From the UHGV virus genome UHGV-0092341: a stretch of DNA of 31,377 nt; one strand, given 5' to 3'. The DNA comes from a virus. The notes beneath the pieces were generated by a model, which saw nothing but the letters and a program-made list of their open reading frames with translations, had not been told where the DNA came from and searched no databases. Numbering within the stretch: position 1 is the stretch's first letter; each line of letters begins with the position of its first letter. This document shows, piece after piece, positions 1 through 31,377 of the stretch. Made by a program: the position numbers and the translations under genes.

Positions 1-175
1 CTGCCAGCTCTGCCGCGAGGTCACTTTCGCTGCCCTGTCCGTTCAGGTTGCGGGCAGCACTGGCCGCCAGTTCAGCGGCCTCTTCTGTCAGTTTCAGGGC
101 CTGTGCGTCCGGCCCGAAACGCTGCAGGGCCAGACGGTAGAGAGCGGCGCGGGTGTGTACGGTATTCCGTGTCAT
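1..175 (-). CDS. hypothetical early-region protein, N-terminal 58 codons only (gene continues leftwards past window start)
   Basis: Minus-strand ATG at 175-173, open to position 1 (hand translation MTRNTVHTRAALYRLALQRFGPDAQALKLTEEAAELAASAARNLNGQ...). SD-like GAGGG 6 nt upstream. Absent from ORF track because no stop lies in the window. Confidence 0.4.
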   Translation of the reverse strand, partial: MTRNTVHTRAALYRLALQRFGPDAQALKLTEEAAELAASAARNLNGQGSESDLAAELA

Positions 176-184
176 ACCGCGCCC

Positions 185-457
185 TCAGTGCTTCCGGTCA
201 ACAATGATGTGCAGGTCGCCTTCTGCAGTGATTTCCATCCGGTACGGCACCTCGTGCTCTGCCGCGTGGGTGAGTGTGTTCACCAGTATCTGCAGGGCGG
301 CCTCCTTTCCGTTGGTCGCCACAATGGCCTGCGTGGCCATGCTGATTAACGCCGTCAGGGCGCACATGATATCGGTGAGGTCACGGCATTCACACTCGTT
401 GATGTACCGTTCAACAAGGGCGCGGGCGCGCTGATGTGCTTCCTGTGGGGTAATCAT
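185..457 (-). CDS. hypothetical early-region protein (90 aa)
   Basis: ORF in track; start overlaps stop of upstream gene (454-457, coupling); same strand as early operon. Confidence 0.5.
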   Translation of the reverse strand: MITPQEAHQRARALVERYINECECRDLTDIMCALTALISMATQAIVATNGKEAALQILVNTLTHAAEHEVPYRMEITAEGDLHIIVDRKH

Positions 458-648
458 TGCGCGTCCTCCCTGTCCGGGCGTGAGAACTCCATAACGGGCA
501 CATCTGCCGAAAAATGCTGGCTGCAGTACGGGCAGACCAGGGTGACGCGCACTGACGGTACGTGGTACTTACCGGACATCACGGCGACGGCGCTGTGAAA
601 ACGCAGGGTTGTAATATCTCTTTCGCACTGAATACATTTAAATATCAT
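454..648 (-). CDS. small CxxC...CxxC zinc-ribbon-like protein (64 aa)
   Basis: Two Cys pairs (CIQC, CPYC); strong SD GAGGAG 7 nt upstream of ATG at 648. Confidence 0.55.
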   Translation of the reverse strand: MIFKCIQCERDITTLRFHSAVAVMSGKYHVPSVRVTLVCPYCSQHFSADVPVMEFSRPDREDAQ

Positions 649-745
649 GATTTAATTCTCCTCTGTTTCCGGCGTGCAGAAGCCCACGGCGCTGACGCCG
701 GAATAAAAAAGAAAATGTTTTTATTAAATAATTAACGTGGTGTGT

Positions 746-1276
746 TTACTGCACATCCTGCTCAAAAGGAATTATTGAAAAATCCTCAATATCACTTTTT
801 ATGGTAATACCGGGAATATTTTTCACGGCGTCCTTTTCATTCAGGATAGCGTCTTTATTTATTTCCTCTTTTACACGAATAAAGCGCTCAAGCCCCAGAC
901 GTCTCAGTAGTTCAATAACATTATCCGCTCCGCGAATGCTGACTGACGGCGGGCGGTTTCGCCACTGCACCTCGCCGGTGGTGAGGTTAGCAAACTTCAC
1001 CTTCCCGTTGCCGGTCAGTTCATCACGGTGTGCCTCACACCATGTCTGGATACCGGACTGCAGTTCGGCCATGCGTTTTTTCAGGCTCTCGGTGAGCGGG
1101 GCATAACGTGCAGTGATGTCGCCAATGGTGTCATTCATTTCTGTTTCAGCCCTGACCAGTTCACGTTGTGCGTCACCGAGCAGTCTGATGCCCTCAATGA
1201 CCTCTTCGCGTGTCCCTGGTACCCAGAGTGCCGCTGCGGACTTGATACGTTTTGCCCCTTTTGTACTTTTTGCCAT
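746..1276 (-). CDS. gam: Gam-like host-nuclease inhibitor / DNA-end-binding protein (Mu Gam family)
   Basis: 176 aa; N-terminal MAKSTKGAKRIKSAAA and C-terminal GITIKSDIEDFSIIPFEQ closely match my recollection of Mu Gam; sits downstream of B as in Mu. Confidence 0.85.
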   Translation of the reverse strand: MAKSTKGAKRIKSAAALWVPGTREEVIEGIRLLGDAQRELVRAETEMNDTIGDITARYAPLTESLKKRMAELQSGIQTWCEAHRDELTGNGKVKFANLTTGEVQWRNRPPSVSIRGADNVIELLRRLGLERFIRVKEEINKDAILNEKDAVKNIPGITIKSDIEDFSIIPFEQDVQ

Positions 1277-1303
1277 ATCTTATGATTTCTCCAGTTGTGC
1301 TGA

Positions 1304-1573
1304 TTACCACAAAGATTCCGGCCACACGACGCGACAGCCGTGCAGTTCGAAAACGCCCTGACGGAAATATCCCCTGTGGTCATGTCCGGTATACAGATAA
1401 CAGGCCTTTCCCTGCTCAAGCATGCGCATGCAATGCGCACTCCGGGAAACGCGGATGACAGGTTTGTTACCCCTGATGGTGATGCTCTGTATATCCGTAT
1501 TCGTCGCCTTAAGTGCCATAATGGCTGACTGCACTTTGTTAATCTGCTGGCTGATAACTGTGGTGGATTTCAT
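1304..1573 (-). CDS. hypothetical early protein (89 aa), semi-essential-region-like
   Basis: ATG 2 nt after B stop; SD-like AAGGGG upstream; no recognisable motif. Confidence 0.5.
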   Translation of the reverse strand: MKSTTVISQQINKVQSAIMALKATNTDIQSITIRGNKPVIRVSRSAHCMRMLEQGKACYLYTGHDHRGYFRQGVFELHGCRVVWPESLW

Positions 1574-1575
1574 TA

Positions 1576-2742
1576 TTAAACCCCTTTGACAACGTCAGCA
1601 TTGACCTGTGGAACCCCGATTTCAGCGGCCAGATTCATGGCGGCTATCACCAGGTTACTGACGGCCAGCGGATACAGCAGGCTGACCATATTTTTACGAT
1701 GACTTCCCGGATTGCTCAGGCGGGCACGTATGGCATCCACTGCGCTGGCGTCCATAATGTCCGTCAGTTGTTTACCGGCCCGTTGCAGTTTGAACGTCAG
1801 AAATTCTTCAAGGTTATTGTCCAGAGGCAGAAGTTCGACCACCTCACAGCGCTGAACGACTTCACGGACTTCCATATTGCGTTCAGACAGTTTTGTCGCC
1901 AGTTCCGGCTGGCCAATCAGCACGATGGACAGCAGTTTTTTGAAACCGGACTCCAGCTCAAAAAAGCGTTTGAGGTGTTTCAGTGTCGGAATGGGCAGAC
2001 TGTGGGCCTCCTCAATCACCAAAACGTGGCTGAACCCCGCCTGGCTGCTGTCTTTCAGGACGCGATGCAACTGGCGAAAACGGGCGTCCTGACTGCGTCT
2101 GATGCTTTCCAGTGGTGCGATGGTACTGATAATGGCTTCGGCAATCGCTGCTGCCTTCAGGGTTTTCCCTTTCACATCGTTGTCTTCCATAGCGATGATG
2201 TATGGCTCGATAACAATTACCGGCGCATTCTCGCGGTTGATACGTTCAGTCAGGTCGCGGCGCAGCGTGGATTTACCCGCACCGGACTCACCGATGACGG
2301 CCATAAACCCACCATGACGGGCTGTCTGGTACAGCGCCTCACGCACGTAGCGAATGTCCGGGGTGGTGAACACATCATCAGAACCCTGCATGGCTTCGTC
2401 GGCGAACGGGTCACGGAAAAGACCAAACGCTTTTTTGGTTGCTGGAAATAACACCTGTTTTTTGAGTAACATATTCTCTTCCTCACTGAGGCTCGTTTTA
2501 TCTGTGGTACCCGCTGTACGGGGCGTGGCCGCGCCCTGTACAGCATCAAAACTCTTCGTTGTATCAATCCCCTGACTTTCCAGCCAGGACGCAAGACGCC
2601 GGCGCACTTCTCCAGGGCGGGTGCGGGGCCACGCGTTATGATTCACAATCTGGGCCAGCGTGGCCTCAGAAACATCGACAGCTCTCGCCACCACCGCCTG
2701 TGGGATACGGGCCTCTTTCAGTTGCTGCTTCAGTACCAGCAT
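1576..2742 (-). CDS. AAA+ ATPase, transposition target-DNA activator (MuB-like)
   Basis: Walker A GESGAGKST and Walker B HVLVIEEAH; directly downstream of transposase. I place the start at ATG 2742-2740 (SD GGAGG, 5-nt spacer, 10 nt after A stop) rather than the track's GTG at 2781. Confidence 0.8.
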   Translation of the reverse strand: MLVLKQQLKEARIPQAVVARAVDVSEATLAQIVNHNAWPRTRPGEVRRRLASWLESQGIDTTKSFDAVQGAATPRTAGTTDKTSLSEEENMLLKKQVLFPATKKAFGLFRDPFADEAMQGSDDVFTTPDIRYVREALYQTARHGGFMAVIGESGAGKSTLRRDLTERINRENAPVIVIEPYIIAMEDNDVKGKTLKAAAIAEAIISTIAPLESIRRSQDARFRQLHRVLKDSSQAGFSHVLVIEEAHSLPIPTLKHLKRFFELESGFKKLLSIVLIGQPELATKLSERNMEVREVVQRCEVVELLPLDNNLEEFLTFKLQRAGKQLTDIMDASAVDAIRARLSNPGSHRKNMVSLLYPLAVSNLVIAAMNLAAEIGVPQVNADVVKGV

Positions 2743-2752
2743 GTTTTCCTCC

Positions 2753-4522
2753 TCAGTTGCCGTTAACAATGCTGATAACACTGCTGCGGACCGGCGTGGT
2801 CAGCGTGGCCATGACTTCATCCAGTGCGGCTTCCGGTACGCCGTCCGGGTACTGTGCCGTTAACTGGCGGTAATGTTCCGGCGTCCAGGTAAGGCCGTCG
2901 GCGCTGAACTTATCGCGCAGGGCTTTCGCGGCCTCCACATGAGTCATGGGACGTTGTTCAGTGCGCGGCCCGCGTACGTCAGAGGCCTGACCACGCTTCG
3001 GCATATAGGCCGGAAGTGTGGCGTCATCAATATGTTTATACGGGTCAAGCCGCCCGCCGAACGGCAGCGCCTTCGCCTTGCGTGCGGCGGCTGCATCTGC
3101 GGCGTTGTCTGTACCGGTAACCAGCGCTTCGGTTTCTTTTGCCGCCATCTGTGCCGGGGTTTCCGGCAGGGCTTTGTAACTTTCGCCAAATACCGCCGCG
3201 CCTTCAGCAAAGCCAAACTCGTTCTTTCTGACCTCTTCGACCAGGAAGAACGTCTCGTGGCCGTCCTCACCGGTCAGAACCACCTGTGCCACATCGCTGC
3301 GCCATGGGTTACGGGTAATCATCAGTTTTTCACCAACCAGTACGCCCGGTACCGTTGATACGTCAAATTCAGTGCCCCGGAACGAGACACGAAGTTTTGG
3401 CGTGACTTTGCGGAGTTCTGGTGTCGCCACAGCCAGTTCACGGCATACCTCAACGGAAGGCGCTTTTTTCAGCTGCTCAGCAGTAATCTTCAGCCAGATA
3501 TCCGTGCGGGTTTTACCGTGGCGGCTGTGAACAGCCGTGGCGTTAAAGTGGCTGCGCCATTTCGCGGCCAGCGCGTTGAGTTCTTCCAGACTGTGAACCG
3601 GCCGGAACTTCAGACCCGGCTCCAGCTTGCGTTCGATAATGTCACGCGCCTTTTCCACCTGTCCGGTGGCGCGGGCGTTATGCGGCTTGTGTGCTATCAG
3701 GTCGATGCCCAGTGAGCGGCACATGTTTTTCGTCATACCCGCGGTGTTTGCCGAGCCGGGGTCGAGATAGAGTATTTTCGGCACGCCGTGCAGCACGTCT
3801 GCGCCGCCACGCTCCTGCATGGCGTTGATAAGCACAGAACACAGGTTCTCACCGGATTCCGCACCCGTCACATACTCAACGTAAATCCAGCCGCTGGCAT
3901 GGTCGGTAATCTCGTAACTCCACACGCGGTCACTGGCGATACGGGCAAGGTTAGCGGGCTTGTTCTTGTAGAACTTCGCGCTGTCCATCACCTGCAGTCC
4001 TTTGTGTCCATTACTCAGGTAGTAAAGCGTGCAGAGCGAGGCATCAATCTGCCAGACATGATTGGGATGCAGACTGGCCACTTCAGTATGTGGTGCAGGG
4101 GCATCCAGTTGTTCCGGGTGCAGGCCATAGTTACGCAGGGCTCGGCTGATGGCATCTTCGGACAACGGGAAAAACTCACCGGTGGTTTCATCTGTTCTGC
4201 CTGCGGAGATAAAGCCGTTAGCCCGCAGGGTTTCCACTGCATCCGCGATGGAATAGAGACGCTTACCGTTCTTGCGGGTGGCCTCACGCAGTGTGGCAGA
4301 TATCAGCGCGGCTTCGTCGCGGGTCAGGGCGCTGCGCCCGGCATCGGCGCGTTTTTTGCGTTTATCAGTCACAGAGACCTCCTTCAGCCTGCGCAGCAGA
4401 GTGGCGCGGGACATGCCAAGTTCAGCACAGGCAGCGTCGTATACTGCACCGCGTTTACCATGCCCCGCATTACGTGCCGCGCGGGCTGTTTCAACCAGTT
4501 TTTCAGTCAGTGCCGGGGTCAT
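2753..4522 (-). CDS. DDE transposase (MuA-like, rve/integrase core)
   Basis: 589 aa; HVWQIDAS-type first catalytic Asp region; N-terminal HTH-like segment; paired with B ATPase downstream; SD AGGGAAG upstream. Confidence 0.85.
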   Translation of the reverse strand: MTPALTEKLVETARAARNAGHGKRGAVYDAACAELGMSRATLLRRLKEVSVTDKRKKRADAGRSALTRDEAALISATLREATRKNGKRLYSIADAVETLRANGFISAGRTDETTGEFFPLSEDAISRALRNYGLHPEQLDAPAPHTEVASLHPNHVWQIDASLCTLYYLSNGHKGLQVMDSAKFYKNKPANLARIASDRVWSYEITDHASGWIYVEYVTGAESGENLCSVLINAMQERGGADVLHGVPKILYLDPGSANTAGMTKNMCRSLGIDLIAHKPHNARATGQVEKARDIIERKLEPGLKFRPVHSLEELNALAAKWRSHFNATAVHSRHGKTRTDIWLKITAEQLKKAPSVEVCRELAVATPELRKVTPKLRVSFRGTEFDVSTVPGVLVGEKLMITRNPWRSDVAQVVLTGEDGHETFFLVEEVRKNEFGFAEGAAVFGESYKALPETPAQMAAKETEALVTGTDNAADAAAARKAKALPFGGRLDPYKHIDDATLPAYMPKRGQASDVRGPRTEQRPMTHVEAAKALRDKFSADGLTWTPEHYRQLTAQYPDGVPEAALDEVMATLTTPVRSSVISIVNGN

Positions 4523-4537
4523 AGCTTGTCTTCCCTG

Positions 4538-4855
4538 TTATCCGATTCTGGCGGCAATTTTTCTGGCGAGGTCGCACAGTGTTTCGCCATCGCAGGCTTT
4601 CACCACGGTATTTACCGGTTGCGGTACAGCTACCGGGCGCAATGCTGACTGAGACTGCAGGCGTCTTATCTGCTGCATCAGCATCTCCTCCATCGTCAGT
4701 ACAAACGGGTGCGCCTCCTGTGCGGGTACGCAGATTTCACCGGAAGGGGTTACCACGCGGAAACCCTGCACCATTTCCGGCACCAGATTACACAGTGCGT
4801 GCCCCAGTGCCTCAGGGCTGTCCATCAGGATATTTTGTGTGTTATTCGTATTCAT
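4538..4855 (-). CDS. hypothetical early protein (105 aa)
   Basis: ORF in track; ATG overlaps stop of upstream 305-aa gene (coupling); 15 nt upstream of transposase. Confidence 0.5.
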   Translation of the reverse strand: MNTNNTQNILMDSPEALGHALCNLVPEMVQGFRVVTPSGEICVPAQEAHPFVLTMEEMLMQQIRRLQSQSALRPVAVPQPVNTVVKACDGETLCDLARKIAARIG

Positions 4856-5772
4856 TACTGCATATCCTCCGGTCGGTTGATTTCAGGTTCCGGTTCGGTC
4901 AGCCAGGCGGGGACATCGTTACCCGATGGTGCGGCATCAAGGTCAAACGTCTCACGCAATGCATGAACACTGCGTTCAATCTGACAGACCAGACCGGCCA
5001 TGAAATCTCTGGGGGTATCAATCATGTTTTTACTGCAGTATTCACACAGGGTTTCAAAGGCACCGGACAGCCGGACGGCAACAGCAGATTCCGCTTCAAC
5101 CGCTAATGCCGTCACTTCCGCCCGCAGCTTCTTCATCTCTTCATCAGGCTCAGGCGGCTGAATACGGGATTTCTTCTCCAGTCTGGTGGAGAGTGAATCT
5201 ATTTTTTCATTTTTGTCGGCAAGTACGCGCTGTTGTGCTGCGTTGGTTTCACGCGCTTCGCGCAGAGCCTGACGGAGTTCACGTACTGACATGCGATCAA
5301 CGTCGTCAAGCGTCAGGCCGGCAACTGTGCCGCCGTCGGCCAGTTCGGCAAGGTCTTCGTCATCTTCAGCAACAAGTTCAAATAATTTTGCCTTACCTAA
5401 AAGCGACAACGTTGTCGCTTTTGGCTCTAGTTTTGGTGAAAGGTATTTCAAAGATGCTTTCATCATTCGTTGTGCTGCGCGCACATGCAGACCAAGTTGT
5501 TCTTCTACAATTCCAACAAAGTCCCCGTGTGGTTCATTTTCTTTGAGAATAATAAGCCGTTTACCTGCCTCCAGCATGGCCTCAGCGCTCTGTGCCATAT
5601 AAAACCGAGCCTCATGAACTATGCGATCTCGCTCATAGGGCTGACCATCGCCAAACTGCTGCATGATCTCCATGCGATGCTGTGTCATGGCGTTCAGACT
5701 GACATTGAGATCATCCGACAGAGGCTCCTCGGCGTTCAGTTCAGTGTTAACGGGGGATTTGGTGCGTCCCAT
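4855..5772 (-). CDS. hypothetical early protein (305 aa), acidic with coiled-coil-like centre
   Basis: Strong SD AAGGAG 6 nt upstream of ATG at 5772; no catalytic motif recognised. Confidence 0.55.
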   Translation of the reverse strand: MGRTKSPVNTELNAEEPLSDDLNVSLNAMTQHRMEIMQQFGDGQPYERDRIVHEARFYMAQSAEAMLEAGKRLIILKENEPHGDFVGIVEEQLGLHVRAAQRMMKASLKYLSPKLEPKATTLSLLGKAKLFELVAEDDEDLAELADGGTVAGLTLDDVDRMSVRELRQALREARETNAAQQRVLADKNEKIDSLSTRLEKKSRIQPPEPDEEMKKLRAEVTALAVEAESAVAVRLSGAFETLCEYCSKNMIDTPRDFMAGLVCQIERSVHALRETFDLDAAPSGNDVPAWLTEPEPEINRPEDMQ

Positions 5773-5782
5773 TGATTACTCC

Positions 5783-6091
5783 TTACAAACGACTACCTGA
5801 AATAACACGTTGGTTGATTTCGTTAATGCGATCCTGTGCACGTGCCATCTCGTTACTGTGGGCCATGGCGATCTGCAGTAACTGGATGCCCGGCGCGAAA
5901 CGCCCGTTTTCCAGTTTCAGAGCCAGCCCTTCTTCGATGAGGGTGTTGAGTGCCCGGTTGATGTTTGCCGGTGACTCGTGCAGTGCTGCCGCCAGTTCAC
6001 CGTTAGAAATACCATTCAGGGCATGACCGCGCAGCGCTTTGAGTACCCGGAGGATGCGACTGCCGGAGCTTGAAACATTCGTCTTACTCAT
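5783..6091 (-). CDS. winged-helix/HTH DNA-binding protein (second early regulator)
   Basis: HTH-like RILRVLKAL...ISNGELAAAL...INRALNTLIEEGL. I prefer ATG at 6091 (SD AAGAGG, 7-nt spacer) over track start 6097. Confidence 0.5.
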   Translation of the reverse strand: MSKTNVSSSGSRILRVLKALRGHALNGISNGELAAALHESPANINRALNTLIEEGLALKLENGRFAPGIQLLQIAMAHSNEMARAQDRINEINQRVISGSRL

Positions 6092-6143
6092 CTGCATACC
6101 TCTTTTGCGATATGTGATAACCTTTTACAAAGACTCAAAATCT

Positions 6144-6332
6144 TCAGGCTGCCTGAGCTGTTGATTTCAGCCCCAGTTTCACGGCGATTTCATGGGATTT
6201 ACCGTAACGGGCTTTGGTCTGCCCGTTGAGAACGCGGTATACCTCATTGCGGTTGTAGCCGTTTTCTTCTGCCCAGCGGGTGAACGTGATCCCGCGCTGG
6301 CGAAAGAGGGCTTTGACTTGTTCTGCAGTCAT
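6144..6332 (-). CDS. Ner/Cro-like small DNA-binding protein, first early gene
   Basis: 62 aa; strong SD AAGGAG; first gene of leftward operon, divergent from repressor as in Mu c/ner. Confidence 0.6.
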   Translation of the reverse strand: MTAEQVKALFRQRGITFTRWAEENGYNRNEVYRVLNGQTKARYGKSHEIAVKLGLKSTAQAA

Positions 6333-6432
6333 CGTTGTCTCCTTTGTTGATGCAATGATGTTTGCCTTATGTGTGATAGATTATGGTGCAGATTACCTCA
6401 CCAGTCAACTTAAAGAGTGCAGAAAAACTCAC
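6333..6432. promoter_or_regulatory. divergent early/repressor control region (promoters and operators expected)
   Basis: 100-bp AT-rich gap between divergent starts of Ner-like gene (6332) and repressor (6433); operators not mapped. Confidence 0.4.
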
Positions 6433-6771
6433 ATGATCGGGTTACGTATTAAAGAAGAAAGAGAGCGTCTATCTCTTACACAGCAAGGGTTGGCTGATGC
6501 TATAGGTGTGGCAAAGAGAACTTTCATTGATTGGGAAAAAGATCGCACTTCTCCTACTGCAGTGCAGTTATCTGCACTATCAGAAATCGGTGTAGATATT
6601 TTGTATGTAGTTACTGGGGTGCGGAGTCAGCCTGTTGTTGCACCGTATGTGTCACAAGAAAAGAAAGAGTTAATGGATGCATTCGACGAAATGAGCCCCG
6701 AACAACGGAGGGCAATTCTTGAGGTCGGCAAAGTCTTCATTCAACCAAAACCGAGCAAACTCGCAGGCTGA
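6433..6771 (+). CDS. XRE-family HTH repressor (c-repressor analogue)
   Basis: HTH LSLTQQGLADAIGVAKRTFIDWEKDRTSP. Start taken at ATG 6433 because the track's 6280 start would overlap the Ner-like gene. Confidence 0.65.
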   Translation: MIGLRIKEERERLSLTQQGLADAIGVAKRTFIDWEKDRTSPTAVQLSALSEIGVDILYVVTGVRSQPVVAPYVSQEKKELMDAFDEMSPEQRRAILEVGKVFIQPKPSKLAG

Positions 6772-6857
6772 TTCTGACCCGGACACAAAGGGCGCGTGGT
6801 TGATCTGGATGCTTTCAGAAAACATCGCCAGTGACATAGTGGAAGTTGTCTGGTTTA

Positions 6858-6884
6858 CCGGAAAGCATTGCGCTTTCCGGTTTT
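6858..6884 (+). terminator. rho-independent terminator-like hairpin (9-bp stem CCGGAAAGC/GCTTTCCGG, 5-nt loop, then TTTT)
   Basis: Read directly from sequence; lies between convergent repressor and methyltransferase 3' ends. Confidence 0.5.
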
Positions 6885-6887
6885 GCT

Positions 6888-7652
6888 TCAGAAGTTGCAG
6901 ATTACCAGTTCACGGCGCGGCGTGGGTTTCCCCGCCAGACTGTAGTTGATATTCACCGTCTGTATGTTCAGTTCAGTGAACACCCGACGCATCTGCGGAA
7001 TGTCGTTCACCGAGATAATCATCTTTCCTCTGATGCACCGGGCCAGTTCTGCGAGTAGTGTGTAGTTCTCTTCAGGAAAATCCACACCATAGCCTTCCGT
7101 CCCCAGATAGGGCGGATCACAGTAGAACAGCGTGTGCGGACGGTCATAACGCTTAATGCACTGGTGCCAGTCCATGTGTTCTATCACCGTTCTGGAAAGC
7201 CGCAGGTGTGCCGCTGACAGTTCTTCTTCAATACGTAGCAGATTGAAGCGTGGCGGAGATGTGGTGGAGGTGCCGAAGCTGTGCCCTGCCACCTTGCCAC
7301 CAAATGCCTGCTTCTGGAGGTAGTAGAACCGTGCCGCACGCTGGATATCCGTCAGTGTTTCTTCCGGGGTGATCTGCAGCCATTTGTAGATCTGCCGGCT
7401 GACCAGCGCCCATTTGAACTGGCGGATAAATTCTTCCAGGTGATGTTTTACCACCCGGTACAGATTCACCAGTTCACCATTGATATCGTTAATGACTTCG
7501 AGCTTGCCGGGAGTCTTGAGAAAATAGAGCGCAGCTGCGCCGCAGAACGGCTCCACATAACATTCATGCGCAGGAAACAGCGGCAGGATGTGTTTTCCCA
7601 GGCGGCGTTTGCCACCAATCCATGGAACGATGGGTAATGTCTGCGTTTTCAT
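6888..7652 (-). CDS. Dam-like N6-adenine DNA methyltransferase (D12 class), orphan
   Basis: 254 aa; motif I FCGAAA near N-terminus and motif IV DPPY (FYCDPPYLG) near C-terminus; no adjacent restriction-enzyme-like gene. Confidence 0.8.
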   Translation of the reverse strand: MKTQTLPIVPWIGGKRRLGKHILPLFPAHECYVEPFCGAAALYFLKTPGKLEVINDINGELVNLYRVVKHHLEEFIRQFKWALVSRQIYKWLQITPEETLTDIQRAARFYYLQKQAFGGKVAGHSFGTSTTSPPRFNLLRIEEELSAAHLRLSRTVIEHMDWHQCIKRYDRPHTLFYCDPPYLGTEGYGVDFPEENYTLLAELARCIRGKMIISVNDIPQMRRVFTELNIQTVNINYSLAGKPTPRRELVICNF

Positions 7653-7693
7653 AATCTGTAAGCCTTTTACAATTATTAAAAATATGGCAGGCT

Positions 7694-7794
7694 AGTCTGG
7701 TCTCGCGAGACTGACTGAACCTCGGTCGGCTCACAGCGCATTCCTGTGGGACGATGGCCAGCCCGGCTTTCGGGTGCCGGGCTGGTCGTTCTTT
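7694..7794. other. structured intergenic element: 12-bp perfect palindrome (7700-7711) plus 10-bp-stem GC hairpin (7758-7785) followed by T-rich tract
   Basis: Read directly; hairpin plus TCGTTCTTT resembles an intrinsic terminator in plus orientation although no plus-strand gene precedes it. Confidence 0.3.
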
Positions 7795-7841
7795 CATGAT
7801 GCGGCAGGGATAGTGGGATTTCTGTTAATGTGGTTTAGGGA

Positions 7842-8057
7842 TTATCCGGGGCGATTTTCTGACCTTATCTGGTCCAGGGCATAAGTGATCCCTTCTGCAA
7901 AAACAGAAGTATCAAACTGCTTTTGTATTTCCTGAAAATGAACAGTAGCACGACAGATACTCAGTTCTCCGCGATGTAACCGGATAATATCTTCCAGAAT
8001 ATTGTTCACTGCTTCAGCACGGCGCTGATGTTCTGTTAACGTTAATCGGGGATTCAT
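7842..8057 (-). CDS. hypothetical protein (71 aa)
   Basis: Perfect SD AAGGAG with 6-nt spacer before ATG at 8057; no motif recognised. Confidence 0.5.
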   Translation of the reverse strand: MNPRLTLTEHQRRAEAVNNILEDIIRLHRGELSICRATVHFQEIQKQFDTSVFAEGITYALDQIRSENRPG

Positions 8058-8460
8058 GATGCACTCCTTAAATGATGATTTTTATGTACTCACCGGCAAA
8101 ATATTCTGCCGATTACTGAACACGCATCCGGCACCTCAGGTTTTGATTTATTCTGGTTTTTTCGATATCCCGGACCAGGTTGATCACGACCAGAAAAAGT
8201 GCCGGTATTTTATTGATACGCTGATATGGCTTCGGGATAACAGCTATATTCGTTACTCTCAGTTGCTGGCTGTGGGAGCGGCTGATGTCGTCCTCACGGA
8301 AAAAACGCTCTGTCTGCTCAATGCCATGCCGACCTTTCTGCAGCCCCGGCCCGTACCATTTAAAGAGTTGCTTCTGGATGCAGTAAAAACCGGCGAAAAT
8401 GCAGTCATCGCTGAATGCGTATCCCGGATTATGCGTTACGTGTTTAATGAACGTAAGTGA
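8056..8460 (+). CDS. hypothetical protein (134 aa), AT-rich, nested antisense between two minus-strand genes
   Basis: Only long ORF across 8058-8435. Start codon overlaps the divergent 71-aa gene start; 3' end overlaps the P-loop gene 3' end by 25 nt. About 39% GC over the first 105 nt (hand count). Weak RBS. Confidence 0.45.
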   Translation: MMHSLNDDFYVLTGKIFCRLLNTHPAPQVLIYSGFFDIPDQVDHDQKKCRYFIDTLIWLRDNSYIRYSQLLAVGAADVVLTEKTLCLLNAMPTFLQPRPVPFKELLLDAVKTGENAVIAECVSRIMRYVFNERK

Positions 8461-9179
8461 GGTTTATCTGCTGTCTGCATAATCCCGATAGCCAGTGCGA
8501 GGGGAAGTAATTCCGGGGAAACTCTTTCAAACAGCGATGCCCATTCTCCTCTCGCCATCACTCTGTCCAGTCCGCCCCCCAGCTGCATTTCAGCAATCTT
8601 CCTGATTTCCCGGAACAACGCCGCTTTGATCTCTTCATGCTCAGCTTTATTTTCCGGTGTCAGAATGTATTCGTCGAAGAACCGGGGAAGCTGGTTAACG
8701 GGGATTGTGTTCACCGGGAGGTGTTCCTGCTTCCCGTACTTCGGGGCCGAAAAACATTCTGTTGGCTGACCGGTGAGTTTACGTAACTCCTTCATGAGCA
8801 GTTCCTGATCGTAAACTGTCATCAGTGCCGCAATGGTGGCATGCAGTGCATCGGGCAGTATCCAGGGTTGTCGGCCCGTGGGGCATATAACATCCAGCAG
8901 CTCATTCGTCCGACAGATACGCTCCTCGCCGTATGACAACAGGTCCTGTCCTGTGTATTCCTCCAGCCTGATCACTGTGCCAGCCCGTGGCTTCTGCCAG
9001 GTCGTCAGATCATCGCCACTCATACGGCGCTCATTCTCCACGTCAGCAGCATCGACAATGACGCTGTTTCCGAGTTCCTGTTTCACCACTTCCTCTATCC
9101 GCGCCAGTACGTAACTTTTACCGCTGCCCACAGGACCGGACACGGTGACAGTGATGACCGGATTCAGTGTATGTGTCAT
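8436..9179 (-). CDS. P-loop NTPase/kinase-like protein (247 aa), function unknown
   Basis: Walker A GPVGSGKS at residues 15-22, candidate Walker B VIVDAAD about 20 residues later; SD GAGGAG 8 nt upstream; divergent from late operon. Confidence 0.65.
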   Translation of the reverse strand: MTHTLNPVITVTVSGPVGSGKSYVLARIEEVVKQELGNSVIVDAADVENERRMSGDDLTTWQKPRAGTVIRLEEYTGQDLLSYGEERICRTNELLDVICPTGRQPWILPDALHATIAALMTVYDQELLMKELRKLTGQPTECFSAPKYGKQEHLPVNTIPVNQLPRFFDEYILTPENKAEHEEIKAALFREIRKIAEMQLGGGLDRVMARGEWASLFERVSPELLPLALAIGIMQTADKPHLRSLNT

Positions 9180-9237
9180 GTTGCATTCTCCTCTGTGAAT
9201 AATTCATCGTTTATCCTGCACATCCCGTATCCCCGGC

Positions 9238-9288
9238 TCTCTTAACGCGCTTTAAAATCCTTCGCGCCCTGTATTTGTGATGCTGTCT
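9238..9288 (+). promoter_or_regulatory. candidate late promoter P-lys (conserved bipartite motif, copy 1)
   Basis: TCTCTTAA-N4-CTTTAAAATC-N20-ATGCTGTCT, ending 22 nt before the first late gene; same architecture at three other sites. Confidence 0.5.
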
Positions 9289-9309
9289 CCACCAGACAAG
9301 GAGACACAC

Positions 9310-9660
9310 ATGAAAAACCTGAAAAAATTCATTCCCCCTGTTAAAAAACCTCGCCTCAGCGGCTGGCTGCTGACCTCAGTGCTGTTGCTGGGCACCATCG
9401 CTCTGGTCTCGCCACAGCAGTTGCCTGTTGTGATCTACAAGCTGGCACTCATCACGCTGGCAGCAGTGCTGGGTTACTGGCTTGACCGTTCGCTCTTCCC
9501 TAAAGCCCGTCCCGGTCAGTACCTGAAACATGAAGACAGGCTGATGGCTGATGGGCGTTTCCCTGTACAGACCGGCCTTCACCTGGTGTTTTCTGCTGCG
9601 TTAATCCGCCGTGCACTGATTGTTGCAGCAGTCTGTCTGGCCGTAGCGATGGGGCTTTAA
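9310..9660 (+). CDS. holin-like membrane protein (three predicted TM segments)
   Basis: SD AAGGAG before ATG 9310; three hydrophobic helices; first gene of lysis cassette, stop overlaps endolysin start. Confidence 0.55.
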   Translation: MKNLKKFIPPVKKPRLSGWLLTSVLLLGTIALVSPQQLPVVIYKLALITLAAVLGYWLDRSLFPKARPGQYLKHEDRLMADGRFPVQTGLHLVFSAALIRRALIVAAVCLAVAMGL

Positions 9661-10403
9661 TGATGACTATTTATATGTACTGGCCTCAGGTTGTCTGGGC
9701 CGTGCTGGTATTGCTGGGGCTGGGCAGCGAACTGGCCCGCCACGGGCAGGCCCAAACGGGTAAGCACAGTTTCTGGTGGCGGCTCTTTGGTTCAGTAACA
9801 GTAGCCTGGCTGCTCTGGTGTGGCGGCTTCTTCAGTCAGGCCCGCGCAGCGCAGCCTCCGCAGGCTGCGCTGCAGTATCGCGATGATGTGATCCGTAATG
9901 CCCGGCTTGAATGGGGACTGTCTGCGCCGGTGGCCGATTTCGCTGCGCAACTGCATCAGGAAAGCGGCTGGCGACCTGATGCGGTCTCGCCGGTTGGTGC
10001 TCAGGGACTGGCGCAGTTCATGCCCGCCACTGCTGACTGGATAAGTCAGCTGATGCCGGGGCTTAACAGCCGTGAGCCGTTTAATCCGGCATGGGCCATC
10101 CGGGCGCTGGTCAGCTATGACCGCTGGCTGTGGCAGCGCGTCAGCGCCGCCAACGACTGCGAACGTATGGCCATGACACTGTCGGGCTATAACGGTGGTC
10201 TGGGCTGGGTACAACGGGACAGGCAGCTAGCATCACAGAAAGGCCTGGACAGCACCCGCTGGTTCGGGCATGTCGCCACGGTGAATGCCGGACGCAATGC
10301 TGCCAGCTGGCGGGAGAACCGCCATTATCCACAACGCATCCTGCACGAGCTGGCACCGCGATATCTCACATGGGGAGGCTGCAGCTGTGTGGCATCTGGT
10401 TAA
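9660..10403 (+). CDS. endolysin, lytic transglycosylase (SLT domain) with N-terminal hydrophobic segments
   Basis: SLT motifs QESGW, GLAQFMPATA, SGYNGG; N-terminal ~70 aa carry two hydrophobic stretches. Confidence 0.8.
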   Translation: MMTIYMYWPQVVWAVLVLLGLGSELARHGQAQTGKHSFWWRLFGSVTVAWLLWCGGFFSQARAAQPPQAALQYRDDVIRNARLEWGLSAPVADFAAQLHQESGWRPDAVSPVGAQGLAQFMPATADWISQLMPGLNSREPFNPAWAIRALVSYDRWLWQRVSAANDCERMAMTLSGYNGGLGWVQRDRQLASQKGLDSTRWFGHVATVNAGRNAASWRENRHYPQRILHELAPRYLTWGGCSCVASG

Positions 10404-11037
10404 AAATCTACCGTGGCGCGGCATTCTGCTGGCCATTCTTATCAATGCCTTTCTGGTCGGCCTGTATGCCATGGGATACAGAAGTGGTCATGACTCTGCA
10501 AAGCGTGACGGTGATGCCGCGCTAAGTCAGTTGCAGTCAGCATTTGACGCGTACAAAACGGAGCAGGCAACGCTTGAGAATGCTGCGCTGCGGGCCTGGG
10601 CCAGACGGTATCAGGAGCAGGTGGCCGCCGGGCAGCAGGCTGAAGCCGGTTACCTTGAGCAGATTGCTCAACTGGAGAGCCGGAACAAACAACTACAGGG
10701 GCAAATTAACGATGTCACACAGCGCTGGATTGATGAAAAAGGTAAGAGCCATCCCATTGAGTGCGTGTTTACTCGCGGTTTCGTGCGCCAGTACAACGCT
10801 GCACTCGGATATGACAACGCATCCGTCGACACCGGTCATTCAGACTCAGTTGCCGCCGCTGGCACCCGCTCTGGCACAGCGACCGGGCAACCTGAAACCG
10901 CTGATACCCGGTTACGCGATTCGGGTGTCTCCCAGCGTGACGTTCTCGCCAACATCATCGACAACGCAGGGCAATGTCGTCGCTGGCGAAACCAGATAAA
11001 CGCGCTGCTGGATGAACGGGAAGGATTACAGAAATGA
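10387..11037 (+). CDS. i-spanin (Rz-like): N-terminal TM plus coiled-coil periplasmic domain
   Basis: GTG start 10387 preceded by GGAGG (8-nt spacer); TM segment then long helical region; fully contains a lipoprotein ORF in the +1 frame. Confidence 0.55.
   Translation: MWHLVKNLPWRGILLAILINAFLVGLYAMGYRSGHDSAKRDGDAALSQLQSAFDAYKTEQATLENAALRAWARRYQEQVAAGQQAEAGYLEQIAQLESRNKQLQGQINDVTQRWIDEKGKSHPIECVFTRGFVRQYNAALGYDNASVDTGHSDSVAAAGTRSGTATGQPETADTRLRDSGVSQRDVLANIIDNAGQCRRWRNQINALLDEREGLQK
10733..10999 (+). CDS. o-spanin (Rz1-like) outer-membrane lipoprotein, embedded in i-spanin gene
   Basis: MKKVRAIPLSAC... signal peptide with lipobox-like LSAC / AVSC; proline-rich mature part; entirely inside 10387-11037 in another frame. 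Confidence 0.6.
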   Translation: MKKVRAIPLSACLLAVSCASTTLHSDMTTHPSTPVIQTQLPPLAPALAQRPGNLKPLIPGYAIRVSPSVTFSPTSSTTQGNVVAGETR

Positions 11038-11360
11038 CACTGCAGGTTGAATTCTGGACGGTGGTGAGTTTTCTGCTCACCTTCATGGGGTTTGTTGGAG
11101 GGCTCGCCAAATGGTTGTTCAGTAAAACAGAAGAACGCCAGGCGGCACGATTCGCCTCCCTTGAACAGGCCCTGCAACAGTCCGCCTCCAACTGGGGCGA
11201 GCTGGAAAAGGAATTTATGCGATTTAAAGCGGATTTACCGCTGAATTATGTCCGTCGCGAGGATTATATCCGTGGCCAGACAGTCATTGAAGCCAAACTG
11301 GACGCGCTTTACAACAAACTGGAAGTGGTACAACAGTACCGCAATACCGGAGGTCAATAA
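11034..11360 (+). CDS. small membrane-anchored protein (108 aa)
   Basis: N-terminal TM segment then helical region; ATG overlaps spanin stop. Confidence 0.5.
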   Translation: MTLQVEFWTVVSFLLTFMGFVGGLAKWLFSKTEERQAARFASLEQALQQSASNWGELEKEFMRFKADLPLNYVRREDYIRGQTVIEAKLDALYNKLEVVQQYRNTGGQ

Positions 11361-11671
11361 TGGTCGATATTATCCGTGTGCGCCGCGAATCCCTGCGCTG
11401 GAGTCTGCTGGTTGCCCTGAACAAAACCCGCCCTTACACCGCCAGCGAGACGCTGCTGCTGGACGTGTCCCGTGCCATCTACCCGGACACCACGCAACTG
11501 GAGCTGCGCCGTGAGCTTGATTACCTGGCAGATCGCAAAATGGTGGAGCTGGAGAAGAGACCGTCCGGTGACTGGTTTGCCGATCTGAGTCGCCTTGGTG
11601 TGGATATTGTGGAATACACCGTGGAATGCGGCCCCGGTATTGCCCGCCCGGAAAAATACTGGAGTGAATGA
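11360..11671 (+). CDS. hypothetical late protein (103 aa)
   Basis: ORF in track; overlapping start/stop with neighbours; position between lysis genes and terminase. Confidence 0.5.
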   Translation: MVDIIRVRRESLRWSLLVALNKTRPYTASETLLLDVSRAIYPDTTQLELRRELDYLADRKMVELEKRPSGDWFADLSRLGVDIVEYTVECGPGIARPEKYWSE

Positions 11672-12222
11672 TTATGGGACGTCGCAGCAGCATTGATTCT
11701 CTCCCGACAGAAGTACGCCGCTGGCTGGAGCGGGCGCTGACGGAGAATAACTTCAGTGGATATGCCCGGCTGGAAGCCCTGCTGAAGGAGAAGGGATACG
11801 TCATCACCCGCTCTTCCCTGCAGCGGTTTGGCTACAAAATGGAGCGACAACTGGCCCGCATCCGCGCCGCCACCGAGGCCGCGCGTCTGATGGCGCAGGA
11901 AGCCGGTGACGAGGCGGACGATCGTTCTGCCGGGATGATGGCACTGATTCAGACCGAGATGCTGGATGTTCTGATGCGTCTGCAGGAAATCGGGGAAAGT
12001 GATGATCCTGCAAAACGCGCAAAACTGCTGGCCACTGCTTCAGAAAGTATTGCCACTCTGGTACGGGCTTCGGTGACCCACAAACGATTCCGGGCCGAGG
12101 TGCTGGCAAAAATTGAGGCGCGGATGAATGCTCTGGAAAAACAGGCGAAGTCCGGCGACACCCGCCTGAGTCTGGAAACCCTGAAGATGGTGCGGGAACA
12201 GATTTACGGGGTGATCTCATGA
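11668..12222 (+). CDS. putative terminase small subunit (Mu gp27-like)
   Basis: 184 aa, immediately upstream of and overlapping large terminase; helical, basic N-terminus. Confidence 0.55.
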   Translation: MIMGRRSSIDSLPTEVRRWLERALTENNFSGYARLEALLKEKGYVITRSSLQRFGYKMERQLARIRAATEAARLMAQEAGDEADDRSAGMMALIQTEMLDVLMRLQEIGESDDPAKRAKLLATASESIATLVRASVTHKRFRAEVLAKIEARMNALEKQAKSGDTRLSLETLKMVREQIYGVIS

Positions 12223-13535
12223 CAGCAGCCATTCAGCTGTATCCCTACCAGCAGACGTGGTTTCTGGATCGTGCCCGTTTCAAGATTGGTATGTTTGCCC
12301 GCCAGACGGGCAAGACGTTCACCACCACGCTGGAACTGGTTGACGACTGTTTTGAAACGGAGGCATCAGGGGGACGCACACGCTGGGTGATCCTCTCGCG
12401 TGGGGAACGTCAGGCAAAAGAAGCCATGGTGGAGGGGGTGAAAAAACACTGCAGTGCCTACCGGATGGCGGCCCGTGAGGTGGAAAGTTATTACCGTGCT
12501 GAAAGCGGCGAACGCTACACCATGCTTGAGGTGGAGTTACCCGGTGGCTCCCGTATCACGGCCCTGCCGGCGAATCCCGACACGGCCCGTGGTTTTGCAG
12601 CCAATGTCTTTCTGGATGAGTTTGCCTTCCATGCTGACAGCCGCAAAATCTGGACCGCCCTGTTTCCGGTCATTTCCAACGGCTACAGACTGCGGGTAAC
12701 GTCGACACCGAACGGCAAGGGCAACAAGTTTTATGAACTGATGACCAGCAGCGCCCTTGAAAATGTCTGGTCACGTCACATCGTGGATATTTACCGTGCT
12801 GTGCACGATGGCCTGCCGCGTGATATTGCGCAGATGCGGCAGGCTCTCAATGATGATGATGCCTGGGCGCAGGAATTTGAACTGAAGTGGCTGGATGAGG
12901 CATCGGCCTGGCTGACGTTTGAACTGATTGACGGCGTGGAGCACGATGCTGCCGGGCTGGCGATGCACTATACGGGTGGCCCCTGCTTTGTGGGAGTGGA
13001 TATTGCTGTCCGTAATGATCTGTTTGTGATCTGGGTGCTTGAACAGGTGGGGGATATCTACTGGACCCGGGAAATCATCACCCGTAAACGGGCCACATTT
13101 GCTGAGCAGGATGCTTTGCTGGATGACGTATTTTTCCGTTACCGCGTGCTGCGCTGCTGTATGGATCAGACCGGGATGGGAGAAAAGCCGGTGGAGGATG
13201 CACAGGGTCGCCATGGCAGAAGCCGTGTGGAGGGGGTGATATTTAACAGCCCGAACAAGCTCACCCTCGCGACCCGTGGCAGGGAGATGTTTGAGGACCG
13301 CCGCCTGCGTATTCCGGCGGGAGATGTGGTCCTGCGCAGTGATCTGCATAAACTTCGCAAGGTTACCGGGCCTACCGGAACTCCCCGCTTTGTGGCCGAA
13401 AGTGATGCAGCAGGTCACGCCGACCGCACATGGGCCTGTTTTCTGGCAATAAACGCCACTGACGGACCGTCAGGGCCGGTGATGGCCCGTTCGCGTCACC
13501 GCCGTGAGGCTGGTCATATACTGGAGGGATTCTGA
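12219..13535 (+). CDS. terminase large subunit (Mu gp28-like)
   Basis: 438 aa; Walker A-like FARQTGKTF near N-terminus; followed by portal. Confidence 0.8.
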   Translation: MTAAIQLYPYQQTWFLDRARFKIGMFARQTGKTFTTTLELVDDCFETEASGGRTRWVILSRGERQAKEAMVEGVKKHCSAYRMAAREVESYYRAESGERYTMLEVELPGGSRITALPANPDTARGFAANVFLDEFAFHADSRKIWTALFPVISNGYRLRVTSTPNGKGNKFYELMTSSALENVWSRHIVDIYRAVHDGLPRDIAQMRQALNDDDAWAQEFELKWLDEASAWLTFELIDGVEHDAAGLAMHYTGGPCFVGVDIAVRNDLFVIWVLEQVGDIYWTREIITRKRATFAEQDALLDDVFFRYRVLRCCMDQTGMGEKPVEDAQGRHGRSRVEGVIFNSPNKLTLATRGREMFEDRRLRIPAGDVVLRSDLHKLRKVTGPTGTPRFVAESDAAGHADRTWACFLAINATDGPSGPVMARSRHRREAGHILEGF

Positions 13536-15031
13536 TGGCGAGGGGGATCTGGGTTTCACCCGATGAATTTGTTGCTTTTTCTGAGCCTCAGAAATCACTG
13601 ACCGCGCAGATTGCCTCCCGCAGCCGCGCGATCGACTTTTACGGACTGGGCATGTATCTGCCCAATCCTGATCCCATTCTCAAGGCTCAGGGACGGGATA
13701 TCCGTATCTACCGCGAACTGCGCACCGACCCGCTGGTTGGGGGCTGTATCCGCAGACGTAAAGCAGCGCTCAAATCACTGGAGCGTGGACTGGAGCGCGG
13801 TCACGCTTCTGCCCGGGTCTTCCGTTTCATCCGCGACATGCTCGACGATCTGGATCTGTCCCGCATCATCGGTGAGATGAGTGATGCCGTGCTCTACGGG
13901 TATCAGCCCTGTGAAATCATGTGGGGCCGTTCGGTCAGGGCGTGGGCAGTGACGGATATTGTCGGCAAACCGCCTGAGTGGTTTCAGTTTGATACGGACA
14001 ACTGCCTGCGCTTCCGGGCGCGTGATGCGGGTGTGGAGGGTGAGCTGCTGTCACCGTCAAAATTCGTGGTGCCGGCACAGGATGCCTCGTATGACAATCC
14101 TTACGGTTTCCCGGACCTGTCCATGTGCTTCTGGCCGGTCGCCTTCAAGAAAGGCGGGATGAAATTCTGGCTCCGCTTTGCCGAAAAGTTTGGCTCCCCG
14201 TGGGTGATCGGTAAACACCCGAGGGGTGCAAATGATGCAGAGATTGAAAAACTGCTGGACTCCATGGAGCAGATGGTGGAGGACGCGGTGGCCGCCATCC
14301 CCGATGACAGCAGCATCGAACTCAAAGCCGCGGATGGTAAGGCGGACAGCAGCGAGGTATTCCGCGAGCTGATCACACTGTCACGCAGTGAGATCTCCAT
14401 TGCATTACTTGGTCAGAATCAGACCACGGAAGCGAACAGTAACAAGGCCTCTGCACAGGCCGGGCTGGAGGTAACGGCTGATATCCGCGATGCGGATGCG
14501 GACATCATTCAGGCAGCAGTGAATCAGGTTATCAGAACGGTGGTCACCCTGAACTTCGGCGATGTGCCGTGTCCGGTCTGGGCCATGTGGGAACAGGAGA
14601 CCATTGATGACACCCGCGCCACCCGCGACGAAAAACTCACCCGGGCGGGTCTGCGTCTGACCCCGCAATACTTTAAGCGTGAGTACCAACTGCAGGACGG
14701 CGATATTGACGAGACATCACCGTCGGAACGCCAGAATAACATGCTGCCGCTGTCATTTGCCGAGGCGATTGATGCCGATATTCAGGCTCAGCAGCAGCTT
14801 GACGACGCGCTGGACATTCTGATGAACGGAGGTGTGTTAAATGGCACGCTGGAACCCGTCCTGGCACCTCTGTTTAAGCGGGTCGAAAACGGGGTTAACC
14901 CGACTGAGCTGCTGGGCGAACTGGCGGAGCTCTACCCTCAGATGAACACGGACGATCTGCAGGAACGGCTGGCCCGTATTCTCTTTGTGGCAAATATCTG
15001 GGGACGTCTGCATGAGCGTGACAACGGCTGA
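13535..15031 (+). CDS. portal protein (Mu gp29-like)
   Basis: 498 aa, directly after large terminase; conserved order terminase-portal-F. Confidence 0.75.
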   Translation: MARGIWVSPDEFVAFSEPQKSLTAQIASRSRAIDFYGLGMYLPNPDPILKAQGRDIRIYRELRTDPLVGGCIRRRKAALKSLERGLERGHASARVFRFIRDMLDDLDLSRIIGEMSDAVLYGYQPCEIMWGRSVRAWAVTDIVGKPPEWFQFDTDNCLRFRARDAGVEGELLSPSKFVVPAQDASYDNPYGFPDLSMCFWPVAFKKGGMKFWLRFAEKFGSPWVIGKHPRGANDAEIEKLLDSMEQMVEDAVAAIPDDSSIELKAADGKADSSEVFRELITLSRSEISIALLGQNQTTEANSNKASAQAGLEVTADIRDADADIIQAAVNQVIRTVVTLNFGDVPCPVWAMWEQETIDDTRATRDEKLTRAGLRLTPQYFKREYQLQDGDIDETSPSERQNNMLPLSFAEAIDADIQAQQQLDDALDILMNGGVLNGTLEPVLAPLFKRVENGVNPTELLGELAELYPQMNTDDLQERLARILFVANIWGRLHERDNG

Positions 15032-15833
15032 ACTGGCGTACTGCATGACGCTTCCCCCGAAGCGGGCAGTCAGTTACCTGAAGTCCAAAGGGTATCAGAT
15101 TACCTGGGACTGGGAAGAAATGTGGCAGGAGGCCCATGCCCGCGCCTTTACCGTTGCTAAAGTGACCCGCCTGGATATCCTGGAAGATATTCGCGGGGCA
15201 CTGCAGCAGGCTGTCGATGAAGGAAAAACCGATCGCTGGTTCCGGCAGGAGCTGGAGCCGGTGCTGAAGCGTAAGGGATGGTGGGGACCACGTGACACGA
15301 CTGACCCGGTAACGGGTAAGCCGGTCACCATTCAGCAGGGCAGTCCGTGGCGGCTCGATACCATCTTTCGCACCAATATGTCCGTACTCTACAGCGCCGG
15401 TCGTTGGGCGGAACAGATGGAAAACGTCGACGACAGGCCGTACTGGATGTATACCGGCATCAACGACAGCCATACCCGCAGGAGCCATCTGGCGCTGCAT
15501 GGTCTGGTGCTGCGCTGGGATGACCCGTTCTGGCAGGCATTTTACCCGCCGAACGGCTGGCGCTGCCGCTGTAGTGTGATTGCCCTGAGTGCGGCGGATG
15601 TACGTGCCCGTGGCCTGAAGGTTATCAGCTCCGGCTCTGCCATGGGCCAGGAACTGAAACTGGTCTCAGAGAAAACCGGCGAAATGCGGAACGTGGCCAC
15701 CTTTAATACCGGCACCACGAAGGTGACCACCGACGTCGGCTGGTCTTATGCACCGGGGGCAGCATACCGTCCCGACCTGGCCCGCTATCAGGGTACGCTT
15801 CAGCCACTGGCACAACAGGAACTGAGAGGATAA
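15012..15833 (+). CDS. head morphogenesis protein (Mu F-like)
   Basis: Follows portal; start uncertain (ATG 15012 or 15045; track gives 14985). Confidence 0.65.
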   Translation: MSVTTAELAYCMTLPPKRAVSYLKSKGYQITWDWEEMWQEAHARAFTVAKVTRLDILEDIRGALQQAVDEGKTDRWFRQELEPVLKRKGWWGPRDTTDPVTGKPVTIQQGSPWRLDTIFRTNMSVLYSAGRWAEQMENVDDRPYWMYTGINDSHTRRSHLALHGLVLRWDDPFWQAFYPPNGWRCRCSVIALSAADVRARGLKVISSGSAMGQELKLVSEKTGEMRNVATFNTGTTKVTTDVGWSYAPGAAYRPDLARYQGTLQPLAQQELRG

Positions 15834-15835
15834 CA

Positions 15836-16294
15836 ATGGCTTCCGATAACCTGGTCAGTATCACCATTAACGATAAATCCCTGCGCCGGAGCCTCCGTGC
15901 GCTGGATCTTGCTGCCACAGACCTGGAGCCCGCGATGCGCAAAATCGCCGGAACCCTGCTGGCGGAAACACAGTTTAACTTTCTTGATGAGGGGCGTCCG
16001 GGGTGGATCCCCTCGCTGGCAGCGGAAGAACGTGACGGGCAGACACTGCAGGATACCGGGCGTCTGATGGGGTCAGTATCAACCGACCATGACGACCGGC
16101 AGGCTGTTGTGGGGACCAACGTTGTTTACGGTGCCATTCACCAGTTCGGGGGTAAAACGGGGCGTAATGAGTCTGTTGAACTTCCGGCCCGCCCGTTCCT
16201 GCCGGTGACGGGGGATGGAGAACTACAGCCTGAAGTGGTAATCCCCATCCTCGATACCATTGTCCGCCATCTTGAATCAGCGGCCCGTCGCTGA
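15836..16294 (+). CDS. virion morphogenesis protein (Mu G-like)
   Basis: 152 aa, directly after F-like gene; followed by a 214-bp gap containing a late-promoter motif. Confidence 0.6.
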   Translation: MASDNLVSITINDKSLRRSLRALDLAATDLEPAMRKIAGTLLAETQFNFLDEGRPGWIPSLAAEERDGQTLQDTGRLMGSVSTDHDDRQAVVGTNVVYGAIHQFGGKTGRNESVELPARPFLPVTGDGELQPEVVIPILDTIVRHLESAARR

Positions 16295-16431
16295 GTTTTC
16301 TCTCTTCAGGCGGGTGATTTATCATTGCCAGCGAATGAGGGGCTGTATTACCTTTATAAAGGCTTTACAGCCTCTGTTTTATAACCGCCTCCGGTTCACC
16401 GCATTGCTTTCCCTGTCCTTCTCCCCTGATG

Positions 16432-16482
16432 TTTTCTAAAGCAGATTAAAATCGCCGGGCCTGCATTTCTCACAAACTGTCT
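16432..16482 (+). promoter_or_regulatory. candidate late promoter P-I (conserved bipartite motif, copy 2)
   Basis: TTTTCTAA-N4-GATTAAAATC-N20-AAACTGTCT, ending 27 nt before ATG 16509; upstream half weaker than other copies. Confidence 0.45.
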
Positions 16483-16508
16483 CCGACAACATAACGCGGG
16501 ACAGCAAA

Positions 16509-17624
16509 ATGTCAGCCATTCACATTTTTAAAGCCGGTACTCATACCGATATGCACGGCAAAAAACTGCCGTTCACGCCAGACGATCTTGCCGCCTGCGT
16601 GAAAGCCTATGACCCGTCCGTCCATGAAGCACCACTCGTGATTGGTCATCCCAGAACGGAAGACCCGGCGTGGGGCTGGGTGAAAGCCCTGTCGCTCAGC
16701 GGCGTCGATCTGATGGCAGAGCCTGCCCAGCTGGACCCGCAGTTTGCTGAGATGGTCACCGACGGACGATTCAAAAAAGTGTCCGCCTCTTTCTACCTCC
16801 CGGATTCACCGTCCAATCCGAAGCCCGGCGTGCTCTACCTTCGCCATGTGGGCTTTCTCGGGGCACAGCCACCTTCCGTCAAGGGGCTGAAACAGGTGTC
16901 CTTCAGTGAGCAGGAAGAAGGTGTGGTGGAGTTCGCCGACTGGCAGGCCATCACGAATGCCTCCCTGTGGGGAAAGCTGCGCGATTTTCTGATCGCCCGC
17001 TTCAGTCTGGACGAGGCAGAAAAAGTCCTGCCGGAATGGCAGCTCAACAGTCTGCGCGAAGAGGCGTACCGCGACACACTGTCGCAGGATGCAGCAGGTG
17101 CACAATTCAGTGAGACAGGCCCGGGGCCGTCTTCCGCAAGTAACGAGGAATCATCGATGACAAAAGAAGAGATTGAAGCCCTTCAGGAGGAGAACCGCCG
17201 CCTGAAGCAGCAGGCTGCTGATCGCGATGCGCGTGATGCACAGGTCAGACAGGAGCAACTGCATAAGGACAATGTGGCCTTTGCAGAAAAACTGGTCGCA
17301 GAGGGCCGTCTGGCTCCCCGCGCCTCCTCCGTGGTGGTTGCCCTGCTGGATGCCGTCGCCGGTGGCGACAAGCCGGTGGAGTTTGCTGAGGGGGAAAGCC
17401 GCACACCGCTGGCCACCGCCTTTCGTTCATTGCTCTCCGACGGGGAGCCGGTGATGAATTTCGCCGAACAGGCCACAAAAGAGCGTGTCGGCGACACGGT
17501 GAAGGTGGATGTGGCAGAGTTTGCGGAAGCCGATCCTGAGCGTCTGGCCCTGCATCAGAAAGCAGTGGCCCTGTCCAAAAAAGAAGGCATCAGCTATGAG
17601 GCTGCTGTCGCACGCTGCCTGTAA
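16509..17624 (+). CDS. putative head protease/scaffold (Mu I-like)
   Basis: 371 aa between G-like gene and major capsid; C-terminal half helical and charged (scaffold-like). Assignment by position. Confidence 0.5.
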   Translation: MSAIHIFKAGTHTDMHGKKLPFTPDDLAACVKAYDPSVHEAPLVIGHPRTEDPAWGWVKALSLSGVDLMAEPAQLDPQFAEMVTDGRFKKVSASFYLPDSPSNPKPGVLYLRHVGFLGAQPPSVKGLKQVSFSEQEEGVVEFADWQAITNASLWGKLRDFLIARFSLDEAEKVLPEWQLNSLREEAYRDTLSQDAAGAQFSETGPGPSSASNEESSMTKEEIEALQEENRRLKQQAADRDARDAQVRQEQLHKDNVAFAEKLVAEGRLAPRASSVVVALLDAVAGGDKPVEFAEGESRTPLATAFRSLLSDGEPVMNFAEQATKERVGDTVKVDVAEFAEADPERLALHQKAVALSKKEGISYEAAVARCL

Positions 17625-17638
17625 TTTAAGGAGAGAGC

Positions 17639-18592
17639 ATGTCTGATTACTTAAAAGGTAAACGTGTCGTTGATCCGGTACTGACCAGTATCGCCCGTGG
17701 CTATAAAAATGCCGCATTCATCGGCGAACGTATTTTCCCCGTCGTGCTGACGGACAAGGAAGGCGTGCGTGTACCGACCTTCGGGAAAACCGCCTTTGTG
17801 GAATATGACACCGAGCGTGCCGTCGGGGCGGACAGCAATGTTCTGGTCCGTGAAAAAACAGGCACGCTGGACCTGGTGCTGGGTGAACACGATCTGGCTG
17901 CGCCGGTGGACTATCGCGAGCAGGCGGAGTCCATGTTTAACGAAGAGAGCAAGGCCATCCGTCGCGCCACGAATGGCGTGAACCTGCGCCGTGAACTTAT
18001 CGCTGCCCGTCTGGCTCAGGATGAAAAGGTCTACCGTACCGGGCACGTCAAAAAACTGACAGCCAGTGATCGCTGGGCCGGTGGTAAGGGGGACCCCATC
18101 GGGGTGATTGAAGCCGGTATGGAAGCGGTCCGTACGGCCACGGGGCTGCGTCCTAACCTGATGACCATGGGGGCCGGCGTGATGGCGCTGCTGAAGTTCC
18201 ACCCGGCGATTCAGGCCGCCATCGGAGCCAACGAACGCAAGCGCATCACCACAGAAATCCTGCAGGACCTCTTTCAGATCGAAGAGATCGTCATCGGTGC
18301 CCCGGTCTCCTTGCCGTCCATGAAAGCGGCAATGGATAAGAACAGCGTGCCGGCGGATATCTGGGGAGACAATCTGATGCTGCACTATGTCGGCAAACCG
18401 CAGCCGGGGGCGGACAGCGCGGACGAGAACGAGCCGTCCTTCGGCTACACCCTGCGTCGTAAGGGGATGCCTGTTGCCGACAAATACGACGGAGCCGGTG
18501 GCAAGGTGAAGTACTGCCGTTATACCGATATCTACAAAGTCGCCGTGGTTGGTGGCGATGCCGGGTATCTCATTACCGGTATCAGTAAATAA
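17639..18592 (+). CDS. major capsid protein (Mu T-like)
   Basis: 317 aa, strong SD (AAGGAGAG); conserved position after protease/scaffold. Confidence 0.75.
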   Translation: MSDYLKGKRVVDPVLTSIARGYKNAAFIGERIFPVVLTDKEGVRVPTFGKTAFVEYDTERAVGADSNVLVREKTGTLDLVLGEHDLAAPVDYREQAESMFNEESKAIRRATNGVNLRRELIAARLAQDEKVYRTGHVKKLTASDRWAGGKGDPIGVIEAGMEAVRTATGLRPNLMTMGAGVMALLKFHPAIQAAIGANERKRITTEILQDLFQIEEIVIGAPVSLPSMKAAMDKNSVPADIWGDNLMLHYVGKPQPGADSADENEPSFGYTLRRKGMPVADKYDGAGGKVKYCRYTDIYKVAVVGGDAGYLITGISK

Positions 18593-18601
18593 GGAGGCGT
18601 T

Positions 18602-18940
18602 ATGGGAACCACTCAGCAGGTCATTCTGATCACAACCGTAACGGCAGGGGCAGCACTGGCACAGCAGCGTTTTGTCGGGGCAGATAATACCCCCTGTAAA
18701 GCCGGTGCCGCAGCGCTCGGGGTTGCCGAAGTGGATGCTGTTACCGGCGACAGCACGCCGGTGAGCGTTCTGGGCATTATTGCTGTCGAGGCCGGGGCCG
18801 CTGTCAGCCGTGGTGTGGCTGTTCAGTCAGATGCTCAGGCCAGAGCCGTGCCGCAGTCCGGCGACGGTAAATCCTGTGGTATTGCACTTGATGAAGCCGG
18901 GGGTGAAGGCGACGTCATTCGTATCCTGCGCGGGGTGTGA
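18602..18940 (+). CDS. small Gly/Ala-rich head-associated protein (112 aa)
   Basis: SD AGGAGG upstream; position right after major capsid gene. Confidence 0.5.
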   Translation: MGTTQQVILITTVTAGAALAQQRFVGADNTPCKAGAAALGVAEVDAVTGDSTPVSVLGIIAVEAGAAVSRGVAVQSDAQARAVPQSGDGKSCGIALDEAGGEGDVIRILRGV

Positions 18941-18941
18941 C

Positions 18942-19388
18942 ATGTACTGCACCCTGGAGGATTTGCTTGCGCAGGTGCCGGAGCGGACGCTTATCGAGCT
19001 CACCAGTGAAGAGATGGACTTCGACTCGCCTGCAACAGTGAATACCCGTGTGGTGGACAGCTGTATCCGCTATGCCGACGAGCTGATTGATGCCCATCTG
19101 CGCGGACGCTATATCCTGCCACTGGCAGAGATACCGACTGTTCTGCGGGACATTGCCATCACGCTGGTCCGTTACCGGCTCTACGCCCGCCGCCCGGAAG
19201 GTGACCTCCCGGATACGGTGAAGGATGACCACAAAGAAGCGCTGCGGCAACTCAGGGAGTTACGTGATAACAGGCTCACGCTGGGGCTGCCGTCCACTCA
19301 GAAAGATGTGCCTGAGCCTGGCGAGTTTCGTGTACGCAGTCGCCCGGCCACTTTCGGCGGTCGTGACGGTTTACTGGAGAAATACTGA
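18942..19388 (+). CDS. head completion protein (Mu gp36-like)
   Basis: ATG 18942 directly after previous stop (track start 18780 would overlap); 148 aa. Confidence 0.5.
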   Translation: MYCTLEDLLAQVPERTLIELTSEEMDFDSPATVNTRVVDSCIRYADELIDAHLRGRYILPLAEIPTVLRDIAITLVRYRLYARRPEGDLPDTVKDDHKEALRQLRELRDNRLTLGLPSTQKDVPEPGEFRVRSRPATFGGRDGLLEKY

Positions 19389-19852
19389 TGAACGTTCTGC
19401 CCGTCCTTGATGCGGTACTGGCCCGGTTACGCGAGAAGCTGCCGCAACTGCAGGTGGAGTACTTCCCGGAGAAACCGGCTGAATATCGCCTGAACCATCC
19501 GGTTGGCGCGTTGCTGTTGAGCTATGCCGGTTCGCGCTTTGACAGGCCGGATGATACCGGTGCGGTGATCCAGTCTCAGACTATCCAGCTCTGCGTCACG
19601 GTGGTCTTCCGCCAGCTCAACGGTAAAAAAGGGGCGATTAATGTCCTGGATGCTGTCCGCCGCATTCTCGGTGGCCACACCCCGCCCGGCTGCCGCCGCC
19701 GTATCTGGCTGACCCGCGAGGTGTTTATCGGTGAAGTCAGGGGGCTGTGGCAGTACGCCCTCGACTTCGCGACTGAAAGCGTCTTTATCGAAGACAGCGA
19801 TTTACCGTCCGGCCCGCTGTTAACCGAAGTGAACTATGAGGAAAGCGAGTGA
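19388..19852 (+). CDS. head-tail connector region protein (Mu gp37-like)
   Basis: 154 aa; overlapping start/stop with neighbours. Confidence 0.5.
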   Translation: MNVLPVLDAVLARLREKLPQLQVEYFPEKPAEYRLNHPVGALLLSYAGSRFDRPDDTGAVIQSQTIQLCVTVVFRQLNGKKGAINVLDAVRRILGGHTPPGCRRRIWLTREVFIGEVRGLWQYALDFATESVFIEDSDLPSGPLLTEVNYEESE

Positions 19853-20103
19853 TGAAAGAATACCGCTATTCCGGCCCGGCCAGCGGCGTCACGCTGTCGG
19901 ACGGAACCGAAATCCTGCTCTGGCCGGGGAAGACGGTTTCCCTGCCGGAGGAGCATGACTACGTGAAGGTACTGGTGGCGCTGAAACATCTGACGCCGGT
20001 ACCTGAAGAGACTAAACCCGCCGGCACACCGGCTGTGCAGTCACCAAAGCGCAGAAGCAGCAGTGACAGCGAAGTGAAAACGGAGGACACCCATGGCAGC
20101 TAA
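19849..20103 (+). CDS. small hypothetical protein (84 aa)
   Basis: ORF in track; overlaps neighbours at both ends. Confidence 0.45.
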   Translation: MMKEYRYSGPASGVTLSDGTEILLWPGKTVSLPEEHDYVKVLVALKHLTPVPEETKPAGTPAVQSPKRRSSSDSEVKTEDTHGS

Positions 20104-21520
20104 CTATCTGCATGGTCCCGAAACCATTGAGGTGGAAAACGGTGCCCGCCCGGTTAAAACGGTGAAATCTGCCGTTATTGGCCTGATTGGTACCGCCCCG
20201 ATGGGGGATGTCAATACGCTGGTACAGTGCCTGTCTGAGAAAGACGCAGCGGCATTTGGCAGCCAGTTCACCGGCTTTACCATTCCGCAGGCGCTGGATG
20301 CGATTTATGACCATGGTGCAGGTACCGTTCTGGTCATTAACGTCCTCGACCCGGCGAAACATAAAACGGCGATCGAGGATGAGGTGGTTACCTTTGACAA
20401 ATCGACAGGGCAGGCCAGACTGGCGCATCCGGTTGTCGCTAATGTGGTGGTGAAAAACAGTGAAGGCAGCACCTCCCACACGGCGAACACGGACTACCGT
20501 GTTGATGCGCAGGCGGGTGTGCTCACGAACCTGGGCAAGGCTATTGAGGCCGGTGGCAGCGTGAAGGTGAGCTATGAGTACGCGGACCCGTCGAAGGTGA
20601 CTGCGGCGGACATCATCGGCGGGGTGAACAGCGCCGGAAACCGAACCGGCATGAAGCTGCTTAACGACAGCTTCAACCTGTACGGCTATTTCGCCAAAAT
20701 TCTGATTGCGCCGGTGTTCTGCACCCAGAAGAGTGTCGCAGTTGAGCTTATCGCCATGGCAGAGAAGCTGGGCGCGGTAACCTACATTGATGCGCCTGTC
20801 GGTACCACCTTTGCACAGGCTCTGGCAGGTCGTGGCCCGGAAGGCACCATCAACTTCAATACCAGCTCCGACCGCGTCCGTCTGTGCTATCCGCATGTGA
20901 AGGTATATGACCCGGTGACAAACACAGAGCGTCTGGAGCCGCTCAGCCAGCGTGCAGCAGGTCTGCGTGCCAGAGTCGATCTGGACAAGGGCTACTGGTG
21001 GTCATCCTCCAATCAGGAGATTCTGGGGATCACCGGCGTGGAGCGCCAGCTGTCCGCGATGATTGATGACCCGCAGAGTGAGGTGAACCTGCTTAACGAA
21101 CAGGGGATCACCACGGTATTCAGCAGTTACGGCAGCGGCCTTCGTCTGTGGGGTAACCGGACGGCAGCATGGCCAACGGTCACCCATATGCGTAACTTTG
21201 AGAACGTTCGCCGCACCGGTGATGTGATCAACGAGTCCATTCGTTATTTCAGCCAGCAGTACATCGACATGCCGATTACTCAGGCGCTGATTGATGCACT
21301 GACGGAGTCGGTCAACGCCTACGGTCGCAAAATGACTGGTGATGGTGCGGTACTGGGCTTCCGTTGCTGGTTTGATCCGGCCCGCAATCCGGAGACGGAG
21401 CTGGCCGCCGGGCACCTGTTGCTGAGCTACAAATATACGCCACCACCGCCGCTGGAGCGACTGACGTTTGAGACTGAGATCACCTCGGAATACCTGTTAA
21501 CCCTGAAAGGGGGCAACTGA
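20093..21520 (+). CDS. contractile tail sheath protein (Mu L / P2 FI-like)
   Basis: 475 aa; SD ACGGAGGA upstream; immediately followed by tube gene. Confidence 0.8.
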   Translation: MAANYLHGPETIEVENGARPVKTVKSAVIGLIGTAPMGDVNTLVQCLSEKDAAAFGSQFTGFTIPQALDAIYDHGAGTVLVINVLDPAKHKTAIEDEVVTFDKSTGQARLAHPVVANVVVKNSEGSTSHTANTDYRVDAQAGVLTNLGKAIEAGGSVKVSYEYADPSKVTAADIIGGVNSAGNRTGMKLLNDSFNLYGYFAKILIAPVFCTQKSVAVELIAMAEKLGAVTYIDAPVGTTFAQALAGRGPEGTINFNTSSDRVRLCYPHVKVYDPVTNTERLEPLSQRAAGLRARVDLDKGYWWSSSNQEILGITGVERQLSAMIDDPQSEVNLLNEQGITTVFSSYGSGLRLWGNRTAAWPTVTHMRNFENVRRTGDVINESIRYFSQQYIDMPITQALIDALTESVNAYGRKMTGDGAVLGFRCWFDPARNPETELAAGHLLLSYKYTPPPPLERLTFETEITSEYLLTLKGGN

Positions 21521-22041
21521 TGTCAAAGATTGAGATAAACCGCATCACGAATGCCAACATCTATCTGGATGGTACTAACCTGCTGGGACGGGCTGAGGAA
21601 GTTAAACTCCCCGATGTCTCCATGATTATGCAGGAACACAAGGCGCTGGGGATGGTGGGTAAGGTGGAACTCCCGGCTGGTTTTGACAAACTGGAAGGCG
21701 AAATCAAATGGAACAGCTTTTACCGCGATGCGATGCTGTCTGCCGCGAACCCGTACAGGTCGCTGGCACTGCAGTGTCGTTCCAGCGTCCAGCGCTACAG
21801 CTCGCAGGGGCTGATTGACGAAATCCCGCTGGTCACCTTCCTGACGATTATGTTCAAGAAGAACCCGCTGGGGACGTTCAAACAGCACGAGAACGCCGAG
21901 TTCTCCAGTAGCTTCACCTGCACGTATATCAGACAGGTACTGGATGGTGAAGAGCTGCTGCAACTGGACTATCTGGCCAACATCTTCCGGGTCGGCGGTG
22001 TTGATCAACTGACTGACTACCGTATCAATATCGGGGGCTGA
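21520..22041 (+). CDS. tail tube protein (Mu M / P2 FII-like)
   Basis: 173 aa, overlapping start with sheath stop; typical size and position. Confidence 0.75.
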   Translation: MSKIEINRITNANIYLDGTNLLGRAEEVKLPDVSMIMQEHKALGMVGKVELPAGFDKLEGEIKWNSFYRDAMLSAANPYRSLALQCRSSVQRYSSQGLIDEIPLVTFLTIMFKKNPLGTFKQHENAEFSSSFTCTYIRQVLDGEELLQLDYLANIFRVGGVDQLTDYRINIGG

Positions 22042-22043
22042 CG

Positions 22044-22325
22044 GTGAGTGTTGAACTGACGGATAAAGGAGGACGATGTGCGGCACTGGGCATGTCAAAT
22101 GGTACGTGGTTTACCCTCCTTGATATTCCGGGGGTGGAAACCCTTTTTAATACCCGTAAAACCAATGACCCGATTGACTGCACACGTTCAAAGGCCCGCA
22201 AACTGGCGGATTTGATTGAAGCATGGGAGCCTCCCGACCACTGGTTCTCCGGCATCGGCAAATCTGAGGGAAAGACGCTTCTCATCGCTTTCCTGCGTAA
22301 CTGCAAGGGGTTTCGCACTTGCTGA
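22044..22325 (+). CDS. uncertain ORF (93 aa, GTG start)
   Basis: No convincing RBS/start combination (SD AAGGAGG is 3 nt from an out-of-frame ATG and 19 nt from the in-frame ATG 22092). Confidence 0.3.
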   Translation: MSVELTDKGGRCAALGMSNGTWFTLLDIPGVETLFNTRKTNDPIDCTRSKARKLADLIEAWEPPDHWFSGIGKSEGKTLLIAFLRNCKGFRTC

Positions 22326-22331
22326 CATCAC

Positions 22332-22357
22332 AGGGGCTCCGGCCCCTTCTTCTTAAT
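22332..22357 (+). terminator. terminator-like hairpin (AGGGGC-TCCG-GCCCCT) followed by TTCTTCTT
   Basis: Read directly; overlaps upstream edge of the late-promoter motif at 22349. Confidence 0.4.
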
Positions 22358-22399
22358 CTCCTTTAATATCCGTCACGCGCTTCTCCCGACATACTGCCC
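22349..22399 (+). promoter_or_regulatory. candidate late promoter (conserved bipartite motif, copy 3), upstream of tail chaperone/tape-measure block
   Basis: CTTCTTAA-N4-CTTTAATATC-N20-ATACTGCCC, ending 24 nt before ATG 22423. Confidence 0.5.
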
Positions 22400-22422
22400 T
22401 GAACTTACACAGGAGCACAATC

Positions 22423-22758
22423 ATGTCACAGACCCCATCCGATACTTTTAAATTGTCTTATCCCTTCACCACTGCTGCAGGCACCAGAATTGAGCTGGTT
22501 GAACTGAAACGCCTGACGGTAAAAGACCTGAAGCAGGTGCGCAAAATCAGCAAAAACCCGGCAGACTGGGACGAACCGCTGATTGCCCGCAGTACTGGTC
22601 TTCTCCCGGAAGATCTCGACAATATGGATCTGGCTGATTACCTGCAGTTACAGAAACGATTTCAGCTCATCACGGGGATGGGTGAGAGCAACCAGGGCGC
22701 TGACGCAGGCGCAGGGGCTGCTGGCGAGATGGTTCCGGTTTCAGCCGGGGGAGATTGA
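22423..22758 (+). CDS. tail assembly chaperone (P2 gpE-like)
   Basis: 111 aa acidic protein just upstream of tape measure; SD CAGGAG; overlapped at 3' end by a protein-like ORF in the +1 frame. Confidence 0.6.
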   Translation: MSQTPSDTFKLSYPFTTAAGTRIELVELKRLTVKDLKQVRKISKNPADWDEPLIARSTGLLPEDLDNMDLADYLQLQKRFQLITGMGESNQGADAGAGAAGEMVPVSAGGD

Positions 22759-22840
22759 TGCCCTCGATACTGACGATCTGGAGATGTGGCTGGAGCAGGC
22801 TGAAGAGCAAATAAAAAGCGAGTACGGCGACAAATCATAG
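22748..22840 (+). CDS. frameshift extension of tail chaperone (E'-like), +1 frame
   Basis: +1-frame reading ...GEIDALDTDDLEMWLEQAEEQIKSEYGDKS is protein-like; the -1 frame has a stop at 22683. G5 run at 22747-22751 is a possible slip site. Confidence 0.4.
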   Translation, partial: GEIDALDTDDLEMWLEQAEEQIKSEYGDKS

Positions 22841-22915
22841 TACAGACAGCCGCCAGTAGCGGCTGTTCTGCGTTATCCCCTCACGTCTTTTCACCTTCCC
22901 CGGAGGTTAACCACT

Positions 22916-25867
22916 ATGTCGGGACAGTTTTCAGTCGGCGTTGTTATCGGCGGGATGATTGGTAGCACATTCCGTTCTGCAATGAGCGGTACCCGCCGTG
23001 CGCTTGATTCCCTGAGCGATACCTCACGCCGCCTGCAGGAACGTCAGAACGCTTTAACCCGTGCAACAGAACGTTATGGTCAACTGGGTTCTTCCCGGAT
23101 GCAGCATCTCAACAGCGAGCTGCTGCGGGTAAGCCGCACCATGGAGCAAATTGAGCGCCAGCAGCGCCGTCTGTCAGCGGCATCCGCTACCAGTGATGCG
23201 CTGAAAGCTAACCGCATGGCGCTGTATGGTCAGGGGATTGAAGCGTATGGCATGGCACAGACTGTTTATCATACGGTTTCCCCTGCCGTTCAGCAGTCCA
23301 TGTCTTTTCAGGACAAAATGATTGATATGTCGATCACCGCAAAATATGACAATAAAACGCGGGATGGACTTGCCGGACAGATAAAAGGCTGGGCGCTTAA
23401 ATACAATCAGTATCAGGATGAGCTGCAGGAGGCGGTGGGTTCACTCATCAGCGACAATATTGATAATGTGTCAGATATCGGTTTTCTGATGCCGGATATT
23501 GCCCGCGCGGCAACGGCAACACGCACGTCTGCTCAGGACTGGGCAAAAGTGGCCGCAGTCTGGCAAAACTCCCTGAAAGGTGCGGCCAGAGATTTTGGTG
23601 CCGTTCAGAATATTATGGCTTATGCCGGTGACCAGGGGTCATTTGAAATCCCGGATCAGGTCAAGTGGATGCAGTCCCTGGCCCCAATGATGGCGGGTAT
23701 TGCCAGTGGAAAAGAGGCTGTTGCTGAAATCGGGGCCAGTCTCCAGATAGCAAAAATCGGTGCAGGTTCCACCGACGAAGCAGCCAATAATTTTAAAAAC
23801 TTTCTTACCAAAATTTTTGCCCGCGATACTCAGAAACAGTTTGCTGATCTGGGTATTGATTTGCAGGGATCTATTGCGAGTTATAAAGCTGCGGGGATCT
23901 CTCCGATTGAAGGGATGTTGAGTGTTATAGAACGTTACCTCAATGCCAAAAGCCCCGAAGCGCTGGCCGGCTTCAAATCAGCCATGAAAATAAAGAATGA
24001 TACGGCAAGAGATGAGGCACTTCAGGCTCTGGCGAAAAACTTTGGTCTGGGCGATATGTTCGCGGATATGCAGGTCATGGCATTTATCCGCCCGATGCTG
24101 GCCAACATGGACAGATATCGAGAGATCCGTGCCGGTGCTCTCAGGGCTGCGGATAACGATTTGCTTGCCAGTGCTTATGATCAGCGGCTGAAATCTCCCC
24201 TTGAAGCCACTAAAACACTTATGGTCAGCAGTCGCGATCTGGCAATTACGCTGGGCGATCAATTAGCTCCATCTTTTATTTCTTTGACTCAGGAACTGCT
24301 TCCACTCATTCAGGGGGCAAAACACTGGGTAGCGACTCACCCGCAATTTGTCAGTGGGGCTTTTAAGCTCATCAGTGCGCTCCTTGCGATTAAGATAGCG
24401 ACTGTTGGTCTCAAACTGGGGCTGAATCTCCTTATTTCCCCCTTTGTAAGTGTCTGGAAAAATGCTGTTTTACTTCGGGCCAACTGGCTTCGTCTGTCGC
24501 TCGCACTGGGGCAAGGCGGTAAGCTCCGCTGGCTGGTGACCGGATTTAGCGCCGTCGCCAGAGGAGCCAGAACACTGAGTGGCGTGCTCTCCGGGGGGCT
24601 GGTTCGCGGAATTATGCTCGCCGGACGTGCTGTTCTCTGGATTGGGCGTGCGCTGATGATGAATCCCATCGGTCTCGTTATCACCGCTGTCGCGGCAGCA
24701 GCTTACCTTATCTACCGCAACTGGGGGGCAGTCAGTGGCTGGTTTAAACAGCGCTGGGCAGACATTCAGGAAGCCTTTAACGGCGGCATTGTGGGAATTG
24801 GTAAGTTACTGATTAACTGGTCGCCGGCAGGCCTGCTCTATAAAGCCTTTGCGGCTGCGCTGAAATATTTCGGCGTTGCTCTGCCGGCAAAGTTCACCGA
24901 CTTCGGTGGCCATCTTATCGACGGTCTGATTAACGGTATCAAAAACAAATGGGGGTCGCTCAAATCCAGTGTAACCGGAATGGGTGACAGCATCAGTAGC
25001 TGGTTTAAACAGTGCTGGGCTGACATTCAGGAAGCCTTTAACGGCGGTATCGCGGGAACTGGTAAGCTGCTGATTAACTGGTCGCCGGCAGGTCTGCTCT
25101 ATAAAGCCTTTGCAGCTGCGCTGAAATATCTTGGTGTTGATCTGCCGGCAAAGTTTACCGACTTCGGTGGCCATCTTGTCGATGGTCTGATTAACGGTAT
25201 CAAAAACAAATGGGAGTCGCTCAAATCCAGTGTAACCGGAATGGGTGACAGCATCAGTGGCTGGTTCAGCGAAAAGCTGGGCATTCATTCGCCGAGCCGC
25301 GTGTTTATGGGCTTTGGTGACAATATCGCGCAGGGGGCCGCCATTGGCCTGCAGCGGACCACTCCGCTTGCAGCTCTGGCCGGGCAGCGAATGGCCAGTG
25401 AACTGCTCCCCAGAATGCCCGTGAGCATCCAGGGGCCAGAAATACGGGATAACACTTCAGGTGTTCGCTTCAGTATGCCGTTGCCCGATATCAACGGGTT
25501 TATGTCGTCTGCTAAAAATGCGATCGGAGCCGTAATCAATAGTTTGTCTTCCATGCCCGTTATTCCGCTCTCCACCCGGGCATCGATTTTACCAGGGCAA
25601 CGTCTGGCAAATGAGATGACACCGGATGTTCCCCGTATCCCCTCGTCTGAAATCCTGGCTGCCGGATATTCAGGCCGTGGTGCAGCTGCAACCGGCGGTG
25701 GAACGTCTGGTGGTATCCAGGTCAGCTTTAATCCTCAGTTTTTCCTCAATGGCAAGGAAACCACAGCGCCTGCAGGACTGACTGGTGCCCTGAATATGAG
25801 TCTGCATGAGCTGGAAAAAATGCTGGAGCGTCTGCTGGCTCAGAAACAACGTAAGGAGTACCGCTGA
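22916..25867 (+). CDS. tail tape measure protein
   Basis: 983 aa, helical N-terminal half, hydrophobic segments, internal tandem repeat; downstream of chaperone pair. Confidence 0.85.
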   Translation: MSGQFSVGVVIGGMIGSTFRSAMSGTRRALDSLSDTSRRLQERQNALTRATERYGQLGSSRMQHLNSELLRVSRTMEQIERQQRRLSAASATSDALKANRMALYGQGIEAYGMAQTVYHTVSPAVQQSMSFQDKMIDMSITAKYDNKTRDGLAGQIKGWALKYNQYQDELQEAVGSLISDNIDNVSDIGFLMPDIARAATATRTSAQDWAKVAAVWQNSLKGAARDFGAVQNIMAYAGDQGSFEIPDQVKWMQSLAPMMAGIASGKEAVAEIGASLQIAKIGAGSTDEAANNFKNFLTKIFARDTQKQFADLGIDLQGSIASYKAAGISPIEGMLSVIERYLNAKSPEALAGFKSAMKIKNDTARDEALQALAKNFGLGDMFADMQVMAFIRPMLANMDRYREIRAGALRAADNDLLASAYDQRLKSPLEATKTLMVSSRDLAITLGDQLAPSFISLTQELLPLIQGAKHWVATHPQFVSGAFKLISALLAIKIATVGLKLGLNLLISPFVSVWKNAVLLRANWLRLSLALGQGGKLRWLVTGFSAVARGARTLSGVLSGGLVRGIMLAGRAVLWIGRALMMNPIGLVITAVAAAAYLIYRNWGAVSGWFKQRWADIQEAFNGGIVGIGKLLINWSPAGLLYKAFAAALKYFGVALPAKFTDFGGHLIDGLINGIKNKWGSLKSSVTGMGDSISSWFKQCWADIQEAFNGGIAGTGKLLINWSPAGLLYKAFAAALKYLGVDLPAKFTDFGGHLVDGLINGIKNKWESLKSSVTGMGDSISGWFSEKLGIHSPSRVFMGFGDNIAQGAAIGLQRTTPLAALAGQRMASELLPRMPVSIQGPEIRDNTSGVRFSMPLPDINGFMSSAKNAIGAVINSLSSMPVIPLSTRASILPGQRLANEMTPDVPRIPSSEILAAGYSGRGAAATGGGTSGGIQVSFNPQFFLNGKETTAPAGLTGALNMSLHELEKMLERLLAQKQRKEYR
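24740..25261 (+). repeat. in-frame tandem duplication inside tape measure gene (2 x 261 bp = 2 x 87 aa)
   Basis: WFKQRWADIQEAFNGG...DSISS and WFKQCWADIQEAFNGG...DSISG are near-identical; second copy starts exactly 261 nt after the first (24740 vs 25001). Confidence 0.85.
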
Positions 25868-26751
25868 TGTTTGCCGTACTGGGTGATATTGAGTTTGAGC
25901 TGATTACCTACTGGGACGGCTTCGAGGCCACGTTCGGCGTCGATTATGCGGAGCATGCCCGCATCGGGGGTAAGCCTGGCCTGCAGTTCGTCGGCGACAG
26001 GCTGGACGAAATCCAGATAAGTCTGGTCTTCCATCAGCATTATTGTGTACCCGATGTGGAGCTGGCGAGACTGCGAACAACCATGAAAGCCCATCAGGCA
26101 CTGGCGCTGGTCTTCGGCAACGGTGACTATCGTGGCTGGTTCGTGATTACCGATGTGACCGCAACCAGCGAGCAGACAGACAGCACCGGTAACGTGCTGG
26201 CTGTCAGTGCCACCGTGTCTCTCCGGGAATACACCGGTGATCCGAAAAATCCTCTGCAACCACCGGCAATACGCACGAAGCTCCCGGGTGTCGGGGCGGT
26301 CTCCGGTGCCATTCCTTCACCTTCAGGGGTGGCGCAGTTCATCCGCAACGGCGTCAACTATGCGAAACAGGCGCAGTCTGTACTCCAGACCACTATCAGA
26401 GCCGTTCGGGTGACACAGAAAATGAAGGATAACCCCGTTGTCGCACTGACCCGTGTGCCGGGGCTGATGAGCGGACTGGGTAATATATCCGGGGCTCTGG
26501 GGAAAAGTGTTCCGGCGTTTAACGCACTCTCTGAATCCATGCCCGATGCCATCAGTCTGGCCAGAACAGCCAGCGAAGCAGCCACGTATGTACAGCAGGC
26601 ACAGTCTGCGCTGAGTGGTGTGGACAAAAGAAATATTGCAGGTGCTCTGGATACCGTTTCCGGGCAGCTTAACGCCGCCGGCACAGCATTCAACCGCATG
26701 TCTCCGGGATTAAGTGCAATGGCCGCCAGAATACTGACGAGGAGTGTGTGA
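25867..26751 (+). CDS. tail protein (Mu N / P2 gpU-like position)
   Basis: 294 aa; ATG overlaps tape-measure stop (TGATG). Assignment mainly by position. Confidence 0.5.
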   Translation: MFAVLGDIEFELITYWDGFEATFGVDYAEHARIGGKPGLQFVGDRLDEIQISLVFHQHYCVPDVELARLRTTMKAHQALALVFGNGDYRGWFVITDVTATSEQTDSTGNVLAVSATVSLREYTGDPKNPLQPPAIRTKLPGVGAVSGAIPSPSGVAQFIRNGVNYAKQAQSVLQTTIRAVRVTQKMKDNPVVALTRVPGLMSGLGNISGALGKSVPAFNALSESMPDAISLARTASEAATYVQQAQSALSGVDKRNIAGALDTVSGQLNAAGTAFNRMSPGLSAMAARILTRSV

Positions 26752-26963
26752 TGTTTCTTGAACATGTTACCCGTGACGGAGAGCGCTGGGATTCGCTGGC
26801 ATGGCAGTACTACGGTGACCCGCTGGGCTATCCCCGGATTATTGCCGCCAATCCGCACGTGGCCATCACGCCGGTGCTGCCCTCCGGGCTGTTGTTACTG
26901 ATCCCGGTGATTGAGGCTGAAGAAGCCCGTACAGAAGAGGATATTGCCCCATGGCTGAGATAA
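26748..26963 (+). CDS. tail protein X-like (LysM-like, P2 gpX family)
   Basis: 71 aa; pattern RWDSLAWQYYGDP...IIAANPHV resembles gpX/LysM motif; sits between gpU-like and gpD-like genes as in P2. Confidence 0.6.
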   Translation: MMFLEHVTRDGERWDSLAWQYYGDPLGYPRIIAANPHVAITPVLPSGLLLLIPVIEAEEARTEEDIAPWLR

Positions 26964-28120
26964 ACAGCACTGCGCAAGTCACATCAGCGTTAACCGGCGT
27001 CAGCGATGTGCTGACACCGGTGTTCACTCTGTGGTATCTGCAGAAAAACATCACCTCTGATATCGCGCCTTATGTCACCCGTGTGACCTGGAGCGATAAC
27101 ATCAAAAATGAGTCCGATACCATTGAGGTGGAACTGGACGACACCGATGGCCGCTGGCTGGATAAATGGTATCCGGGCAAGGGTGACACGCTGACGCTGA
27201 AAATGGGCTATCAGGGCGAGAAGCTGCTGTCCTGCGGTACGTTCTCTATAGACGAGATCGAAGTGAGTTCGCCCGCTTCCGTTGTTTCTATCCGTGGGGT
27301 GGCCACCTCGGTTAACAGTGCCCTGCGGACTAAAACCAGTCGTGGTTTTGAGAACACCACGCTGGCAGCTGTTGCGGGGCGGATTGCCAGAAAGCACCGA
27401 CTGAAACTGGTGGGCAGCATTGAGTCCATCAGAATCGACCGGGTGACCCAGTATGCTGAAACGGACGTGGGTTTTCTGCGCCGGCTGGCCAGCGAGTATG
27501 GTTATGCAGTGAAAGTGGTCAGTGACCAGCTGATTTTTTCTCATCTGGCCACACTGCGCAGTCAGGAGCCGGTCAGGCAGTTAAAACCGCAGGATGTGGC
27601 CCGCTTTTCCCTGCGTGACACCATCAACCGGGTCTATAAATCTGCAAAGGTAAAACACCAGAAAAGCAGCAGTAAAAAACTGATCGTCTACGAAGCTGAT
27701 GGTGGTACCCGTGAAAGCGACAAACAAACCAAAGGCGGTAAGGTCACCAGTGCCGACTCACTGAAGGTCAACAGCCGCGTCAGCGACCCGGACAGCGCCC
27801 GGATTAAAGCGGATTCGGCGCTGGCCAGGCATAACGAATACCAGCAGAACGGCTCCCTGACGCTGACGGGAACACCTCAACTGACTGCAGGCAACAAAAT
27901 TGAACTGGTGGGTTTTGGACAGTTATCCGGGCCATGGCTGATAACCACTGCCCGCCATGCGTTTGACCGCAACAGCGGCTATATCACCGAACTGGAGGTG
28001 GCGCGAGGGCCGGTCACGCAGGGCAAGGCGAAGAAAGGTAAAAAGACCGGCAAGAGTCAGACACTGACCGTCTATAAACCGGACGGCAGCACATCTACGG
28101 TAACAAAGGAGAAGAAATAA
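26951..28120 (+). CDS. tail/baseplate hub protein (P2 gpD / Mu P-like)
   Basis: 389 aa (P2 gpD is about this size); lysine-rich C-terminal tail; conserved order. Confidence 0.65.
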   Translation: MAEINSTAQVTSALTGVSDVLTPVFTLWYLQKNITSDIAPYVTRVTWSDNIKNESDTIEVELDDTDGRWLDKWYPGKGDTLTLKMGYQGEKLLSCGTFSIDEIEVSSPASVVSIRGVATSVNSALRTKTSRGFENTTLAAVAGRIARKHRLKLVGSIESIRIDRVTQYAETDVGFLRRLASEYGYAVKVVSDQLIFSHLATLRSQEPVRQLKPQDVARFSLRDTINRVYKSAKVKHQKSSSKKLIVYEADGGTRESDKQTKGGKVTSADSLKVNSRVSDPDSARIKADSALARHNEYQQNGSLTLTGTPQLTAGNKIELVGFGQLSGPWLITTARHAFDRNSGYITELEVARGPVTQGKAKKGKKTGKSQTLTVYKPDGSTSTVTKEKK

Positions 28121-28632
28121 TGGCAGGTGTCACCCGTCAGGTCGGTACGGTCAGCGCCGTCGATGCCGACAAGGTTCAGGCCCGCGTTCGTCTGCCTGAG
28201 TGCGATAACCTGCGCACTAACTGGCTTAACGTACTCCAGCGCAACACCCAGGATAACAAGGATTACTGGCTCCCTGACGTGGGGGAGCAGGTTGAGGTGC
28301 TGCTCGATGCCAACGGCGAGGATGGTGTCATTCTGGGCGCGGTGTACTCAGGCGTCGATAAGCCACCGTTCAGCGACAAAAACGTCCGGGGCACGAAATA
28401 CGCGGATGGCGCAGAGTTCAGCTATAACCGCGCGACCCATACGCTGACGGTCAAAGGTGGTATCGAGCGCGTAGTAATCGAGGTTGCGGTAGGTATCAGC
28501 CTGAAGGGGAAAACCATTGATTTGACCGCTGACACCACCACGGTGAACGGCAACCTTGAAATCAACGGCAATGCCCACTCCACAGGTAGCATGCTGTCTG
28601 ACGGCCAGAACTCTAATCACCATTCCCACTGA
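28120..28632 (+). CDS. baseplate central spike (P2 gpV / Mu gp45-like)
   Basis: 170 aa; C-terminal beta-rich segment typical of spike tips; conserved position. Confidence 0.65.
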   Translation: MAGVTRQVGTVSAVDADKVQARVRLPECDNLRTNWLNVLQRNTQDNKDYWLPDVGEQVEVLLDANGEDGVILGAVYSGVDKPPFSDKNVRGTKYADGAEFSYNRATHTLTVKGGIERVVIEVAVGISLKGKTIDLTADTTTVNGNLEINGNAHSTGSMLSDGQNSNHHSH

Positions 28633-28633
28633 C

Positions 28634-28684
28634 CTTCTTAAACGCCTTTAATATCGGCGTTCCCGCACAGGGGCAATACTGCCC
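28634..28684 (+). promoter_or_regulatory. candidate late promoter (conserved bipartite motif, copy 4), upstream of baseplate genes
   Basis: CTTCTTAA-N4-CTTTAATATC-N20-ATACTGCCC; spacer holds hairpin GGGGCA-ATAC-TGCCCC; motif ends 3 nt before ATG 28687. Confidence 0.5.
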
Positions 28685-28686
28685 CC

Positions 28687-29034
28687 ATGAAAACAACTTC
28701 CGTATTCTGGCAACCGGCCCTGCAGGCTCCCGGCGAAATTGTCCGGGGGCTGGATGATATCTGGCAGGCGATTCAAATTATCCTGCGAACTCCCCGTGGC
28801 AGCGACCCGCATCGCCCAGAGTTCGGCAGCAATCTGCATCTTTATATCGACTGGCCTGTAAACCGGGCCATTCCTCATGTGGTGCGCGAATCTGTCGATG
28901 CCATCCGGCGCTGGGAGCCTCGCTGCCAGCTTATGTCGGTTAAACCCGCCGTCGACGGCGAACATCTTACGCTCCGGGTGAGCTGGAAAGGCTCTGACGG
29001 ACAGCCCCGGACTCAGGAGTTGCTATGGCGCTGA
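28687..29034 (+). CDS. baseplate wedge protein (GPW/gp25-like)
   Basis: 115 aa; motif RTPRGSDPHRPEFGSNL typical of gp25/GPW family; no SD, start may be leaderless or mis-set. Confidence 0.65.
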   Translation: MKTTSVFWQPALQAPGEIVRGLDDIWQAIQIILRTPRGSDPHRPEFGSNLHLYIDWPVNRAIPHVVRESVDAIRRWEPRCQLMSVKPAVDGEHLTLRVSWKGSDGQPRTQELLWR

Positions 29035-30128
29035 CAGAACCCGATTTTATTGAACGTGATGCCGACAAAATCACGGCTGAAATGATTGCACAGTACGAAG
29101 CCGCAACCGGCAAAACGCTGTACCCCGCTCAGGCTGAGCGCCTGTTGATTGACCTGTGGGCATACCGCGAAATGCTGGTCAGGGTAGCGGCGCAGGAAAT
29201 AGCCAAACAGAATCTGGTCGCCTTTGCCCGTGAGCCGATGATTGATTACCTCGGTGAACTGGTCGGTGTTTACCGCCTTGCCGCGCAGCCTGCCACCACC
29301 ACGCTCCAGTTCTCCGTGGATGAGGCACTGGCCATTGACGTGCTGATTCCGGCGGGTACCCGCGTCAGCGCTTCCGACAGCGTTATTTTTGCCACCGATA
29401 CAGATGTGGTACTGAAGGCCGGATTGCTGCTGGTCAATGTCACGGCCACCTGTACCGAACCCGGTACCGCTGGTAACGGCTGGCAACCTGCGCAGGTCAG
29501 TCAGTTACTCGATGAGATTGATAACGTCGACCTGCTGGTGAGCAATCTGACGGCCAGTTCCGGCGGTTCAGAACAGGAAGACGATGACAGGCTCCGGGAG
29601 CGTATCAGACTGGCCCCGGAGTCATTCACCAATGCCGGAAGCCGTGGCGCATACCGCTTTCATGCCATGCAGGCCCATCCCAACATTGTCGATGTTGCTG
29701 TGCTTTCCCCGGTTCCCGGCACCGTAGATCTGTATCCGCTGCTCAGTACCGGTCTGCCGGACGGCGGTGTTCTCACGCTGGTAGAGAGTTTCTGCTCTGA
29801 TGAGAAAGTCAGGCCGCTCACTGATACCGTGCGGGCTAAAACACCTGTGCAGGTGGATTATGCCATTGAAGCCAGGATTACGATCTATCGTGATCAGGAT
29901 GCCGGGTCTGTAAAAGATGCCGCCAACAGTGCCATCCAGAACTGGGTGGCATCACGTGCCGCCACGCTGGGGCGCGATATTGTCCCCAGCCAGATTATCA
30001 GTGCATTGTCCGTTTCCGGGGTGTACCAGGTTGAGCTGGTGACACCGGCACTGCGGGTGGTGGCAGAAAACGAATGGGCAAACTGTACGGCGATCACACT
30101 TAACATGACCAGGGTGTCCGATGGCTGA
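29025..30128 (+). CDS. baseplate protein J-like (P2 gpJ / Mu gp47-like)
   Basis: 367 aa directly after GPW-like gene; conserved W-J-I order. Confidence 0.7.
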   Translation: MALTEPDFIERDADKITAEMIAQYEAATGKTLYPAQAERLLIDLWAYREMLVRVAAQEIAKQNLVAFAREPMIDYLGELVGVYRLAAQPATTTLQFSVDEALAIDVLIPAGTRVSASDSVIFATDTDVVLKAGLLLVNVTATCTEPGTAGNGWQPAQVSQLLDEIDNVDLLVSNLTASSGGSEQEDDDRLRERIRLAPESFTNAGSRGAYRFHAMQAHPNIVDVAVLSPVPGTVDLYPLLSTGLPDGGVLTLVESFCSDEKVRPLTDTVRAKTPVQVDYAIEARITIYRDQDAGSVKDAANSAIQNWVASRAATLGRDIVPSQIISALSVSGVYQVELVTPALRVVAENEWANCTAITLNMTRVSDG

Positions 30129-30699
30129 GCCGCTACAACTCCCGCCACCGCTTGAGGGGGATATCAGCCTCAGAACGCTGGGAAGACTGGCCGGGCGGCT
30201 GGATAACATCGACCTGAGCGTACTGATGGTCTATCTCGTCGATATCGTCGACAGTTCCGCGCTGCCATGGCTGGGAGAGCAGTTCTCACTGTTCGGCGAT
30301 GGCTGGGAGCTGGCGGAATCGGACGATGTTCGCCGCATGCTTATAAAAGCAGCCATCGAACTACACCAGTATAAAGGGACGCCGTGGTCAATCCGGGAAG
30401 TTATCCGCCGTTTTGGCTTTGGTGAAGTGGATCTGATTGAAGGCACAGGTCGTCTCAGTTACGACGGCAATCGCAGCTATAACGGACTGTTTGTTCATGG
30501 AGATGCAGCCGCCTGGGCGGTTTATCGCGTTATTCTGAAACAGCCCATTACTAACGATCAGGCCGCGATGCTGCGTCAGACGCTCGCTGCATTTGCACCG
30601 GCCCGCTGCCATCTGGCCAGCCTGGAGTATCAGTCTGTGGCTATTCGCTATAACAATACCGCCATCCATGATGGCAGTTATAACCACGGGAGCAGTTGA
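30121..30699 (+). CDS. baseplate/tail protein I-like (P2 gpI / Mu gp48-like)
   Basis: 192 aa; overlaps J-like stop; immediately precedes tail fibre gene. Confidence 0.6.
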   Translation: MAEPLQLPPPLEGDISLRTLGRLAGRLDNIDLSVLMVYLVDIVDSSALPWLGEQFSLFGDGWELAESDDVRRMLIKAAIELHQYKGTPWSIREVIRRFGFGEVDLIEGTGRLSYDGNRSYNGLFVHGDAAAWAVYRVILKQPITNDQAAMLRQTLAAFAPARCHLASLEYQSVAIRYNNTAIHDGSYNHGSS

Positions 30700-30701
30700 T
30701 T

Positions 30702-31377
30702 ATGGGAAACCTGAATGAAACAGAAAAGTGGGAAGAAAATATCTATCAACTGGAGACATCAGATCCGGTTCTGGGTGGTGCTGACGGGATATCAAATCGA
30801 GCCCCCCGGCAACTGGCAAACAGGACGAAATGGCTGAAGAAGAAAACGGAGGAAGCCGCACAGTCACTGGCTGAACACGTGCGTTCCCGTAACCACCCGG
30901 ACGCGACACTGACAGCTAAGGGGTTCACCCAACTGAGCAGTGCCACCAACAGCACCTCTGAAACGCTGGCCGCCACACCAAAAGCCGTCAAGGCTGCATA
31001 CGACCTTGCAGCCGGCAAGGCGCCCGTCAGCCACACTCACCCGTGGAGTCAGATAACGGGAGTGCCTGCTGCCTCGCTGACGGCAAAAGGCACCGTACAA
31101 CTGAGCAGCGCCACGGACAGTCAATCAGAAACTGAGGCTGCCACGCCGAAGGCTGTGAAAATCGCGTATGATCTGGCCCGGGGAAAATACACAGCCCAGG
31201 ATGCAACAACGACCCGTAAAGGGATCGTACAACTGAGCAGTGCCACCAACAGCACCTCTGAAACGCTGGCCGCCACACCAAAGGCCGTCAAGGCTGCATA
31301 TGACCTGGCTGCCGGCAAGGCCCCCGTCAGCCACACTCACCCGTGGAGTCAGATAACGGGAGTGCCTGCTGCCTCGC
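30702..31377 (+). CDS. tail fibre protein, N-terminal 225 codons only (runs off window end)
   Basis: ATG 30702 two nt after gpI-like stop; hand translation MGNLNETEKWEENIYQLETSDPVLGGADGISNRAPRQLANRTKW... followed by ~50-aa repeat units (QLSSATNSTSETLAATPKAVKAAYDLAAGK). Absent from ORF track because no stop in window. Confidence 0.75.
   Translation, partial: MGNLNETEKWEENIYQLETSDPVLGGADGISNRAPRQLANRTKWLKKKTEEAAQSLAEHVRSRNHPDATLTAKGFTQLSSATNSTSETLAATPKAVKAAYDLAAGKAPVSHTHPWSQITGVPAASLTAKGTVQLSSATDSQSETEAATPKAVKIAYDLARGKYTAQDATTTRKGIVQLSSATNSTSETLAATPKAVKAAYDLAAGKAPVSHTHPWSQITGVPAAS
30931..31377 (+). repeat. tail-fibre repeat units (about 150 bp each); units 1 and 3 near-identical, 300 bp apart
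   Basis: 30931-31077 and 31231-31377 differ at only a few positions; a diverged unit lies between them. Confidence 0.8.

Follow-up and report, generated by a model that had tools for sequence, protein, structure and literature searches.

How the second half of an overlapping gene pair is reached by the ribosome is the question raised by the tail module of the virus genome UHGV-0092341, a stretch of 31,377 nucleotides that is referred to here as the window. A preliminary description had recognized a tail chaperone gene upstream of the tape measure gene, overlapped by an extension in the +1 frame, and had proposed that ribosomes enter this extension by slipping one base forward on a run of five G residues (G5) two codons before the chaperone stop. 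The position of the frame change was examined by gathering homologous loci from phage records, from one genome per species, and from IMG/VR, with about 170 relatives compared overall. The features of the locus are collected in Table 1.

The chaperone gene and its overlapping frame

The 111-residue ORF runs from the ATG at 22423 to the TGA at 22756-22758 in the ORF listing. Its assignment as a tail chaperone located 5' of the tape measure gene was borne out by gene order and by a match of residues 8-81 to PF10109, Phage_TAC_7 (chaperones E / 41 / 14), with 74.8 bits and an E value of 5.5e-21. This score exceeds the gathering threshold of the family, which is 25 bits, and the corresponding proteins of 21 out of 21 relatives match as well. 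In RefSeq, the product is named 'phage tail assembly protein'. The gene is preceded by the tube gene (21520-22041, PF04985) and followed by the tape measure gene (22916-25867, PF10145), within a P2-type contractile-tail module that comprises the sheath (20093-21520), the tube, a 93-residue ORF, the chaperone, the tape measure, and gpU-like, X-like and gpD-like genes.

The +1 frame is open from 22583 to the TAG at 22838-22840 and has the C-terminal end ...GEIDALDTDDLEMWLEQAEEQIKSEYGDKS. The G5 run lies in the 0-frame codons GGG GGA, followed by GAT TGA. In the -1 frame, stops are present at 22683 and 22701; the frame is open from there to 22812, a part absent from the preliminary description, and it does not encode the E' domain. 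Canonical -1 heptamers (X_XXY_YYZ) in the overlap were found only in two Pasteurellaceae relatives. The extents of the 111-residue ORF and of the +1 ORF, the location of the G5 run and the -1 stop at 22683 had all been read correctly before. The preliminary description was wrong in limiting the protein-like part of this frame to its last ~30 codons: in the +1 frame, the conserved core of the E' domain (LLARWFRFQP...) starts at 22718, and purifying selection is detected from about 22678. For the two conserved segments of the overlapping ORF, pN/pS values of 0.10 and 0.35 were obtained in the +1 frame, and no start codon is conserved in position. The location between tube and tape measure genes, the protein-conserved second ORF and the slippery sequence in the overlap are features of the frameshifted chaperone pairs G/GT of lambda and E/E+E' of P2.

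The extension is related to the E' domain of phage P2. Residues 100-132 of the predicted fusion match PF06528, Phage_P2_GpE, with an E value of 0.0015 and 18.4 bits, which is below the gathering threshold of 23 bits; among the relatives, 13 of 21 give a match at E values up to 0.01, the best one being 2.9e-7. A profile built from 21 diverse UUU_C fusions aligned with P2 gpE+E' end to end, over 123 columns that include both domains, with a probability of 92.9% and an E value of 3.7e-7. Judged by this alignment, the gene pair is a homologue of P2 E/E+E', the equivalent of lambda G/GT. A profile search of the PDB sequences returned no match at E values up to 1.

Table 1. Coordinates, strand and supporting evidence of the features at the chaperone locus
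Feature	Position	Strand	Evidence or remark
Short tail assembly chaperone, P2 gpE-like, 111 aa, 0-frame product	22423..22758	+	PF10109 match, position, RefSeq
Predicted fusion chaperone, P2 gpE+E'-like, 138 aa	22423..22840, join(22423..22662, 22664..22840)	+	M1-F80 in the 0-frame plus 58 aa in the +1 frame
Proposed +1 shift cassette CGA_UUU_C	22657..22663	+	Invariance, synonymous-site bias, stop bounds, frame switch
Dual-coded linker: 0-frame tail of the short product / +1 linker SSSRGWVRATRALTQAQG, with invariant Trp at 22679-22681	22664..22717	+	pN/pS 0.84 (0-frame) / 0.59 (+1 frame)
E' (GpE) domain core, +1 frame: LARWFRFQPGEIDALDTDDLEMWLEQAEEQIKS	22721..22819	+	PF06528 weak match, +1-frame pN/pS 0.10 over 22718-22753
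G5 run (site of the preliminary description); ordinary coding, Pro-Gly-Glu inside the E' domain	22747..22751	+	Gly codon variable, 0-frame closed upstream in most relatives

Several observations were made on the neighbouring genes of the module. The 93-residue ORF between tube and chaperone (22044-22325) gives a match to DUF7739 that stays below threshold (24.7 bits, the cut-off being 27). Conserved in PhiKM and KP12, the ORF is missing in the Salmonella and Pasteurella relatives, in which the chaperone gene directly follows the tube gene. Between this ORF and the chaperone gene, a terminator-like hairpin (AGGGGCTCCGGCCCCT, then TCTTCTT) is found at 22332-22347, inside what is expected to be a single late tail operon. 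A second hairpin, ACAGCCGC-CAGTA-GCGGCTGT, occupies 22846-22866, just 3' of the E' stop and 5' of the tape measure ribosome-binding site. Its loop reads CCCTC in KP12 and TACTC in Phi06_2974B, and its stem is identical in the former and differs by one base in the latter. As it has no T run, this hairpin may have a role in mRNA stability or processing and not in termination. At 24732-25266, within the tape measure gene, a 261-bp (87-aa) tandem duplication is found whose two copies are 92% identical. In E. coli strain 510016, the tape measure gene has 3213 bp, compared with 2952 bp here, a difference of exactly one 261-bp unit. The number of repeat copies may vary between otherwise identical prophages, and with it, probably, the length of the tail.

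The frame of the extension was compared in the 139 homologous loci of the first search round, many of which are close kin, so that the raw counts overstate their independence. An E'-like extension was found in the +1 frame in 135 of them. Two Pasteurellaceae phages have it in the -1 frame, together with the canonical heptamers A_AAG_GGA and G_GGA_AAG, and in two other loci, both of which look like indels, it is in the frame of the chaperone. A scan seeded with the Pasteurella chaperone, intended to cover a wider -1 group, recovered near-identical copies only, and the -1 side of the comparison consists of two lineages and P2. The 701-bp region of the locus was present in 641 of 5426 complete E. 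coli genomes (about 12%), with at least 99% identity in 584 of them, and it is 99.6% identical to that of Escherichia phage PhiKM. Because of this near identity in 584 genomes and the +1 extension in the great majority of the loci, the +1 arrangement is not a sequencing indel. This is the outcome of the comparison with homologues that the preliminary description had called for, and its placement of the extension in the +1 and not in the -1 frame is confirmed. In-frame fusion ORFs from the protein database (P0001-P0008) were also considered as natural fusions and set aside: they carry homopolymer indels at varied places, several of them in error-ridden assemblies, and thus say nothing about the site of the shift. 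The region, part of an E. coli prophage, was also encountered as a 99%-identical copy on an 8-kb contig from an assembly labelled Arthrobacter sp. GMC3 (L011, NZ_PJIO01000028.1); it is most likely an assembly contamination.

A further possibility is that no frameshift takes place at all, the +1 ORF being either translated from an internal start or not expressed. BcepMu gp42 has been annotated as a separate ORF that begins at an ATG in the +1 frame, and the window itself offers a GTG at 22682 preceded by GGGGA. However, neither a start codon nor a ribosome-binding site is conserved in position, and the GTG of the window is replaced by GCA, ATA, ATC or CTA in relatives. Translation of the +1 frame is evident from the strong purifying selection on it, and the family aligns across both domains with P2 E+E', a product annotated as a -1 fusion and marked as an essential tail protein (PMC3091744). 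Taken with these data, the expression of the extension as an independent gene, or its silence, appears very improbable.

Limits on the position of the frame change

Stop codons in the two frames limit the region in which ribosomes can change frame. On the upstream side, the Ralstonia-like and Komp-like lineages have a TGA in the +1 frame three codons before the codon that precedes a conserved TTT, the Phe codon that corresponds to F80 of the window. On the downstream side, the 0-frame is closed 8-11 codons after this Phe in Bise-like phages, in L060, in P0100 and in a 90-residue allele; the stops come as early as the equivalent of 22690-22693 in Bise, L079/L080 and P0022, and eight codons after Phe in L060 and P0100. 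Because of the +1-frame stops upstream and the 0-frame stops downstream, the shift site would lie within about 22652-22689 (~40 nt), provided that it is conserved in position.

The G5 run is located outside these limits. In its favour, it is present and in phase for a re-pairing of tRNA-Gly from GGG to GGG one base forward (or for a -2 slip from GGA), two to three codons before the stop. Shift sites are usually found near the 0-frame stop (PMC10885494), and the verified -2 shift of Mu uses a G5 run, CGG_GGG. Yet the 0-frame is closed upstream of this position in KP12, in Phi06_2974B, in the 90-residue allele and in most other relatives. KP12 and Phi06_2974B, relatives with 81% identity to the locus, have a 0-frame TAG at the CCG of the window at 22735-22737, four codons upstream of G5, and all four differences within 22729-22740 are synonymous in the +1 frame (AGA>AGG, TTC>TTT, CGG>AGA). 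Measured from the Leu codon that opens LLARWF (22718), the 0-frame stop is placed across the family at +38, +32, +17, -13, -25 or -28 nt. The -25 class is the 90-residue E. coli allele, which arises from CAG>TAG at 22693 (L079, L080) and whose protein (P0022) occurs on more contigs, 914, than the 111-residue form. Since this widespread allele is without them, the last 21 residues of the 111-residue chaperone are probably dispensable.

Conservation of the run itself and of the sequence around it points in the same direction. A conserved G5 that can be reached in the 0-frame, as expected for a Mu-type site, was not found: only 23 of 100 unique relatives with a +1-frame extension combine the run with a 0-frame that is open through it, and many relatives have Ser (AGT/AGC), Val or GGT in place of the Gly codon of G5. 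From 22717 to 22755, the +1 frame has a pN/pS of 0.10 and the 0-frame one of 12, and the +1 frame is under strong selection throughout the 30 nt that precede the run. In the extension of the window, the weak match to Pfam GpE likewise starts upstream of G5, at LARWFRF, and a fusion made at the run would be without LLARWFRFQP, the most conserved part of E'. The junction predicted for such a fusion is ...EMVPVSAGEIDALDTDDLEMWLEQAEEQIK, with ...GAAGEMVPVSAGEIDALDTDDLEMWLEQAEEQIK as the semi-unique junction form. As the site that makes the fusion, the G5 run of the preliminary description is not upheld, and the chance that it holds that role is minimal; a minor additional slip may occur there in this particular phage.

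Two further positions had been guessed from three sequences, a +1 slip on GGG_G (22714-22717) and a -2 slip on GC_GCA (22709-22713). Both were rejected, as 0-frame stops occur at 22690-22705 in other relatives.

Selection changes frame within the limits set by the stops. When column entropy was computed for 91 unique ungapped sequences, variability was highest at 0-frame position 3 up to 22675 and at 0-frame position 1, which is +1 position 3, from 22678 onwards. The Trp codon noted in Table 1 is invariant in the +1 frame. The sliding pN/pS curves of the 0 and +1 frames cross at 22666-22680, and 0-frame synonymous divergence falls from 0.7-0.9 to about 0.3-0.4 around 22648-22671. The linker, taken as 22666-22716, is weakly constrained in either frame (0.84 in the 0-frame vs 0.59 in the +1 frame), and selection alone accordingly places the site no better than to about 20 nt.

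UUU_C as the candidate slip site

Within the bounded ~40 nt, nothing is invariant except the motif CGA TTT C, of which TTT_C is strictly so. Its UUU precedes G5 by 87 bases and the 0-frame stop by ~95 nt. TTT_C occurs in all 135 loci with a +1-frame extension and in neither of the two with a -1-frame extension, and it has been kept in further Ralstonia-like, Pseudomonas and Burkholderia lineages at 59-63% GC. None of the six positions of CGA and TTT exceeds a column entropy of 0.09 bits. Synonymous codon choice is uneven. The Phe codon at the site is TTT in 117 out of 117 unique genes, compared with 43 TTT to 86 TTC (67% TTC) for the other Phe codons of the same N domains. Where the codon before TTT encodes Arg, it is CGA in 101 of 102 cases, as against 40 of 485 Arg codons (8%) elsewhere. 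CGA is replaced by GTG, GCA, GCG, TCC or AAA in some lineages and is therefore not essential.

The stops in both frames, the switch in codon position, the crossing of the pN/pS curves and the conservation at synonymous sites converge on CGA_UUU_C. The fusion protein is probably made by a +1 slip at the conserved UUU_C, in a chaperone pair of the P2 E/E+E' type, a reading to which we assign a probability of about 0.7 on comparative grounds.

The mechanism proposed for this slip is as follows. The majority of ribosomes would read through to the 0-frame stop and release the 111-residue chaperone. A minority would shift by +1 while peptidyl-tRNA-Phe (anticodon GAA) occupies the P-site UUU at 22660-22662. 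The tRNA would re-pair with the UUC at 22661-22663, replacing a G-U wobble by a G-C pair, and decoding would resume at AGC 22664 in the +1 frame and continue to its TAG. The resulting 138-residue product would combine the N-terminal chaperone domain (1-80), a linker of ~18 residues and the GpE/E' domain. If the pair acts like gpG/gpGT of lambda, binding of the tape measure protein might fall to the N domain common to both products, and recruitment of tube subunits to E'. The CGA in the E site, read via I-A wobble, could weaken E-site pairing and favour the slip.

The sequence requirement of known UUU_Ynn sites, a 0-frame UUU followed by a pyrimidine, is present and conserved in the family. UUU followed by a pyrimidine is described as especially prone to +1 shifting in bacteria, even without a stop codon, and +1 shifting is reported to be raised by weak E-site pairing (PMC5009743). 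The same study describes UUU_Y as the proposed site in Yersinia YopN-TyeA and UCC_UUU_CGU as the minimal cassette of influenza PA-X.

The same frame could also be entered elsewhere between 22664 and about 22690, by a +1 shift at lineage-specific sites such as GGG_A (22675-22678), with CGA_TTT_C being kept for reasons of mRNA or protein. Selection on its own would allow this, as it places the switch only to about 22660-22680, and a run of four G residues is present at 22674-22677. But this run is not conserved, the relatives having ACT GGG CTG, ATC GGA TTG, CTT GGG TTG or AGC ATG G, and the bounded region has no other invariant element. Amino-acid constraint cannot account for 100% TTT and about 99% CGA at synonymous positions, and the motif is missing exactly in those relatives that have -1 heptamers. 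A shift at such dispersed sites is considered unlikely.

A -2 shift would lead to the same frame and has been verified for the chaperone gene of Mu in the analogous position. No codon within 22652-22690, however, permits P-site re-pairing two bases back (at GA_UUU, the codon in the -2 position would be GAU), and the single candidate, the GC_GCA rejected above, is downstream of the stop of the 90-residue allele at 22693. Entry by two steps backwards can be given almost no weight. Transcriptional slippage, for its part, is unlikely on a run of three T residues.

The UUU_C slip is not accompanied by a recognizable stimulator. An alignment-based fold of the downstream RNA reached -8 kcal/mol without compensatory pairs, the single-sequence z-score of -0.8 was not better than that of shuffled sequences, and neither a slow or rare A-site codon nor a Shine-Dalgarno-like element was found at the site. 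A high efficiency of shifting is thus not explained. The bases CGAUUUC at 22657-22663 are complementary to GAGAUUG at 22751-22757, 88 nt further on, where E-I-D of the E' domain is encoded, and a pairing of the two was predicted. The two stretches are conserved and under coding constraint alike, and no covariation was observed between them.

Related frameshifting systems and significance

The closest known system is E/E+E' of phage P2, in which a -1 shift at T_TTT_TTG (GGT TTT TTG), within the FETUD operon, is given as verified by the GenBank note and PMC3091744. The two systems share the gene order tube, chaperone, tape measure, U, D and the Pfam families PF10109 and PF06528, and their products are of similar size (91 and 142 residues in P2, 111 and 138 in the window). 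P2 has no downstream RNA structure (PMC3091744), and none was found in the family of the window. About 3 residues separate the slip Phe of P2 from the position matched to F80 of the window, at the end of the N domain; the alignment suggests that the two lineages shift at nearly the same point of the protein and in opposite directions. The direction is -1 in P2 and +1 in the window, and the motif is a tandem-slip heptamer in the former and the tetranucleotide UUU_C after CGA in the latter. The 0-frame continues for 32 codons after the proposed slip site in the window, creating a 96-nt dual-coded overlap, whereas it continues for only 7 codons in P2.

Phage Mu provides a second comparison. Its gp41 / Mu_56 pair is formed by the -2 frameshift at CGG_GGG mentioned above. 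As in the window, the chaperone gene of this contractile-tailed phage lies between tube and tape measure, and the extension is in the +1/-2 frame. In Mu, the slip takes place on G5 eight codons before the 0-frame stop, whereas the G5 of the present family is neither conserved nor reachable in most members. None of the searches performed here returned the Mu chaperone as a sequence homologue.

The known UUU_Ynn sites, in E. coli test genes, YopN-TyeA and PA-X, have in common with the window the P-site codon, the pyrimidine that follows it and the independence from a stop codon. In PA-X, a specific E-site codon contributes as well, and the A-site codon CGU is rare there, in contrast with the common CAG of the window. 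In BcepMu, the sequence TCC_TTT_CGC matches the UCC_UUU_CGU of influenza PA-X in eight of nine positions. The record of this Burkholderia phage, the type phage of Bcepmuvirus (AY539836, L183 6603-7364), contains a chaperone, gp41, with TTT_C, and the E' domain is encoded by gp42 in the +1 frame of gp41. In that record, gp42 stands as a lambda-G-like gene of its own, with gp43 given as the slippage product derived from it. From the comparison, which joins gp41 to gp42, the gp42/gp43 slippage pair appears to be mis-assigned.

Tail chaperones are known to use frameshifts of -1, -2 and +1, and about 350 forward shifts have been annotated in SEA-PHAGES genomes (PMC10885494). The +1 direction alone is not new. 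The preliminary description had regarded a +1 event as a less common variant; its direction stands, and such an extension is not as rare as was suggested, given the verified -2 shift of Mu and the hundreds of forward shifts annotated in actinobacteriophage chaperones. No paper or record describing CGA_UUU_C in this clade was found in open-access text, and RefSeq and GenBank annotate only the short ORF at the locus.

Conserved natural +1 sites in bacteria and phages are few; prfB, YopN-TyeA, some IS elements and a few phage genes are examples, and most of these sites rely on a stop or a rare codon. A bolder proposal, offered tentatively and with clearly less confidence than the slip at UUU_C itself, is that CGA_UUU_C could be a self-sufficient and evolutionarily fixed bacterial +1 cassette, in which the weak E-site CGA might replace stop-codon, rare-codon or Shine-Dalgarno stimulators in the way of UCC in PA-X, and that the P2-E family might have switched between -1 (UUUUUUG) and +1 (UUU_C) at nearly the same Phe codon.

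If confirmed, the locus would represent a +1 site with neither a stop nor a rare codon, fixed across prophages of Enterobacterales, Burkholderiales and Pseudomonas, and it would offer a handy natural system for the study of UUU_Y slippage and of E-site effects. A site about 95 nt upstream of the 0-frame stop can escape predictors that give preference to the vicinity of that stop, and confirmation would also mean that the RefSeq entries limited to the short ORF and the BcepMu annotation should be corrected. If the family did switch direction, its members would provide a natural matched pair for understanding what sets the direction of frameshifting.

Follow-up and report, generated by a model that had tools for sequence, protein, structure and literature searches.

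The window, by which we mean the whole 31,377-nucleotide stretch analysed here (UHGV virus genome UHGV-0092341), carries genes of Mu type (Gam, 746–1276; a DNA transposition protein, 1576–2781; a transposase, 2753–4522), a head module with portal, Mu F-like, protease and major head genes, and a tail module on the plus strand. The tail genes begin with the sheath (20093–21520) and the tube (21520–22041), assigned from PHROG 23 and from the annotation of PhiKM and RefSeq relatives. They are followed by a tail assembly chaperone pair (22423–22840), comprising an ORF at 22423–22758 and a second ORF that overlaps it in the +1 frame and stays open to 22840 (PHROG 166, RefSeq entries of relatives and sequence), then by a gene for the tail's tape measure protein (TMP) at 22916–25867 and by P2 gpU-, gpX- and gpD-like genes at 25867–28120 (PHROG 788 and 52, and annotations). 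This order fits the position expected of a TMP gene in the family. The tape measure determines how long the sheath and tube polymers become. The nearest isolated phage is PhiKM (PQ738613), which is classified as Bcepmuvirus and has its TMP gene annotated as ‘Mup42’. The source is an E. coli prophage of Mu/BcepMu-like type with a contractile tail. A literature search for PhiKM and for the TMP copy-number polymorphism described below returned nothing relevant.

The TMP gene encodes 983 amino acids plus a stop codon. Its assignment relies on the ORF and its translation and on matches to PF10145 (74 bits, cut-off 33.2, aa 159–340), TIGR01760 (56.3, cut-off 28.8, aa 120–493) and PHROG 28/5690, of which PHROG 28, ‘tail length tape measure protein’, matches with E = 6e-134. 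Identical genes are labelled ‘phage tail tape measure protein’ in RefSeq. Mu gp42 and P2 gpT, the TMPs of Mu/BcepMu- and P2-type myoviruses, share both gene position and family with it. The region of the PF10145 ‘phage-related minor tail protein’ domain (23390–23935) is variable among relatives. A hydrophobic helical block (about aa 487–605; 24374–24730), located from the sequence, the conservation profile and an AlphaFold2 model, forms part of the protein's best-conserved core and sits directly upstream of a pair of repeat units; the motif GIHSPSRVF (aa 789–797; 25280–25306) is found just 3′ of them.

Tandem Repeats Finder reported one array, at 24732–25266, with a period of 261, 2.0 copies, 92% matches, 0% indels and a score of 937; it found no other repeat of similar size in the window. 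A second repeat search paired 24732–24992 with 24993–25253 at 93% identity and a spacing of exactly 261. The array thus comprises 2.05 copies of a 261-bp unit, gap-free and in frame within the TMP gene, and is far beyond chance. In the reading frame, copy 1 occupies 24734–24994 (aa 607–693) and copy 2 occupies 24995–25255 (aa 694–780). The 13 nucleotides at 25254–25266, TCAGTGGCTGGTT, are identical to those at 24732–24744; they encode S-G-W-F and form the beginning of a third unit. Single-copy outgroup alleles likewise carry a partial direct repeat, TGGTTCAA, at the two edges of their unit. A first-pass annotation had placed an in-frame 261-bp tandem duplication of the tape measure gene at 24740–25261, and this is confirmed by the repeat searches, the alignment, the ORF and the Pfam/TIGR profiles. 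Position 24740 falls on a codon boundary of the ORF (offset 1824 = 3 × 608), so those coordinates describe two in-frame 87-residue units, inside the array and rotated by two residues from the units used here.

The same annotation described the copies as near-identical, which is generous. Pairwise alignment gave 19 mismatches in 261 nucleotides and no gaps, that is 92.7% identity in DNA and 90.8% in protein (8 of 87 residues differ). The differences fall in 17 codons, nine synonymous and eight non-synonymous. No sub-repeats were found inside the unit (first against second half, z = 1.1), nor any internal repeat relation between the unit and the upstream hydrophobic block (z = 1.6). Comparison with the downstream segment GIHSPSRVF...G..I..G...G(I/L) gave z = 3.2, with 30 of 2000 shuffles scoring as well; the idea that this segment is a degenerate half-unit is only suggestive.

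The duplication had also been taken to be recent, a view that the divergence data do not bear out. Between the copies dN is 0.041 and dS is 0.21 (dN/dS 0.19). Outside the array, the window differs from a one-copy allele at 6 of 2430 nucleotides and from a three-copy allele at 15 of 2430. Alleles of unlike copy number therefore diverge by 0.25–0.6% outside the repeat, and the 7.3% nucleotide divergence between the two copies is 10–30 times larger. The flanking chaperone and gpU proteins carry identical RefSeq accessions across copy-number alleles.

The TMP gene is carried by 636 of 5,426 complete E. coli genomes. With a three-copy query, an evenly spaced sample of 60 out of 634 carriers contained 13 three-copy, 40 two-copy and five one-copy genes; from such samples we estimate three copies in about 22% of carriers and the same diverged two-copy array in about two thirds. 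A one-copy probe recovered 16 genomes with a derived single-copy gene (identity ≥ 96.6%) and 53 with a diverged single-copy gene (85–90%). The two-copy gene of the window is matched at 100% over its whole length in the complete genome CP069522 and at 97–99.6% in hundreds more complete genomes. The first-pass annotation had proposed comparing TMP lengths across related prophages; this gave 896, 983 and 1070 residues, corresponding to one, two and three copies on otherwise near-identical tail modules, all kept as intact ORFs. We also searched a collection of about 5.8 billion protein sequences. Among the best 120 of 8000 scored candidates, ranked by score, full-length proteins were almost all of 896, 983 or 1070 residues, with many chimera patterns. 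The longest of these 120 has 1084 residues and two copies by scan, and none of them is large enough to hold four copies, which speaks against E. coli alleles with four or more. Carriers include many clinical ST131 or uropathogenic E. coli isolates.

The 19 mismatches between copies 1 and 2 were used as diagnostic sites for typing the units of other alleles. Among one-copy alleles, the unit of L004 reads 1111111111|222222222 and that of L035 reads 11|22222222222222222, while that of L034 is of copy-1 type throughout; a further one-copy allele, L005, was typed at the same sites. The middle units of the three-copy alleles L006 and L008 read 2222222|1(2)1111111111, and that of L007 reads 2|121111.... 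Single units are thus chimeras with copy 1 on the left and copy 2 on the right, with at least three different breakpoints; in triplets the middle unit is the converse chimera, with copy 2 on the left and copy 1 on the right. Contracted alleles with one chimera and expanded alleles with its reciprocal are the hallmark of unequal homologous recombination. Both marks of such an array, reciprocal chimeras and near-identical flanks between copy-number alleles, are present. The suggestion that the site would be prone to recombination is thus borne out in E. coli, where alleles of one, two and three copies occur and their chimeric units are reciprocal. Some events were more complex: protein-level one-copy patterns such as 11112221 and 12221x11 need gene conversion or multiple exchanges and not one simple crossover, and patchy exchange of diagnostic sites between the copies is common.

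These data bear on whether the second copy is real. A spurious duplication or mis-resolved repeat, raised as a possible assembly artefact in the first-pass annotation, would be in keeping with the trouble that tandem repeats of such size give short-read assemblies, and in the PhiKM record (PQ738613) a sequencing gap spans precisely this repeat. An assembly duplication, however, would make the copies identical, and here they differ at 19 positions in a coding-like manner. Hundreds of complete genomes contain the diverged two-copy structure, one of them as a perfect match, and the reciprocal chimeras are as real recombination predicts. We regard an artefact as effectively excluded. The repeat does break short-read assemblies, and the NCBI pipeline labels intact three-copy TMP genes as pseudogenes; copy number should therefore not be read from annotation alone.

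A different question is whether the copies had already diverged when they were joined, by unequal recombination between the TMP genes of two related phages, in which case the array would be younger than a divergence of 7% implies. Phages have mosaic tail genes, and between L007 and the window 68 of 1816 nucleotides differ upstream of the repeat but only 4 of 614 downstream; the patchy exchange between copies would also agree with such an origin. Against this, the available single-copy outgroup units lie at much the same distance from either copy, with 34 differences to copy 1 and an estimated 31 to copy 2. The unit of diverged E. coli and Klebsiella-phage alleles, which is single, has the finely interleaved pattern 2122211222121121112, as expected from duplication within the lineage followed by divergence. 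A scan that took one genome from each species, mainly of the Enterobacterales, and the E. coli one-copy probe revealed no lineage that matches either copy and could have been the donor. A hybrid origin is thus very unlikely in our judgement, and within this limited sampling the data point to copies 1 and 2 being each other's closest relatives.

In the same cross-species scan, 18 of 19 complete-looking relatives in other species have one unit, compared with two here; the nineteenth (L023) gave no match. On this evidence, and on that of the diverged E. coli alleles, a single copy is ancestral, and the doubled or tripled module is specific to one E. coli prophage lineage. The module has also multiplied independently in many other TMP lineages, up to four copies; examples with diverged tandem copies are P0122 (four), P0123 (three) and P0124 (two). 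As in the window, their arrays consist of a module NWSPxGLxY...FG..I..GL..GI in tandem upstream of an IHSPSRVF motif. Unlike the window's, these arrays are old, and their units are about 40–50% identical in amino acids to the window's unit. The array of the window is the youngest seen, with 91% amino acid identity between copies and with exchange and copy-number change ongoing.

The unit belongs to the best-conserved part of the family, together with the hydrophobic block upstream and the GIHSPSRVF motif downstream. In the conservation profile, aa 494–812, which include the unit, reach identities of 0.7–0.9 as against 0.1–0.5 for the N-terminal domain. The most conserved 29-residue block is aa 784–812 (mean identity 0.92); it contains GIHSPSRVF, a motif shared by the consensus sequence from 61 diverse relatives. 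In relatives whose best matching segment is only 50–57% identical, the unit retains 86–88% amino acid identity, and a signature NWSP(L/A)GL(F/L)Y...FG..(I/L)..GL..GI is common to 577 representative proteins (E ≤ 0.001). An AlphaFold2 model of aa 487–830 is helical almost throughout (mean pLDDT 77); its pTM is only 0.32 and we therefore used its secondary structure alone, from which the unit is predicted to be a conserved four-helix module beside the hydrophobic block. Pfam and NCBIfam have no domain within the unit, and a Foldseek search of the model against the PDB gave zero matches. The only match in a PDB sequence search, 9m8o chain M ‘Gp14’, was non-significant (E = 0.16); we note that its alignment spans the YxNW...DxGxxIIDGxxNG... 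region, which is a lead only.

Such conservation exceeds what a passive spacer needs, and length may thus not be the only or main role of the unit. The module might instead, or besides, be a functional element, for example a chaperone-binding segment, or one that spans the envelope, forms a channel and is released on infection; the dosage of that function would then follow copy number, with tail length a by-product. The purifying selection between copies (dN/dS 0.19) and the wide occurrence of the signature would fit this. The lack of any Pfam, NCBIfam or PDB structural match for the unit weighs on the other side, as does the persistence of intact ORFs with one, two and three copies. In phage TP901-1, hydrophobic and repeat regions of the TMP both contribute to tail length (PMC5099701), so conservation is compatible with a ruler role. 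On balance we think a functional element unlikely.

We favour, with good confidence, a history in which one ancestral module was duplicated, the copies then diverged, and copy number has been shuffled by unequal homologous recombination, with a predicted effect on the length ruler. The ancestral TMP had one module. The edge sequence suggests that slippage or illegitimate recombination at short homology, which codes for S-x-W-F and brackets the module, probably gave rise to the founding duplication. The copies, now 7% apart, have since been under purifying selection. Given the stretches of identity still common to both copies, unequal homologous recombination keeps yielding deletions to one chimeric copy and expansions to three with the reciprocal chimera, and the repeated contraction and expansion leave the prophage population polymorphic for TMPs of 896, 983 and 1070 residues. 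The TMP presumably acts as the ruler for polymerisation of tube and sheath, at roughly 0.15 nm per residue. This value comes from TP901-1, where the wild-type tail measures 118 nm and removal of 347 residues gives 65 nm (Mahony 2016, PMC5099701). By analogy, each 87-residue module is predicted to add about 13 nm of tail, roughly three tube/sheath rings. The longer tail that the first-pass annotation expected is plausible on this footing.

The textbook proof of the ruler mechanism lies in duplications and deletions of tape measure genes, with nearly all of the evidence drawn from engineered siphophage mutants. A comparable effect is known from the type III secretion needle ruler YscP, in which internal duplications and deletions change polymer length; protein and machine are unrelated to those here, and the likeness is one of analogy only. 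The ruler principle is reported to hold for lambda gpH (Katsura & Hendrix 1984) and T4 gp29 (Abuladze 1994), as cited in PMC13585406 and PMC3271669, and according to the former T4 extends it to contractile tails. The lambda, T4 and TP901-1 experiments, in which tail length scaled with that of the TMP, resemble the present case in that a long-tailed phage had its TMP lengthened or shortened in frame. They differ in that those changes were engineered and the tails measured, whereas the changes described here are natural, recurrent, segregating in prophages and known from sequences. TMP repeat units evolving by duplication and loss have been proposed as natural tape units (Belcaid, Bergeron & Poisson 2011, PMC3271669; Siponen et al. 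2009, on phage p2). Those units span 11 or 11-11-18 residues with W/F markers, whereas the unit here has 87 residues, not a multiple of 11. Its W/F spacings are 1, 4, 7, 14, 10, 7, 8, 3, 16 and 17, and an 11- or 18-residue W/F periodicity is absent from the unit, with power not exceeding that of shuffled sequences. According to a 2026 survey (PMC13585406), phages with contractile tails make less use of tandem repeats than siphophages. Tape-measure length variation is thus a known kind of phage variation, and the natural one- to three-copy series is a well-documented new case.

A bolder reading is that copy number (one to three in E. coli, up to four elsewhere) is a selected and rapidly reversible setting and not neutral slippage. 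We consider this distinctly unlikely, but if true, the setting would tune tail length, or the dosage of an envelope-spanning TMP segment, and fit Mu-like phages to hosts that differ in capsule, O-antigen or periplasm dimensions; the identity retained between copies would keep the switch operable. In any event, hundreds of sequenced E. coli strains carry near-isogenic prophages whose TMPs differ only by 0, +87 or +174 residues from a single module. They form a ready-made natural allelic series for study of the ruler in a phage of Mu-like type with a contractile tail, and of whether tail length affects host range.

The open reading frame at 22916–25867 (+ strand, 983 residues) had been labelled as encoding a tail tape measure protein (TMP), and this label is correct: it scores 74 bits against Pfam PF10145 (cut-off 33.2) and 56.3 bits against TIGR01760 'tape_meas_TP901' (cut-off 28.8), matches PHROG 28 'tail length tape measure protein' and has tail genes as neighbours. 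Upstream on the same strand lie genes for the tail sheath (20093–21520), the tail tube (21520–22041) and a tail assembly chaperone (22423–22758); P2 gpU-, gpX- and gpD-like genes and baseplate genes are found downstream. The left part of the window carries an early transposable-phage region (746–4522; Mu Gam, a MuB-like DNA transposition protein and a MuA-like transposase), a DNA methyltransferase (6888–7652, minus strand) and genes for endolysin, spanin, terminase, portal, Mu F-like, protease and major head proteins. Among isolated phages, Escherichia phage PhiKM, which has a uropathogenic E. coli source and is classified in Bcepmuvirus, is the nearest (96.7% identity); the tape measure gene of E. 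coli FDAARGOS_1267 is 100% identical to that of the window. These genes and matches make the window an E. coli prophage, a transposable myovirus of the Mu/BcepMu-like kind. A second chaperone frame, open from 22583 to 22840 and annotated at 22700–22840 as 'GpE family' in relatives, overlaps ORF 22423–22758 and is +1 relative to it. A run of five G (22747–22751) directly before the GAT TGA stop of this ORF is a candidate +1 or −2 slip site. The lambda G/GT paradigm, unlike the frame seen here, is −1.

Tandem Repeats Finder located one large array in the window, at 24732–25266 (period 261, 2.0 copies, 92% matches, no indels, score 937), entirely within the TMP gene. A repeat search gave the copies as 24732–24992 and 24993–25253, with 93% identity and a spacing of exactly 261; pairwise alignment shows 19 mismatches and no gaps. 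Translation of the ORF places the in-frame 87-residue units at residues 607–693 (copy 1) and 694–780 (copy 2). The copies differ in 17 codons, nine synonymously and eight non-synonymously (G/S, R/C, V/A, I/T, F/L, A/D, I/V and G/E). The first 13 nt of a third unit, TCAGTGGCTGGTT, follow at 25254–25266 (+ strand), are identical to 24732–24744 and code for S-G-W-F. The first-pass annotation had described an in-frame tandem duplication of near-identical units at 24740–25261, coordinates that begin at a codon boundary of the ORF. The in-frame tandem copies are confirmed; "near-identical" is too strong for 92.7% DNA and 90.8% protein identity.

The duplication had also been considered recent and a possible assembly artefact. 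An assembler-made duplication would yield identical copies and is rejected: the 19 differences between the copies are distributed in a coding-like way, and hundreds of complete E. coli genomes have the same diverged two-copy gene at 97–100% identity. Nor is the duplication recent. Between the copies dN is 0.041 and dS 0.21 (dN/dS = 0.19), and both have therefore long been maintained under purifying selection. With the array set aside, only 6 of 2430 nt separate the window's gene from a one-copy allele (L004), and 15 of 2430 nt separate it from a three-copy allele (L006). Set against the divergence of the copies, these values place the founding duplication long before today's alleles diversified; the recent event is the copy-number change. 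In PhiKM (PQ738613, L001) a sequencing gap splits the tape measure gene at locus positions 4914–5240 (about 24830–25150 of the window), exactly over the repeat, which shows that some assemblies do fail at the repeat, with a gap as the outcome and not a false second copy.

A single unit is present in diverged E. coli alleles (L002, L009) and in Klebsiella phage KP12 (L003). A GTDB scan limited to one genome per species gave 23 loci, one an E. coli-like two-copy contaminant; 19 of the others are complete-looking genes, mostly from Enterobacterales (Intestinirhabdus, Pantoea, Mixta, Trabulsiella, Dickeya, Brenneria, Xenorhabdus and others), and 18 of these 19 have a single unit, with no match in the remaining one (L023). 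One copy is thus the ancestral state, and the doubling is derived, belonging to one lineage of E. coli prophages. An origin as a hybrid, two diverged phages having contributed the copies, is not favoured: at the 19 sites that separate copy 1 from copy 2, the single unit of L002, L009 and L003 has a finely interleaved pattern (2122211222121121112), and it is about equidistant from the two (34 differences to copy 1, an estimated 31 to copy 2). Duplication of the ancestral unit would have arisen by slippage or illegitimate recombination at a short direct repeat bracketing it. Single-copy alleles already carry such a repeat, imperfect in sequence, at the edges of the unit, with TCAGCAGTTGGTTCAAAC... 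to its left and TCGGCGGCTGGTTCAAGG... to its right, a plausible substrate for this event. The tape measure gene is also found, at 96–99% identity and including the two-copy array, on short contigs of 1.2–7x coverage labelled Arthrobacter sp. GMC3 and Arthrobacter sp. Y81 in GTDB (L010, L030, L032); these are probably E. coli contamination.

The TMP gene is carried by 636 of 5,426 complete E. coli genomes, with spans in the records of 2691, 2952 or 3213 nt for one, two or three copies. A one-copy probe (the unit with 200-nt flanks) matched 69 genomes over its full length, 16 from a close lineage (at least 96.6% identity) and 53 from a diverged lineage (85–90%). For a three-copy probe, 60 genomes evenly spaced along the ranking of 634 were sampled; 13 have three copies, 40 two and 5 one, giving estimates of about 22%, 67% and 8%. 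TMP lengths likewise vary among related prophages. Among the 120 best matches in a collection of about 5.8 billion proteins, full-length TMPs are almost all of 896, 983 or 1070 residues, corresponding to one, two and three copies, and none reaches the length that four copies would need. A 961-residue form also occurs. FDAARGOS_1252 (L033) encodes such a protein through an in-frame 66-nt (22-residue) deletion in the hydrophobic block (24531–24596 of the window, residues 539–560), bordered by 7-nt GGCTGGT microhomology; several of the 961-residue proteins may carry this deletion or reflect an alternative start at M23. All three of the three-copy genes examined are intact 1070-residue ORFs. PGAP/RefSeq marks two of them (L006:1501–4713 and L008:1501–4713) as two partial pseudogenes ('missing C-terminus', 'missing N-terminus'), probably because protein evidence from two-copy genes was aligned to a gene with three.

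The units were typed at the same 19 sites. The one-copy units of L004 (1111111111/222222222) and L035 (11/22222222222222222) are of copy-1 type on the left and copy-2 type on the right, and that of L034 is of copy-1 type throughout; at least three different exchange points are represented. The middle units of the triplets are the reciprocal chimeras, copy 2 on the left and copy 1 on the right, in L006 and L008 (2222222/1(2)1111111111) and in L007 (2/121111...). Unequal homologous recombination between copies out of register classically leaves such reciprocal chimeras, which bear out the earlier view of a recombination-prone site. Many more unit patterns are seen at the protein level, some of them patchy, which imply gene conversion. 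The array is thus a genuine and old in-frame feature kept by selection, and unequal recombination moves it between one and three copies while the tail modules are otherwise identical.

Alignment with 14 single-copy relatives shows that residues 494–812, comprising the hydrophobic block, the unit and GIHSPSRVF, are the most conserved stretch of the TMP (mean identity 0.7–0.9), with only 0.1–0.5 in the PF10145 region (residues 117–465). No Pfam or NCBIfam model covers the unit, a PDB sequence search gave only a non-significant match (a phage 'Gp14' chain), and the 11/18-residue W/F periodicity of classical TMP repeats is absent from it. An AlphaFold2 model of residues 487–830, built with 60 diverse relatives, is nearly all helical (mean pLDDT 77, pTM 0.32), each unit being predicted to form four helices and one 8-residue loop; Foldseek found nothing with this model. 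When the unit was searched exhaustively against 1.84 billion representative proteins, 577 matched at E ≤ 0.001. At least two near-full tandem copies are present in 27 of the best 150 of these, with periods of 68–119 residues and up to four copies (P0122, a matched protein), so multiplication of the module has happened independently across many TMP lineages, and the youngest array seen is that of the window. GIHSPSRVF (25280–25306) and residues 798–812 fall in the most conserved 29-residue block; the motif there, LGIxSPSRVF followed by G..I..G...G(I/L), is present in the consensus of 61 diverse relatives, and no function assigned to it was found. The motif shows a weak alignment (z = 3.2) to the unit's second half and may be a degenerate half-unit.

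That TMP length sets tail length is established for lambda gpH and T4 gp29 (work cited in PMC13585406 and PMC3271669). In TP901-1 the 118-nm wild-type tail shortens stepwise to 65 nm after removal of 347 residues, about 0.15 nm per residue, and repeat and hydrophobic regions of the TMP both add to length (PMC5099701). On this scale each 87-residue helical unit would add about 13 nm, some 9–10% of the tail. The ring rise of contractile tails is about 4 nm, and each unit would equal about three extra tube/sheath rings. By analogy, we infer that the copy number of the unit would set tail length; the strong conservation of the module also leaves room for an additional role, which may be chaperone binding or a part in envelope penetration. 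Classical TMP repeats are 11-residue W/F repeats, whereas the present unit is a large conserved helical module. A 2026 survey reports the contractile-tail morphotype to depend less on tandem repeats (PMC13585406); the repeat described here sits in a Mu-like phage of that morphotype. It is already well established that TMP segments are tandemly duplicated and lost and that this affects tail length (Katsura & Hendrix; Abuladze; Pedersen and Mahony; Belcaid), and no paper on this copy-number polymorphism was found in the literature searched. What is specific here, besides the kind of unit and the contractile-tail phage, is the clear population evidence that reciprocal expansion and contraction are ongoing, and a near-isogenic natural allelic series in sequenced clinical E. 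coli.

Follow-up and report, generated by a model that had tools for sequence, protein, structure and literature searches.

In prophage Phi2 of E. coli ST131 EC958, the tail fibre gene consists of stable 5′ Phage_fibre_2 repeats that are fused to an invertible 3′ region encoding a collar domain, and a DNA invertase gene is adjacent to it (Forde et al., 2014; PMC4134206). Phi2 has one invertible segment of 2067 bp with two sites, and the 5′ and 3′ crossover sites, each of 26 bp, are listed in the same publication (PMC4134206). For phage P1, the GenBank record annotates the repeated elements a0, a1, b1, and b2 in the constant part Sc of gene S, the variable 3′ end of which is inverted with the C segment by the serine invertase Cin. 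The S fibre of phage Mu carries the PF03406 repeat (5yvq, 8ju3), and Mu has the invertible G segment and the invertase Gin. The gpH fibre of phage P2 has two units and no inversion system. In P1, there are two alternative tips, and a separate assembly gene belongs to each of them. The Min system of plasmid p15B has six sites and forms many isomers. Sandmeier et al. reportedly described in 1990 that the more than two clustered crossover sites of Min give rise to several fibre 3′ ends. Here, we describe a repeat-containing fibre gene at the end of a viral genome; the feature is genuine, and it is of an ordinary, previously described kind.

The window (the whole stretch of DNA that was analysed, 31,377 nt of UHGV virus genome UHGV-0092341) ends inside an open reading frame on the plus strand. 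According to the ORF listing of the window, its ATG at 30702 lies three bases past the stop codon of gpI, and it stays open to the last base (30702..31377, 225 codons without a stop codon), so that the gene is truncated at the window end, as had been proposed in the preliminary description. The 225 aa contain three matches to Pfam family PF03406 (Phage_fiber_2; E 8.6e-60, 198.5 bits versus a cut-off of 22), and the repeats are 79% identical to P2 gpH over 89 aa. In combination with the adjoining genes gpJ and gpI, these matches substantiate the earlier assignment to a tail fibre whose repeats are of a recognisable type. What the window contains from 30702 onwards is the front part of a tail fibre gene of the PF03406-repeat type that is also represented by P2 H, Mu S, and P1 S. 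E. coli FDAARGOS_1267 has a counterpart encoding 530 aa, from which these 676 nt differ at three positions.

The genes upstream of the fibre gene have the P2-type order, with gpU and a tape-measure protein of 983 aa first, followed by gpD, gpV (28120-28632, Pfam Phage_base_V), gpW (28687-29034, GPW_gp25), gpJ (29025-30128, Baseplate_J), and gpI (30121-30699, Tail_P2_I), all four of the latter on the plus strand. The fibre gene thus directly follows the baseplate genes gpJ and gpI, and the arrangement in P2 is the same. The N-terminal part of the fibre (aa 1-72, 30702..30917, plus strand) is free of repeats and did not match any family in a Pfam search. From its position in the gene, it is presumed to be the end that attaches to the baseplate. 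Residues 1-146 match a Pseudomonas phage fibre and residues 1-44 a Paracoccus phage fibre, and the similarity to P2 gpH begins only at residue 56.

The source element is a BcepMu-like (Bcepmuvirus-type) transposable prophage of E. coli. The minus strand encodes Gam (746-1276, Mu Gam), a MuB-like AAA+ ATPase (1576-2781, AAA_22), an rve transposase (2753-4522), and, also in the early region, a Dam-like D12-class N6-adenine DNA methyltransferase (6888-7652). The plus strand encodes Mu gp27, the terminase, Portal_Mu, Mu F, sheath, tube, and the P2-type tail genes. The early genes are therefore located on the strand opposite to the late genes, as in the BcepMu layout. Escherichia phage PhiKM, whose taxonomy line reads Bcepmuvirus, is 96% identical over 96% of window 29000-31377. 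The chromosomal flanks of related prophages include mdfA, yfcO/smrB, aroA, yfaL, ssuB, otsB, irp2, and others, and such a diversity of insertion sites is expected for a transposing phage. At a coverage of at least 80%, window 29000-31377 was found in 586 of 5426 complete E. coli genomes, that is, in about one in nine. The window starts within the early region, in a small ORF beyond gam, and about 2.4 kb of the prophage end are absent from it; in a relative, GemA and Mor are encoded there. Window positions 1-1500 differ by about 10% from the genome that is closest in the tail region. Because the first 1.5 kb diverge while the tail region is identical, the prophage is mosaic with respect to its early and late modules, and the distal fibre end of the source prophage could differ from that of its relatives.

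A direct-repeat search revealed a repeat of 182 nt (30896-31077 versus 31196-31377) with 90% identity and a spacing of 300 nt. In its core (30931-31077 versus 31231-31377), 142 of 147 nt are identical (96.6%), and the unit between the two copies is diverged (65-74% nucleotide identity of 31086-31177 to the neighbouring units), which confirms the near-identical units of about 147 bp, 300 bp apart, that had been noticed from the letters alone; the core identity begins one base earlier than first noted (30930/31230). The five differences are located at 30983, 31001, 31007, 31010, and 31022, and every one of them is a synonymous third position, so that residues 77-125 are identical to residues 177-225. 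When the repeat region was shuffled 300 times by codon and 300 times by base, the best ungapped self-matches over 147 nt reached at most 68 and at most 71 matches, respectively, versus the 142 observed. No further copy of the 147-nt repeat was found elsewhere in the window on either strand. Tandem Repeats Finder did not report any repeat in 30000-31377, since there are only about two copies and these are interspersed, with a period of 300 and sub-units of unequal size. A scan of the whole window with Rfam at gathering thresholds gave no match.

The registers of the repeat family (30918 / 31086 / 31218) divide the array into units of two sizes, all on the plus strand. Long unit 1 (30918..31085, 168 nt, 56 aa) consists of a PF03406 repeat, the Pfam stretch of which covers residues 69-107, plus a GKAPVSHTHPWSQITGVPAASLTAK tail. 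It is followed by the short diverged unit (31086..31217, 132 nt, 44 aa) with one PF03406 repeat and by long unit 2 (31218..31377), which is cut by the window end 8 nt before the end of the unit. The true period is therefore a super-unit of 300 nt, composed of a long unit of 168 nt and a short unit of 132 nt with one PF03406 repeat each. In relatives, long unit 2 is followed by a further long-tailed unit and then by the terminal unit, and their fibres have five or seven PF03406 stretches. The complete genomes that were checked at the nucleotide level have the identical long-short-long order, and their long units differ at the same five positions; therefore, the repeat is not an artefact of a contig end. 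As the five differing positions are shared by several lineages, the duplication is old and its copies have not been continuously homogenised.

The end of the window deserves separate consideration. Its last 55 nt (31323..31377, plus strand) are an exact copy of 31023-31077, the shared suffix begins right after the variant base 31322/31022, and a core of 58 nt that includes this terminal stretch occurs three times in the fibre gene of relatives. The terminal 55 nt, the first 55-mer with an exact second copy, are thus a probable break point of the assembly. The most likely reason for the end of the window is a short-read assembly that broke at the repeats, and a k-mer of 55 would fit this. The best 120 database cluster representatives are all 224-393 aa long and nearly all labelled 'partial', whereas none of the complete fibres analysed here is shorter than 415 aa. 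Truncation inside these fibre repeats is found in clusters of 229, 481, and 137 sequences. The practical weight of the repeats lies here, since the gene is present in about one ninth of the complete E. coli genomes and is cut at the repeats in nearly all draft assemblies. Windows that end in these repeats should be treated as assembly breaks rather than as biology.

Compared with the relatives of its lineage, the window has three specific bases (31022 G, 31081 C, and 31109 C), the only three in about 6.7 kb. All of them lie in the repeat array within 88 nt, and each is the base that is found in another repeat copy of these relatives. They reflect either an assembler consensus or an exchange between the repeats, by gene conversion or patchy recombination. 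Among the complete RefSeq genomes of E. coli, the best match to window 30850-31377 (528 nt) is 99.4% identical, and none reaches 100%. It could be argued from these bases, from the missing perfect match, and from the termination of the window exactly in the 55-nt exact repeat that the second copy itself is an assembly artefact, namely a spurious duplication or the consensus of a collapsed repeat at the contig end. However, complete genomes share both the long-short-long order and the five differing positions, and G/C/C at 31022/31081/31109 is the normal first-junction state in other lineages, so that the repeat is real even if single bases of the window may be consensus errors. An artefactual origin of the second copy is therefore highly unlikely.

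The window itself contains no crossover site, tip, tfa gene, or invertase, and the distal region was read from relatives. A search of the window for Gin-type crossover sites (AAACCNNGGTTT-like, at most one mismatch) yielded none. As close relatives, we used 11 loci (L001 and L007-L016) in which the 6 kb preceding the fibre gene differ from the window by 0-4 mismatches; in seven of them, these 6 kb are identical to the window. The preliminary description had placed the receptor-binding end and any invertible segment beyond the window and had proposed to look rightward for inverted repeats, an invertase gene, and alternative C-termini; all of these were found in 11 of the 11 relatives, and none of them has a single ordinary fibre without further repeats or inversion. 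All 11 have five-unit fibres of 526-543 aa, in which two more repeat units are followed by a linker, a 26-bp crossover site, a collar domain (PF07484), and a variable tip. Past the tip, all 11 carry inverted alternative fragments of collar plus tip, one tfa gene, and the gene for a serine invertase of 190 aa. The crossover site is TCCTCAATTACC TT GGTTTAGGAGAA, encodes ...VLNYLGLGE, and has partner sites in inverted orientation. The variable tip resembles the tip of T4 gp37 (2xgf, E 1e-13), the tail fibre assembly gene matches Caudo_TAP, and the invertase contains PF00239 (Resolvase) and PF02796 (HTH_7) and matches Mu Gin over 181 aa (E 2e-93). With NCBIfam, the fibre, tfa, and invertase of the relatives had no useful family, all hits being well under the cut-offs.

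In the lineage of the window, three crossover sites bound two segments, X (1615 bp) and Y (514 bp). All four arrangements (X+Y+, X-Y+, Y-X-, and Y-X+) are present among the close relatives, with segment identities of 99.4-100%; the Y- orientation of L008 was deduced rather than aligned because its copy of Y has a 1-nt deletion. The right half-sites swap between the isomers around the central TT, as inversion predicts. All three fibre fusions encode uninterrupted in-frame proteins of 530, 543, and 540 aa. In L001 (11302-12870) and L007-L016, there are three alternative tips and a single tfa gene, which is co-oriented with tip b. In two isomers, X+Y+ and Y-X+, the tfa gene downstream of the expressed fibre is in antisense orientation, which raises a folding question for tips a and c. 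The number of crossover sites per locus varies from two to four among the relatives: L009 and L006 have two sites and L002 has four, resulting in one, two, or three invertible segments depending on the lineage. Occasional deletion between sites of the same orientation or the acquisition of extra cassettes could account for these differences.

With the crossover sites in hand, the proximal repeats can be compared with them directly. One might take the repeats for the recombination sites of the inversion system itself, given that the crossover site of the relatives is part of this gene as well. Yet they are direct rather than inverted and have no opposite-strand copy in the window, and the crossover sites of the relatives are separate 26-bp sequences, located 1102 nt or further into the gene, that have nothing in common with the repeats and whose half-sites swap between isomers. 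There is hardly any probability left for a function of the repeats as inversion sites. We regard it as very probable that window 30702-31377 is the proximal part of the tail fibre gene of a BcepMu-like E. coli prophage, with a shaft formed by an array of 56-aa and 44-aa units and with distal tips that are switched by an invertase.

The number of units differs between strains. When 30 related loci were compared, the crossover site lay 802, 934, 1102, 1138, 1234, 1402, or 1474 nt from the start codon of the fibre gene, corresponding to 3, 4, 5, 5, 6, 7, and 7 units, respectively. All length differences among the array alleles are sums of 132 and 168 nt, that is, of the lengths of the short and the long unit. 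Frameshifts are present in two further loci (968 and 803 nt), and one database fragment has at least 8 units. The ST131-type loci have three units versus five in the relatives from the lineage of the window.

The gene can thus be understood as follows. A presumed attachment end of about 70 aa is followed by an array of PF03406 units in two sizes, which would form the shaft; the near-identical copies of 147 nt are parts of two long units around one short unit. The length of the units, their common reading frame, and the near-identity of their DNA make the gain and loss of whole units feasible. Unequal homologous crossing-over or slippage between the in-frame units would most likely be the mechanism by which whole units are added or removed, and such events would change the length of the shaft and leave the attachment end and the tip untouched. 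In the relatives, the Gin-family serine invertase swaps collar and tip with the inverted alternatives, which may confer alternative receptor specificities, and the source genome presumably has a downstream region like that of its relatives. The result would be a textbook modular fibre, with a shaft whose length varies by strain and a tip that an invertase can exchange.

It had also been claimed in the preliminary description that the repeats support recombinational shuffling of the host range. The support for this claim is indirect: whole units have been gained and lost, and the repeat module is what the gene has in common with the otherwise unrelated fibres P2 H, P1 S, and Mu S, but in relatives the tip is switched at the separate 26-bp sites. 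A related reading is that the repeats serve chiefly as shared homology for the exchange of distal host-range determinants between phages, rather than for variation of the shaft length. The similarity to P2 gpH, which covers only residues 56-210 at 67-79% identity, would fit such a role, as would the matches of Mu S and P1 S, which also lie in the repeat region. Altogether, 434 phage records match, and the module is common to the fibres of P2, P1, Mu, and lambdoid phages. This is the classical view, and it is compatible with the explanation by shaft length. The EC958 paper cites Sandmeier 1994 on motif rearrangement in fibre evolution (PMC4134206). However, what varies among close relatives is the number of units, whereas their tips change by the action of the invertase at separate sites. 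A predominant role in exchange is therefore possible, albeit somewhat unlikely. Under the preferred reading of the array as a shaft of variable length, one may go further and assume that the number of units (3 to at least 8) is a second recombination-driven axis of adaptive variation beside the invertase switch, which would tune the fibre length to the thickness of the host surface layers, possibly co-adjusted with the length of the tail. We consider this extension rather doubtful. If the length of the shaft were indeed under selection, it would be a second variable in host-range models for these prophages.

A second length polymorphism was observed in the tape-measure gene (22916-25867), which contains an in-frame tandem duplication of 261 bp (87 aa) at 24732-25253 with 93% identity. 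Relatives have one, two, or three copies of this 261-bp unit, three copies resulting in a protein of 1070 aa. The tail length thus probably varies too, judging from the copy number in the tape-measure sequence. At the position of this duplication, the sequence in the PhiKM record is interrupted by a sequencing gap. All six of the six sampled fibres with seven units are accompanied by three tape-measure copies (lineage uncontrolled), and fibre units and tape-measure copies follow a loose positive trend, with the exceptions L029, L035, and L024/L031/L033 (lineage likewise uncontrolled). Co-variation of the two was considered as a finding and set aside because of the clear exceptions and the uncontrolled lineage.

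The annotation of these genes is affected as well, and the fibre gene is sometimes mis-named or split into false pseudogenes. The loci L005/L020, L006/L021, and L022 have intact fibre ORFs of 443, 487, and 415 aa, respectively, which are called 'incomplete' pseudogene fragments by PGAP, and truncated database copies (P0004, P0005, P0007, and others) are named 'short-chain fatty acid transporter, partial' at the source. Both the pseudogene and the transporter labels are annotation errors caused by the repeats.

Among the described systems, Phi2 of EC958 belongs to the same prophage family, and its architecture and crossover sites were published in 2014. The Phi2 sites TCCTCAATTACCTT GGTTTAGGAGAA and GAGAGATAAACGTT GGTTTGGGGGAA are identical to those in the relatives of the window. 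In contrast to the single segment of Phi2, the lineage of the window has three sites and two segments (1615 and 514 bp) with four isomers, as well as five units. In P1, element a1 of gene S has 132 nt, the length of the short unit described here, and the crossover is located at the homologous ...YLGL... position; however, the S protein and the fibre of the window are only 41% identical. Furthermore, the relatives analysed here have three tips and one tfa gene, and P1 is a plasmid prophage and not transposable. Mu is transposable too, but in the present phage the early genes lie opposite to the late strand, the tail genes are P2-like, the units are more numerous, and there are three sites against two. 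With P2, the locus shares the gene order V-W-J-I-H and the repeats, whereas the N-terminus and the tip of gpH are unrelated. Finally, in comparison with p15B Min, the relatives of the window have a smaller set of two to four crossover sites.
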